Notes under the pieces: generated by a model
Databases searched by the model: none
Told to the model about the DNA's origin: nothing
Seen by the model: the letters and a program-made list of their open reading frames with translations, nothing else
In this document: one piece after another, positions 1 through 11,692 of the stretch
Layout of the letters: each line of letters opens with the position of its first letter
How positions within the stretch are numbered: position 1 is the first letter of the stretch
From: a virus
Taxonomy: Monodnaviria; Loebvirae; Hofneiviricota; Faserviricetes; Tubulavirales; Inoviridae
Direction: 5' to 3' (one strand)
Virus record (IMG/VR): IMGVR_UViG_2563366980_000001
DNA: 11,692 nt
Position numbers and translations under genes: made by a program

Positions 1-258
1 ATGCGCTTTGAAGGGAATGCTTCTACAAGGAAATCTATTCAACAACGTCTTAAGCAGGCTTCAGATGCACGAGCTCAGGAAGTCGCCGGTAGCGAAGTGC
101 TTTACTCCGGTGATGCCAACCTGACTGATGAACAGATCGCTAAATTACCTTTTGCGTTATATCGCCAGGGCTACGAGTACTACTGGAAAACCCACGCACA
201 CCCAAACATATTCAGAAGCGTGAGGGATATAGTGCCATCAAAGCGCTGGCTGCTGTAA
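1..258 (+). CDS. hypothetical protein (85 aa), chromosomal flank left of dif
   Basis: ATG at window position 1 and an uninterrupted 85-codon ORF ending in TAA at 256-258. Lies outside the Xer-site-bounded element. No motif recognised; coding status is not independently supported. Confidence 0.35.
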   Translation: MRFEGNASTRKSIQQRLKQASDARAQEVAGSEVLYSGDANLTDEQIAKLPFALYRQGYEYYWKTHAHPNIFRSVRDIVPSKRWLL

Positions 259-410
259 ACAACGCAATTATCCAACTCATGGTCTATGGTGTGCCATCAC
301 TGAACAGAGGTTGAATTTTTCTACCGAAACGGGAGGGAAGTCAGAAATCACAACGTATTGATTTATCTGTGTGTGGATGTGAATGGTGAAGTAAAGGACC
401 TTCACAGGCA

Positions 411-438
411 ATTTAACATAATATACATTATGCGCACC
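411..438 (-). other. dif: dif chromosome-dimer resolution site (XerC/XerD target); left boundary of integrated element
   Basis: Plus strand reads ATTTAACATAATATACATTATGCGCACC. Its reverse complement is GGTGCGCATAATGTATATTATGTTAAAT, an exact 28/28 match to the canonical E. coli dif (XerC arm, 6-bp central region, XerD arm). Confidence 0.9.
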
Positions 439-1309
439 AATGGTAAGGATGGCAGAATCTGGCGGGAATCGTTGACACTGGCCGTCAACTGGCTACTATC
501 GACAGTGATTCAAAATCATCCGTTTCTCCAAACGAATCAGAATCAAATGTCTGTCAGCAGTAAGTGAACGGCCTGACCTCACCAATCAGGCCTGTTCATC
601 CAGTTAGTTGGTAAATCTGTACCTGATACACGAGAATCAAACACCACTTCTTCAGTGCCATCACCATGATGCCGGATAATCTGGTAACCGGATTGCGGGT
701 TCTGGCTCTCAGCTTCATAAGCAGCCCGGAATGCTGGATCTTTGAGAAGCATCACTTTCAGCTCCTGATGTGTCATGAATTTTTCCATGATAAGCCCCGA
801 TGAATGCTGCCGCGCCGAATCAGCCATAACGCTGAAAATGGAAACTGTACGGCTTGGCCAACCCCGGACAGCAACAAAACAAGTTTTGTCACTGACCGGC
901 GTTATCTTTCAAAACAGACAGTTAACGATTTTTTGTCTGGTGTTTATGCGTGAAATTTCGTACGTACGAAATTCACCACCAATAAACAAACGGACGATGA
1001 CTGACCGGAAAAGCAATGCCGTCAGCATCATGACCACGCATTACCTGATTGAGAAGCCTTCTGACTTCACGGCGCTCAGGCCTGGTCATCATCATATTGC
1101 GATACCAGGACGGCGATTTATCAAACCATCTGGCACAACTGGCAAAATGTGAACCTACACGACGATAAGACTTAAGGCGGCCACCGGGAAGTCGGTCACG
1201 CGCCTTATTTTTTACAGACATAATAAATCCTCTAAGTAACTGAATACCTAGAAGATGTCGTACTGTTCATACCCCATAAAAGTTAACGCCATAATAAAAA
1301 TCCATACAA

Positions 1310-2554
1310 TCAGTTCAGGTTGTCCCGGAACAGTTCACCGCTCCTCGCGGCGCTGCGGGGCGTCGCCCTGCTCCGGTCAACCTTTCTGACCTGAAGCATC
1401 ACCATAATATCAGTCTTGTTGCTTTCACTGGTACGGGAACCGAAGAAGCTCCAGCCGGAACTGGCCTTACTGTCTTTCTGTTCAGCAAGGCCACCAAGTA
1501 AAATAATATCACCATCTGCAAGGCTGACTTCGGTTGTTACATCACGCTTGATAAGGGTTGGCGAGTTATTGACGCCGGTTTCAGTGGTCACAAAGTTGGA
1601 AAGCTGCTGCTGAATCTTGAGATCCATTGTCCGACTTTTGATTGATGGCGTTACGTTAAACAAAACACCGCTGGAACGATATTCAACGGATTGCGTGGTC
1701 GTATTGTTATTCACCGTAACACTGCCCAGTACTGGCACATCAGAGCCGACTGAAAAAGACGCTGAGGCATTATTTTTTACCCGCAGTCGTGGCGCACTGA
1801 CAACAGTAAAACGACTGTCGGTTTTAAGCAGATTGAAAATGGCATCAATGGAGCCGGTTCGAATATTGATAAAATTATCCAGTCCGGCAGCACCAACTGA
1901 AATATTGAATTTATCAGACAGAATTTTAGCCGCTAAAAGAATGCCGGAGCCGTCAGACTGCGAGGTCTGAACCTCAAAAACATAACCAGAAACAACCACT
2001 TCATCACTCATCGTATCCAGCGAAGTGACCAGTGTTTTCAGGATGGCGATATCCTCTTTCGTACCATAATAAACCAGAATATCACCGGTTCGATTGATGT
2101 AGTTGCTTGCCCCTGATGAACCTTTTAGCGAATCGTCAGAAATCACGGCTCCACTGTTATTGAAGGAGCCTGAAACGTAGCCGCCAAGAATATCAGACAG
2201 GTAGGCAACAGAACGGTACTGAGGCGTATAAGTCCATGTATAACGTGGCTTAACCGGCTCTTTCGGCGTATAGGGCGCGATAAAATCAACACCCTTTTTC
2301 GTCCATATTCGAATGTTCATATTGCCAAGATAACGGGTTACAAATTCCCGTTCATCAATATCAGGTGTTAACCTGAATGTAATCATTCGTTCATCATTAA
2401 CAAGCTGTGGATCTAGCATATACGGGACTTTAAGCACCTCACTATAAATAAGAGAAATAGCCTCCGGTAGCTTGACTTTATTTAATTCAAGCTCTGACCC
2501 TGCGAAAGCACATGAAGAAAATAGTAGCGTTAATGCGAGTAAAATCTTTTTCAT
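1310..2554 (-). CDS. pIV-like secretin (filamentous phage export channel), 414 aa
   Basis: N-terminal signal peptide MKKILLALTLLFSSCAFA. Size and position (last gene of the assembly module, directly after the pI-like gene with a TAATG stop/start overlap at 2554) match gene IV of Ff-type phages. SD-like GGGGAA lies upstream. C-terminal region is Gly/Ser/Val-rich as in secretin domains. Confidence 0.75.
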   Translation of the reverse strand: MKKILLALTLLFSSCAFAGSELELNKVKLPEAISLIYSEVLKVPYMLDPQLVNDERMITFRLTPDIDEREFVTRYLGNMNIRIWTKKGVDFIAPYTPKEPVKPRYTWTYTPQYRSVAYLSDILGGYVSGSFNNSGAVISDDSLKGSSGASNYINRTGDILVYYGTKEDIAILKTLVTSLDTMSDEVVVSGYVFEVQTSQSDGSGILLAAKILSDKFNISVGAAGLDNFINIRTGSIDAIFNLLKTDSRFTVVSAPRLRVKNNASASFSVGSDVPVLGSVTVNNNTTTQSVEYRSSGVLFNVTPSIKSRTMDLKIQQQLSNFVTTETGVNNSPTLIKRDVTTEVSLADGDIILLGGLAEQKDSKASSGWSFFGSRTSESNKTDIMVMLQVRKVDRSRATPRSAARSGELFRDNLN

Positions 2555-3579
2555 TATTTTTTCCCCGTATAAAGCGTCACACGCTCACCATCAATAATTC
2601 CGCTCATCAACATCCCTTTGTAATTAAAACTGGATGCAGGAACGGCACGCAAAACACCGGCACCGTTAACAAGAATCACAAACGCCCTGCCTTCACTGGT
2701 CATTCTCCCTGATATACGCCACTCGGTTGAAAGTGGCGGTTCAGCTGGTTCTGAGGGAGTATCTGGTGCTGGAGTAGCAGCGGAAGAACGAAACATGGCC
2801 GCATCACGTACATCTGTTGTAGCCAAATCTGGCGAGGGATCGCTTCGGCCAAACGTGCTGAAAAATGAGTAAATCAGCCAGCCTGACCCGATAAACATCA
2901 ATGGAAAAAGCACAAGAAAGAACCTGACTTTGCCAGAATTCCAGATGCTCTGGCGTTTATCTGTCTGCTTTTCATTACCGTTATTTCCTTCATAGCTTTT
3001 ATAAAGTTCAAAAATATCAGGGTTATATTTATTGCGATAACTGGTGACGAGGTTGCTTTTATAGATTTTGTGGCCTGAATATACGTCAATGCAGTAATGA
3101 TTATTCAGGCCCAACGCTTTCAGCTTGCGCATCCGGTAAGTTGTTTCTATTTTGTCTTTCAGAAAGCGAGCAATATTAGAAAGTGACTGATTTACAATAA
3201 CCAAATCACAGCTAATACCCGTTTCAGGGTGCGTAAAATGACGATGTTCAGCAATAAATGATTTCTTCTCAGCCGTCATATCCTTATCGCTACCGAAGAT
3301 TCTCCATGCTTCATCAATAACAATTAAATCACCAAACTGGCAAAAGCTCCCTTCCCCACCTTTAAAAGGAAAGAAATCTGTTTTAAGCACATCATCATTA
3401 TCCACAACAATAATTTCTCCCGTTGCATCAGGATAACGTTCGGTGATTTTATCTTTTTGTAAACCATAAATGTTCGTCACAACTCTCCGGCCGCTGGTAA
3501 ATGCAGGAATAATGACATTGCAAACGGCTTCATAACTTTTTCCTGAGCCGGGTATGCCAATATATGCAGAAATAGCCAT
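2554..3579 (-). CDS. pI / Zot-like phage assembly NTPase, 341 aa
   Basis: N-terminal Walker A motif GIPGSGKS at residues 8-15 (MAISAYIGIPGSGKSYEAV), typical of gene I and Zot proteins. Internal hydrophobic segment FFLVLFPLMFIGSGWLIYSFF consistent with the single transmembrane helix of pI. SD-like GGGTGAG upstream of ATG. Confidence 0.85.
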   Translation of the reverse strand: MAISAYIGIPGSGKSYEAVCNVIIPAFTSGRRVVTNIYGLQKDKITERYPDATGEIIVVDNDDVLKTDFFPFKGGEGSFCQFGDLIVIDEAWRIFGSDKDMTAEKKSFIAEHRHFTHPETGISCDLVIVNQSLSNIARFLKDKIETTYRMRKLKALGLNNHYCIDVYSGHKIYKSNLVTSYRNKYNPDIFELYKSYEGNNGNEKQTDKRQSIWNSGKVRFFLVLFPLMFIGSGWLIYSFFSTFGRSDPSPDLATTDVRDAAMFRSSAATPAPDTPSEPAEPPLSTEWRISGRMTSEGRAFVILVNGAGVLRAVPASSFNYKGMLMSGIIDGERVTLYTGKK

Positions 3580-3582
3580 AAC

Positions 3583-3870
3583 TCACCCTATAACAGGAAT
3601 ACGTCGAATAATAAAACGAGTAGCCATTGCGGAGATAATCATACTAATCCCCTGTGGTAATTTACTCAGATTAATGAAGTACCAGAATCCGTCTGATAAA
3701 TTGGCAAACAGCGATGAGAGATTGCTTGAATCTGGCAGTAACTCAACAAGGATTTCAACGAAGCCCTGGACTACAAAATACAGCGCAAAGAATACGACGA
3801 ATTTAATAATCAATGACCGGAATACAAAACCTAACAAAGTATTTAATGCACTAATCAGAATCCCAAACAT
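3583..3870 (-). CDS. pVI-like minor coat / membrane protein, 95 aa
   Basis: Highly hydrophobic 95-aa product. Sits between the pIII-like and pI-like genes as gene VI does in Ff phages. AAGGAG SD 8 nt upstream of ATG. Confidence 0.6.
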   Translation of the reverse strand: MFGILISALNTLLGFVFRSLIIKFVVFFALYFVVQGFVEILVELLPDSSNLSSLFANLSDGFWYFINLSKLPQGISMIISAMATRFIIRRIPVIG

Positions 3871-3882
3871 AGTTGCACTCCT

Positions 3883-5595
3883 TTAGGCACTCAGAATAAT
3901 ACGGAGCGCAACAAATCCCCATATAATCAGAAATATGGTTTCTACGGCGCCTCTGTTCTGCTCAATTAACGGACAATGGGAGTCAATTCTGTACTGGTGA
4001 TTAAACACGCTGAATTCAACAACGGGGCAGGATGCTGAACGAGAGCCGATGTTAAATTCGTTTGTAAAAGGCAACAAGTTAATAATTGGCGTTAAAATAT
4101 CTCTTGCCGTTGGCGTTTCTTCAAGCTCAGGCTCTTTTACACCGGGATCTTCTCCCAAAGCTATATTGCCATTATTTCCAGTGTCAGACCCTGAGTTGTT
4201 ATTAATGGTAATATCAATATTGACGTCAGCCCCTGCACTGTCAGATACAGGTGAAAGCATATCTAATAACGTTGGAGATAGCCTAAGTTCCGACATCGCA
4301 GAAGTTACTTCAGCCGGTGAAACCTCTTTAAACGGTAAGCCGTTATAATCGGCATTAACGGCAGCTTCAGACCACAGCTCGTTAATCATGTCGGCAAGAA
4401 GTGCTGGCGATACACTAACACTATCAAGATACTCCAGATAATCAATCATGGACTCAATATTTCCGGCCTCCAGTACTTCCGTCATGGCTTTATATTTGGT
4501 ATTGGTCCAGATAGTAAGCTCACTCTTTTCATCAATATCTTTTGCGGTGTAATCCTCTTTTTCAGGAACGGCGCAAATCGTCGAATATCCACCATTTGAC
4601 TGATTAGTCGTTTTACAAGGCGTGTTGTGATACTGATATTGCTTGCCTGCTGTTAAATAAGCAACGCTGTAATACATGGGAAGCCCTGCTACATTTTCAT
4701 ACATGGGAATACCTGCGGGAAATGAAGATGCGGACGGGTTGCTATACAAGTGTGTAATCTCAGGTATTTCATAAAATGAGGAAGGATAAGTAAACTTATA
4801 ATTATGTTCAGTAAAGGATACATCTCCATTACTGTTGACAACTTTATTCGTCACAGTGCGTTCAAAATTCGTTAGTGTTTCAGTATAAGTACGCGAGTTA
4901 TAGTCATTAAGATAATTTCTGGCAATTTCAGTTGGATTATCACCATAGTAATAAATTAGCTCTTTCGAATCCTGATAATAATAAAGCGCATTATCTGGCG
5001 TGGAATATCCTGTTTCAACACCTACAACTGGAGAACCCGCATCCACATTATTACGACTAACATGAAGGATTACCGGACTTAATTCCTGTGGTTCAAAATT
5101 AACGGTTATCGTCTTACTTTCACCACTTTGACCACTGTACGTTACTTCATATAAATTATCGGAAATCTTTTTACCGTTAGTCATTACCATTACCGAGCCG
5201 TCAGATGAACTCAAAGAAGACGGAACAAAAGATGATACAGCAGCAGCAATACCCGCCCACGTTGCAACACCGCTCATTTTGTATGATGAGGCAGCAGGCA
5301 AGTATTCGGCAGCATTAGCCGCAGCGCGGCCAACAAAAACACGGGTTGCTGTAAGCTGTGATGCCGTATAAATCGCATCATTGGCAGCAAAGCGACGAAC
5401 AAGCACCCGGCCAACGACTTTAGGAATAACAGCCCGCGCAGCCACTGCTGCAATTGCTGGTACAAATGAATATGAATATCGGGGAAAGGAAACCCAGAGA
5501 AAGGAAAAAATAAAGGAATAAACCGTCAGCCTCTTAGCCCAAGAATAACGACATAAGCTGAGACGATCCCCCATAAAAGGGAACCCAATTTCCAT
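3883..5595 (-). CDS. pIII-like adsorption / minor coat protein, 570 aa (start uncertain)
   Basis: Largest ORF of the structural module, directly after the major coat gene and its terminator. Tyr/Asn/Ser-rich central region, Gly/Ser/Asn linker-like stretches and a C-terminal hydrophobic anchor (ETIFLIIWGFVALRIILSA) as in pIII C-domains. GGAGA SD 7-9 nt upstream of ATG at 5595. The first ~106 residues are atypical, and a signal-peptide-like segment begins at the internal Met (codon 107, near 5277). Confidence 0.65.
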   Translation of the reverse strand: MEIGFPFMGDRLSLCRYSWAKRLTVYSFIFSFLWVSFPRYSYSFVPAIAAVAARAVIPKVVGRVLVRRFAANDAIYTASQLTATRVFVGRAAANAAEYLPAASSYKMSGVATWAGIAAAVSSFVPSSLSSSDGSVMVMTNGKKISDNLYEVTYSGQSGESKTITVNFEPQELSPVILHVSRNNVDAGSPVVGVETGYSTPDNALYYYQDSKELIYYYGDNPTEIARNYLNDYNSRTYTETLTNFERTVTNKVVNSNGDVSFTEHNYKFTYPSSFYEIPEITHLYSNPSASSFPAGIPMYENVAGLPMYYSVAYLTAGKQYQYHNTPCKTTNQSNGGYSTICAVPEKEDYTAKDIDEKSELTIWTNTKYKAMTEVLEAGNIESMIDYLEYLDSVSVSPALLADMINELWSEAAVNADYNGLPFKEVSPAEVTSAMSELRLSPTLLDMLSPVSDSAGADVNIDITINNNSGSDTGNNGNIALGEDPGVKEPELEETPTARDILTPIINLLPFTNEFNIGSRSASCPVVEFSVFNHQYRIDSHCPLIEQNRGAVETIFLIIWGFVALRIILSA

Positions 5596-5620
5596 AATTC
5601 AATCTCCATAATAACCTCAA

Positions 5621-5646
5621 GTAAAACGGGCGATATTGCATCGCCC
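5621..5646 (-). terminator. Rho-independent terminator after the major coat gene
   Basis: On the minus strand: GGGCGAT-GCAAT-ATCGCCC (7-bp perfect stem, 5-nt loop) followed by GTTTTAC. Lies 14 nt downstream of the coat gene stop, analogous to the strong terminator after gene VIII in Ff phages. Confidence 0.6.
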
Positions 5647-5659
5647 ATGAATAATGAAT

Positions 5660-5893
5660 TTATGCGGATTTAACGGTACGCAATACCCAGCGAACGCCAG
5701 CGACACCGGCATAAAGTGTTACCAGTGAAGCAGCAACGGCCATAATCGCAACCAGAACTGTACTGAAATCAATGCTGTTCGTCAGCGGCGATAAATCAAC
5801 ACCACTTGATGCCGCTCCTTCTGCAGCGAAAGTCGCGCCAGAAACAGCCATTAATGCAGGTACAGCCAGAAAACTAACGATTTTTTTAAACAT
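5660..5893 (-). CDS. pVIII-like major coat protein precursor, 77 aa
   Basis: Classic architecture: signal peptide MFKKIVSFLAVPALMAVSGATFA, acidic N-terminus of the mature part (AEGAASSGVDLS), hydrophobic core, basic C-terminus (RWVLRTVKSA). GGAGA SD upstream. Confidence 0.8.
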   Translation of the reverse strand: MFKKIVSFLAVPALMAVSGATFAAEGAASSGVDLSPLTNSIDFSTVLVAIMAVAASLVTLYAGVAGVRWVLRTVKSA

Positions 5894-5927
5894 AACTCTA
5901 TCTCCATTACATTTTAAAGGTTCGCAT

Positions 5928-6179
5928 TCAAGCAGTACGAACCATCTTTATTACCTGTCCCACACCTACAGAAAAAAGCCAGAGCAGCAGGACAGAGCCA
6001 AAACCTAATGTCCAGTAATTTCCCATTGCAGAATAATCAATTTGATGAAATGGTTCAGAACGTACCATTATTGCCTGACATTCTTTTGCATTGTTCGCAT
6101 TACATAAATAACCTTCAATACGGTAACCATTTTCAGGAATATGATTATCAAACTGAATATCGAAACCTGATGTATCCAT
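5928..6179 (-). CDS. small hypothetical protein with C-terminal transmembrane helix (possible minor coat protein), 83 aa
   Basis: Tightly packed between the ssDNA-binding and coat genes (start 6179, upstream stop 6182-6184). AAGG SD-like upstream. C-terminal hydrophobic helix WTLGFGSVLLLWLFSVGVGQVI. Function inferred from position only. Confidence 0.45.
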   Translation of the reverse strand: MDTSGFDIQFDNHIPENGYRIEGYLCNANNAKECQAIMVRSEPFHQIDYSAMGNYWTLGFGSVLLLWLFSVGVGQVIKMVRTA

Positions 6180-6181
6180 AA

Positions 6182-6499
6182 TCAGCCTTTTATTTCAGTA
6201 ATGCCGCCATCTGATGAAATGTTATAAGTTACTCCTTCCCTCCCCTCCATTGACCAGACGCGAACATATACAGGTATCTGGACTAACTTACCGATAAAAT
6301 TATTTGCCTGATTCATTACACCGGCATTAACAAGAGCCTGAGATACACGAATAATAATCTGGTCTTGCTTAGTGCCACCAAAACCATCAGGAATCTCTAA
6401 GCCAACACCAATTTCATTATAGTATCCCTGACCATTGACCTTATTACGCTGGCGAGCACCAAGCATTTTACCTTTTACAAAAAGACCATAATTAGACAT
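6182..6499 (-). CDS. pV-like ssDNA-binding protein (putative), 105 aa
   Basis: Immediately downstream of the replication gene with a strong SD (AAAGGAGAGTGATAT-ATG). Small Gly-rich basic protein at the position occupied by gene V or RstB in filamentous phages. Functional call is positional. Confidence 0.55.
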   Translation of the reverse strand: MSNYGLFVKGKMLGARQRNKVNGQGYYNEIGVGLEIPDGFGGTKQDQIIIRVSQALVNAGVMNQANNFIGKLVQIPVYVRVWSMEGREGVTYNISSDGGITEIKG

Positions 6500-6510
6500 A
6501 TCACTCTCCT

Positions 6511-7563
6511 TTAATGCCAGTTACTGGCATGTGAAATACGGTTATAATCGAAAATTAAACCTTTCTCATAAACCCATGATGGAATTTTGGCTGGTTTGGC
6601 TTCAAGAGTACGAACCAACGGAACAACGTTATTAGAATCCGGTGACTCACAATAAAAGTTAATATCTATTCCGAAAGAAAGTAATTCTTTACGGTGTCGG
6701 TAGAATGTAGGTTTCGGTAACATCTCTTTCATGTTCGCGCCCTGCTTCCACAATAAATATGTAGACTGTATTTTTCTTGGGAGATTAATTATTTTTTCAT
6801 CAGTTAATATGGTATTTTGATTCATTTCTATTCTCCCTACATAGTCAGAGAATAATTTATTGGGCGTCTCAATATTCCAGCTATTACCAAGCGTAAGATT
6901 CAAATCAATTAATTCAGTTGTTCTTAATGTTAATTCAATGCGTAATTTATCTTTTGACCAGTCCAGTAAACCAGCTTTAACGAATTCGTCTGCCATCTGG
7001 TGCCCTTTTTTGCCAGATGTATGCTCATCATATTTTGAATAAAATTTCAGGCTCCAACGACGGGAGTTTTTCCCTAAGTAAACAGTGCCACCTTTACCAC
7101 AGGCGCGACCGTGGCGAGTTTTAGCTTTAAATTCTGCGGCATATAACCATGCGCGGACATTTTCTAATGTTGACAATGAATACATGTAATTGATATCGAT
7201 GCGCGAGATCTTAAATTGCCCTTCCATGACCTGCCGATAGGATGGTAGATCATGAGGAATATGCAGTAATGCCAATATTCTGGCGTAAGCTGTTAACACC
7301 AACCCTTGCAAATCGTCGGAACCGATAACAGAGTGACCTTGCAAAAACTTTGATGGATTACCGTCAATGTAGAGATGTGTTGCCCGACCTTCACCATCAG
7401 ATCCAACAGACCTTACTTTCATTGTGGACTCATGCGAACCGCGAACTGTCAACCGTTTTACTGTTTCCCACTCCACTGCACCGTCAGCATTGACGCTGAC
7501 GACACTACCAGCCGGTAACGGTCGGTGTGTGCAAGGCAGGATTCCGGTAAACCAGTCGATCAT
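6511..7563 (-). CDS. Rolling-circle replication initiation protein (pII / RstA-like), 350 aa
   Basis: First gene of the minus-strand phage operon, divergent from the repressor gene. Size and position match filamentous-phage replication initiators. Family assignment from gene order and overall character, not a verified motif. Confidence 0.7.
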   Translation of the reverse strand: MIDWFTGILPCTHRPLPAGSVVSVNADGAVEWETVKRLTVRGSHESTMKVRSVGSDGEGRATHLYIDGNPSKFLQGHSVIGSDDLQGLVLTAYARILALLHIPHDLPSYRQVMEGQFKISRIDINYMYSLSTLENVRAWLYAAEFKAKTRHGRACGKGGTVYLGKNSRRWSLKFYSKYDEHTSGKKGHQMADEFVKAGLLDWSKDKLRIELTLRTTELIDLNLTLGNSWNIETPNKLFSDYVGRIEMNQNTILTDEKIINLPRKIQSTYLLWKQGANMKEMLPKPTFYRHRKELLSFGIDINFYCESPDSNNVVPLVRTLEAKPAKIPSWVYEKGLIFDYNRISHASNWH

Positions 7564-7734
7564 AAGTAGTCACACCCATCAAAATATGTGTCAATAGTCA
7601 TTTGTGAGCAGATTGAATGGTCACAATGTAATATGCTCAGATCTGACAGTCAATACATTTGCAATGTTTAAATTGTCAGAAATGAGCATCAAATCTAACT
7701 ATTGAAAAACCACTGTTAAGATGGAGCCAAGTAG
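7564..7734. promoter_or_regulatory. Divergent promoter/operator region between replication gene and repressor gene
   Basis: 171-bp AT-rich intergenic region between divergent start codons. Contains the perfect palindrome TCAGATCTGA (7637-7646), TGTGA-N12-TCACA (7604-7625), direct repeats of GTCAATA (7590-7596, 7649-7655) and repeated TGAGCA/TGCTCA half-sites (7605-7610, 7633-7638, 7683-7688). GGAG SD at 7723-7726 precedes the repressor ATG. Confidence 0.55.
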
Positions 7735-8181
7735 ATGGGCAACAATGAGCATGAAGTTATGGCGGACAAACAGAGAGCAGAACGTATCAAAAAGGTAATT
7801 CTGGAACACTCGACTTATGAAGAACTGGCCGAGAAGACTGGCATTAGCGTGAGTACGCTGGTCAGGATAGCGTCCGGCAAAACTGAACCTAAATTCAGTG
7901 ACATCATTCAGATAGCTAAAATTACTGGTGCAGACTTAAACACCTTAGCTTATGGCTATGCTCTTGATGTTAAAGAAGAAGCTACCGAGCGGAAGCTAAT
8001 CACTTCTGCGGATGGATATACTGATGAAGAAACCACTAACGCACATAATTTCATCGTGTGGAACATCAGGACACTGGAAAAACAAGATATTCTGGCACTC
8101 GCAAGGCAGGTTTCTGCCTTAAGTTCATACACTTACAGTACTAAAATGTTTATGAAAAAAGCGGTGTCTGGAGAAGAGTAA
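7735..8181 (+). CDS. XRE-family helix-turn-helix transcriptional regulator (putative prophage repressor), 148 aa
   Basis: HTH signature TYEELAEKTGISVSTLVRIASGK near the N-terminus. Divergent from the replication gene, as rstR is from rstA in CTXphi-type phages. SD GGAG 8 nt upstream. An alternative start at the internal Met (codon 9) is possible. Confidence 0.85.
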   Translation: MGNNEHEVMADKQRAERIKKVILEHSTYEELAEKTGISVSTLVRIASGKTEPKFSDIIQIAKITGADLNTLAYGYALDVKEEATERKLITSADGYTDEETTNAHNFIVWNIRTLEKQDILALARQVSALSSYTYSTKMFMKKAVSGEE

Positions 8182-8192
8182 AAGGATTAACA

Positions 8193-8245
8193 GTCTCAGG
8201 AATGAGACAAACGTGCAGTATTACCAACACTGCACGTTCTTTATT
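8193..8245 (+). terminator. Tandem hairpins after the repressor gene, the second a rho-independent terminator
   Basis: GTCTCA-GGAA-TGAGAC (8193-8208), then ACGTGCAGT-ATTACCAAC-ACTGCACGT (9-bp perfect stem, 8211-8237) followed by TCTTTATT. Confidence 0.6.
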
Positions 8246-8280
8246 GCGCGAATTTTGAACAGTGAAAAAGGATCAAAAGG

Positions 8281-8703
8281 ATGAGTAGAAATAACGAAAC
8301 AAGCGGCGTTGAACTGGTTGTCGTGGGCATATTTGCTTTCTGTCTGGCAGTTGTTGCCTGGCTAATGAAAACTTTCGATGTTGAATGGCAAACAGCTCTG
8401 GAAACTGCGCCTAGCCTGATAGTCTGGCTGCTTGTTGTTGGGGCGGGGATCTTTTTCGGGATCAAAATGGAAACAGGTCTTGTTCGCTGGGGTGCTCCAC
8501 TGGCGATTGCCCTTCTGATTCCGGTATTCAAACCAATCCTTAAGGAAGCTGCCGGAGTACGTGAAACGGGTGGATTGGTTTTCGATGATATGGTTTCGTG
8601 GTATGGAACTGGCTGGGGAATGTCGTTGATGTTTTTCGGAATTCTTATCATCGGATACGGGCTGCTTTATTGGTGGCACAGAAGAAATTCATATCACTGG
8701 TAA
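8281..8703 (+). CDS. hypothetical integral membrane protein with four predicted TM helices, 140 aa (cargo gene 1)
   Basis: Four hydrophobic segments of about 18-20 residues (VELVVVGIFAFCLAVVAWL, LIVWLLVVGAGIFFGI, WGAPLAIALLIPVF, MSLMFFGILIIGYGLLYWW). AAAAAGGA/AAAGG SD-like sequence just upstream of ATG. Not part of the canonical filamentous-phage gene set. No family recognised. Confidence 0.6.
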   Translation: MSRNNETSGVELVVVGIFAFCLAVVAWLMKTFDVEWQTALETAPSLIVWLLVVGAGIFFGIKMETGLVRWGAPLAIALLIPVFKPILKEAAGVRETGGLVFDDMVSWYGTGWGMSLMFFGILIIGYGLLYWWHRRNSYHW

Positions 8704-8707
8704 TTTC

Positions 8708-8729
8708 AAACCGTGGGAAACCACGGTTT
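8708..8729 (+). other. Perfect stem-loop with GAAA tetraloop between the two cargo genes
   Basis: AAACCGTGG-GAAA-CCACGGTTT (9-bp perfect stem) starting 5 nt after the stop of cargo gene 1. No downstream U-tract, so not a canonical intrinsic terminator. Confidence 0.45.
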
Positions 8730-8795
8730 AATAAGAGGAAACTGAACCCTATCAGTTCCACAATGGAAAAATTGTGCTGCAAACAACTTACTTAA

Positions 8796-9920
8796 TTGGA
8801 TATCAACCAAATGAATGCACTTCTAGGGAAAATTGCAGGAGCAGTAGCAACCTTCTTTGTTGCTCTTATTTTGAATAAATTTTTTTCAACATTTCGTATT
8901 AGACAACTTTACTTAGCATATGAACATATATTAGAGCACACAACACAAAGCATAACTGGATATACAGTCATGTTCACAGTTACGAACAAAGGAAAAGAGA
9001 AAGAAAAAAACGTAACCATTACAATACCAAAAAGCAAGTCGATATCTCTTATCTCAGCTAATAATGTTAGCATTGAATGTAAAGATAACAAAATAATCAT
9101 TGACCGCATCCTGCCAAAGGAAAATATTACTTTGATTGTTTTGGTTAAAAATGGTGGCGTTCTATCGAAGTCTAACTTACCAATATTGAAATCTGAAGAT
9201 GCTAATGGAAAGTGTTATGACAGCATAAAGAAAATACCACCTAGCCTTGGCCCTGCTTTCTTCAGCTTTTCATTGTTTATTGCATTTTTAGTATTAATGG
9301 GAGGAGCCATATACAAAGGTTACGATCCCTTTGAAGTAACATATACGCAATATTTCAAAATGAGATTCACTCCTTTCTATGATAGAGGTTTTGAAAATAA
9401 TTCATTCCAAAATAACTCCCTTACAAAACAATATGATACATCAAAATCAGACTTCCCGATTGATCTAAAGAGTCTTAATGTGAAGGATGGGAAAATCGAG
9501 TATGTTTTCATTATTGATAATAAAACCAACTATAACCTTAGTGCGGACATGAAATTTATAGTTAGAGATGAAAACCAATATTATGATGAGTTGGGAAAAG
9601 TATTGAACATTAGGAATGACGCTGATAGACGTCAAGCTTTACACGAACTAAGAGATAAATATCATGTTGCTGAAGATACTACAGGTGCTACATATTCAAT
9701 AAGTGAATGGATTGATAAGGGACAAAGAAAAGAAATAAAAATGACTCGCCAGTTGTCGAAAGGCATCGATTATAAGGATCTCGGTGTTGATATAAGGATA
9801 AGGAATGATGCAAATGATGATAATTATTACGGCGACTATCAATTTAAACCGGAACGCTCAGCAATAGCTAAAAATAAATTGGATGCAGCAATTGCTACTC
9901 AACGTTTTCCGTTGAAATAG
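8796..9920 (+). CDS. hypothetical membrane-anchored protein, 374 aa, AT-rich (cargo gene 2)
   Basis: Long ORF in markedly AT-rich DNA with Lys/Asn/Ile/Asp-rich product. Predicted N-terminal TM helix (residues ~9-30) and a second hydrophobic helix (~152-172), a beta-rich region between them and a ~200-aa hydrophilic C-terminal domain. The first codon at 8796 is TTG; the first ATG is at 8811 (MNALLGK...). Neither has a strong SD. Followed by a strong terminator. No family recognised. Confidence 0.65.
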   Translation: MDINQMNALLGKIAGAVATFFVALILNKFFSTFRIRQLYLAYEHILEHTTQSITGYTVMFTVTNKGKEKEKNVTITIPKSKSISLISANNVSIECKDNKIIIDRILPKENITLIVLVKNGGVLSKSNLPILKSEDANGKCYDSIKKIPPSLGPAFFSFSLFIAFLVLMGGAIYKGYDPFEVTYTQYFKMRFTPFYDRGFENNSFQNNSLTKQYDTSKSDFPIDLKSLNVKDGKIEYVFIIDNKTNYNLSADMKFIVRDENQYYDELGKVLNIRNDADRRQALHELRDKYHVAEDTTGATYSISEWIDKGQRKEIKMTRQLSKGIDYKDLGVDIRIRNDANDDNYYGDYQFKPERSAIAKNKLDAAIATQRFPLK

Positions 9921-9959
9921 TTGAGATTTTTGGTTCGCACAATGACGTTATGCTAAAGA

Positions 9960-9995
9960 GGCCGCTGCGGGATTCGATTTTCGCAGCGGCCTTTT
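9960..9995 (+). terminator. Rho-independent terminator ending the cargo operon
   Basis: GGCCGCTGCG-(12-nt loop)-CGCAGCGGCC, a 10-bp perfect GC-rich stem (9960-9969 / 9982-9991) followed by TTTT (9992-9995). Begins 40 nt after the stop of the 374-aa ORF. Confidence 0.8.
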
Positions 9996-10025
9996 CAACA
10001 TAACGAGTCGTACATTATGCGCACC
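9993..10025 (-). other. dif-like hybrid attachment site (right prophage junction)
   Basis: Minus strand reads GGTGCGCATAA-TGTACGACTCG-TTATGTTGAAA. The XerC arm is 11/11 identical to dif, the spacer is 11 bp instead of 6, and the XerD-like arm matches TTATGTTAAAT at 9/11. Same orientation as the canonical dif at 411-438. About 78 bp from the hipA stop. Confidence 0.7.
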
Positions 10026-10103
10026 AACATAAACCAAGGGAGAATCCAGTCGTTGGCGGTTCATGATTGTTCTGCTCATTAACAACGACCAAAACCCCAT
10101 ATC

Positions 10104-11426
10104 TTACTTAATACCGTATTCTCGGCTTAACCGACCGTGCAACCTCAACACATTGGTTTCAACTGCCGTCACCACGTTCTCCGGAAAATCTGTCGGTAAT
10201 GAAGTCTTCACGTTATCCAGTGCTGCCGGAATCATTCTGGCAAAGTCACTCAGGATTTCATGCATCTGCACTTCCGGGAATTTCAGCACCTTTGCTGTCG
10301 CCAGAAAATGTCGCGGATAAATTTTATCGATTGCCGTTTTTTTGCCTTTGGATGCGTTAAGCCCCATTGCCAGTTTGAGATCGCTGATGTGTATTCCCGT
10401 ACCGCCAAGGACCGGAAATGCCGAAATGATGTCATAAAATGGTGTGAGCCGATAACTGCCGCCAGCCTGAATAAATACGGAGAAGTTTTTTGCATGGCCA
10501 TCTGTTGCGCCAATCAACCACTGGAAGACCTGAAACTTCATAAAATCATAGCGATCTTTCAGCGCCTCGCTGGACCCCATCAAAAAAGCCATAATTTGCG
10601 CGATACCGGGGCCTCCATCTGATTCATATTTCACCGATGAAGGTAAACCGAATGTCTGGCACATATCCTCCTGTGGCAAGCGAAGTAAAACCGTTCGCTC
10701 AGTATTCCAACGCCTGTCAAAACGTTTGACCGCTAACGCGCGCACCCTTCCCGCTTTAATGATTTCTGCGTCCGGAACATTCAACCCGAGTTCTTTCGCC
10801 AGCAGCAAACAGTAATACTCATTATCAACGCTTTGGCTAAGATCGAGCGTCGCATTGGGCTGTCTGATTTCGCCAATCGGCAATTTGATAATGTGCGTCG
10901 TTGGCGTTATTCCCTTCGGAATGCACCAGTCATTGCCTATTCTGAGCAGCGCAGTCTTCTCCTGTGCGCCAGCAACCGAGATGCGAAAGTCATTTTCTTC
11001 TCTAATCATGCCTAACGGGATATCTGCTTTATAAGCCGTTAATACTTCTTCAAGTCTGGCTTCAGTAAGCTTTTCCCATGCCATTATCGGACACATTACG
11101 GTTTCATCTTCGGGGATTAACGTCACGGCACCAACGCTGTCTCGCCCTATTTCTGACAATAAATCAAACGGTTGTCTGGATTTAGCATGATAACGTTTAA
11201 CGATCCGGTCACGTACAATCGGGCTATCGGGTAACAGGTTATCGAAGAAGTTAAATACGGCATCAGAGGTGATATTCCTCCTCTGCAATGGCAGCGAAAG
11301 TGACAACGGTCTGGCATAACGGCTGGCTAACCACTCAGGTGCATACTTAAAGGTGTGCGCGCCGTTGGCTAACTTCGTTAACTCGCCTACCCGCTGGTTG
11401 TTCATCCAAGTGACTAGTTTAGGCAT
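10104..11426 (-). CDS. hipA: HipA serine/threonine kinase toxin (type II TA system), 440 aa
   Basis: Translation from the ATG at 11426 (MPKLVTWMNNQRVGELTKLANGAHTFKYAPEWLASRYARPLSLSLPLQR...) is recognisably near-identical to E. coli HipA as I recall it. The start overlaps the hipB stop (ATGA). The ORF-track entry begins 19 codons further upstream in frame, but those codons overlap hipB. Confidence 0.95.
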   Translation of the reverse strand: MPKLVTWMNNQRVGELTKLANGAHTFKYAPEWLASRYARPLSLSLPLQRRNITSDAVFNFFDNLLPDSPIVRDRIVKRYHAKSRQPFDLLSEIGRDSVGAVTLIPEDETVMCPIMAWEKLTEARLEEVLTAYKADIPLGMIREENDFRISVAGAQEKTALLRIGNDWCIPKGITPTTHIIKLPIGEIRQPNATLDLSQSVDNEYYCLLLAKELGLNVPDAEIIKAGRVRALAVKRFDRRWNTERTVLLRLPQEDMCQTFGLPSSVKYESDGGPGIAQIMAFLMGSSEALKDRYDFMKFQVFQWLIGATDGHAKNFSVFIQAGGSYRLTPFYDIISAFPVLGGTGIHISDLKLAMGLNASKGKKTAIDKIYPRHFLATAKVLKFPEVQMHEILSDFARMIPAALDNVKTSLPTDFPENVVTAVETNVLRLHGRLSREYGIK

Positions 11427-11692
11427 CACCACTCCAGATCTTGCTGTTCTGTTGCTTCTGGCGAGGCATTTTTTGCGTCGCATAGCGTCATTGAGAGTTC
11501 AAGCGACTGTAAAATCTTAAAAAATGTCGTGAGCGAGGTATTGTTAGGATTGTTTTCGAAATTGGAAATTGTCGCCTGCTTAATGCCGATTTTTTTCGCC
11601 AACTCGCTCTGCGTCCAGCCGTTTTGCTGGCGAACCAGTTTCATTGCATTCGCCAATTGCATTGGGCTATAGATCTTCTGAAAGCTCATCAT
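11426..11692 (-). CDS. hipB: HipB antitoxin, HTH (XRE-type) DNA-binding protein, 88 aa
   Basis: MMSFQKIYSPMQLANAMKLVRQQNGWTQSELAKKIGIKQATISNFEN... matches E. coli HipB. The start codon lies at the window edge (11690-11692). The stop overlaps the hipA start. Confidence 0.95.
   Translation of the reverse strand: MMSFQKIYSPMQLANAMKLVRQQNGWTQSELAKKIGIKQATISNFENNPNNTSLTTFFKILQSLELSMTLCDAKNASPEATEQQDLEW

Follow-up and report, generated by a model that had tools for sequence, protein, structure and literature searches.

The window, that is, the whole stretch of 11,692 nucleotides analysed here, carries at 439-10025, on the minus strand, a filamentous prophage of the CUS-1 type of 9,587 bp. With a probability of about 0.9, this segment is the CUS-1 (CUSphi) prophage of Escherichia coli O18:K1:H7, an intact integrase-less inovirus inserted at the chromosomal dif site via XerCD, by the single-strand route of the CTXphi type. 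The whole window was 100% identical to E. coli UTI89, a strain of serotype O18:K1:H7, and the inserted element was likewise 100% identical in NU14. In CUS-1, as far as its original description is relayed by a later source (Gonzalez et al. 2002, as cited in PMC4266046), the serotype and lineage, the integration at the chromosomal dif of O18:K1:H7 E. coli and the organisation are all as in the UTI89 element, including two strain-specific ORFs (orf1 and orf1a) at the attP-proximal end. The identity with CUS-1 of strain RS218 was drawn from serotype and lineage, locus and the published relationship of ~99% between CUS-1 and Ypfphi (PMC4266046). Published work already covers the phage, the site where it inserts and its integration class, and nothing categorically new was encountered.

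[quoted passage not shown] Because this empty site abuts the hipA-side flank, the insertion could be delimited to exactly 9,587 bp (439-10025), the crossover point itself being ambiguous within the shared TTATGCGCACCAA. The XerC arm (TTATGCGCACC) is repeated in direct orientation at 10015-10025, the two copies starting 9,587 bp apart, and the flank outside the element holds the chromosomal genes hipA (10104-11426) and hipB (11426-11692), both on the minus strand (Pfam HipA_C and Couple_hipA; RefSeq). An insertion at dif beside hipBA, as proposed in the preliminary description, was thus borne out by the perfect site and by the empty locus in N54. The two direct dif-type sites proposed there held only in part: the left dif is perfect and the XerC arm is directly repeated, but the right-hand site is a partial dif, in which only the XerC arm and three adjacent bases match, and a third, inverted dif-like site (9932-9958) had been missed.

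The suggested resemblance to Ypfphi of Yersinia pestis (Derbise et al. 2007; PMC4266046), as well as to CUS-1, was upheld. Positions 424-8261 were 99.4% identical over 7,839 bp to the Ypfphi prophage of Y. pestis NCTC5923, whose core proteins were 98.8-100% identical to those of the UTI89 element and whose attP module was 99-100% identical; both phages sit at dif and both occur in tandem arrays. The difference lies in the cargo, as the region 8262-9929, with ORFs of 140 and 374 aa, is replaced in Ypfphi by unrelated ORFs of 135 and 87 aa, and the UTI89 element measures 9.6 kb against 8.7 kb in Ypfphi. Ypfphi is reported to make virions (PMC4266046), and the UTI89 element has an intact gene set. 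A megablast search of the whole element against a phage collection without CUS-1 or Ypfphi phage records gave no match, and an Rfam scan of the entire window detected no RNA family.

The phage (+), or coding, strand corresponds to the minus strand of the window, and along it the element carries the gene set of Ff-like Inoviridae in Ff order: a gene II-type Rep, a G5P, a coat protein, pIII- and pVI-like proteins, a Zot-type pI and a pIV. The rolling-circle replication initiator Rep (6511-7563, 350 aa; Pfam Phage_CRI, E 1e-73, and G2P_X_C, E 3e-34) had as its nearest phage protein the gene II product of phage I2-2 (58% identity). It is followed on the same strand by a G5P-type ssDNA-binding protein (6182-6499, 105 aa; Pfam Putative_G5P, E 1e-52), a small membrane protein in the pVII/pIX position (5928-6179, 83 aa; phrog_3679, E 1e-32; 'membrane protein' in RefSeq) and the 77-aa precursor of the major coat protein (5660-5893; phrog_2186, E 4e-29), with a weak Pfam Phage_Coat_B match under the curated cutoff (E 0.0016). 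Directly downstream of the coat gene there is a terminator-like hairpin (5626-5648, minus strand), with a 10-pair stem and then a T-run, for which this role is suggested by its position. The pIII-like adsorption protein (3883-5445, minus strand; 520 aa in RefSeq, with the ORF open to 5595) was assigned from its PHROG family (phrog_3942, E 2e-251) and position, no match being found in Pfam or PDB; its C-terminal 100 aa are common to other pIII-type PHROGs, and by position the gene corresponds to puvA of CUS-1, which is described as encoding a receptor-binding virion protein (PMC4266046).

The remaining morphogenesis genes, also on the minus strand, encode a pVI-like minor coat protein (3583-3870, 95 aa; Pfam DUF2523, E 1e-20), which also matched phrog_974 'minor head protein' and, more weakly, an Ace-like protein; a pI/Zot-type assembly ATPase (2554-3579, 341 aa; Pfam Zot, E 2e-26), 45.5% identical to the nearest deposited phage pI and at 45.5% or less to metagenomic inovirus Zot proteins; and a pIV-type secretin (1310-2554, 414 aa; Pfam Secretin, E 1e-24), the predicted virion export channel, which also matched GspD structures and the f1 pIV structure 7OFH (E 1e-10). 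Two small accessory ORFs lie between the secretin gene and dif on this strand. The one adjoining dif (579-776; RefSeq CDS of 65 aa, which could extend to 827; phrog_6642, E 1e-53) was 98% identical in Y. pestis and sits where the YPO2280a/YPO2281 homologues do (position: PMC4266046). The other, a small basic ORF of 82 aa (973-1221; RefSeq CDS), was 100% identical in Y. pestis and 78% identical in a Brenneria phage, and had no family match in Pfam, PHROGs or NCBIfam; searches of both ORFs with PADLOC, Pfam and NCBIfam returned nothing.

Among the scanned ORFs of at least 69 aa, real or in an alternative frame, none had an integrase or recombinase domain, nor did the alternative-frame ORFs of 69-136 aa conceal a recombinase, and the intergenic gaps are too short to encode one. 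The preliminary description was therefore correct in reporting no integrase. Its core inovirus modules, in the stated order on one strand, are backed by Pfam and PHROGs, the homology of Rep, pI and pIV to inovirus proteins by family, phage-protein and structure matches, and the possession of a secretin of its own, unlike CTXphi, by the Pfam Secretin and f1 pIV matches. The gene set that it gave was incomplete, as three plus-strand genes situated between Rep and attP (7735-9920) and the two small minus-strand ORFs also belong to the element.

The first of the plus-strand genes encodes an HTH repressor of the Cro/CI type (7735-8181; Pfam HTH_3, E 2e-9; phrog_3557, E 4e-74), divergent from Rep and in the position of RstR. 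Membership of the RstR family was rejected, since its score against NCBIfam phage_RstR (E 8e-4, 19.7 bits) fell below the cutoff of 80; it is instead an HTH_3 repressor in the RstR position. The gap between Rep and repressor (7564-7734) contains a long palindrome at about 7630-7690 (ssDNA fold z-score -2.8), whose hairpin is an interrupted inverted repeat, and, on the minus strand, hexamers resembling promoter elements (7719-7692 and 7653-7625). These sequence features mark the gap as a candidate operator/promoter region, which may also be the (+) origin.

The hipA-side end of the element holds the attachment module. The inverted dif-like site attP2 (9932-9958, plus strand), read from the sequence as GGTTCGCACAA-TGACG-TTATGCTAAAG, is kept in 28 IMG/VR contigs and several genomes. 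The attP1/dif hybrid junction (9993-10025) reads on the minus strand GGTGCGCATAA-TGTACGACTCG-TTATGTTGAAA; the host dif supplied its XerC arm (10015-10025), and the phage its 11-nt spacer and XerD-like arm. A junction of attP1 to the left end would read ...CATTATGCGCACCAATGGTAAGG... In Y. pestis, the XerC arm at the chromosomal junction carries the host-type polymorphism, whereas phage-phage junctions keep the phage arm. Between attP2 and attP1, a GC-rich stem-loop (9959-9992; inverted repeat I2, with arms at 9946-9969 and 9982-10005) caps the attP hairpin, and shows three compensatory pair changes in Brenneria-type phages.

For the (+) strand of 9920-10035 a forked hairpin was predicted, with a folding energy of -30.5 kcal/mol and a z-score of -7.0; the opposite strand folded almost equally well (-27.9 kcal/mol). 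The choice of strand was based on junction geometry and the general inovirus rule. Among 17 distinct attP sequences, 89% of cells pair, compared with 30-46% when the partners were slid; four pairs show compensatory changes, which come essentially from one divergent lineage (Brenneria-type) and thus amount to few independent events, and variation is concentrated in the bulge and loop. The spacers measure 11 nt in attP1 and 5 nt in attP2, against 12 and 7 nt in CTXphi, which has the same design (PMC3089051). The junction lies at attP1, with the top strand of the XerC arm on the coding strand, matching the prediction for (+)-strand integration. Three features of a CTXphi-type IMEX are found in the element, namely no recombinase, inverted hairpin-forming sites, and a crossover at the boundary of XerC arm and central region with dif regenerated at one end, and reviews count CUS-1phi and Ypfphi among the CTX-type phages (PMC4246890, PMC3089051, PMC3442271).

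Integration as dsDNA through attP1 alone, in the manner of a VGJphi-type IMEX, would be reversible and would let XerCD excise the prophage. The direct repeats flanking the prophage (XerC arm plus ACA) and the empty sites in related strains would accord with it, but a strain that the phage had simply never entered would show such a site just as well. The arms of duplex attP1 stand 11 nt apart, against 6 nt in dif, which is not the anatomy of a VGJphi-type site; moreover, attP1 and the inverted attP2 are conserved as a pair, with compensatory changes that a duplex-only site would not need, and both CUS-1phi and Ypfphi are assigned in reviews to the irreversible CTX type (PMC4246890). This dsDNA route is accordingly very improbable, and excision by Xer through the direct dif-type repeats was discarded in view of site anatomy and literature.

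Under CTX-type single-strand integration, attP1 and the inverted attP2 of the packaged (+) strand would fold into a forked hairpin mimicking a dif duplex, in which a bulged central region separates the XerC arm from the XerD arm. Where the XerC arm meets the central region, XerC would then exchange a single strand between the hairpin and dif, and the intermediate would be resolved by replication. The expected outcome is a functional dif regenerated at the secretin end (411-438), in which, following the CTX-type model, the host would contribute the XerD arm and central region and the phage the XerC arm (428-438), the other end carrying attP2, the hairpin and the attP1/dif hybrid (9932-10025). 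This hybrid as a duplex would not be a Xer substrate, so integration would be one-way. The regenerated dif could take further copies, producing tandem arrays, and new (+) strands would arise by Rep-driven rolling-circle replication from the origin of one prophage into the next copy. G5P would coat these strands, pI would assemble them, and the pIV secretin encoded by the phage itself would serve for their export. That the process depends on XerC and is irreversible, that tandem copies are needed and that virions are produced is thus anticipated by analogy with the CTXphi and Ypfphi literature.

The earlier suggestion that the prophage could be amplified or lost through Xer recombination was accordingly retained in its first half, tandem copies being present in NU14 and other strains. 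Loss is not expected, because integration of the CTX type, a class that counts CUS-1phi and Ypfphi among its related members, is listed as irreversible (PMC4246890).

Tandem copies were found in NU14, CUVET21-PYO5 and Y. pestis, and a single copy in the UTI89 assembly. CTX-type phages need a tandem array for virions, and a solitary prophage would yield no phage. A solitary copy of this type cannot remake a circular genome by rolling-circle replication, so the UTI89 prophage could be genetically intact and yet functionally locked, a fixed chromosomal island expressing only the repressor and cargo genes. The UTI89 records, which show the element in one place only, agree with this; the other UTI89 records are exactly equal in length and may therefore not be independent assemblies. 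However, the near-clonal NU14 has the element twice in perfect tandem at this locus, most other carriers have it in two to three places, and a 9.6-kb tandem repeat could have been merged into one copy in the 2006 UTI89 assembly, all of which makes a locked island unlikely. Decay into a domesticated remnant, kept for its accessory genes only, might be read from the internal stop in Rep of the CUVET21-PYO5 relative and the frameshifted coat gene in the second NU14 copy. It is exceedingly improbable for the UTI89 element, in which all eleven phage ORFs are full length and 98.8-100% identical to those of Ypfphi, a phage reported to be infectious (PMC4266046).

The intact CUS-1-type prophage resembles CTXphi in having no integrase, in its inverted attP1/attP2 sites forming a bulged (+)-strand hairpin, in the regenerated dif (PMC3089051; PMC4246890), in the divergent HTH repressor in the RstR position and in the accessory genes at its ends. 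It differs in encoding its own secretin, where CTXphi relies on that of the host, in a Rep of the Ff/I2-2 gene II type and not RstA, in the lack of toxin genes and in a repressor that falls under the RstR family cutoff. With the UPphi/Lineavirus-type dif-integrating inoviruses of Enterobacterales (PMC7307601), which in E. coli occupy the same dif/hipA locus, it has in common a 94-nt attP module and Rep and G5P proteins 86-96% identical. The morphogenesis genes are essentially unrelated (pIV ~27% identical, the rest undetectable), and both groups are thus mosaics sharing only the replication and integration modules.

The attP-adjacent slot holds two plus-strand cargo genes. The first (8281-8703; phrog_4174, E 1e-84) encodes a 140-aa membrane protein present in about 128 complete E. 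coli genomes and absent from Ypfphi. The second (8796-9920; RefSeq start 8811, 369 aa) encodes a rare 374-aa protein with two predicted TM helices and beta-sandwich domains, and has a GC content of ~32%, compared with 37-50% across the phage core. The stem at 9959-9992, followed by TTTT, looks like a terminator of these genes. Neither cargo protein had an accepted match in PADLOC, Pfam or NCBIfam, a single PADLOC match to JetB (E 0.004) being dismissed as noise. A distant relationship of the 374-aa protein to the STM4504/CBY_0614 family, which fills the same slot in other strains, was also discarded (hhalign probability 0.1%; family model matched by 0/9 remote homologues).

The slot is swapped among phages with at least 99% identical backbones, and some versions contain defence-type genes; its contents elsewhere include a DpnII/MboI-type REase-fold protein, a CAP12/Pycsar-type TIR protein and an STM4504-family protein. 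Homologues of the 374-aa protein were found in the same slot of an unrelated dif-inovirus (61% identity) and beside the integrase of a P2-like prophage (35% identity). That 8182-9929 is an exchange hotspot for anti-phage or host-fitness cargo, and that the 374-aa protein acts as a clade-specific factor of superinfection exclusion or defence in O18:K1:H7 UTI89/NU14, is a speculative proposal to which we give rather low odds.

CUS-1 and Ypfphi have been linked to raised fitness or virulence in neonatal-meningitis and uropathogenic E. coli K1 and in third-pandemic Y. pestis (PMC4266046). If the proposal on the cargo slot were true, the 374-aa protein could underlie the reported fitness effect of CUS-1. 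The added value of the present analysis is modest, and consists of borders and attP anatomy mapped to the base in UTI89, the possibility that the single UTI89 copy is an assembly collapse, given the NU14 tandem, a 94-nt attP module common to several otherwise unrelated enterobacterial inovirus backbones, and an attP-adjacent cargo slot that is swapped, sometimes with recognised defence genes. As UTI89 is a standard UPEC model, recognising this prophage matters for strain engineering and for the biology of the terminus region.

The window matched NC_007946.1 1652577-1664268, from the chromosome of the E. coli O18:K1:H7 strain UTI89, with 100% identity over 11,692 bp. On the minus strand, positions 411-438 match the 28-bp E. 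coli dif perfectly (GGTGCGCATAATGTATATTATGTTAAAT; zero such matches expected by chance), and a second copy of its XerC arm with three adjacent bases was found in direct orientation 9,587 bp away, at 10011-10025. In strain N54, a CSF isolate whose flanks are 100% identical to those of the window, dif is directly joined to the sequence after 10025; therefore, 439-10025 is a 9,587-bp insertion into dif, with the stop codon of hipA 78 bp away and a crossover point that is ambiguous inside the common TTATGCGCACCAA. The perfect dif and the empty site in N54, a comparison with related strains of the kind that the preliminary description had proposed, bear out its placement of a prophage at dif beside hipBA. 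Its dif-type sites in direct orientation at both ends correspond to the dif at 411-438 and the XerC-arm repeat, but an inverted second site (attP2) and a hairpin had been missed.

The prophage of Y. pestis NCTC5923 was 99.4% identical to window positions 424-8261 and 99-100% identical over the 98-bp attP region, and its core proteins, all full length, were 98.8-100% identical. CUS-1 of E. coli O18:K1:H7 and Ypfphi are reported to share a core that is about 99% identical and to differ in the attL-adjacent ORFs (PMC4266046, PMC7307601). Judged by sequence, this is an already described prophage of the CUS-1/Ypfphi type in a well-known genome, a confident identification that is based on the lineage, the locus and the published relationship to Ypfphi; the resemblance to CUS-1 and Ypfphi given in the preliminary description holds. 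At least 80% of the element was present in 84 of 5,426 complete E. coli genomes. The phage reference collection contained no close relative, the best matches being I2-2 gene II for Rep (58%) and 45.5% or less for pI. A separate contig labelled as a 'Candidatus Nanosynbacter' MAG (JARKOR010000214.1) carries E. coli hipA (96%) beside a dif-integrated inovirus with the same attP, and is almost certainly mis-binned.

Pfam and PHROGs matches recovered the core inovirus modules on the minus strand in Ff order, as had been described: a gene II-type Rep (Phage_CRI, E 1e-73; G2P_X_C, E 3e-34), the G5P ssDNA-binding protein (E 1e-52), an 83-aa membrane protein between G5P and the coat, the major coat protein (phrog_2186, E 4e-29; weak Pfam Coat_B) with a terminator-like hairpin directly after its gene, a pIII-like protein (520/570 aa, PHROG only), a pVI-like protein (DUF2523), a Zot-type pI (E 2e-26) and a secretin (E 1e-24) that also matches the solved f1 pIV structure 7OFH. 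The phage therefore encodes its own pIV, and the homology of Rep, pI and pIV to inovirus proteins is established by these family matches, I2-2 gene II and 7OFH. The secretin and dif are separated by two small ORFs with no assigned function. Scans of real and alternative-frame ORFs in the window detected no integrase or recombinase domain, and the non-coding gaps are too short for a hidden one, in agreement with the integrase-less character first proposed. The earlier inventory stood for the minus-strand modules but omitted three plus-strand genes: 7735-8181 encodes an HTH_3 repressor, 8281-8703 a membrane protein of 140 aa and 8796-9920 a protein of 374 aa. Separately, two strong hairpins, including the palindrome TGAAATTTCGTACGTACGAAATTTCA, were observed between the small ORFs on the minus strand at 870-975 (fold z-score of -4.35 for 439-980), and may represent a packaging signal or the minus-strand origin.

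The attachment region comprises two sites. Read on the minus strand from 10025 to 9993, attP1 is GGTGCGCATAA-TGTACGACTCG-TTATGTTGAAA, with a XerC arm the same as that of dif, an 11-nt spacer that starts with TGT, like the central region of dif, and a XerD-like arm; attP2 is inverted on the plus strand at 9932-9958 (GGTTCGCACAA-TGACG-TTATGCTAAAG), and a GC-rich stem-loop lies between them. In fold computations, the phage coding strand of 9920-10035 formed a forked hairpin with a folding energy of -30.5 kcal/mol and a z-score of -7.0, the same design as the CTXphi attP(+), whose spacers are of 12 and 7 nt (PMC3089051). This 94-nt module is kept in 28 IMG/VR contigs and in further loci, those of Brenneria and Photorhabdus among them. 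When 17 distinct versions were aligned, pairing was retained in 89% of cells, versus 30-46% with slid partners, variation gathered in the bulge (10006-10011) and the loop, and four pairs had double compensatory changes, which are supportive rather than overwhelming, since they come mostly from one divergent lineage.

Another dif-integrating inovirus (L043 145-215 and 9190-9260; ends of L045 and L046) has the same attP module, a 61% cargo homologue and a pIV 51% identical to that of the window, with no detectable Rep similarity. Its attP1 XerC arm is immediately followed by 43 bp that duplicate the hipA-side flank of E. coli dif, and its prophage is thereby bounded by a longer direct repeat; this duplication suggests capture of attP1 from a chromosomal dif region. 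At the other end of the element, the first ~25 nt (439-465; AATGGTAAGGATGGCAGAATCTGG) resemble the Y. pestis chromosomal flank by the dif XerC arm (L006, about 960-990), where a local alignment of 22 columns has 19 identities, and also the left end of the Brenneria phage.

The coding strand bears the top strand of the attP1 XerC arm, and the prophage junction is at attP1, a geometry that fits (+)-strand integration by XerC. The Y. pestis chromosomal junction has the host-type arm TTATGTGCACC and phage-phage junctions retain TTATGCGCACC; arm variants in other contigs follow their differing host flanks. The CTXphi column of a review classification includes CUS-1phi and Ypfphi as related phages (PMC4246890; also PMC3089051, PMC3442271); there, integration is XerC-initiated, replication-completed and irreversible, and phage are made by rolling-circle replication, not excision (PMC4246890). 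Integration would thus be expected to be one-way. The preliminary description held that the prophage can be amplified or lost through Xer recombination: amplification is expected, as a regenerated dif would take repeated integrations, and tandem arrays are seen, but loss is not expected given the irreversibility listed for this class (PMC4246890).

The UTI89 records have one prophage copy, and the near-clonal NU14 (L013 11001-30173) has two in perfect tandem at the same locus, the second with a frameshifted coat gene; tandem arrays also occur in most other carriers and in Y. pestis. Either the UTI89 prophage is truly solitary, and under the CTX model would yield no phage, or the 2006 assembly may have collapsed the tandem repeat, as the two copies in NU14 would favor; the chromosome is of exactly equal length in the other UTI89 records. 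An attP1-to-left-end junction (...CGTACATTATGCGCACC|AATGGTAAGGATGG...) would mark tandem copies or the circular replicative form.

Among phages with a CUS-1 backbone at least 99% identical, the genes between the repressor and attP2 vary (loci compared: the window, L005, L006, L022, L024, L033 and L034). The slot holds the 140-aa and 374-aa ORFs in the window (8182-9929), an STM4504/CBY_0614-family protein in L005 (10235-11670), a 264-aa protein with a DpnII/MboI REase fold in L024 and L034 (PADLOC Aga_Helical-REase, E 1e-34), in L033 a 368-aa protein that clusters with a TIR protein of the CAP12/Pycsar type, and the Ypfphi ORFs in Ypfphi. A Fic/DOC protein (L041) and SduA/Shedu (L023, which has lost the attP1 side) were found on other backbones with the same attP module. 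Several contents of the slot in the CUS-1-type phages are recognised defence-type domains, and filamentous prophages with defence cargo have been reported in other hosts (PMC11341870, PMC11630473). The 8262-9929 cargo was found in only 10 complete E. coli genome records, at least four of them UTI89 itself, and the 374-aa protein is itself rare, with 8 clusters in a set of 5.8 billion proteins and a profile search yielding 189 remote representatives. Predictions give it two TM helices and beta-sandwich domains, and searches gave no informative fold match and no PADLOC defence-family match. Its homologues occupy the same slot of an unrelated dif-inovirus (61% identical) or adjoin the integrase of a P2-like prophage (35%), and a role in defence or exclusion is therefore only hypothesized.

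At about 498 places, on hundreds of E. coli plasmids, an STM4504/CBY_0614-family gene precedes attP2 and the GC hairpin, which have 89-94% identity to 9931-10002, with the attP1 side missing and IS remnants nearby (e.g. L003 3059-4071 and L004 3414-4076, large plasmids with iss or MacB/TolC efflux genes). This segment looks like a captured cargo/attP end of a CUS-like phage.

The Rep/G5P (86-96%) and attP modules were common to CUS-1-type and UPphi/Lineavirus-type phages (L014-L041 comparison), whereas their morphogenesis genes are essentially unrelated (pIV about 27%), a pattern of modular mosaicism at the sequence level that agrees with PMC7307601. Overall, the initial observation was confirmed and its interpretation supported, as corrected for the inverted attP2 and hairpin, the expected one-way integration, the repressor and cargo genes on the plus strand, and the caveat on copy number.

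Follow-up and report, generated by a model that had tools for sequence, protein, structure and literature searches.

The segment at positions 439-1309 of the window, by which we mean the whole 11,692-nt stretch of DNA analysed, is most likely an accessory module at the 3', dif-proximal end of a CUS-1/YpfPhi-type prophage, with its genes on the minus strand and with an orfA gene apparently gated by a leader. Roughly 504 of its 871 nt (58%) lie in intact open reading frames under purifying selection, namely orfA, orfB and a leader micro-ORF. The proposed order on the sense strand is the gene IV stop codon, the leader ORF (1292-1248), an RNA hairpin (1259-1217) and orfA (1221-973), and then hairpins at 988-941, 939-915 and 904-859, orfB (788-579), a tail (578-439) and the XerC side of dif. 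The preliminary description of this DNA had read the segment as an Ff-like intergenic region devoid of genes, or else as a decayed gene; the intact coding content speaks against both readings, and the finding of no IKe-like signals in the window against the first.

Prophage context and gene content of the segment

The window matches E. coli UTI89 at 100% and contains a prophage of a CUS-1/YpfPhi-type inovirus sitting at dif, with its core genes from Rep to secretin on the minus strand. Pfam searches of the window identified the inovirus genes Phage_CRI Rep, G5P, coat B, DUF2523, Zot and Secretin. The dif site that had been placed beside the segment is indeed present as a perfect site at 411-438 (no strand assigned), where all 28 positions match E. 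coli dif exactly, with no such match expected by chance; it is a chromosomal or regenerated dif and marks the prophage boundary. Read on the plus strand, it consists of an XerD arm (411-421), a central region (422-427) and an XerC arm (428-438). A 17-nt direct repeat, tacattatgcgcaccaa, occurs at 424-440 and again at 10011-10027. The other prophage end carries a CTX-type forked-hairpin attP region (9925-10030, minus strand) with inverted dif-like sites at 9932-9958 and 9998-10025, which folds as ssDNA at -30.5 kcal/mol (z -7.1). An intact dif at one prophage end, opposite a forked ssDNA hairpin built from a pair of inverted dif-like sites, is the arrangement of a CTX-type IMEX, and the attP structure agrees with the published description of YpfPhi (PMC4266046). 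An Rfam scan of the whole window returned only two sub-threshold chance matches, both on the attP hairpin. Tandem prophage copies are present in relatives. In blastn and tblastn searches of a phage collection, the segment and orfB had no match and orfA had one weak match, to a Salmonella record.

The gene orfA (973-1221, minus strand) encodes an Arg/Trp-rich protein of 82 aa (RefSeq WP_001399975.1), annotated in RefSeq, as is the orfB product, as a hypothetical protein. All 27 distinct homologues have an open frame of 82 codons, with a median dN/dS of 0.14 across these sequences and with 48, 46 and 77 variable columns at codon positions 1, 2 and 3, respectively. A good SD, AGAGGA, lies 6 nt upstream of the ATG. 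The other five frames are not conserved: in both alternative sense frames all sequences are interrupted by stops, and in the antisense frames, that of the plus-strand ORF at 775-1152 among them, most are (24-27 of 27).

OrfA is 59-100% identical across loci at which the gene IV products are only ~25-50% identical or undetectable, the phages with such divergent gene IV products giving 59-84%; judged from these comparisons, conservation of orfA greatly exceeds that of the phage core genes, and no relative examined lacks it. The wider family, one of small phage proteins, comprises 149 representative clusters at E<=1e-3, some of them in tailed phages, where the distant relatives sit among early, lysis and terminase genes and lack the leader micro-ORF. 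Intact orfA is also kept beside dif without detectable phage genes in Pantoea (L004), Brenneria (L005) and Zobellella (L017), and a search in these three for a second attachment site that would bound a mini-element around orfA found none. Wherever dif/attP was found, it lies 31 nt to ~1.3 kb downstream of the orfA stop codon.

Searches of orfA against Pfam, NCBIfam, PDB profiles and folds gave no match, and a PHROG search gave marginal matches only. In Pfam, neither orfA nor orfB nor any of 31 orfA family members had a match at E<=1, and the combined Pfam, NCBIfam, PADLOC and PDB-profile searches of these same proteins returned nothing meaningful. AlphaFold2 models of OrfA were mediocre (pLDDT 53 from an 18-sequence alignment and 66 from a 58-sequence alignment), and Foldseek searches against PDB and BFVD found no match. 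The composition of OrfA and its predicted helices hint weakly at a small protein that binds nucleic acids and may serve in regulation or assembly. At every locus where dif was located, orfA sits between it and the morphogenesis genes, and a dif/Xer-specific role was therefore also considered; it was set aside as unsupported, given that no DUF3653 was found and that some distant relatives belong to tailed phages, outside any Xer setting.

The second gene, orfB (579-788, minus strand), encodes a 69-aa member of phrog_6642 that we class as variable cargo. The longest ORF begins at 827 and PGAP places the start at 776, but residues 14-82 of the 579-827 ORF align with profile positions 1-69 of 69 (full length, E 1.1e-53), and since this match begins at the 14th codon, the conserved orfB start is the ATG at 788. 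Its pN/pS of 0.15-0.3 indicates purifying selection, and homologues occur in Yersinia, Raoultella, Brenneria, Pectobacterium and Xenorhabdus. Among close relatives, orfB has an internal deletion in one locus (L046), is replaced by an opposite-strand gene in two (L047/L048) and is absent from another (L032). The stretch KDPAFRAAYEAE in this ORF had suggested the remnant of an XRE-like gene; the ORF is instead an intact phrog_6642 member with no HTH/XRE match in Pfam.

These results overturn the earlier judgement that the segment holds no convincing ORF. The 973-1221 product, once thought implausible, is a conserved 82-codon protein under purifying selection and has a good SD, orfB is a full-length family member, and both genes have conserved homologues, for which a check had been proposed. 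By the same measure the frame of the plus-strand ORF at 775-1152, which had been mentioned there as well, is interrupted by stops in most homologous sequences. A plus-strand terminator had also been proposed at 1177-1213, where a stem does exist (6 bp, with 14-nt arms 79% complementary and a 21-nt loop); it was not called by the terminator scan, and it lies antisense within the conserved N-terminal codons of orfA.

Non-coding hairpins and the search for origin and packaging signals

Between orfA and orfB lies a hairpin with 20-bp arms, I1 (859-904, minus strand), that is conserved in E. coli, Yersinia, Salmonella-type, Pantoea and Brenneria loci amid otherwise diverged sequence. In the alignment, 92.5% of cells are paired, compared with 38-55% in slid controls. 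Compensatory double changes were found at two pairs (G-C to U-A, and C-G to G-C, the latter closing a mismatch of the window copy), together with mismatch and wobble repairs. The hairpin is more stable on the sense strand (-14.2 kcal/mol, z -4.6) than on the antisense strand (-10.3 kcal/mol). Its position, stability and conservation make it the best candidate for a cis-acting signal in the segment, whether on ssDNA, as a minus-strand origin, or on RNA. A promoter mimic within it was considered and rejected on account of wrong spacing.

A palindromic hairpin (941-988, core 954-973, minus strand) covers the last codons and stop of orfA. As had been described, the palindrome centred on TACGTA is real, being perfect over 10+10 nt at 954-973 and extending to 950-976 with a 1-nt bulge, with outer arms at 941-952/977-988; the energy of its ssDNA fold is -10.8 kcal/mol (z -4.4). 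It does not hold up as the showpiece of a conserved origin, however, as it is clade-specific. Most CUS-1/Ypf copies have a central mismatch (tacgCacg), the centre is compensated in B. alni (gtgcgcac), and the palindrome is absent from L030/L047, L032, L004 and L005, where the site holds a different small hairpin (ttttagccgctaaaa) or nothing. The GC-rich hairpin over the orfB stop codon (565-598, minus strand), with the previously reported GGCCTGA-N9-TCAGGCC at 570-592, is likewise present and stable (DNA -11.2 kcal/mol, z -5.2; RNA -20 kcal/mol, z -4.6). Neither the 950-976 nor the 570-592 stem was called by the terminator scan, and the sense strand continues after them as GCAUAAAC and ACUUACUG, respectively. 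No U-tract follows the 941-988 palindrome, and none follows 565-598, which is therefore not a canonical intrinsic terminator. The inverted repeat CAGACA/TGTCTG (915-939, no strand assigned; arms 915-920/934-939), which is followed by TTTT on the sense strand, was also confirmed, with a loop of 13 nt instead of the 14 first given, and its fold does not stand out from those of shuffled sequences, 60 of 200 of which do as well (z -0.38). As it occurs only in the CUS-1/Ypf clade and is degenerate in B. alni, with one arm unpaired, it is probably insignificant, or at most a weak terminator.

The non-coding, dif-proximal tail (439-578, minus strand) folds together with 579-605 as a Y-shaped ssDNA/RNA structure (-28.2 kcal/mol, z -2.7). 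The tail is kept in the E. coli/Salmonella/Yersinia-type variants that reach dif, irrespective of cargo, and is 97% identical in a mosaic UPPhi-like phage with unrelated morphogenesis genes; the variants of 439-605 are too similar for a covariation test. Within it, a strong sigma-70-like site (TTGACA-16-TACTAT, 472-499) was found on the plus strand. On these features, either the tail or the 859-904 hairpin could be cis-acting. An origin or packaging role, wrong for the segment taken whole, may thus still apply to these ~200 nt.

The window was searched for the IKe morphogenetic signal, ori(-) and ori(+) by blastn (word size 7), Smith-Waterman alignment and motif scans, in which the ori(+) motif was defined as an inverted repeat around CTTTAAT plus ACTCTTGTT. 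No similarity to any of these elements was found in the window, nor was an IKe/Ff-like nick site. The same searches did recover IKe-type elements in L012, L016, L017, L018 and L032-L035. UPPhi-like hybrids have an IKe-like packaging signal in the gap from gene IV to the micro-ORF, and in the Xenorhabdus loci L012 and L016 an IKe-like ori(-) starts 36 nt downstream of the orfA stop codon, such that related phages retain an IKe-like packaging signal and ori(-) flanking the orfA cassette. The segment resembles the Ff/IKe intergenic region in its place relative to gene IV and in its several stable hairpins. It differs from that region in being 58% coding with a gap of 17 nt between gene IV and the leader, and in having a dif/attP site and three reverse-oriented genes between itself and Rep.

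Outside the segment, a GC-rich imperfect hairpin lies within the 3' end of gene IV (1318-1385, minus strand; -19.5 to -23.7 kcal/mol, z -3.5 to -4.05). In stability it is similar to the IKe morphogenetic signal as annotated (-18.2, z -4.3), which likewise extends over the end of gene IV. A comparable hairpin was found in B. alni and some Xenorhabdus loci (L007, L010), and in the stretch folded none was seen in the remaining Xenorhabdus loci examined. From its position, stability and conservation, 1318-1385 is a more likely site of the packaging signal than any element of 439-1309, and we infer that the plus-strand origin lies outside the segment as well.

It is nevertheless conceivable, if on balance doubtful, that the hairpins at 859-904 and 941-988 and the tail with its extension (439-605) are ssDNA cis signals (ori(-), the packaging signal or both) interleaved with accessory genes, as though insertions had broken up an Ff/IKe intergenic region. 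IKe-type signals occupy this same slot in the UPPhi-like and Xenorhabdus relatives, the 859-904 hairpin with its compensatory changes is more stable on the packaged (sense) strand, and the sigma-70-like site at 472-499 points as a primer RNA on the viral strand would. In addition, the UPPhi-like mosaic L051 lacks an IKe-like ori(-) or ori(+), and therefore its origins must lie in segments common to the window, of which 1293-799 and 633-424 are two. Against this stand the lack of similarity to any IKe signal in the window, the lack of the palindrome in the sibling phage L030/L047 despite 98-100% identical morphogenesis proteins, and the absence of the tail from Brenneria and Pantoea relatives; moreover, the hairpins could equally work at the RNA level. 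In integrative inoviruses of Xanthomonas, the origin and packaging signal lie inside gene II (bioRxiv 10.1101/2023.12.30.573655), so a location after gene IV is no rule. Whichever elements are responsible, the origins and packaging signal are narrowed to the segments shared with the UPPhi-like mosaic, which is useful for the construction of phagemids or marked derivatives.

Mosaic exchange and the accessory-cargo interpretation

The prophages YpfPhi of Y. pestis and CUS-1 of E. coli O18:K1:H7 represent the same element as the one described here, with ORFs that follow the secretin gene beside the regenerated dif/attR. Y. pestis NCTC5923 has orfA at 100% and orfB at 97% identity, with gene order and distance from dif unchanged. 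In the YpfPhi literature, YPO2280a and YPO2281 adjoin attR at the position of ctxAB and have functions that are not predictable (PMC4266046); gene order would make orfA the former and orfB the latter. UPPhi represents dif-integrating enterobacterial inoviruses with genes II and V resembling those of YpfPhi, and its h1 and h2 are novel genes in a region that is intergenic in IKe/I2-2 (PMC7307601). Identity of h1/h2 with orfA or orfB is only a possibility. The phage L051, which has the UPPhi architecture, carries the leader-orfA cassette of the window at ~80% nucleotide identity and shares window positions 1293-799 and 633-424; its morphogenesis genes are not those of the window. The mosaic boundary, at window position 1293, falls one base upstream of the leader ATG.

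As in CTXPhi, accessory genes here lie between the morphogenesis genes and a regenerated dif, with a forked-hairpin attP at the other end. This raises the question of whether orfA and orfB are host-directed moron cargo that serves fitness or virulence, as ctxAB does in CTXPhi, with no role in the phage life cycle. The two genes occupy the ctxAB position and the literature treats such ORFs as accessory (PMC4266046, PMC7307601), orfB is evidently swappable, being deleted, replaced or absent in close relatives, and orfA stays intact by dif where phage genes are undetectable. The cargo interpretation is nonetheless rather unlikely for the pair as a whole. Unlike typical morons, orfA exceeds the core genes in conservation and occurs in every relative examined, its family is also found among the early, lysis and terminase genes of tailed phages, and the protein lacks a signal peptide, toxin-like features and any notable PADLOC defence match. 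The tight leader gating proposed below would suit a dosage-sensitive regulator. In contrast to CTXPhi, the cargo is unrelated to cholera toxin and orfA is conserved across many phages, not lineage-specific.

Another comparison is offered by XafT of TLCPhi and PSB15 of PhiLf, small DUF3653 proteins encoded by integrative inoviruses, which influence Xer recombination or bind the packaging-signal hairpin. Conserved hairpins come after orfA, and in loci with a recognised dif/attP the gene sits between this site and the morphogenesis genes, which makes a similar role for OrfA conceivable. Neither DUF3653 (with its WAGFxF motif) nor an HTH was found in orfA or its relatives, however; length and motifs differ from those of XafT and PSB15, and the orfA family occurs in tailed phages too.

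The leader micro-ORF and the hairpin over the orfA SD

Gene IV (secretin; 1310-2554, minus strand; Pfam Secretin E 1.3e-24) ends only 17 nt upstream of the ATG of a micro-ORF, and orfA is presumably co-transcribed with it. The micro-ORF (1248-1292, minus strand) has 14 codons (MALTFMGYEQYDIF*) and was present in all 43 loci examined, mostly with 13-14 codons and with 11 and 24 in two of them. At its conserved end, GYEQxDIF*, nearly all variation falls at synonymous third positions; five of the seven conserved codons vary mainly in this way and F is invariant, with the Q codon varying at its first two positions too. The distance from the micro-ORF stop to the orfA ATG is held at 24-29 nt in the 43 loci. 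In the window the micro-ORF is preceded by a weak SD (GGA near -12), and AGGGGA or GGAG is found at other loci. We infer from this conservation that the micro-ORF is translated.

The UAG stop of the micro-ORF lies in the 5' arm of an RNA hairpin (1217-1259, core stem 1227-1256, minus strand) that sequesters the orfA SD, with a 4-bp extension that pairs the orfA AUG. The predicted fold is much more stable as RNA (-15.4 kcal/mol, z -4.4) than as DNA (-3.1). In the minimum free energy folds of all 21 distinct leader sequences the SD is paired, with energies of -10.5 to -22.9 kcal/mol, and 94.7% of alignment cells are paired compared with 40-58% in slid controls. Covariation is modest, with double changes in 2 of 12 pairs; the I-F-stop codons and the SD itself also place constraints on several positions of the arms. 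The micro-ORF (1248-1292), this hairpin (1227-1256) and the hairpin at 859-904 had been overlooked at first reading of the sequence. The descriptions of YpfPhi and CUS-1 with which we compared our results make no mention of a leader micro-ORF, an SD hairpin, the 859-904 hairpin or the breadth of the orfA family, and relative to those descriptions the micro-ORF is new here.

This arrangement looks like translational coupling that gates orfA. The hairpin would keep the orfA translation start closed in the gene IV co-transcript, and a ribosome translating the leader would end at the UAG inside the 5' arm, melt the helix and free the orfA SD, such that OrfA synthesis would be coupled to leader translation. 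Coupling of a leader ORF through an SD-occluding hairpin operates in tap-repA of IncFII R1, repY-repZ of IncI-alpha/IncB and mok-hok. The segment shares with these systems a conserved short ORF that terminates in or by a helix over the downstream SD, and that helix is evolutionarily maintained. As in those systems, the downstream product is likely dosage-sensitive, with coupling itself being a prediction here; unlike them, no antisense RNA partner is evident. The C-terminal peptide of the leader is conserved from Enterobacterales to Aeromonadales, a degree of conservation not usually seen in leaders that serve coupling alone. Since the GYEQxDIF end is conserved at the amino-acid level, the pattern suggests that the peptide itself may matter, for example through ribosome pausing at the stop codon.

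The terminator scan flagged the same hairpin, as a 12-pair stem followed by TTATTATG, and relatives commonly have a run rich in U behind the stem as well (UAUUUUUAUG, GGUUUUUUAUG). An effect on transcription, instead of or besides translation, is therefore conceivable. That 1227-1256 with its U-rich tail is mainly a terminator or attenuator ending the gene IV operon, with the leader controlling read-through, seems unlikely to us, even though the position of the leader stop would fit ribosome-mediated anti-termination as well. The stem contains only 3 G-C pairs and 2-3 G.U pairs, and the U-tract is interrupted and doubles as an ordinary A/U-rich spacer between SD and AUG. In all sequences the SD itself forms the 3' arm, with an outer helix over the AUG and first codons, a signature of translational occlusion; attenuation and occlusion are, in any case, not mutually exclusive. 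Very improbable is the reading in which the micro-ORF is untranslated and conserved as an RNA/DNA structural or binding element among degraded ORF remnants: its length is below the reach of any gene caller, its I-F-stop codons also form a hairpin arm and its E-Q codons can pair with orfA codons 2-3, but the synonymous third-position bias includes the G-Y-E and D codons outside the core stem, an in-frame ATG always lies 11-14 codons upstream (24 in one sequence) with a good SD at many loci, and intact orfA and orfB with low dN/dS are not degraded.

Returning to translational gating, a more far-reaching proposal would treat the leader, hairpin and orfA as a self-contained control cassette exchanged horizontally among dif-integrating inoviruses, in which GYEQxDIF actively stalls or senses at the stop codon to gate OrfA synthesis and OrfA binds the 859-904 hairpin, attP or the packaging hairpins on viral ssDNA or mRNA, thereby setting a switch between silent carriage and virion production or licensing complementary-strand synthesis or packaging. 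We offer this as speculation that is a long shot in its full form.

The filamentous prophages CUS-1 and YpfPhi have been linked to fitness in uropathogenic E. coli and the E. coli of neonatal meningitis, as well as in pandemic Y. pestis, and the ORFs at the prophage termini have been named in review as main unknowns (PMC4266046). The conservation and family of orfA, the proposed leader-hairpin gate and the modular association with a conserved hairpin provide testable handles on these terminal ORFs. Behind its putative gate of conserved leader peptide and hairpin, orfA moves as a module together with a conserved hairpin; no gene of this phage group is more highly conserved, and its family reaches into tailed phages. 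Should the control-cassette proposal hold, OrfA would become the first protein to be characterised in a large family of small, Arg/Trp-rich phage proteins.

Coding content of the segment between the secretin gene and dif

The window, which matches E. coli UTI89/NU14 at 100% identity, carries an inovirus prophage, the CUS-1/YpfPhi phage. Based on RefSeq annotation and Pfam, its genes lie on the window minus strand in the order Rep (Phage_CRI; 7563-6511), G5P (6499-6182), coat proteins, pIII (5595-3883), pVI (DUF2523; 3870-3583), Zot/pI (3579-2554) and secretin/pIV (2554-1310). The segment that follows (439-1309) extends to a perfect copy of dif at 411-438; it is mostly coding, has already been annotated, and represents the accessory end of CUS-1/YpfPhi, which is known but uncharacterised. 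At this prophage edge, two weak promoter-like sites (427-455, minus strand) are directed outward across dif toward the chromosomal flank. The other prophage end, beside hipA, has a second XerC arm at 10015-10025 with a degenerate XerD side. A CTX-type attP (9925-10030) is found here. In it, a GC hairpin is enclosed by two dif-like sites in inverted orientation, one at 9932-9958, whose central region is 5 nt long, and one at 9998-10025; as ssDNA, the sites combine into a fork-shaped hairpin of high stability (-30.5 kcal/mol, z -7.1), and Rfam returned only chance sub-threshold matches to 9925-10030.

The preliminary description saw no convincing ORF in the segment, a view overturned by two real ORFs on the minus strand, orfA (973-1221, 82 aa) and orfB (579-788, 69 aa). 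orfA has a good Shine-Dalgarno sequence (SD; AGAGGA, 6 nt 5' of the ATG). Homologues covering all 82 aa, 59-98% identical to it, occur in Salmonella, Pantoea, Brenneria, Morganella, Xenorhabdus, Pectobacterium and Zobellella. Its frame is open in 27 of 27 distinct coding sequences, with 48/46/77 variable columns per codon position and a median dN/dS of 0.14. Stops interrupt both other sense frames in all 27 sequences and the antisense frames, including that of the plus-strand ORF 775-1152, in most (24-27 of 27). The minus-strand ORF 579-827 matches phrog_6642 (E 1.1e-53) from its 14th codon on, placing the conserved orfB start at the ATG at 788, and its pN/pS is 0.15-0.3. Searches of Pfam, NCBIfam, PADLOC and PDB profiles yielded no match for either protein.

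orfB behaves as cargo. The copies in L046 (E. coli) and L026 have lost 93 nt internally and in frame, UPPhi-like phages and Pantoea lack it, and in the CUS-1-like prophages of E. coli ETEC-2264 and ERP001 (L047/L048) its slot holds an unrelated 81-aa gene on the opposite strand (locus 803-1057; WP_000366203.1 / WP_032156720.1).

Among inoviruses, conservation of orfA far exceeds that of the core genes: Xenorhabdus phages with 46-50% identity in pIV have 70% in orfA, and phages with 25% identity in pIV have 80-84%. A profile search of 1.8 billion representatives placed 149 clusters in this uncharacterised family at E<=1e-3, sharing a C-terminal core of ~50 residues, (S/T)PSWW..(M)TRPxRR...L...G.D.D..FP...KP..YYW. 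Where genomic context is available, members are encoded on contigs of tailed phages, close to genes for holin, endolysin, terminase, HNH or nucleotide metabolism. The AlphaFold2 model of OrfA contains two helices of moderate confidence (residues 38-46 and 48-61), and fold comparison of this model found nothing similar; the basic and aromatic composition of the protein weakly suggests nucleic-acid binding.

Every dif/attP site found lay downstream of orfA. Its distance from the stop codon is 31 nt in Zobellella and 125 nt in Pantoea, and reaches about 1.3 kb in Xenorhabdus; in roughly half of the loci the stretch scanned contained no site. In the Zobellella aerophila locus (L017, 5328-6310), an IKe-like plus-strand origin lies 630 nt upstream of orfA, with 87% identity over 46 nt. 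The locus also carries a Cys-rich 92-aa ORF, a leader micro-ORF (MIYWYETLDIF*) and an intact orfA with dif 31 nt after its stop. Neither inovirus structural genes nor a left attachment site was detected there, and the locus may represent what is left of a prophage or else a small, satellite-like element.

A leader ORF and SD-occluding hairpin upstream of orfA

The 100 nt 5' of orfA are strikingly conserved between genera and contain a leader ORF (1292-1248, minus strand; MALTFMGYEQYDIF* in the window) found in 43 of 43 loci, with a length of 11-14 codons (24 in one sequence). Its last eight codons read G-Y-E-Q-x-D-I-F, and their variation is almost confined to synonymous third positions (GGA/GGG, TAT/TAC, GAA/GAG, CAA/CAG, GAC/GAT, ATC/ATT). 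Distant orfA relatives in tailed phages lack the leader.

A 12-bp hairpin at 1256-1227 has the leader stop codon in its 5' arm and the orfA SD as its 3' arm, and in an outer helix GACA of the leader pairs with UGUC of the orfA start. Its use of G.U pairs makes this structure stable as RNA (-15.4 kcal/mol, z -4.4) and weak in DNA form (-3.1). In each of the 21 distinct leader sequences the MFE fold pairs the SD, and in a 19-sequence alignment 94.7% of cells are paired, compared to 40-58% with the partner slid. Double changes occur at two pairs; this covariation is modest because codons and the SD also limit what can change in the arms. Between the leader stop and the orfA ATG lie 24-29 nt. The simplest reading is translational coupling, in which a ribosome ending leader translation would open the helix and expose the orfA SD. 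The hairpin and its U-rich tail could also act in transcription attenuation. We infer that orfA is co-transcribed with gene IV.

Structured elements within the segment

Of the structures listed in the preliminary description, two are present with folds far better than those of shuffled sequence: the TACGTA palindrome, with a core at 954-973 and an extended form at 941-988, and the GC hairpin at 565-598. Also present is the CAGACA/TGTCTG repeat, which has a loop of 13 nt rather than 14 and folds no better than shuffled sequence (z -0.38). The supposed plus-strand terminator at 1177-1213, a 6-bp stem with a 21-nt loop, was not called by a terminator scan and lies antisense inside conserved N-terminal codons of orfA.

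The palindrome overlaps the orfA stop codon and has a central mismatch in most CUS-1/Ypf copies, with a compensated centre in B. alni. It is missing from two loci (L030/L047) though their morphogenesis proteins are 98-100% identical (pIV 100%), so this machinery can package without it. The palindrome is probably a 3' stem-loop of the orfA message, with no U-tract after it.

The best candidate for a cis signal is the hairpin at 859-904, the sole non-coding element common to E. coli, Yersinia, Salmonella-type, Pantoea and Brenneria loci. In this hairpin, 92.5% of cells are paired, compared to 38-55% in slid controls. Double changes convert G-C to U-A at one pair and C-G to G-C at another, the latter closing a G/G mismatch of the window copy; in addition, A-T replaces a T/T mismatch, and Watson-Crick pairs replace G.U wobbles. 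The sense (packaged) strand is the more stable. By analogy with Xenorhabdus, we favour a putative minus-strand origin; a role at the RNA level is equally open. In two Xenorhabdus loci (L012 6285-6388 and L016 6285-6419), an IKe-type minus-strand origin (71-74% identity to IKe 6332-6460) starts 36 nt past the orfA stop. Other Xenorhabdus loci (L007, L010, L011 and L013/L018) have, about 400-600 nt 3' of orfA, a different, apparently structured conserved non-coding block, atgcccgttagggcatgtaaggcggc ... ccgccgatacaaaggggggactgaatcagggaatacg ...; it turns up repeatedly close to the end of the prophage in several phages of this genus without the 859-904 hairpin.

The dif-proximal tail (439-578) is 97% conserved among enterobacterial phages, too little variation for covariation, and absent from the Brenneria and Pantoea relatives. 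It has a Y-shaped fold (z -2.7) and contains a strong sigma-70-like site, TTGACA-16-TACTAT (472-499, plus strand), antisense to the phage genes. This site could be an antisense promoter or a mimic of a primer-RNA promoter on the viral strand; 300-1500 contains six promoter-like sites where 1.7 are expected.

Packaging signal, origins and mosaic exchange

The segment had been proposed as an origin/packaging region, which fails for this mostly coding stretch as a whole; such a role is a possibility for about 200 nt of conserved hairpins. In Xanthomonas integrative inoviruses the origin and packaging signal both lie within gene II (bioRxiv 10.1101/2023.12.30.573655), so position after gene IV is no safe guide.

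L051 is an E. coli prophage of UPPhi architecture (PMC7307601), a mosaic inovirus that strain SCPM-O-B-12142 (NZ_CP144928.1, 4155-22233) carries as two copies in tandem. Its CUS-1-like parts are the genes for regulation and replication and the leader-orfA-tail, with shared blocks at window 10027-6174 (94.5% identity; comprising the attP hairpin, Rep, G5P and three genes in reverse orientation), 1293-799 (80%) and 633-424 (97%). Its morphogenesis module (G7P-2, coat, attachment, DUF5455, Zot and secretin) is IKe/UPPhi-like and unrelated to that of the window, and the recombination boundary (window 1293) falls one base 5' of the leader ATG. An IKe-like morphogenetic signal lies at the end of the L051 secretin gene, upstream of the leader, indicating that the packaging signal travels with the morphogenesis module. 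As L051 has no IKe-like minus- or plus-strand origin, its origins must lie in the blocks shared with the window.

The candidate for the equivalent packaging signal in the window is a GC-rich imperfect hairpin (1318-1385, minus strand) in the terminal ~25 codons of the secretin gene. In size and relative position it resembles the IKe morphogenetic signal, as it does in stability (-19.5 to -23.7 kcal/mol, z about -4; annotated IKe signal -18.2, z -4.3), and a comparable hairpin with the core CCCCGCAGCG..GCGAGGAG occurs in B. alni and two examined Xenorhabdus relatives (L007, L010). IKe-type origin motifs, the plus-strand form of which lies beyond attP in L018, were found nowhere in the window. 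The Rep-repressor intergenic region (7564-7734) is a possible site of the plus-strand origin, and no IKe-like nick motif was found in it. Its sequence includes repeated TGAGCA(T) motifs and an inverted repeat whose arms (7633-7659/7663-7689) are 27 nt long; the HTH repressor probably uses these elements as operators.

Coding status, conservation, predicted folds and mosaic boundaries are results of the analysis; the placements of origins and packaging signal, like translational coupling and any role of OrfA or OrfB, are interpretations. In total, three aspects of this accessory end appear to be new: the conserved leader ORF and occluding hairpin before orfA, the breadth of the orfA family, and the modular behaviour of the leader-orfA-hairpin unit.

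Follow-up and report, generated by a model that had tools for sequence, protein, structure and literature searches.

The window, that is, the whole stretch of 11,692 nucleotides analysed here, was 100% identical to E. coli UTI89, a strain of serotype O18:K1:H7, when compared at the nucleotide level with E. coli genomes, and a megablast search of the whole window against a phage collection returned no match. By nucleotide identity, gene order and dif integration alike, the element is the known filamentous prophage CUS-1, integrated at dif and of the CUS-1/YpfPhi type. It is flanked by a perfect 28-bp dif site at 411–438 and, at the other end, by hipA and hipB (hipBA), and its genes run in the order secretin, Zot, pVI-like, pIII-like/puvA, coat, G5P and Rep, followed by a divergent regulator, an order which the Pfam domains fit; the gene after Rep is Putative_G5P (Pfam). 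The Rep ATG at 7563 on the minus strand and the start of a 148-aa ORF at 7735 on the plus strand enclose a gap of 171 bp, placed exactly by the initial annotation, which had read it as a repeat-rich lysogeny switch. The main features are as follows.

6511–7563, minus strand: replication initiator gene (Rep) of the G2P/Phage_CRI family (Pfam PF05144, E=1e-73, and PF05155), first in the leftward operon
7564–7734: divergent intergenic control region of CUS-1, between the Rep start and the HTH ORF start, 171 bp, 34.5% G+C
7735–8181, plus strand: gene for a 148-aa Cro/C1-type HTH repressor (Pfam HTH_3), homologue of YpfPhi YPO2273
8193–8250: conserved two-hairpin element (ssDNA fold z=-4.2), right border of the exchangeable cassette

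CUS-1 shares 99% identity across 7.1 kb with YpfPhi (PMC4266046), also called CUS-2, from Y. pestis. The YpfPhi repressor is 100% identical to that of CUS-1, the YPO2273–YPO2274 intergenic region is one base apart from the 171-bp region (7604 G>A, inside the spacer of candidate operator s1 described below), and gene order and dif integration are as in CUS-1; the two differ in the accessory genes near attL, which are YPO2271/2272 in YpfPhi and orf1/orf1a in CUS-1. The YpfPhi intergenic region has been described as ‘believed to be involved in transcription initiation’, the Rep homologue YPO2274 is needed to produce phage, resident YpfPhi partly blocks superinfection and, as of this 2014 review, no role had yet been demonstrated for the YPO2273 regulator (PMC4266046). 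No published description of operators in CUS-1 or YpfPhi was found in the searchable literature.

The 148-aa protein belongs to the Cro/C1-type (XRE) regulators, with an HTH_3 score of 38.1 bits against the Pfam cutoff of 23 and a full-length match to phrog_3557 (PHROG 3557, transcriptional regulators; residues 1–148, E=4e-74). Its recognition helix comprises residues 37–45, ISVSTLVRI. A PDB sequence search gave marginal matches only, and Foldseek superposed the HTH on the N-terminal domains of 434 Cro, P22 c2 and SinR at rmsd 1.4–1.6 Å. 434 Cro and P22 c2 bind dyad operators as dimers. In the AF2 model helices are confident for the HTH domain (residues 12–73) only, the C-terminus also being helical. 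There was no Pfam match beyond the helix-turn-helix families and thus no detected S24 peptidase domain for RecA-stimulated self-cleavage, the C-terminal domain that marks self-cleaving repressors of the lambda CI/LexA kind. Nor does the protein fall within the RstR family, as the NF041951 (phage_RstR) model scored 19.7 bits, over the HTH only, against a cutoff of 80 bits, and BLASTP against RstR El Tor found 26% identity over 78 aa, again confined to the HTH.

These properties bear on whether the region could be under dual control in the manner of CTXphi, with LexA co-repressing the replication promoter to give an SOS-inducible switch. The overall gene layout is alike, and CTXphi does have LexA co-repression of the replication promoter at ig-2, according to the account of Quinones et al. 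(2005) given in PMC8402870. However, no LexA box was found between 7500 and 7800, either as CTGT-N8-ACAG with up to one mismatch or as the 20-mer consensus with up to six, and with a repressor in which no S24 domain is detected and whose modelled C-terminus is helical we regard such control as highly improbable.

Exchange of the regulator and control region

A comparison among related prophages, as the initial annotation had suggested, brought to light alternative forms of the whole module. E. coli prophages whose flanking replication-gene sequence is 85–94% identical carry three alternative cassettes of regulator plus intergenic region (types A, B and C), and homology among them ends at the Rep ATG and restarts past the regulator stop codon. 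The restart coincides with the two-hairpin element at 8193–8250, the first stem of which has a compensatory change in type C; this element may be a terminator and/or an origin-type element. The type B regulator likewise belongs to PHROG 3557 (E=1e-68). An episomal form is also on record, as in NZ_CP128883.1.

Predicted promoters and candidate operators

The initial annotation had taken the density of symmetric motifs as its evidence for operators. Most of these motifs are where it had put them: the perfect 10-bp palindrome TCAGATCTGA lies at 7637–7646, the GTCAATA direct repeats, 59 bp apart, are at 7590 and 7649, and the three half-sites are TGAGCA at 7605 and 7683 and TGCTCA at 7634, with a fourth TGAGCA at 7746 within the repressor ORF. 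The TGTGA/TCACA inverted repeat also exists (7603–7625), but with a spacer of 13 nt, not 12, and the counterpart of TGTGA is TATGA in YpfPhi and TCTGA in the relative L014, so that for want of conservation TGTGA-N13-TCACA is best taken as chance. When the 171-bp region was subjected to 2000 dinucleotide-preserving shuffles, every listed motif fell within expectation, whether a perfect palindrome of at least 10 bp (P=0.20), the count of 5-bp inverted repeats (P=0.42), a direct repeat of at least 7 bp (P=0.80) or a hexamer present three times on both strands (P=0.54). Motif density is therefore, by itself, no evidence. The sole nominally unusual item in the shuffles was one that the initial annotation had not listed, a 27-nt imperfect inverted repeat (7633–7659/7663–7689; P=0.016).

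What does support operators is comparison with other phages. The TGAGCA and TGCTCA hexamers are half-sites of 16-bp dyads with the consensus TGCTCA-N4-TGAGCA, which was derived from perfect palindromes in the distant relatives L018, L020 and L022. With up to two mismatches allowed, this consensus has four matches in the 11.7-kb window against 0.54 expected, a count reached in 0 of 200 shuffles, and three of the four lie inside 7595–7751; the signal becomes significant once the consensus is taken from other phages. The features of the region, including the predicted promoter of Rep (P_rep) and a candidate for that of the repressor (P_R), are listed below.

7589–7597: conserved block TGTCAATAG containing the first GTCAATA repeat; adjoins s1
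7595–7610: candidate operator s1 (distal), TAGTCAtttgTGAGCA; roughly +8 to +23 with respect to the predicted P_rep; two mismatches to consensus
7625–7630, minus strand: predicted P_rep −10 box, TACATT; 17-bp spacer, predicted transcription start near 7618
7634–7649: candidate operator s2, TGCTCAgatcTGACAG; fills the P_rep spacer and includes the palindrome at 7637–7646; three mismatches to consensus
7648–7653, minus strand: predicted P_rep −35 box, TTGACT; part of the second GTCAATA repeat
7673–7688: candidate operator s3 (proximal), TTGTCAgaaaTGAGCA; centre 54.5 bp upstream of the repressor ATG
7714–7722, plus strand: candidate extended −10, TGtTAAGAT, for P_R; assignment uncertain
7723–7726, plus strand: Shine–Dalgarno-like GGAG, 8 nt upstream of the repressor ATG
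7736–7751: possible fourth operator s4, TGGGCAacaaTGAGCA, over repressor codons 1–6; two mismatches to consensus

P_rep is a strong predicted sigma-70 promoter, the top-scoring one (score 13.4), and reads leftward, facing Rep. Scores of 13–14 and the position relative to the repressor ATG are kept in all type-A relatives, and equivalents are present in types B and C. TTGAC(T/A/G) is found at an equal distance from the repressor ATG in L011, L014, L015, L018, L020 and L022; the −10 hexamers of relatives are TATATT, TAGCAT, TAACAT, TAGGAT and TATCTT, and among close variants the −10 varies at position 3 only. Of the two GTCAATA copies, put forward as operator sequences, one is part of the predicted −35 box rather than an operator, and the other lies in a conserved block whose TGTCAA shows little or no variation across types A and B and an Aeromonas phage. 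A second Rep promoter using this first TGTCAA (minus-strand TTGACA) was rejected since no credible −10 follows. Several plus-strand candidates for the repressor’s own promoter were scored and none was convincing, the best being weak or in conflict with the conserved Shine–Dalgarno sequence, which has a purine-rich counterpart in those type-A relatives that were examined. In the P_R candidate nine variants agree at T1, A2, A5 and T6 and in the TG upstream and vary at positions 3–4, and relatives have TAGTAT, TAGGAT or TAGAAT in the same place; transcription from it would start around 7729, beyond the conserved GGAG and only some 5 nt short of the ATG, giving a nearly leaderless mRNA.

Dyads recur at fixed offsets from the repressor ATG, at about −54.5 and −132.5/−135.5, in relatives with 55–100% repressor identity, one of which is the Aeromonas phage, which has genes of the RstA and RstB families (Rep_trans, CTX_RstB). 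In the relatives examined, the distance from the s3-equivalent dyad to the ATG downstream is 52.5 to 56.5 bp, mostly 54.5, and the dyad is a perfect TGCTCA-N4-TGAGCA in L018, L020 and L022 and GGACA-N4-TGTCC in L011 and L015. The s1 equivalent lies at −132.5 to −135.5, and among close variants of s1 the spacer alone varies (tttg, ttta, cttc, cttt). Type C and L011 have their own repeated sites at similar offsets; no clear equivalent was seen in the type B cassette. The s2 site is a poor match to the consensus and has no counterpart in more distant relatives, yet its position in L014 is occupied by a perfect 14-bp palindrome, GGTCAgatcTGACC, and in L034 and L037 its half-sites are retained while the spacer becomes gttc or cttc. 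The 10-bp palindrome is only the core of this one weaker candidate, and its central GATC differs in close relatives. At the s4 position L014 has TGAGCAacacTGAGCA and more distant relatives lack the site; as s4 lies within coding sequence, its conservation is ambiguous. Each CUS-1 candidate site has just one good half-site. The dyads are spaced by 39 bp (and 78 bp), which are not whole numbers of helical turns, so that cooperative looping is not implied.

The 27-nt inverted repeat invites a different reading of 7633–7689, namely an ssDNA structure such as a minus-strand origin, a packaging signal or a Rep nick-site hairpin in place of operators. Filamentous phages (Ff) place such hairpins in intergenic regions, and in addition to the shuffle result the ssDNA fold is unusual (−13.1 kcal/mol, z=-3.8). 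The hairpin is, however, lost in L014 (z=-1.5) despite a repressor that is 85% identical and the same operators, and on this ground the reading was rejected; it is also missing in GGACA-type and more distant relatives. The complementarity is largely explained by the arms being s2 and s3 in inverse orientation with short flanks. Moreover, an origin would be expected to travel with Rep, whereas the region is swapped with the regulator next to a well-conserved Rep, and a better structured, conserved element with a compensatory stem change is available at 8193–8250. An Rfam search gave no significant match, only a far sub-threshold miRNA-type hairpin. All told, we think it quite unlikely that the repeat serves as an ssDNA signal.

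Constraint on half-sites and co-variation with the recognition helix

The candidate operators also differ from their surroundings in how they vary. Across nine type-A variants only 3 of 36 half-site columns are variable, compared with 59 of 135 columns elsewhere in the intergenic region (Fisher P=6e-5), although the test is not fully independent because s1 and s3 were first spotted on an alignment containing one of the nine. The N4 spacers vary in 6 of their 12 columns (half-sites versus their own spacers, P=0.004), so that near-invariant half-sites surround free spacers. Another view is that the motifs arose by chance in an AT-rich spacer and carry no regulatory meaning. It accords with the shuffle results for individual motifs and with the fate of TGTGA-N13-TCACA, but it was already disfavoured, and with consensus sites clustered, their positions conserved across genera and their half-sites significantly less variable than the rest, we give it very little credence.

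Half-site sequence and recognition helix change together. The helix ISVSTLVRI is paired with GCTCA-type half-sites even at 55–60% overall identity; INVRTLVRI (S38N/S40R; L011 and L015) is paired with perfect AGACA/GGACA-N4-TGTCT/TGTCC dyads at the same positions, and IGSRTLLRI (Vibrio L024 and L042) with xGACA dyads. The pairing of protein and site is not universal, because a homologue whose HTH is identical (WP_023146505.1) is encoded on IncP-like plasmids, and a search of the plasmid for cognate operators at spacings of 0 to 13 found none. Repeated dyads over the regulated promoter, purifying selection and co-variation with the repressor, the properties expected of a repressor-operator immunity region, are all present.

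It might instead be supposed that the region is a promoter governed by host factors (RovA/SlyA, H-NS silencing, or Dam at the spacer GATC), with the HTH protein acting elsewhere and the dyads incidental. In Y. pestis RovA binds the putative YPO2274 promoter region, which we infer to be the intergenic region studied here, and represses YPO2274–2279, which are de-repressed on loss of RovA (PMC4266046); the region is AT-rich, and AGATCT in the P_rep spacer is common to types A and B. Host control leaves unexplained, however, the fixed dyad positions, the constrained half-sites with free spacers, the co-variation with the helix and the exchange of the region with its regulator, and the Dam reading is weakened by two close variants, L034 (gttc) and L037 (cttc), that have lost the spacer GATC. 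Searches with SlyA, LexA, CRP and IHF consensus sequences gave no match. As a full account host control is unlikely; it more probably acts on top of repressor control than in place of it.

The comparative evidence points instead to three or four 16-bp repressor-binding sites superimposed on the promoter of the replication gene, and supports the proposal of the initial annotation that several operators for the adjacent HTH repressor control this promoter. We consider it likely, on the strength of sequence comparison, that the region is the immunity/control region of CUS-1, in which repressor dimers on the dyads shut P_rep and the cassette sets the immunity type. Our working model is that the leftward sigma-70 promoter P_rep (−35 at 7653–7648, −10 at 7630–7625) drives the replication gene and probably also the genes further along for ssDNA binding, coat and assembly. 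Dimers of the 148-aa repressor would bind 16-bp dyads of the form TGCTCA-N4-TGAGCA, 39 bp apart, with s2 in the promoter spacer, s1 just downstream of the predicted start, s3 upstream near the repressor promoter and possibly s4 over the first repressor codons. Occupancy would turn P_rep off, keeping the prophage quiet and blocking replication of an incoming phage of the same type, and s3 and s4 would probably serve in autoregulation of the repressor. Since the half-sites change in step with the helix, and the stretch from 7564 to about 8190 is exchanged as a single cassette, it is this cassette that would define immunity type, in keeping with the role in immunity specificity originally suggested for the region, and phages with different cassette types would be heteroimmune.

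Known phage switches and the significance of the CUS-1 cassette

The analogy drawn by the initial annotation with the rstR–rstA region of CTXphi is sound in layout and fails in the proteins. As in rstR/ig-2/rstA of V. cholerae, the genes for an HTH repressor and for replication point away from each other on either side of a short intergenic region (125 bp in CTXphi), the repressor gene is followed by a structured region and, as in the RS2 module, repressor and intergenic region form an exchangeable cassette; Kimsey and Waldor reportedly found that the rstR and ig-2 cassette differs between heteroimmune CTXphi types. A further likeness is that the Aeromonas phage with RstA- and RstB-family genes uses a CUS-1-type repressor and operator. 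However, the CUS-1 Rep is of the G2P/Phage_CRI family, not RstA/Rep_trans (Rep_trans below cutoff; RstA similarity E=1.1), the next gene is Putative_G5P and not CTX_RstB, the repressor lies outside the RstR family and the LexA box is lacking. The CUS-1 candidate operators are short 16-bp dyads; the CTXphi repressor acts on the replication promoter as dimers of dimers (PMC8402870).

With the lambdoid immunity regions (lambda OR, 434, P22) CUS-1 shares the Cro/C1-type fold (434 Cro, rmsd 1.4 Å and 31% identity; P22 c2, 1.4–1.5 Å) and a set of dyad operators, in CUS-1 candidate ones, that overlap divergent promoters and whose half-sites are conserved around a variable centre, and in both the recognition-helix residues set immunity specificity, in CUS-1 as judged from co-variation. 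It differs in having neither a Cro-like antagonist gene nor an S24 self-cleavage domain, in regulating the rolling-circle initiator of a non-lytic phage and in the placing of its sites 39 bp apart, where lambdoid sites are adjacent. Pf4r, the Pf4 repressor C of Pseudomonas, likewise represses a filamentous prophage and controls superinfection, binding as a dimer to sites close to promoters (PMC8402870), but it is P2 C-like, recognizes non-palindromic direct repeats and is of a protein family unrelated to the CUS-1 repressor.

A bolder and, on balance, rather unlikely extension is that the PHROG-3557 repressor and its dyads form a portable immunity cassette with a specificity code, and that an orphan plasmid copy could silence the CUS-1-type replication promoter in trans. 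The cassette would move among inoviruses that replicate by means of unrelated proteins, G2P in E. coli and Yersinia and one of the Rep_trans/RstA family in Aeromonas, and the code would associate Ser at residue 40 with GCTCA half-sites and Arg with GACA half-sites. If this were true, the IncP-like conjugative plasmids that bear the orphan copy, which are widespread in E. coli and Salmonella, would in effect confer immunity to filamentous phages.

In its main lines the CUS-1 region would be a sound but fairly ordinary phage immunity switch, of no new mechanistic type, the operators of which had not been spelled out before. What the analysis adds is a set of coordinates for the candidate operators and the replication promoter, together with a rule tying recognition-helix residues to half-site sequence. 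CUS-1 and YpfPhi have been associated with fitness in invasive E. coli K1 and in the plague bacillus, and with no fewer than three alternative immunity cassettes known from the dif prophages of E. coli, immunity groups become predictable from sequence; the cassette types may help to explain tandem and mixed lysogeny at dif.

CUS-1 and its control region

The window is identical (100 %) to positions 1652577–1664268 of the E. coli UTI89 chromosome and contains a complete filamentous prophage, which is the published CUS-1 of E. coli O18:K1:H7. A perfect 28-bp dif site is situated at its left end (411–438), and hipA/hipB (10104–11692) lie just past its right end. CUS-1 is 99 % identical across 7.1 kb to the Yersinia pestis phage YpfPhi (PMC4266046), whose corresponding intergenic region that review describes as ‘believed to be involved in transcription initiation’. 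RovA, a host regulator, binds the putative promoter region of the Rep homologue YPO2274 and represses YPO2274–2279, and superinfection is partly blocked by resident YpfPhi (PMC4266046).

Genes of the CUS-1 prophage
1310–2554, minus strand, secretin
2554–3579, minus strand, Zot/pI
minus strand, pVI-like gene, pIII-like gene (570 aa) and coat genes
6182–6499, minus strand, G5P-like ssDNA-binding protein
6511–7563, minus strand, G2P/Phage_CRI replication initiator (Rep)
7735–8181, plus strand, HTH_3 protein of 148 aa (repressor)
plus strand, two further ORFs besides the repressor gene

Several E. coli genomes, NU14 among them, carry at least two copies of the control region; in NU14 ~9.6 kb separates the two, pointing to tandem prophages like those reported for YpfPhi. 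The closed circular ‘untypable plasmid’ of E. coli TUM14759 (NZ_CP128883.1; 9,565 bp) is the entire genome of a CUS-1-type phage encoding the identical repressor, apparently in its episomal replicative form; the chromosome of that strain likewise matches the control region.

The initial annotation had proposed a repeat-rich lysogeny switch at 7564–7734, and these limits exactly enclose the DNA separating the two divergent start codons. All the motifs that it listed were located: a 10-bp palindrome (7637–7646), two copies of GTCAATA (7590 and 7649), three TGAGCA/TGCTCA hexamers (7605, 7634 and 7683) and a TGTGA/TCACA inverted repeat, the spacer of which is 13 nt and not 12. This last repeat is broken in YpfPhi and in the related phage L014, and is best taken as chance. 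Motif density had been offered as the sign of operators, but no listed feature was unusual singly in 2000 dinucleotide-preserving shuffles (P=0.20, 0.42, 0.80 and 0.54), the sole nominally unusual item being a 27-nt imperfect inverted repeat (7633–7659/7663–7689). Density is thus no evidence, and the case must rest on relatives.

Candidate operators and the repressor

Repressor relatives with flanking DNA were available at 85, 75, 72, 60, 57 and 55 % identity, with more from IMG/VR and one Vibrio inovirus. In three distant relatives (L018, L020 and L022) a perfect palindrome, TGCTCA-N4-TGAGCA, is centred 53.5–54.5 bp upstream of the repressor ATG, and L018 and L020 have a second dyad at −135.5. 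The CUS-1 counterparts are as follows.

Candidate operators (16 bp) and promoters of the control region
7595–7610, s1, TAGTCAtttgTGAGCA, candidate operator at −132.5 from the repressor ATG
7634–7649, s2, TGCTCAgatcTGACAG, candidate operator exactly midway between s1 and s3
7673–7688, s3, TTGTCAgaaaTGAGCA, candidate operator at −54.5, the place of the relatives’ palindrome
7736–7751, s4, TGGGCAacaaTGAGCA, fourth match, possible operator
7653–7648 and 7630–7625, minus strand, predicted Rep promoter P_rep (TTGACT, 17-bp spacer, TACATT), from consensus and position-weight scans
7714–7722, candidate repressor promoter, extended −10 TGtTAAGAT, the best positionally conserved candidate, with variation that fits a −10 hexamer

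The centres of s1, s2 and s3 are spaced 39 bp apart, and neither 39 nor 78 bp is an integral helical repeat. When the operator consensus was taken from the other phages and searched across the whole 11.7-kb window, four matches with at most two mismatches were found against 0.54 expected, a number reached in none of 200 shuffles, and three of the four fall inside 7595–7751; s2 was found only at three mismatches. Nine distinct type-A (CUS-1-like) variants, namely CUS-1, YpfPhi and L014 plus six from IMG/VR, have one recognition helix in common. In s1–s3 they differ at 3 of 36 half-site columns, against 59 of the 135 remaining intergenic columns (Fisher P=6e-5), whereas the N4 spacers vary at 6 of 12 columns (P=0.004). 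Across the region CUS-1 and YpfPhi differ only once, within the s1 spacer. Since the s2 centre changes from gatc to gttc or cttc while its half-sites are constant, the functional unit would be the 16-bp dyad, the candidate operator, and not the 10-bp palindrome or GATC. The reading that the motifs arose by chance is disfavoured by the clustering of the sites, their positional conservation and these constraint statistics.

A TGTCAATAG block (7589–7597) that adjoins s1 is kept in type A, type B and an Aeromonas phage; read on the minus strand it is a perfect TTGACA −35 box, yet no usable −10 follows, and it was rejected as a promoter.

The repressor’s N-terminal domain superposes at 1.4–1.6 Å on 434 Cro and P22 c2, which bind dyad operators as dimers. 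Its recognition helix (residues 37–45, ISVSTLVRI; helix 3 of the AF2 model) is constant, apart from V39I in L022, in phages with GCTCA-type half-sites, down to 55–60 % overall identity. Relatives at 72–75 % identity have INVRTLVRI (S38N, S40R) and, at the same two positions, perfect dyads of other sequence (AGACAaatgTGTCT and GGACAtattTGTCC in L011; AGACAaaagTGTCT and GGACAgataTGTCC in L015). Vibrio inoviruses with IGSRTLLRI, also with Arg at position 40, have GTGACAattgTGTCTC or TAGACAttaaTGTCTG at −53.5/−52.5. Position 40 aligns with recognition-helix residue 2, which in 434 repressor (Gln29) contacts bases. From the sequence we infer repressor binding to these sites, repression and immunity.

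With TGtTAAGAT as −10, the repressor mRNA would begin ~5 nt ahead of the ATG, at a point 3′ of a conserved GGAG. Within 7735–7761, Met9 is shared by every homologue and is where the RstR alignment starts; the eight codons ahead of it, which overlap s4, are variable. An alternative start codon is possible.

IncP-like conjugative plasmids of ~41 kb from E. coli and Salmonella (clusters on hundreds of contigs) encode a repressor homologue of 122–141 aa. The copy at 4779–5150 of L046 (NZ_CP189666.1) has an HTH identical to that of CUS-1 and 91 % nucleotide identity over 143 bp (window 7774–7916); no TGCTCA-N4-TGAGCA site is present on this plasmid. The homologue might, as an orphan repressor, act on filamentous phages in trans.

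The predicted replication-gene promoter and cassette exchange

P_rep was the one clearly best promoter in both scans. Equivalents scoring 13–14 occur in all retrieved type-A relatives (L014, L011, L015, L018, L020 and L022) at a constant distance from the repressor ATG, and the position-weight scan found counterparts in the other cassette types. Among the nine close variants the boxes vary only at −10 position 3 and −35 position 6. The second GTCAATA repeat overlaps the −35 box and is therefore that box on the opposite strand. Transcription is predicted to start near 7618, leaving a leader of ~54 nt to the Rep ATG, so that s2 (about −31 to −16) fills the promoter spacer, with s1 at about +8 to +23 and s3 at about −70 to −55. 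The type-A spacer contains AGATCT, with a Dam GATC (7638–7643), as does that of type B (L002, about 2748–2753), which hints at methylation-sensitive expression; this GATC is lost in the close type-A variants L034 and L037.

When 7400–8300 was compared by BLAST with 5,426 complete E. coli genomes, the CUS-1 version was found, nearly invariant, in 99. Other E. coli prophages have flanks (the beginning of the Rep gene plus DNA past the regulator) that are 85–94 % identical, with a different insert between them.

Alternative cassettes of E. coli prophages
Type B, regulator of 150 aa (42 % identity with the CUS-1 protein), 167 bp intergenic
Type C, unrelated 60-aa protein (phrog_2503), 169 bp intergenic

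In alignments between types, homology ends at the Rep ATG and returns right after the regulator stop codon, within the two-hairpin element described below. In type C (L004/L005, 2665–2833), TGAGTTCA occurs as a direct repeat three times, at −126, −79 and −55 from the ATG of the 60-aa protein; the middle copy overlaps the Rep −35 box, and this protein looks like a different small regulator doing the same task. L011 has additional GGACA half-sites, and no clear repeated site was found at the corresponding offsets in type B. The heteroimmune rstR/ig-2 types of CTXphi show the same exchange of regulator with intergenic region, and the cassette arrangement supports the initial annotation’s claim that the region likely sets immunity specificity.

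The Aeromonas veronii phage L020 (2331–2500) has a Rep_trans (RstA family) initiator and CTX_RstB, yet its repressor is of CUS-1 type (57 % identity, same recognition helix) and its perfect or near-perfect TGCTCA/TGGTCA-N4-TGAGCA candidate operators lie at the same offsets; the cassette thus crosses replication-module boundaries.

We also considered that the region might act as a single-stranded hairpin, an origin or packaging signal, for which the 27-nt inverted repeat would be the stem. That repeat, however, is largely s2 and s3 in opposite orientations, the hairpin is not kept in L014 (z=−1.5), and the region travels with the regulator and not with Rep. A better structural candidate is the two-hairpin element (8193–8250) directly 3′ of the repressor stop codon, GTCTCA-ggaa-TGAGAC followed by ACGTGCAGT-attaccaac-ACTGCACGT, which folds as ssDNA with z=−4.2 and is kept in all cassette types (window, L002–L005, L011 and L014), the first stem in type C showing a compensatory double change (GTACCA...TGGTAC). 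Homology among the phages stops just past CACGTTCT. The 11-mer CACGTTCTTTA, on the strand antisense to Rep, exactly matches a segment of the nick region in the Ff plus origin. The element could serve as origin, terminator or recombination joint.

Control by host factors alone was likewise weighed against operators bound by the phage repressor. RovA binding is real (PMC4266046), but host factors do not account for the fixed position of the dyads, for the pattern of constraint, for co-variation with the helix or for the cassette exchange, and no SlyA, CRP or IHF consensus was found in the control region; an extra layer of control is more likely.

Relation to known switches

The closest functional analogue of the CUS-1 switch is CTXphi rstR–ig-2–rstA, the system invoked by the initial annotation, although the family is not the same. 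The NCBIfam RstR model (cutoff 80) gives the CUS-1 repressor 19.7 bits, and identity to RstR El Tor is only 26 %, over the HTH; CUS-1 Rep is G2P-type, with no similarity to RstA. A consensus search of the control region found no LexA box, and a Pfam search detected no self-cleavage domain in the repressor. The switch would thus be CTXphi-like in its working, with a 434/P22-like DNA-binding domain in a member of PHROG 3557. The earlier observation stands in part, and its interpretation is supported in essentials. This is the control region of an already-known prophage, and its proposed operators, predicted promoter and immunity cassettes are now defined.

What the first reader, a model, noticed from the sequence alone, without database searches (positions are those of the whole stretch)
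8281..9920. Uncharacterised two-gene membrane-protein cargo cassette between the prophage repressor and the att site
Two plus-strand ORFs lie outside the canonical filamentous-phage gene set: a 140-aa protein with four predicted TM helices and a 374-aa protein with an N-terminal TM helix, a second internal TM helix and a ~200-aa hydrophilic C-terminal domain. I recognise no catalytic or family motif in either. They are co-oriented with the lysogeny repressor, downstream of its terminator hairpins, and end at a strong terminator abutting the att site. Accessory genes in this position in temperate phages (lambda cI-rexAB is the classic parallel) often encode superinfection exclusion, anti-phage defence or host-conversion factors. 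A small four-TM protein paired with a larger membrane-tethered partner fits a membrane-acting exclusion or abortive-infection module. This is my best candidate for an undescribed system in the window. Function is hypothesis only.
Basis: partly seen in the sequence, partly recalled or inferred. Interest (0 to 1): 0.82.

Follow-up and report, generated by a model that had tools for sequence, protein, structure and literature searches.

The report
Swappable cargo slot in filamentous prophage
The two genes are real but are not a pair: the small one is a fixed part of a filamentous prophage of E. coli UTI89, and the large one is one of at least seven swappable cargo inserts beside the phage's integration site and belongs to an undescribed membrane-protein family that probably protects the host from other phages.

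Summary
The window is the CUS-1-type filamentous prophage of E. coli UTI89, integrated at dif beside hipBA. Both ORFs exist and are under purifying selection (dN/dS 0.05-0.13). They have no hit in Pfam, NCBIfam, PADLOC or PDB. The two-gene cassette reading fails.

orfA (140 aa, 4 TM) is a conserved module carried with the phage regulator in 128 of 5,426 complete E. coli genomes and in other Enterobacterales.

orfB (369 aa from ATG 8811) fills a sharply bounded variable slot (8705/8728-9929) between orfA and the attP hairpin. The same slot holds at least six other inserts. These include an AbiJ_NTD4 protein (PADLOC PDC-S32), a DpnII/MboI-type nuclease (PDC-S35) and a 29%-identical second orfB allele.

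orfB relatives (184 clusters at 50% identity) occur without orfA:
- in three further inovirus lineages
- next to integrases of prophage-like elements
- beside a PDC-M38 candidate defence pair
- on IncF plasmids and in toxin-antitoxin islands

The model shows TM1, a conserved beta-sandwich (predicted cytoplasmic), TM2 and a variable beta-sandwich (predicted periplasmic).

Best reading: orfB is a single-gene inner-membrane exclusion or defence protein in an inovirus hypervariable region. This kind of region is already described in Vibrio. The protein family is new and its function is untested.

The parts
411..438 (-). Perfect E. coli dif site (ATTTAACATAATATACATTATGCGCACC) at the left prophage junction. 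Phage DNA starts at about 425.
   Evidence: Exact 28/28 match. The episomal circular form L043 aligns to window 425-8702.
7735..8181 (+). Prophage repressor, 148 aa, with an HTH_3 / CI-type helix-turn-helix
   Evidence: Pfam HTH_3 1.6e-9 and Phage_CI_repr 4.4e-4. It is 100% identical in prophages that carry other cargo.
8193..8238 (+). Two tandem hairpins followed by UUCUUUAUU, after the repressor. They form the left edge of the orfA module (8180-8704).
   Evidence: RNA fold dG -22, z -3.7. The 8180-8704 module is shared by phages with a different 60-aa regulator.
8281..8703 (+). orfA: conserved 140-aa four-helix membrane protein (PHROG 4174). It is a fixed part of the lysogeny-side module.
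   Evidence: It is found in 128 of 5,426 E. coli genomes. Mean column identity is 83% across genera. dN/dS is 0.06-0.13.
8708..8729 (+). Hairpin just after orfA. It is shared with two other cargo types, whose homology runs to 8727.
   Evidence: dG -14.5, z -3.9; breakpoints.
8705..9929 (.). Hypervariable cargo slot. Its conserved flanks end at 8703/8704 (or 8727) and resume at 9930.
   Evidence: blastn breakpoints are identical in 14 loci. Seven alternative contents were found.
8811..9920 (+). orfB: 369-aa two-pass membrane protein (PHROG 17621). It is the cargo carried in UTI89.
   Evidence: dN/dS is 0.05.
8907..9218 (+). orfB domain 1 (aa 33-136): beta-sandwich with motifs conserved across the family (NKGKDKE in most members; KSEDANGK). 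Predicted cytoplasmic.
9249..9317 (+). orfB TM2 (aa 147-169), preceded by the near-invariant VPPSxGP motif
9390..9845 (+). orfB C-terminal beta-sandwich with a helical hairpin (aa 194-345). It is the variable part of the family and is predicted periplasmic.
   Evidence: AF2 pLDDT is 85-91. About 100 relatives share only the first 250 aa or so. No cysteine in 24 of 24 sequences.
9930..10027 (+). attP-derived module: two inverted dif-like sites that fold as a forked ssDNA hairpin. The right arm (9998-10025) is the hybrid dif-like junction.
   Evidence: DNA fold dG -27.9, z -5.8. The module is conserved 90-99% in E. coli, Salmonella and Yersinia inoviruses and at tandem junctions. In the episome it is joined to the left end.

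Best explanation
The region holds three separate units, not one cassette.

**(1) orfA.** This is a conserved 4-TM inner-membrane protein. It travels with the regulator as part of the lysogeny-side module of several dif-integrating inoviruses of Enterobacterales. Its role is unknown. By position and by its retention in decayed prophages, it may give homotypic exclusion or another lysogen-side function.

**(2) The cargo slot.** A sharply bounded hypervariable slot lies between the orfA stop codon and the attP hairpin. It resembles the phage hypervariable regions described in Vibrio inoviruses.

**(3) orfB.** This is the UTI89 occupant of that slot. It is a stand-alone gene of a previously undescribed family.

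Shown:
- orfA and orfB are genetically separable.
- The slot breakpoints are identical across strains.
- Alternative occupants include candidate defence genes.
- The orfB family is spread over unrelated mobile elements, always with GC lower than its flanks.
- orfB is under purifying selection.

Predicted architecture: TM1, a conserved beta-sandwich, TM2 and a variable beta-sandwich. The positive-inside rule places the conserved domain in the cytoplasm and the variable domain in the periplasm.

Inferred mechanism: orfB is made in the lysogen, probably by read-through from the repressor/orfA transcript, because only about 18 nt upstream of its ATG move with it. It sits in the inner membrane and protects the lysogen from other phages. 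The fast-evolving periplasmic domain would recognise an incoming phage component or a host entry factor and block genome entry. The invariant cytoplasmic domain would bind a conserved partner or drive oligomerisation. Cargo could be shuffled by recombination between the conserved flanks, or by hybrid-phage formation from tandem dif prophages as known for CTX-phi.
For: - **Identity of the locus:** 100% match to UTI89 and its relatives; annotation.
- **orfA without orfB:**
- **orfB without orfA:** L006-L016; L034 and L036-L039 (for L036 a 91-aa ORF precedes the orfB homologue, while L034, L037 and L039 were not tblastn-checked for orfA); L040-L042; L044; tblastn check of L007, L038 and L041.
- **Breakpoints:** 8703/8727 and 9930 in 14 loci.
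- **Slot contents:** AbiJ_NTD4+DUF7014 / PDC-S32 at 4.5e-10; REase_DpnII-MboI / Aga_Helical-REase at 1.3e-34 / PDC-S35; a second orfB allele at 29% identity, hhalign E 3.5e-58.
- **Frequencies in 5,426 genomes:** orfA 128; cargo types 10, 17, 18, 28, 15 or more, 24 and 1.
- **Cargo is inside the circular phage:** the 9,565-bp episome.
- **Family size:** 184 clusters at E below 1e-3, none with a Pfam or PADLOC family among 149 tested.
- **Neighbours elsewhere:** integrases; a PDC-M38 A/B pair at 1.4e-260 and 8e-79; HicAB and Xre toxin-antitoxin pairs; TacAT on IncF plasmids.
- **Low GC:** 0.32-0.41 against flanks of 0.53-0.62.
- **Structure:**. **Topology:** flanks of domain 1 carry K+R 3.0 and 2.1, against 0.17 and 1.29 outside.
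- **Selection:** dN/dS.
- **Precedent:** Vibrio pHVRs carrying defence genes (PMC12715192).
Against: - No experiment or expression data exist. Function rests on guilt by association.
- orfB and 148 relatives match no PADLOC model.
- Fold searches return only generic beta-sandwiches. No effector or catalytic domain is evident.
- No promoter-like site was found upstream of orfB. Hairpins lie between the repressor, orfA and orfB, so expression in lysogens is not assured.
- Topology comes from charge counts only. TM pLDDT is below 50.
- Several slot occupants are themselves uncharacterised, and the PDC families are candidates, not proven defences.
- CUS-1 and Ypf-phi have been linked to in-host fitness (PMC4266046), so a host-interaction role is not excluded.
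Confidence: 0.5

Rival explanations
1. First reader's model. orfA and orfB form one two-component membrane module of the lambda RexAB type. The 4-TM protein would be the channel and the larger protein its sensor or partner.
For: - The genes are adjacent and co-oriented downstream of the repressor.
- orfA is close to RexB in size and TM count (140 against 144 aa, 4 TM).
- The orfA+orfB pair is also found together in a second phage backbone, ZYB62.
Against: - orfA is followed by six other cargo types.
- orfB-family genes stand alone in about ten other contexts.
- The homology breakpoint falls exactly between the two genes.
- There is no RexB or RexA homology.
- The ZYB62 pairing is explained by transfer of the whole 8180-10027 block.
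Confidence: 0.05
2. orfB is an abortive-infection effector, not an entry block. The periplasmic or cytoplasmic domain senses infection, and the two TM helices oligomerise to depolarise the membrane. This kills or arrests the cell.
For: - orfB shares its slot with an AbiJ-like protein and a nuclease.
- Relatives neighbour toxin-antitoxin pairs and PDC-M38.
- Membrane-spanning effectors are common in Abi systems (general knowledge).
Against: - Only two TM helices are present and no known pore or effector domain.
- No toxicity data exist.
- The most variable part is the domain predicted to lie outside the cytoplasm. That fits recognition at entry better than recognition of cytoplasmic phage products.
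Confidence: 0.17
3. orfB is a lysogenic-conversion or host-fitness factor unrelated to phages. It would change the envelope or act during colonisation or infection of animals.
For: - CUS-1 and Ypf-phi are linked to in-vivo fitness (PMC4266046).
- UTI89-type carriers are mostly human ExPEC isolates.
- Vibrio pHVRs sometimes carry toxins such as TDH.
Against: - Relatives occur in environmental Pseudomonas, in plasmids and in metagenomic viral contigs.
- The protein is predicted to stay in the inner membrane, with no export signal.
- The reported CUS-1 fitness defect mapped to puvA (pIII), not to these ORFs.
Confidence: 0.13
4. orfB serves the phage or mobile element itself. It might stabilise the episome or prophage (an addiction-like function), modulate Xer integration at the adjacent attP, or ease virion extrusion stress.
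For: - orfB lies immediately next to attP in the four inovirus backbones where att was mapped. In the Providencia prophage it is the last phage gene before host genes.
- It lies next to plasmid stability and toxin-antitoxin genes on IncF plasmids.
Against: - Most prophages of the same backbone, with the same attP, lack orfB.
- The gene also sits in integrase-type prophages and chromosomal islands with no dif or attP.
Confidence: 0.08

Closest known systems
[quoted passage not shown]
   Same: Both are short variable gene slots at a fixed position in XerCD/dif-integrating non-tailed phages. Both are bounded by conserved phage genes, lie next to the lysogeny/att module, hold defence-type cargo, and exchange content with other phages and plasmids.
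   Different: The host clade differs (Enterobacterales) and so does the phage lineage (CUS-1 / If1-like). The slot is flanked by orfA and attP instead of zot and xafT, and no XafT homologue is seen. The occupants are different, including the undescribed orfB family.
Lambda cI-rexA-rexB immunity-region exclusion module
   Same: Accessory genes lie downstream of, and co-oriented with, the prophage repressor. One is a 4-TM protein of about 140 aa.
   Different: There is no sequence or profile similarity. The two genes are not an obligate pair. orfB is a membrane protein, whereas RexA is soluble.
Prophage inner-membrane superinfection-exclusion proteins (P22 SieA, T4 Imm, HK97 gp15, Pf4 PfsE) - recalled from general knowledge
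   Same: These are small to medium inner-membrane proteins encoded as prophage morons near the lysogeny module, and they act alone.
   Different: No homology was tested or found, because these families are heterogeneous. orfB has two beta-sandwich domains on opposite sides of the membrane. Its activity has not been shown.
P2/P4 defence hotspots (Rousset et al. 2022; recalled, not read here)
   Same: Each is a fixed slot with conserved flanks in a small temperate element and holds many alternative one- or two-gene defence systems. orfB relatives also sit at the integrase-proximal edge of two prophage-like elements, one with P2-type structural genes.
   Different: The phage family, flanks and integration mechanism all differ. 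Only two of seven occupants here match candidate defence models.
CUS-1 'orf1 / orf1a' and Ypf-phi YPO2271/2272 (PMC4266046)
   Same: Going by position next to the repressor, these appear to be the same ORFs. The review describes the equivalent Ypf-phi pair (YPO2271/YPO2272) as lacking database homologues and of unknown function, and says it is replaced in CUS-1 by unrelated orf1 and orf1a.
   Different: The review treats them as a pair of phage-specific ORFs. It reports no variable slot, no family and no separability.

Membership tests
Lambda RexAB-type two-gene exclusion system | 4-TM partner belongs to the RexB family | tested here: not met
   No Pfam RexB hit for orfA at E of 1 or below. 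hhalign of the orfA profile against lambda RexB gives probability 0.15%.
Lambda RexAB-type two-gene exclusion system | Second component is homologous to RexA | tested here: not met
   hhalign of the orfB profile against lambda RexA gives probability 3.5%. orfB has two TM helices.
Lambda RexAB-type two-gene exclusion system | The two genes co-occur as an obligate pair | tested here: not met
   orfA is in 128 genomes and about 27 of these hold an orfB-family gene in the slot. orfB occurs without orfA in L006-L016 and L040-L044.
Inovirus hypervariable region (pHVR) / prophage cargo hotspot | Variable content between conserved flanks at a fixed position | tested here: met
   Breakpoints fall at 8703/8727 and 9930 in 14 loci. 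Seven contents were found.
Inovirus hypervariable region (pHVR) / prophage cargo hotspot | Lies next to the lysogeny module and dif-like attP of a Xer-dependent phage | tested here: met
   The order is repressor, orfA, slot, attP hairpin. A perfect dif lies at 411-438 and the episome confirms the circle junction.
Inovirus hypervariable region (pHVR) / prophage cargo hotspot | Occupants include recognised anti-phage genes | tested here: inconclusive
   Two of seven occupants match candidate families (PDC-S32/AbiJ_NTD4; PDC-S35/REase_DpnII-MboI). None is an experimentally validated system.
Inovirus hypervariable region (pHVR) / prophage cargo hotspot | Flanked by xafT, as in Vibrio CTX-I | tested here: not met
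   No HTH/XafT-like gene lies between the slot and attP. The flanking gene orfA is a 4-TM protein.
Catalogued anti-phage defence proteins (PADLOC-DB v2) | Significant match to a defence or candidate-defence HMM | tested here: not met
   orfA and orfB give 0 families at E of 1 or below. 149 orfB-family members give 0 families.
Canonical inovirus replication and morphogenesis proteins | Homology to pI-pVIII, pII, pV or secretin families | tested here: not met
   No such Pfam hit for orfA or orfB. The replication, Zot and secretin genes have Pfam hits elsewhere in the window; pVI and the ssDNA-binding gene are named in RefSeq; pIII and pVIII are assigned by position.
Prophage superinfection-exclusion membrane proteins | Inner-membrane location | tested here: inconclusive
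   Two strong hydrophobic helices and positive-inside counts predict it. TM pLDDT is low. There is no experimental test.
Prophage superinfection-exclusion membrane proteins | Expressed in the lysogen and blocks entry of incoming phage | not testable with these tools
   This needs RNA-seq or proteomics of UTI89 and phage challenge assays.

The most novel reading that the evidence does not exclude
The orfB family (about 180 clusters; no Pfam, PADLOC or PDB relative) is a new class of single-gene, inner-membrane anti-phage protein. A fast-evolving periplasmic Ig-like domain would detect or block incoming phage at the envelope. An invariant cytoplasmic Ig-like domain (NKGKDKE / KSEDANGK motifs) would act as effector or partner-binding module. 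The orfA-attP slot of Enterobacterales dif-inoviruses would then be an unmined defence hotspot, and its other orphan occupants (159-aa, 155+123-aa, CxxC proteins) would also be new systems.
Probability: 0.3. Interest if true: 0.65.

Novelty: new variant of a known kind. Interest (0 to 1): 0.5.

Why it matters
If orfB and its slot-mates are defences, small filamentous prophages at dif act as swappable defence carriers in pathogenic E. coli (ST95, ST131, NC101-type strains). This would matter for phage therapy and for understanding why these prophages are kept. It would extend the Vibrio pHVR concept to Enterobacterales. It would also give a cheap discovery handle: any gene found between orfA and the attP hairpin becomes a candidate. 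The orfB family would add a defence architecture with no enzymatic domain. If it is not a defence, it remains a conserved, mobile, orphan membrane-protein family worth a Pfam entry.

Tried and rejected
- **Profile libraries on orfA and orfB.** Pfam, NCBIfam and PADLOC gave nothing. Only PHROGs of unknown function matched.
- **PDB sequence search with profiles.** Nothing useful: IsdB NEAT at E 0.04 for orfB, and no hit for orfA.
- **RexA/RexB homology.** Rejected. The shared 'NKGKDK' string in the RexA N-terminus is treated as chance.
- **Homology of the 159-aa and 155-aa slot proteins to orfB domain 1.** Only a 26-31-column motif matched, at probability 62% and 38%. This remains inconclusive.
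- **Phage collection.** No GenBank phage record matches the window or orfB.
- **Related loci.** The search for related loci failed with the wide alignment. With the narrow one it gave a single genome locus.
- **Literature.** Searches by protein accession gave no paper. The original CUS-1 paper is not held. The UTI89 TraDIS paper does not mention the prophage.
- **Promoter scan.** Nothing above the shuffle expectation.
Full report
**What the window is.** The 7600-10100 stretch queried is 100% identical to the chromosome of E. coli UTI89, NU14 and related strains. It carries a complete inovirus gene set on the minus strand:
- secretin 1310-2554
- Zot/pI 2554-3579
- pVI 3583-3870
- pIII 3883-5595
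- pVIII 5660-5893
- ssDNA-binding protein 6182-6499
- pII 6511-7563

The replication, Zot and secretin genes have Pfam hits and pVI and the ssDNA-binding gene are named in RefSeq; pIII and pVIII are assigned by position. On the plus strand lie an HTH repressor (7735-8181) and then the two ORFs of the finding. hipA and hipB follow. A perfect dif site lies at 411-438. This is the CUS-1-type prophage. A review of Ypf-phi and CUS-1 notes that Ypf-phi's att-adjacent pair YPO2271/YPO2272, of unknown function, is replaced in CUS-1 by two unrelated ORFs, 'orf1 and orf1a' (PMC4266046).

**Checking the observation.** Both ORFs are present.
- orfA has four hydrophobic helices by hydropathy and in the AF2 model.
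- orfB has an N-terminal and an internal TM helix.
- The hairpins after the repressor and after orfB are real.
- Homologue alignments and RefSeq place the orfB start at ATG 8811, giving 369 aa, not TTG 8796.
- Both genes are under strong purifying selection. orfB against the ZYB62 allele gives dN/dS 0.05. orfA against Salmonella, Yersinia and Lonsdalea alleles gives 0.06-0.13.
- Neither matches any Pfam, NCBIfam or PADLOC model. They match only PHROGs of unknown function.

**The 'terminator' is the attP hairpin.** Positions 9930-10027 are conserved at 90-99% in all related prophages. They are also conserved at junctions between tandem prophages and in Salmonella and Yersinia inoviruses. The stretch holds two inverted dif-like sites and folds as a long forked hairpin in single-stranded DNA (dG -27.9 kcal/mol, z -5.8). 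This is the arrangement known for CTX-phi attP (established knowledge). A 9,565-bp circular 'plasmid' of E. coli TUM14759 is the episomal form of this phage. Its sequence joins window 9930-10027 directly to window 425 onward. The prophage therefore spans about 425-10027, and the cargo lies inside the circular phage genome.

**The two genes are not a pair.** Prophages with the identical repressor and a 94-98% identical orfA carry other genes in place of orfB.

| Cargo in the slot | Example strains |
|---|---|
| STM4504/CBY_0614 protein | SCU-484, NC101 |
| ECs_2282 zinc-binding protein + 159-aa protein | SF-173, ECONIH2, ST131 MB1159, UM146 |
| 155-aa + 123-aa pair | MS8345, UTME-14 |
| 264-aa protein + DUF6953 | A1.S1.65 |
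| 'mobilome CxxCx11CxxC' protein + 63-aa ORF | C10 |
| 363-aa protein | FDAARGOS_1261 |

blastn shows that homology to the window stops at 8703/8704, the orfA stop codon. For two cargo types it stops at 8727. It resumes at exactly 9930 in every locus.

The block 8180-8704 (hairpins plus orfA) is itself shared by If1-like phages that use a different 60-aa regulator.

Conversely, orfB homologues occur with no orfA (tblastn check):
- in another E. coli dif-inovirus, directly after its repressor (62% identity)
- in a Providencia inovirus
- in a third inovirus-like viral contig
- next to the integrase of two prophage-like elements, one of them P2-like
- in a metagenomic island
- in Pseudomonas islands beside HicAB and Xre pairs or a Bro-N protein
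- on Enterobacter IncF plasmids beside TacAT

Counts in 5,426 complete E. coli genomes:

| Element | Genomes |
|---|---|
| orfA | 128 |
| orfB, UTI89 type | 10 |
| orfB, second allele | 17 |
| AbiJ-like protein | 18 |
| ECs_2282 pair | 28 |
| 155+123-aa pair | 15 at 99% identity or more |
| Nuclease pair | 24 |
| CxxC protein | 1 |

The 155+123-aa pair also has about 80 diverged copies at 80-90% identity, mostly on plasmids.

**What shares the slot.**
- The STM4504 protein has AbiJ_NTD4 and DUF7014 domains and matches PADLOC candidate PDC-S32.
- The 264-aa protein has a REase_DpnII-MboI domain. It matches Aga_Helical-REase (1.3e-34) and PDC-S35.
- The 363-aa protein is a divergent orfB (29% identity, hhalign E 3.5e-58). 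The slot therefore holds two deeply diverged alleles of one family.
- In one viral contig an orfB relative lies directly after a PDC-M38 A/B candidate defence pair and a Dam methylase.
- In every foreign context the orfB relative has much lower GC than its flanks: 0.32-0.41 against 0.53-0.62.

This is the signature of a mobile cargo gene. It matches the hypervariable regions recently described in Vibrio inoviruses, which are reported to carry defence systems (PMC12715192).

**The orfB family.**
- A word-indexed search found only 8 clusters. An exhaustive profile search found 184 clusters at E of 1e-3 or below.
- About 30 of these are full length (about 355 aa). About 100 are 300-340 aa long and share only the first 250 residues or so.
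- Named members come from Escherichia, Citrobacter, Enterobacter, Providencia, Morganella, Pectobacterium and Pseudomonas. All are annotated 'hypothetical'.
- None of 149 members hits PADLOC. Pfam gives only stray Ig-like hits such as DUF11 and FixG_C.
- The AF2 model (pLDDT 72.5; soluble domains 80-90) has this layout: TM1 (2-27), a beta-sandwich (33-136), TM2 (147-169), two short helices, a second beta-sandwich with a helical hairpin (217-345) and a terminal helix.
- Residues invariant across sequences that are 24-31% identical to orfB (one closer homologue aside) are L33, Y34, N59, G61, K64, E65, R99, S128, G133, G193 and N237. Nearly all lie just after TM1 or in the first sandwich.
- Charge counts over 24 members give K+R of 3.0 and 2.1 on the two flanks of domain 1. 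The N-tail has 0.17 and the stretch after TM2 has 1.29.
- By the positive-inside rule, the conserved domain is cytoplasmic and the variable C-terminal domain is periplasmic. This is an inference, not a measurement.

**orfA.**
- Forty-nine clusters were found, and all those named by a source are Enterobacterales.
- The protein is very conserved, with mean column identity of 83%.
- It always follows the regulator in inoviruses that have different structural modules.
- It is retained intact where the rest of the prophage has decayed, in Lonsdalea and Mixta.
- No structural or sequence relative was found.
- It is best described as a fixed lysogeny-side membrane protein of unknown role. Homotypic exclusion is a reasonable guess, but I hold it at low confidence.

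**Mechanism proposed.** The following are shown:
- The locus has a modular anatomy.
- orfA and orfB are separable.
- orfB shares the slot with defence-type genes.
- orfB is mobile.
- orfB is under purifying selection.

The rest is inferred. orfB would be a stand-alone inner-membrane protein expressed in the lysogen. Expression is probably by read-through, since only about 18 nt upstream of the ATG co-transfer with the gene and no promoter-like site stands out. It would exclude or abort infection by other phages. The variable periplasmic domain would act as the specificity element and the invariant cytoplasmic domain as the partner-binding or effector element. Slot turnover would follow from recombination between the conserved flanks. 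It could also follow from hybrid-genome formation in tandem dif prophages, which are common here (median 2 copies per genome, up to 16). That route is established for CTX-phi.

**Comparison and verdict.** The system works like a prophage cargo or defence hotspot (Vibrio pHVR, P2/P4 hotspots). It is not a Rex-type pair: the membership tests for RexB, RexA and obligate pairing all failed. The hotspot concept is known. Its presence in Enterobacterales dif-inoviruses, and the orfB family itself, appear undescribed in the literature I could search. Function is untested, so interest is moderate.

Noticed in passing
window 411-438 and 9930-10027: A perfect dif site lies at the left prophage junction. 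A 98-nt attP module of two inverted dif-like sites lies at the right. The episomal form (NZ_CP128883, 9,565 bp) shows the circle junction. The prophage spans about 425-10027.
   Followed up: yes
L021/L022 (Lonsdalea quercina) 8782-9571; L017 (Mixta intestinalis) 8608-9411: orfA survives as an intact ORF (dN/dS 0.13 for the Lonsdalea allele). Lonsdalea keeps only a repressor C-terminal fragment and part of the att hairpin; Mixta keeps only a dif arm. All other phage genes are gone. This looks like a domesticated or selectively retained remnant.
   Followed up: partly
L004 4216-5100 (155-aa + 123-aa cargo pair): This slot occupant also occurs at 80-90% identity in about 80 further E. coli genomes, mostly on plasmids (73 plasmid places). 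It is a mobile two-gene unit of unknown function shared by inoviruses and plasmids.
   Followed up: no
L003 4408-4887 and L004 4216-4683: The 159-aa and 155-aa slot proteins have an N-terminal TM, a coiled stretch and a motif (F/I-N-R/K-G-K-x-x-A-K-N-I/V-x-I-x-F-P). This resembles the NKGKDKEKxVxIxFP motif of orfB domain 1. hhalign probability is only 62% and 38%, so a shared membrane-tethered beta-sandwich module is possible but unproven.
   Followed up: partly
window 579-827 (-) and 973-1221 (-): Two small ORFs of 82 aa each lie at the other end of the prophage, beyond the secretin. Both are conserved in the episomal form (for the first, RefSeq calls a shorter 65-aa ORF). They appear to correspond to the YPO2280a/YPO2281-type ORFs of unknown function mentioned for Ypf-phi and CUS-1.
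   Followed up: no
E. coli genome hits of orfA: orfA-bearing prophages are usually present as tandem arrays (234 places in 128 genomes, up to 16 in one genome). Sometimes the arrays combine different backbones, for example L026 and L032, where a second phage's secretin follows the att module. This could drive module shuffling.
   Followed up: partly
window 8763-8795: A 10-codon mini-ORF (MEKLCCKQLT) ends one base before the TTG at 8796, in the cargo-specific leader of orfB. It has no obvious ribosome-binding site and its significance is unknown.
   Followed up: no
L045 (lambda rexA, N-terminus): RexA residues of about 3-25 read 'NGFYATYRSKNKGKDKRSINLSVF', superficially like the orfB motif. The profile comparison gives probability 3.5%, so this is treated as chance.
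   Followed up: yes
window 3883-5595 (-) and 10104-11483 (-): The longest ORFs for pIII/puvA (570 aa) and hipA (459 aa) are longer than the RefSeq calls (520 and 440 aa). This is only a difference in start-codon choice.
   Followed up: no

Follow-up and report, generated by a model that had tools for sequence, protein, structure and literature searches.

T4 Imm, HK97 gp15, and P22 SieA are membrane-located superinfection-exclusion proteins. In 2022, Rousset and colleagues reportedly showed by experiment that cassettes at hot-spots of P2-like phages and P4-like satellites have anti-phage activity. Pf4 encodes a further membrane superinfection-exclusion protein, PfsE (PMC8764522). Filamentous and tailless prophages of Vibrio carry an accessory hot-spot of mostly unannotated genes that is enriched for defense and toxin-antitoxin systems (ISME J 2024, PMC11630473). 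CUS-1, a marker of the highly virulent O18:K1:H7 clone and a sister of the Yersinia pestis phage YpfPhi, has att-proximal ORFs ('orf1/orf1a') that differ from those of YpfPhi (YPO2271/YPO2272). In the passage of Derbise & Carniel 2014 that relays Gonzalez et al. 2002 (PMC4266046), these ORFs are given neither homologues nor a function, and the genes of this variable end have been listed in that way since 2002.

We analyzed a stretch of 11,692 nucleotides (the window) that is 100% identical over its whole length to Escherichia coli UTI89/NU14 and contains the dif-integrated filamentous prophage CUS-1, adjoining hipBA. Our data indicate that the gene at 8811-9920 is an exchangeable cargo gene of CUS-1 in a single hot-spot slot, located between the phage regulatory and four-transmembrane (TM) genes and the dif-like attP, and that related prophages carry other AT-rich cassettes there. 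By position, the gene presumably corresponds to 'orf1' or 'orf1a'. It is not puvA, which the literature describes as a pIII-like virion gene (PMC4266046). The features discussed below are as follows.

411 to 438, minus strand: perfect copy of the 28-bp E. coli dif, marking the opposite end of the prophage (0 mismatches; not seen in any of 200 shuffles)
7735 to 8181, plus strand: HTH_3 repressor-like gene (Pfam HTH_3, 1.6e-9; PHROG 3557)
8281 to 8703, plus strand: conserved four-TM gene of the phage backbone, 140 aa (PHROG 4174; homology to other lysogens extends up to 8703)
8704 to 9929, plus strand: variable cargo slot in CUS-like prophages (breakpoints from blastn alignment with M19 and the TUM14759 episome; ends of five cassette types compared)
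8708 to 8729, plus strand: stem-loop AAACCGTGG-GAAA-CCACGGTTT at the cassette start (RNA fold)
8762 to 8795, plus strand: 10-codon mini-ORF, judged not functional
8811 to 9920, plus strand: cargo coding sequence for a 369-aa two-pass membrane protein (RefSeq WP_001555908.1; PHROG 17621; dN/dS; AF2)
9932 to 9959, plus strand: dif-like site GGTTCGCACAATGACGTTATGCTAAAGA, conserved, first arm of the attP pair
9960 to 9995, plus strand: G+C-rich hairpin GGCCGCTGCG...CGCAGCGGCC followed by TTTT, between the two dif-like sites (sequence; single-stranded DNA fold)
9998 to 10025, minus strand: hybrid dif site (GGTGCGCATAATGTACG...) where prophage meets chromosome, beside hipA (sequence; episome junction)

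We found that the slot has sharp edges, at 8703/8704 and 9929/9930. Its left boundary is the stop codon of the four-TM gene, and its right boundary is the dif-like site, which follows each type of cassette and is also kept in other inovirus backbones; everything between the two is swapped in other lysogens. Of 5426 complete E. coli genomes, 99 carry the phage core (at least 80% of the prophage core, mostly at 99% identity or more) and 10 carry the cargo gene. Four other cassettes were found at the same slot, and the resulting census (type A, 10 genomes; B, 17; C, 24; D, 28; E, about 24) sums to roughly the 99. One alternative cassette encodes a nuclease of the DpnII/MboI type (Pfam E = 7e-59), for which PADLOC returned the defense-candidate models Aga_Helical-REase (1e-34) and PDC-S35. 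Cassettes D and E encode small TM proteins that might be truncated relatives; hhalign aligns them with the cargo family over 27-32 columns only ('N-x-G-K-x-x-A-K-N-V-x-I-x-F-P', probability 36-60%). A circular episome of 9565 bp also exists, joining 10027 to 425, and both prophages and episome occur with other or frameshifted cargo, including a B-type allele that is frameshifted in one episome. The original prediction had asked for a comparison with related prophages; among these near-identical elements, the gene is variably rather than universally present, and it forms a discrete insertion whose flanks are conserved and whose place is taken by other contents elsewhere.

We next consider composition, for which the original prediction had described by eye an ORF much more AT-rich than its neighbors with a Lys/Asn/Ile/Asp-rich product. 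The ORF at 8796-9920 has a GC content of 33.3% and a GC3 of 28.8%, compared to a GC content of 42.1% in the phage core (1310-8703), 47.0% in the adjacent four-TM gene, and 47.7% in hipA. Sliding-window analysis placed the lowest-GC 1125-bp window (33.0%; all windows: mean 41.9%, sd 3.4) at 8756, i.e., on the cargo gene. GC3 for the coding sequence from ATG 8811 is 104/369 (28.2%), compared to 891/2323 (38.4%) in ten phage core genes (Fisher p = 1.6e-4), the ATA share of Ile codons is 43% against 15% in the core, and the rare-codon load is doubled (100 vs 50 per 1000 codons). The product is indeed rich in K, I, L, D, and N. The gene is therefore neither universally conserved nor undistinguished in composition, the two outcomes on which the original prediction had staked its rejection.

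That prediction had further proposed a 'moron' obtained from a lower-GC donor. Separate acquisition agrees with presence in 10 of 99 genomes, sharp boundaries, and four alternative cassettes, but a lower-GC donor is not supported. Recoding the cargo protein with phage core codon usage gives 36.8% GC, and of the 8.8-point gap approximately 5.3 points (about 60%) are attributable to amino-acid composition and approximately 3.5 to synonymous choice. Every cassette in the slot has 31-36% GC, every homologue examined lies 10-19 GC points under its surroundings, including Pseudomonas-type backgrounds of 53-58% GC, and synonymous sites are saturated between the alleles of different phage backbones, although these alleles are AT-rich to the same degree. 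Since all homologues are AT-rich relative to their hosts, no low-GC donor is needed for the composition. Our data indicate that low GC is a family-wide trait, produced by a K/N/I/D-rich protein with AT-biased codons, and not the trace of a particular low-GC donor; because slot cassettes, homologues, and saturated alleles are all AT-rich, it looks like a standing property of the mobile gene pool and of protein composition. A recent import from a lower-GC organism, carried as a passenger with no particular role in the phage, would account for 33% against 42% GC and for the rare codons. We consider it very unlikely, since homologues are AT-rich whatever the host GC, the other slot cassettes share the bias, and selection on the gene is strongly purifying (dN/dS 0.05-0.09). 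Saturation of synonymous sites between enterobacterial inovirus alleles argues for long residence of the family in this pool, and searches of 5.8 billion and 1.84 billion sequences turned up no low-GC organism with a homologue, most matches being unnamed and metagenomic.

The start codon had been described as ambiguous. TTG 8796 and ATG 8811 are both present, as is the mini-ORF running from ATG 8762 to TAA 8795, but the sequence evidence points to ATG 8811 as the true start: it is called by RefSeq, the PHROG 17621 profile match begins at residue 6 of the TTG ORF, and in a Citrobacter homologue the TTG equivalent is out of frame. On these grounds, the TTG start was rejected. The proposed role of the mini-ORF as a leader peptide or in translational coupling was also rejected. 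It lacks a Shine-Dalgarno sequence, its stop lies 15 nt upstream of the real ATG, and it is not kept in homologous cassettes. In the nearest allele (ZYB62, 96% identical), it is lost by an ATG to GTG change and a TGC to TGA change at codon 6, while the main ORF has a dN/dS of 0.05.

Our data indicate that the cargo gene is a real gene under strong purifying selection, with a dN/dS of 0.048 relative to the ZYB62 allele (25 synonymous against 5 non-synonymous changes); a second pair gives 0.09. A decaying ORF or annotation artifact might be suspected from the missing functional annotation, the weak Shine-Dalgarno sequence of the cargo gene, and the frameshifted B-type allele. This reading is scarcely credible, since it is already contradicted by the dN/dS of 0.048, full-length conservation at 24-73% identity across many taxa, and nine residues that are invariant in 123 family sequences, among them R31, N59, G61, E65, R99, S128, G133, and N237; the confident fold prediction also speaks against it. 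The stem-loop at 8708-8729 lies upstream of the gene and is the first hairpin of a triple-hairpin element of approximately 55 nt, which in other inoviruses stands ahead of cargo genes and is common to four related loci (L013, L005, L009, and L020). Neither the window nor any of three related loci gave an Rfam match. A search of the plus strand from 8181 to 8810 revealed no sigma-70-like promoter. Downstream, the GC hairpin with its TTTT run (9960-9995) may act as the terminator of the cargo transcript.

The AF2 model of the 369-aa protein (pLDDT 91.5, pTM 0.67) has the following layout.

Residues 2 to 28: TM1
Residues 33 to 136: beta-sandwich
Residues 147 to 168: TM2
Residues 194 to 345: second beta-sandwich, with a helical hairpin at 254 to 283
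Residues 351 to 364: C-terminal helix

Both TM helices are conserved across the cargo family. Lys and Arg residues average 5.5 beside the TM1-TM2 loop compared to 1.8 on the other side, with a higher count in 112 of 123 members. These data, a crude hydropathy and positive-inside count, predict an inner-membrane protein in which the Ig-like beta-sandwich between the helices is cytoplasmic and the second beta-sandwich is periplasmic. The protein is also predicted to have no catalytic domain. It matches PHROG 17621, a phage family of unknown function, over its full length (E = 6e-200, residues 6-365 against profile positions 1-363 of 363), while Pfam and NCBIfam gave it no match and yielded nothing of note for relatives either. 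Compared to DUF11/CARDB-type and CBM3-type beta-sandwich modules, it scores under the Pfam threshold (DUF11, PF01345, 14.8 bits against a gathering cut-off of 24.6), with weak matches in 4 of 31 relatives. No solved structure with the order TM-sandwich-TM-sandwich was found. The sole matches in a sequence-profile search of the PDB, to a NEAT domain at E = 0.05, were set aside as chance. PADLOC-DB v2 (5027 models) returned no match for the cargo protein, and a search with 73 family members (31 + 42) returned a single match at chance level (E = 0.0098).

A search of 1.84 billion representatives assigned 189 clusters to the cargo family at E <= 1e-3, including relatives of approximately 300 aa that are homologous over their full length (hhalign E = 5e-41). 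Two other inovirus backbones carry copies of 61% amino-acid identity in the same slot between repressor and attP, and in the inovirus backbones L005 and L013 the cargo gene directly follows the equivalent of the HTH_3 repressor-like gene. A 73%-identity copy lies in an inovirus remnant beside a dif-like site, and a fourth inovirus carries a 32%-identical member. Other relatives are located at tailed prophage ends, on an ICE-like element, on IncF plasmids, and in islands. Those at prophage ends adjoin the integrase or the lysis cassette, and a distant relative lies at the integrase end of a P2-like prophage. The relative on the ICE-like element is located beside SMC_N/AAA_21 ATPase, HEPN, and RES genes, one on a tailed-phage contig directly follows an AAA_15/AAA_21 ATPase, and those on IncF plasmids adjoin a DUF1778-GNAT toxin-antitoxin pair. 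A scan of genome contigs returned two loci only, and neither DNA nor protein comparison matched any INPHARED phage genome. Literature searches for the accessions of the gene, its PHROG identifier, DUF6953, and ECs_2282 found nothing, and a UTI89 expression-library paper does not mention the cargo locus.

This distribution bears on whether the gene serves the element alone, through membrane addiction or stabilization, control of co-resident tandem prophages, or virion extrusion, with no protection of the host against unrelated phages. Its position on the repressor side, directly after the repressor in L005 and L013, would fit such a role, as would the frequent tandem and poly-lysogeny of CUS-like prophages (median 2, up to 16 places per genome; a tandem copy in SF-173). 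Inovirus accessory toxin-antitoxin systems are also reported to mediate polylysogeny (PMC12328805). We regard this role as distinctly unlikely, however: unrelated cassettes replace the gene with no loss of the prophage, a frameshifted allele occurs in an existing episomal phage genome, no antitoxin-like partner travels with the gene, and the other elements in which relatives reside, such as tailed prophages, plasmids, and islands, differ greatly in life cycle.

The best explanation of the locus as a whole, which we favor tentatively and at slightly under even confidence, is that this exchangeable cargo of CUS-1 encodes a two-TM inner-membrane protein made by the lysogen as an envelope exclusion or defense factor. 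The cargo protein probably acts in phage-versus-phage conflict. The context for this is circumstantial: the nuclease cassette in the slot, the neighbors of the relatives, and the defense-enriched hot-spots of filamentous Vibrio prophages (PMC11630473) point to a conflict role, the association with defense genes being drawn from about a dozen hand-inspected contexts without background statistics. The gene, on the same strand as the repressor-like gene, would be expressed in the lysogen from that strand, and its product would sit at the envelope as a single-gene exclusion or defense factor against incoming phages or other mobile elements. Exclusion might proceed through binding of an invader component or of a host entry factor. 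By analogy with the superinfection-exclusion membrane proteins, we consider a block of entry to be the most likely mechanism.

Several observations count against a defense function, namely the lack of a PADLOC, Pfam, or NCBIfam match, the failure to find a sigma-70-like promoter, the weak Shine-Dalgarno sequence, a literature that ties CUS-1 and YpfPhi to in vivo fitness instead of phage resistance (PMC4266046), and possible silencing by H-NS, which could well act on an AT-rich gene in E. coli.

We also asked whether the cargo could instead change the envelope or behavior of the lysogen in an animal host (colonization, serum or stress resistance), by analogy with att-adjacent lysogenic-conversion genes such as ctxAB. 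CUS-1 and YpfPhi have been linked to in vivo fitness and not to phage resistance (PMC4266046), but it is to puvA, the pIII-like gene, and not to the cargo gene that the fitness defect published for CUS-1 maps (PMC4266046). Most carriers of the UTI89-type cassette are human extraintestinal isolates (e.g., UTI89 and NU14), although the allele is also present in a bovine isolate, and relatives in environmental Pseudomonas, Massilia, Variovorax, and metagenomes argue against a role specific to an animal host. The att-proximal position is that of classical conversion genes, and the predicted Ig-like and CBM-like folds would be binding modules; the predicted inner-membrane anchor, with neither signal peptide nor outer-membrane module, would in turn preclude surface exposure. 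Taken together, a host-fitness or virulence function appears unlikely.

Returning to an envelope exclusion or defense factor, it is possible, though doubtful, that this function extends to the whole family. The at least 189 clusters at 50% identity would then form an unrecognized mobile family of single-gene membrane exclusion or defense factors (TM, cytoplasmic Ig-like, TM, periplasmic Ig-like) carried by inoviruses, tailed prophages, ICEs, and plasmids. The slot beside dif in E. coli inoviruses would be a defense hot-spot, with cassettes reassorted between backbones via the shared attP or tandem arrays. Our data establish the variable end of CUS-1 as a five-way cargo hot-spot and place the cassette at 8811-9920 in a conserved membrane-protein family that is under purifying selection and common to very different mobile elements. 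An ORF that had been an orphan thereby becomes a candidate, open to testing, for a new exclusion or defense function at the envelope. If no phage-related phenotype exists, the gene remains an ordinary accessory gene of unknown function. Cassettes of approximately 1.2 kb with fixed flanks also offer a small, tractable system for cargo exchange in integrase-less, Xer-dependent phages.

Among known systems, CUS-1 resembles CTXphi in its integration, which is read here from sequence: two inverted dif-like sites able to pair as single-stranded DNA (fold z = -6.3) form the attP with a hairpin between them, the host dif is regenerated perfectly at the other end, as in CTXphi-type IMEX, and the cargo adjoins att. 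This likeness is a trait of the phage backbone and not of the function of the cargo gene. Like the Vibrio hot-spot, the slot is one defined variable locus in small dif-integrating filamentous prophages, but it differs in its E. coli host, its phage lineage, the lack of a defense-model match for the cargo gene, and its direct junction with the dif-like attP. PfsE, Imm, gp15, and SieA are prophage-encoded, non-catalytic, inner-membrane proteins made by the lysogen that block entry, as is proposed for the cargo protein; they share neither sequence nor fold similarity with it (neither an annotated family in PHROG or Pfam nor a fold match connects them) and are mostly much smaller. The P2/P4 defense hot-spots resemble the slot in that near-identical prophages carry interchangeable AT-rich cassettes of one or two genes at fixed positions, although their activity reportedly comes from experiments, whereas a defense role of the CUS-1 cassette is predicted from sequence. 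The nearest precedent is orf1/orf1a, in the same prophage and at the same genome end as the cargo gene. Beyond that published account, our data delimit the slot to the base, count five cassettes in E. coli, assign the gene to a family of 189 clusters on many kinds of mobile element, and provide a confident fold and a predicted topology.

The UTI89 and NU14 E. coli chromosomes are 100% identical to window positions 8700-10000 and to the phage core (1310-8703), and the prophage is CUS-1 of the literature, a dif-integrated filamentous phage. The Yersinia pestis phage YpfPhi is closely related to CUS-1 (PMC4266046). Gene layout was taken from the UTI89 RefSeq annotation and Pfam.

Layout of the prophage and its ends
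411-438, minus strand: perfect 28-bp E. coli dif, the other prophage end
1310-2554, minus strand: secretin (RefSeq UTI89/Pfam)
2554-3579, minus strand: Zot/pI (RefSeq UTI89/Pfam)
Minus strand: DUF2523 (pVI-like) gene (RefSeq UTI89/Pfam)
3883-5595, minus strand: ssDNA-binding protein, coat proteins and pIII-like gene (RefSeq UTI89/Pfam)
6511-7563, minus strand: G2P-type replication protein (RefSeq UTI89/Pfam)
7735-8181, plus strand: HTH_3 repressor-like gene, 148 aa
8281-8703, plus strand: four-TM gene, 140 aa
Beyond the four-TM gene, plus strand: the AT-rich gene, here called the cargo gene
9932-9959, plus strand: dif-like site, right end
9960-9995: G+C-rich hairpin and TTTT, between both right-end dif-like sites
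9998-10025, minus strand: hybrid dif, inverted, right end
After the cargo gene, minus strand: hipA and hipB

Strain TUM14759 carries the same phage as an episome: its circular 'plasmid' of 9565 bp (NZ_CP128883.1), deposited as untypable, is a CUS-like filamentous phage genome in episomal form. The episome junction, which joins window position 10027 to 425, fixes the prophage ends. As single-stranded DNA, positions 9925-10035 fold into a forked hairpin that pairs both dif-like sites (dG -27.9 kcal/mol, z = -6.3). The layout, with inverted dif-like sites flanking a GC hairpin and a perfect dif at the far end, is similar to CTXphi-type attP(+). The 9960-9995 hairpin and TTTT could have a second role in terminating the cargo transcript.

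In blastn comparisons of the window with two other lysogens, identity extends to 8703, the stop of the four-TM gene, and resumes at 9930, two bases ahead of the dif-like site, with unrelated DNA between. We found five cassette types in this slot, that of the window included, whose ends agree with 8703 and 9930 to within a few bases.

Cassettes of the slot, counted among 5426 complete E. coli genomes
Cassette A, 10 genomes: cargo gene of the window
Cassette B, 17 genomes: divergent member of the cargo-gene family, frameshifted in the TUM14759 episome
Cassette C, 24 genomes: 264-aa protein with a DpnII/MboI-type nuclease domain (Pfam PF18742, 7e-59; PADLOC Aga_Helical-REase, 1e-34; PDC-S35 match) and a DUF6953 protein
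Cassette D, 28 genomes: ECs_2282 CxxC zinc-binding protein and a 159-aa N-terminally anchored protein
Cassette E, approximately 24 genomes at an identity of at least 95%: 155-aa anchored protein and a 123-aa protein

Together these cassettes account for approximately the 99 core-carrying genomes, and every one has a GC content of 31-36%. The sharp slot, its five alternative contents and the presence of the gene in 10 of the 99 core-carrying genomes support the original prediction of a separately acquired 'moron'; it is close to certain that gene 8811-9920 is exchangeable cargo in a defined hot-spot. CUS-1 and YpfPhi also differ at this end, where the ORFs have been described as lacking homologues or known function (PMC4266046).

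In the TUM14759 episome the B-type gene is split by a frameshift into 8716-8931 and 9006-253, and other genomes carry an additional base at that point. Cassette E has many more diverged copies, including plasmid ones; for one example (L020, 10395-11392), copies of 80-90% identity occur in approximately 80 additional E. coli records, and 74 of the places are plasmid-borne, which indicates that cassette E also circulates outside inoviruses. The small anchored proteins of cassette D (strain SF-173, L019 10698-11177) and cassette E (L020 10506-10973) have in common with the cargo family the motif N-(K/R)-G-K-x-x-A-K-N-(I/V)-x-I-x-F-P. This short strand-loop motif reads NKGKEKEKNVTITIP in the cargo gene product, and the hhalign probability against the D and E proteins is just 36-60%, which makes common ancestry tentative at best.

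The compositional break that had been judged by eye is real and sharp. ORF 8796-9920 has a GC content of 33.3%, versus 42.1% for the phage core (ten genes with their spacers), 47.0% for the four-TM gene and 47.7% for hipA. When every 1125-bp window is scanned, the minimum (33.0%) is reached by the one that begins at 8756. GC3 is 28.2% (104/369) versus 38.4% (891/2323) in the core (Fisher p = 1.6e-4) and 51.9% in hipBA; ATA makes up 43% of Ile codons in the cargo gene and 15% in the core, and codons that are rare in E. coli occur at double the rate (100 versus 50 per 1000). Since re-encoding the cargo protein with phage core codon preferences gives a predicted GC content of 36.8%, approximately 5.3 of the 8.8 GC points stem from a K/I/L/D/N-rich protein and approximately 3.5 from synonymous choice.

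The start codon had been left ambiguous between TTG 8796 and ATG 8811. RefSeq begins the coding sequence at ATG 8811, the PHROG 17621 profile alignment begins at residue 6 of the TTG ORF, all homologues begin with MNALL or MSALL, and in the Citrobacter homologue the counterpart of the TTG is out of frame and reads into TGA; therefore the start is ATG 8811, and TTG 8796 is ruled out. Leader-peptide regulation or translational coupling by the mini-ORF at 8762-8795 did not hold. Its stop lies 15 nt ahead of ATG 8811, it has no Shine-Dalgarno sequence, and upstream short ORFs in other cassettes are unrelated in sequence or absent. In the 96%-identical allele of strain ZYB62 the mini-ORF is broken (ATG to GTG, codon 6 TGA), while the main gene differs by 25 synonymous and 5 non-synonymous changes.

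Eight clusters were matched when 5.8 billion proteins were searched by word index; a full profile search with HMMER, covering 1.84 billion representatives, returned 189 clusters at E <= 1e-3, of which 32 reached E <= 1e-30. The numerous relatives of approximately 300 aa are homologous end to end (hhalign probability 100%, E = 5e-41); the one element they are missing is a helical hairpin set into the second domain. No relative has a name beyond 'hypothetical' or a Pfam domain.

Genomic contexts of the family
Second E. coli inovirus backbone: directly after an HTH repressor, directly before the same dif-like attP; 61% identity
Citrobacter inovirus backbone: directly after an HTH repressor, directly before the same dif-like attP; 61% identity
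Inovirus remnant (L009/L010, 10001-11110): gene, upstream hairpin element, and first dif-like site with hairpin (half attP); 73% identity
Fourth inovirus, with Zot and TspB-like pIII: 32% identity
P2-like prophage: integrase end
Pseudomonas prophage: end, past the lysis genes
Massilia prophage: integrase and lysis cassette on either side
Pseudomonas ICE-like element (L023): directly after a 965-aa SMC_N/AAA_21 ATPase (4910-7807), between two MvaT genes, near HEPN and RES
Tailed-phage contig (L032): directly after a 730-aa AAA_15/AAA_21 ATPase (6437-8629) and a 296-aa ORF
Conjugative IncF Enterobacter plasmids: adjoining a DUF1778-GNAT TA pair
Genomic islands

The remnant copy has no inovirus genes nearby and looks like a cargo gene kept after phage decay. 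The MvaT genes flanking the Pseudomonas member are H-NS-like, and a large SMC_N/AAA_21-type ATPase gene lies just 5' of the family member in two unrelated contexts (L023 and L032).

Every copy examined is lower in GC than the DNA around it, by 10-19 points (e.g., 39% versus 58%, and 40% versus 53-57%). Together with the low GC of all cassettes, this leaves a specific lower-GC donor, as originally proposed, neither needed nor indicated. Alleles from different enterobacterial inoviruses have reached saturation at synonymous sites, and dN/dS is 0.048 and 0.09 in the only two pairs for which it was estimable. With the uniformly low GC, these data indicate an old and functional family that has stayed AT-rich throughout, and we give very little weight to a non-functional gene.

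The product is a predicted conserved membrane protein of binding-type modules. An AlphaFold2 model from a 123-sequence alignment (mean pLDDT 91.5, pTM 0.67) has the following predicted elements.

Predicted elements of the cargo protein
Residues 2-28: helix
Residues 33-136: beta-sandwich of seven to eight strands
Residues 147-168: helix, then two short helices
Residues 194-345: second sandwich, with helical hairpin 254-283, then a C-terminal helix

Hydrophobic helices at approximately 2-28 and 147-168 are kept family-wide. Lys and Arg beside the TM1-TM2 loop average 5.5 versus 1.8 on the other side and are higher in 112 of the 123 members; by a crude positive-inside calculation, the N-terminus and C-terminal domain would be periplasmic and the first sandwich cytoplasmic. 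The invariant residues of the alignment are R31, L33, N59, G61, E65, R99, S128, G133 and N237, and all except N237 fall in the juxtamembrane motif F-x-R-x-R-Q-L-Y or in first-sandwich loops.

Mobile elements of many kinds carry the family, as a rule at their variable ends and sometimes next to defence-type genes. We tentatively propose, at slightly less than an even chance, that the protein would act at the inner membrane: it would bind a component of the invader, or a host factor used for entry, and in this way exclude or abort phages or other elements entering the cell. In every context examined the gene is without a travelling partner. A role in host fitness is unlikely, and selfish maintenance of the element is a shade less probable again.

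The cargo is probably transcribed with the lysogeny-side genes or just downstream of them. The repressor gene lies on the same strand, and a stem-loop (8708-8729) precedes the cargo gene, upstream of which no consensus promoter was found. Just past the repressor gene, at 8211-8245, a 9-bp stem (ACGTGCAGT/ACTGCACGT) with a 9-nt loop is followed by TCTTTATT; it looks like a terminator, passed over by the automated scan owing to its loop length, and if so transcription of the four-TM gene and cargo may depend on a separate promoter or on read-through. A triple-hairpin element of approximately 55 nt (CCGYGG-GAAA-CCRCGG, GTTCGGG...CCCGAAC and CCGC...GCGG) opens the cargo cassette in several inoviruses and cassette types (inovirus backbones L005 and L013, remnant L009, and cassette E at L020 10395-10450). 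The UTI89 cassette retains the first hairpin alone (8708-8729). The element matches no Rfam family; it could serve as a terminator, as a signal for packaging or for the origin, or as a landmark in recombination.

Where different inoviruses use the same dif for integration, their attP sequences are nearly identical and the prophages often lie in tandem; the phage core has a median of 2 and a maximum of 16 matching places per genome. CUS-like prophages lie in tandem at dif in SF-173 (L019, 1-2032 versus 8202-11177). We speculate that the cassette next to att could pass from one backbone to another when tandem arrays recombine or when replication runs across them; tandem CTX elements, which are known to give rise to hybrid genomes, offer a precedent. 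ZYB62 (locus L036) shares the four-TM gene and cargo, at an identity of 96% that starts from position 8180 of the window, but at 811-993 of L036 it has a 60-aa ORF in place of the UTI89 148-aa HTH repressor (window 7735-8181). The region is thus mosaic, and the differing ORF suggests the exchange of a regulatory or immunity module.

Our data make an uncharacterised protein family, widespread on mobile elements, directly testable. Filamentous Vibrio prophages contain an accessory hot-spot enriched in defence genes (PMC11630473), and the gene described here is a further, better-defined case of cargo in a prophage accessory hot-spot.

Follow-up and report, generated by a model that had tools for sequence, protein, structure and literature searches.

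The right dif-like junction of the CUS-1/YpfPhi-type prophage of E. coli UTI89 is probably half of a folded single-strand attachment site

In Escherichia coli UTI89, a filamentous prophage is bordered at one end by a perfect dif site and at the other by a hybrid, where an exact XerC arm is followed by an 11-bp spacer, a displaced XerD-like arm and a GC-rich hairpin. What kind of attachment site leaves such a junction behind, and does the hairpin belong to this site or to the genes next to it? The original prediction read the junction as a duplex att site of its own, with the hairpin as the terminator of the cargo operon. We examined both points on the window, that is, the whole analysed stretch of 11,692 nucleotides, and on relatives collected through the Rep protein.

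The whole window is 100% identical to E. coli UTI89 (NC_007946.1, 1652577-1664268). In this genome the RefSeq annotation places a single-copy filamentous prophage of about 9.6 kb at dif, adjoining hipBA. Judged by its sequence, the insert is a CUS-1/YpfPhi-type filamentous prophage of O18:K1:H7 strains. CUS-1 was reportedly first described by Gonzalez et al. 2002. Queried with the whole window, megablast found no match in the GenBank phage collection, and no Rfam family reaches the gathering score anywhere in the window. The genes, assigned from the RefSeq annotation together with Pfam and PHROG scans, are as follows.

439-10014, minus strand: CUS-1/YpfPhi-type prophage, with a unit length of about 9,586-9,587 bp (tandem repeat period in NU14)
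579-827 and 973-1221, minus strand: two small ORFs
1310-2554, minus strand: secretin pIV
2554-3579, minus strand: Zot/pI
3583-3870, minus strand: DUF2523 minor coat protein
3883-5595, minus strand: pIII-like protein
5660-5893, minus strand: major coat protein
5928-6179, minus strand: membrane protein
6182-6499, minus strand: G5P ssDNA-binding protein
6511-7563, minus strand: Rep pII (Rep II/X family)
7735-8181, plus strand: HTH repressor, divergent from rep
8281-8703 (140 aa) and 8796-9920 (374 aa), plus strand: cargo ORFs

No integrase or recombinase gene is present in the element according to the RefSeq annotation and the Pfam and PHROG scans, which return only inovirus replication, coat and assembly proteins, the HTH repressor and orphan ORFs. 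In all likelihood the prophage is an integrase-less mobile element that uses the XerC and XerD of its host (IMEX), of the CTXphi type. As for the orphans, the two cargo ORFs and the two small ORFs have no match in Pfam or NCBIfam, and the sole PADLOC match among the four is a marginal JetB for 973-1221 (E = 0.004). PHROGs of unknown function match both cargo ORFs (phrog_4174 and phrog_17621) and 579-827, while 973-1221 matches no PHROG. Between rep on the minus strand and the repressor on the plus strand lies a divergent intergenic region of 170 bp (7564-7734), with promoter-like hexamers on the minus strand. By analogy with ig-2 of CTXphi, this is presumably the regulatory and origin region.

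Two reviews list CUS-1 and YpfPhi as CTX-type elements (PMC4246890, PMC3089051). The window holds this element, and integration at dif and the att module are common to CUS-1 and YpfPhi (CUS-2, Yersinia pestis). The Y. pestis prophage (L004) is 99.4% identical to the window over 424-8261. For the adjoining 8262-9929, about 1.7 kb with the two cargo ORFs, BLAST finds no match at all in YpfPhi. This cargo is specific to CUS-1, and YpfPhi has about 0.8 kb of unrelated sequence in its place; that the two differ here, beside the att module, was already noted for orf1/orf1a of CUS-1 (PMC4266046).

The elements of the two junctions, in terms of position and strand, are listed below.

411-438, minus strand: intact dif, matching the E. 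coli dif at 28/28 positions, ATTTAACATAA TATACA TTATGCGCACC
411-421, 422-427 and 428-438: XerD arm, centre and XerC arm of this dif
9930-10027, minus strand of the window, which is the phage (+) strand: whole attP(+) module, a 98-nt forked hairpin (predicted DNA fold)
9932-9958, plus strand: attP2-like site, with GGTTCGCACAA (XerC-like, 9/11), TGACG (5-nt centre) and TTATGCTAAAG (XerD-like, 9/11)
9959-9992: apical stem-loop of the folded attP(+), with a 10-bp GC stem GGCCGCTGCG/CGCAGCGGCC (9961-9970/9983-9992) and a 12-nt loop
9993-10025, minus strand: attP1-like hybrid site, with XerD-like arm, 11-nt centre and chromosomal XerC arm

The left site is thus the perfect dif that had been predicted, and the same site is found in NU14 and in the empty site of K-12. 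At the right junction, the XerC arm TTATGCGCACC is exact at 10015-10025. The empty site of K-12 continues after dif with AATATAAACCAAGG, which matches the window from 10026; therefore the sequence from 10015 rightwards is chromosomal, and the arm does sit on the chromosome side as proposed. The XerD-like arm TTTCAACATAA at 9993-10003 (the reverse complement of TTATGTTGAAA) agrees with the XerD arm at 9/11 positions. The spacer between the two arms, 10004-10014, is the 11-bp sequence CGAGTCGTACA (TGTACGACTCG on the minus strand). An alternative parse with a 6-bp centre puts the XerD arm ACATAACGAGT at 9998-10008, where only 5/11 positions agree by manual count. It was rejected, the 11-nt spacing being conserved in relatives, and the predicted displacement of the best XerD match to 11 bp holds.

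We searched for dif-like sites with up to 4 arm mismatches and spacers of 4-13 nt. The window has 3 of them, against 0.02 per shuffled window. A second canonical dif just outside the window, raised with the original prediction as a case against it, does not appear, since there is no further dif-like site within 3 kb on either side (L001).

The tandem prophages of NU14 provide the phage side of the comparison. At the junction between two copies (L002 13922-14015) the attachment region of the phage is intact and is followed by AATGGTAAGG, the same sequence that follows dif at 439. There the attP1-like site reads GGTGCGCATAA-TGTACGACTCG-TTATGTTGAAA, again with an 11-nt centre. In UTI89 the outer XerC arm of the module is the chromosomal one, and the intact attP is visible at the NU14 tandem junction.

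The site at 9932-9958 comes out of the same mismatch searches that bear out the right junction. It is inverted relative to the junction, lies 34 nt away from it, and the GC hairpin stands between both sites. From shuffled windows, the chance expectation of a partner within 150 nt and in the required orientation is about 1e-4. The stretch originally delimited, 9960-10025, contains all the features described for it, but cuts off this inverted partner, which changes the reading of the junction.

Folded as single-stranded DNA, 9930-10027 has a predicted energy of -30.5 kcal/mol on the minus strand (z = -6.8), and of -27.9 kcal/mol on the plus strand. In the predicted layout, the XerC arms pair with each other and so do the XerD arms, with a bulged centre between them and the GC stem at the apex; within the centre, two pairs are expected beside each arm, around a bulge of 7 nt on one side and 1 nt on the other. 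The same fold is predicted in 17 related sequences. The gene-sense strand folds better than its complement in 15 of these 17, the exceptions being one tie and the Y. pestis chromosomal hybrid, and in close relatives the advantage of the (+) over the (-) strand is about 2-3 kcal/mol. The arms differ from each other mostly by transitions, which appear as G·T wobbles in the gene-sense strand and as A·C mismatches in its complement (32 versus 12, counts that are not phylogenetically independent). The hybrid site is very probably one half of a folded single-strand attachment site, and not a duplex att site standing alone.

The two-site design recurs among the relatives, in Y. pestis (with an identical module), Photorhabdus, Brenneria alni, Klebsiella spallanzanii and many IMG/VR contigs. 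The Brenneria alni contig is terminally redundant, hence circular. These relatives have one site with a centre of 9-11 nt, an apical hairpin, and an inverted site with a centre of 5-6 nt. Three divergent contigs (L005, L006 and L032) have unrelated, longer apical hairpins and keep the overall fold. In BLAST against the window, 9930-10027 stands out as an isolated conserved island of 98 bp, with exactly the same coordinates in five relatives. Its identity is 98-100% in YpfPhi (L004), 99% in L033, 96% in Photorhabdus (L010), 90% in L031 and 86% in Brenneria (L007). The borders of the island fall two bases beyond each XerC arm.

Covariation was assessed on an alignment of 10 distinct close variants. 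For the proposed structure, 93.6% of cells are paired and 5 pairs are compensatory, values that none of 500 shuffles reached. Slid controls, with the partner columns shifted by 1-3 positions, have 30-50% of cells paired. The compensatory double changes comprise a T-A to A-T swap in the XerD arms (1), changes in the XerC arms (1) and changes in the apical stem (3), the latter including GC/CG swaps in Brenneria. Taken from sequences that are 86-100% identical in the module, with compensatory counts coming mostly from one lineage (Brenneria, L031), this covariation is modest.

Where the exchange took place can be read from the arms. The left and right sites share TACATTATGCGCACCAA and diverge after TGTA, where dif has TGTATA and the phage TGTACG. 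Thus only the XerC side of the centre is homologous to dif: TGTA, and then CG in the phage (TGTACGACTCG) against TA in dif. All centre variants among the relatives begin with TGT, as the dif centre does. The XerC arm at the hybrid junction varies with the host, being GGTGCACATAA in Y. pestis, AGTGCGCATAA in L005, L016, L019 and L033, and AGTACGCATAA in L017. The centre and XerD arm of the same junction are unchanged in the closest relatives, Y. pestis included. At tandem junctions and at the intact-dif end, the arm is that of the phage, GGTGCGCATAA. Single prophages in L005 and L033 differ between their ends in the XerC arm (AGTGCGCATAA at the hybrid and GGTGCGCATAA on the intact-dif side), which amounts to arm swapping. 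The host-dependence of the XerC arm at the hybrid junction places the exchange at the border between XerC arm and centre; this maps its position and not its chemistry. It also follows, under the XerC-exchange model, that the left dif has its XerC arm from the phage, and that the chromosome's own original arm is the one at 10015-10025.

In terms of strand, the top strand that XerC would cleave (5'-GGTGCGCATAA^TGTACG) is the same strand as that of the phage structural genes. The (+) strands of filamentous phages are typically T-rich, and the gene-sense strand of this prophage has 31% T. From gene sense and T-richness, we infer that the packaged (+) strand is the gene-sense strand. The orientation of the prophage is the one that insertion of a (+) single strand through one XerC exchange would produce.

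The hairpin can now be considered. It had been described as the terminator of the cargo operon, physically coupled to the recombination site through its T-tract. The overlap itself is there: the hairpin lies directly against the XerD-like arm, whose outer end is the hairpin's TTTT tail. On its sequence, the T-tract is simply what the AAA(A) at the outer end of this arm looks like on the opposite strand. The assignment to the cargo operon does not hold. The hairpin is kept with the att module while the cargo of YpfPhi has been replaced, and therefore it is part of the attachment site and not of the cargo operon. A consensus terminator scan does not call the hairpin at 9961-9992, which has a 12-nt loop and only 4 T after it. 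It does share with intrinsic terminators a GC-rich stem, a short T run, and a place downstream of a stop codon and between convergent operons; what sets it apart is the 12-nt loop, the four T, a T run that coincides with the end of the XerD arm, and the fact that it co-varies and travels with the att module. A terminator role is not what conserves the hairpin, and such a role in addition is possible.

This additional role can be put more precisely. The folded attP would hold as described, and in the duplex replicative form and in the prophage the apical hairpin would also act as a bidirectional intrinsic terminator. The repressor and cargo operon on the plus strand and the long phage operon on the minus strand converge here in the circular genome. 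As RNA, the hairpin is predicted to be strong on both strands (-38.7 and -41.6 kcal/mol), with an A-run, stem and T-run layout in both directions, and close relatives show no variation in the A-run that follows the XerD arm. Against this, the hairpin does not pass the consensus scan, with a 12-nt loop followed by 4 U on the plus strand or UCUUU on the minus strand, the T and A runs are already accounted for as the outer ends of the XerD arms, and divergent relatives have different apical hairpins, that of L006 being without a T-run. We regard the double function as a tentative addition to the folded-attP explanation.

Among known systems, CTXphi is the closest in mechanism. Its attP1 has a 12-nt centre and its attP2 a centre of 5-7 nt; the two are inverted, about 90 nt apart, and neither works as a duplex (PMC4246890, PMC3089051). 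As summarised in these reviews, the (+) ssDNA adopts the form of a forked hairpin of about 150 nt, XerC recombines it with dif, and replication completes the reaction, which is irreversible because duplex DNA no longer contains the folded site (PMC4246890, PMC3089051; Val et al. 2005, Das et al. 2010). The same reviews, in their account of Val et al. 2005, state that the attP regions of CUS-1 and YpfPhi show features for direct integration of ssDNA (PMC4246890, PMC3089051).

The present locus resembles CTXphi in having two inverted dif-like sites, of which the first has a long centre (11 nt here, 12 nt in CTXphi) and the second a short one (5 nt here, 5-7 nt in CTXphi), and in the pairing of the (+) ssDNA into a forked hairpin, which is predicted here. 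Homology to the dif centre is found only beside the XerC arm (TGT) in both cases. The G·T wobbles occur at position 2 of the XerC arm and position 8 of the XerD arm, as in the published attP1 and attP2 arms of CTXphi. [quoted passage not shown] The module is more compact than that of CTXphi, its sites being 34 nt apart and its total length about 98 nt (about 90 nt and about 150 nt in CTXphi), and its arms match the enterobacterial dif and not that of Vibrio. The mechanism of CTXphi is experimental, whereas that of CUS-1/YpfPhi is proposed. Also in agreement with published CTX-type elements, the cargo lies on the XerD-arm side, as the original prediction had read from the geometry, and the left site, an intact dif, is expected to be the working dif of the cell (PMC4246890, PMC3089051).

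The junction could also be the remnant of a single duplex attP like that of VGJphi, in which the odd spacer alone permits XerC and blocks XerD, and the hairpin is a cargo-operon terminator that happens to abut the site. The exact XerC arm, the 11-bp spacer and the 9/11 XerD-like arm are all real, and VGJphi is likewise a filamentous phage at dif with, by analogy, an XerC-catalysed exchange and centre homology on the XerC side only. The hairpin, 41 nt past the stop codon of ORF 8796-9920, gives a strong RNA hairpin followed by UUUU. However, VGJphi has a single 29-bp duplex attP, integrates as dsDNA and can be excised through two compatible flanking sites (PMC4246890). Here the conserved inverted partner 34 nt away pairs along both arms. 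In place of a 6-8 bp centre with compatible, excision-competent flanks there is an 11-nt centre, and the flanks are a perfect dif and the 11-bp-centre hybrid. The equivalent attP1 of CTXphi (12 bp) is reported as unsuitable for Xer-mediated integration in duplex form (PMC4246890), and the hairpin, without a call in the terminator scan, remains part of the att module where the cargo has been exchanged. A VGJ-type site is therefore unlikely. Of the earlier claim on the spacer, an XerC-only exchange with XerD excluded agrees with the one-sided homology to dif; the inverted partner at 9932-9958 argues against a stand-alone duplex site with its spacer as the only cause of stability.

An even less probable origin, which we consider highly improbable, is integration of the TLCphi type, with duplex DNA, an XerD-first exchange promoted by a phage Xer activation factor, and a degenerate XerD arm. 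The imperfect and displaced XerD-like arm is superficially similar to the TLC attP sites, which have no proper XerD arm. The centre differs from dif on the XerD side, the wrong one for an XerD-first reaction, and the inverted two-site architecture is not a TLC feature. None of the scanned ORFs matches a XafT-like protein (DUF3653), and the remaining ORFs are annotated as standard inovirus proteins.

To the CTX-type explanation with a folded attP(+), taken as a whole, we assign a probability of roughly 0.85. In this explanation the phage genome brings two inverted dif-like sites, 34 nt apart, with centres of 11 and 5 nt. In the packaged (+) strand the two would anneal into the 98-nt forked hairpin, which would be the real attachment site, attP(+). 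It would offer a duplex XerC arm, a bulged centre (7 nt versus 1 nt), a duplex XerD arm and the GC apical stem. XerC would then cleave between the arm and TGT on both attP(+) and dif, and the shared TGT(A) would stabilise the exchanged strand. XerD would be unable to finish the reaction because the bases on the XerD side of the centre differ, and the pseudo-Holliday junction would become a prophage through replication. The product would be what the window contains: to the 3' side of the phage, the perfect dif at 411-438, made of the phage XerC arm and the chromosomal centre and XerD arm. The other side would be left with two inert dif-like sequences, the attP2-like 9932-9958 and the hybrid attP1-like 9993-10025. 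Integration would be stable because the folded attP(+) is absent from duplex prophage DNA, and the spacer of one site would not be the sole cause. Anatomy, predicted fold, conservation, covariation, host-dependent arm swapping and strand orientation come from the loci compared here; for CUS-1, we infer XerC-only catalysis, the ssDNA substrate, resolution by replication and irreversibility from CTXphi.

One published observation counts against this explanation. YpfPhi, in which the XerC/XerD sites form an inverted pair, the prophage ends on its 3' side with an intact dif and the copies stand in tandem, is reported to superinfect preferentially between those copies, at the 'imperfect dif' junction (PMC4266046). 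The classical CTX model does not predict this. A further and rather doubtful proposal is that the duplex hybrid junction (XerC arm and TGTA) serves as a target for further folded (+) strands, and that the apical hairpin, as a bidirectional terminator, insulates the convergent operons. If this were true, insertion at the duplex junction would explain the preference of YpfPhi for superinfection between tandem copies, and a single 98-nt module would serve both ssDNA recombination and dsDNA transcription control.

With regard to what this locus adds, the feature is already known, both in kind and for the CUS-1/YpfPhi family, and there is little new biology in it. Under the folded-attP reading, the non-canonical spacer would be the signature of a folded single-strand attachment site, and predictions about binding, excision and stability would belong to the 98-nt hairpin and not to the 33-bp duplex. 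The pattern of an exact XerC arm, 9-12 nt, an XerD-like arm, a hairpin and an inverted dif-like site is a reliable annotation flag for CTX-type elements in Enterobacterales, and it is kept even where the cargo genes differ.

As for copy number, 115 complete E. coli genomes out of 5,426 contain the rep gene, the median among them being 2 copies and the maximum 5. NU14 (L002 4401-23601) has two tandem prophage copies, with one gene frameshifted in the second, while the near-identical strain UTI89 has one. The Y. pestis prophage is also in tandem, and tandem arrays are likewise found in CTXphi. If phage production follows the rolling-circle model of CTXphi, the single copy of UTI89 may not suffice for phage release.

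A weak dif-like motif, TGTTTGCATAA-11 nt-TTGTTTTAAAT, with 5 arm mismatches, is shared by many relatives of about 86% Rep identity, always at one internal position (for example L035 3378-3410 and L036 6630-6662), and the window does not have it. It is probably a conserved coding stretch rather than a site.

Finally, in L008 a further element of about 3.4 kb (4811-8257) lies between the hipA flank and the CUS-like prophage, bounded by the dif-like site AGTGCGCATAA TGTGTTGA ACATGTTAAAT with 8-nt spacing. Its five largest ORFs have no match in Pfam. From this arrangement, the locus looks like an array of two Xer-exploiting elements. L006 and L008 are labelled as Aerococcus and Candidatus Nanosynbacter metagenome-assembled genomes despite carrying an enterobacterial phage, and L008 bears a hipA-like flank and an E. 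coli-type dif; the labels are probably due to mis-binning.
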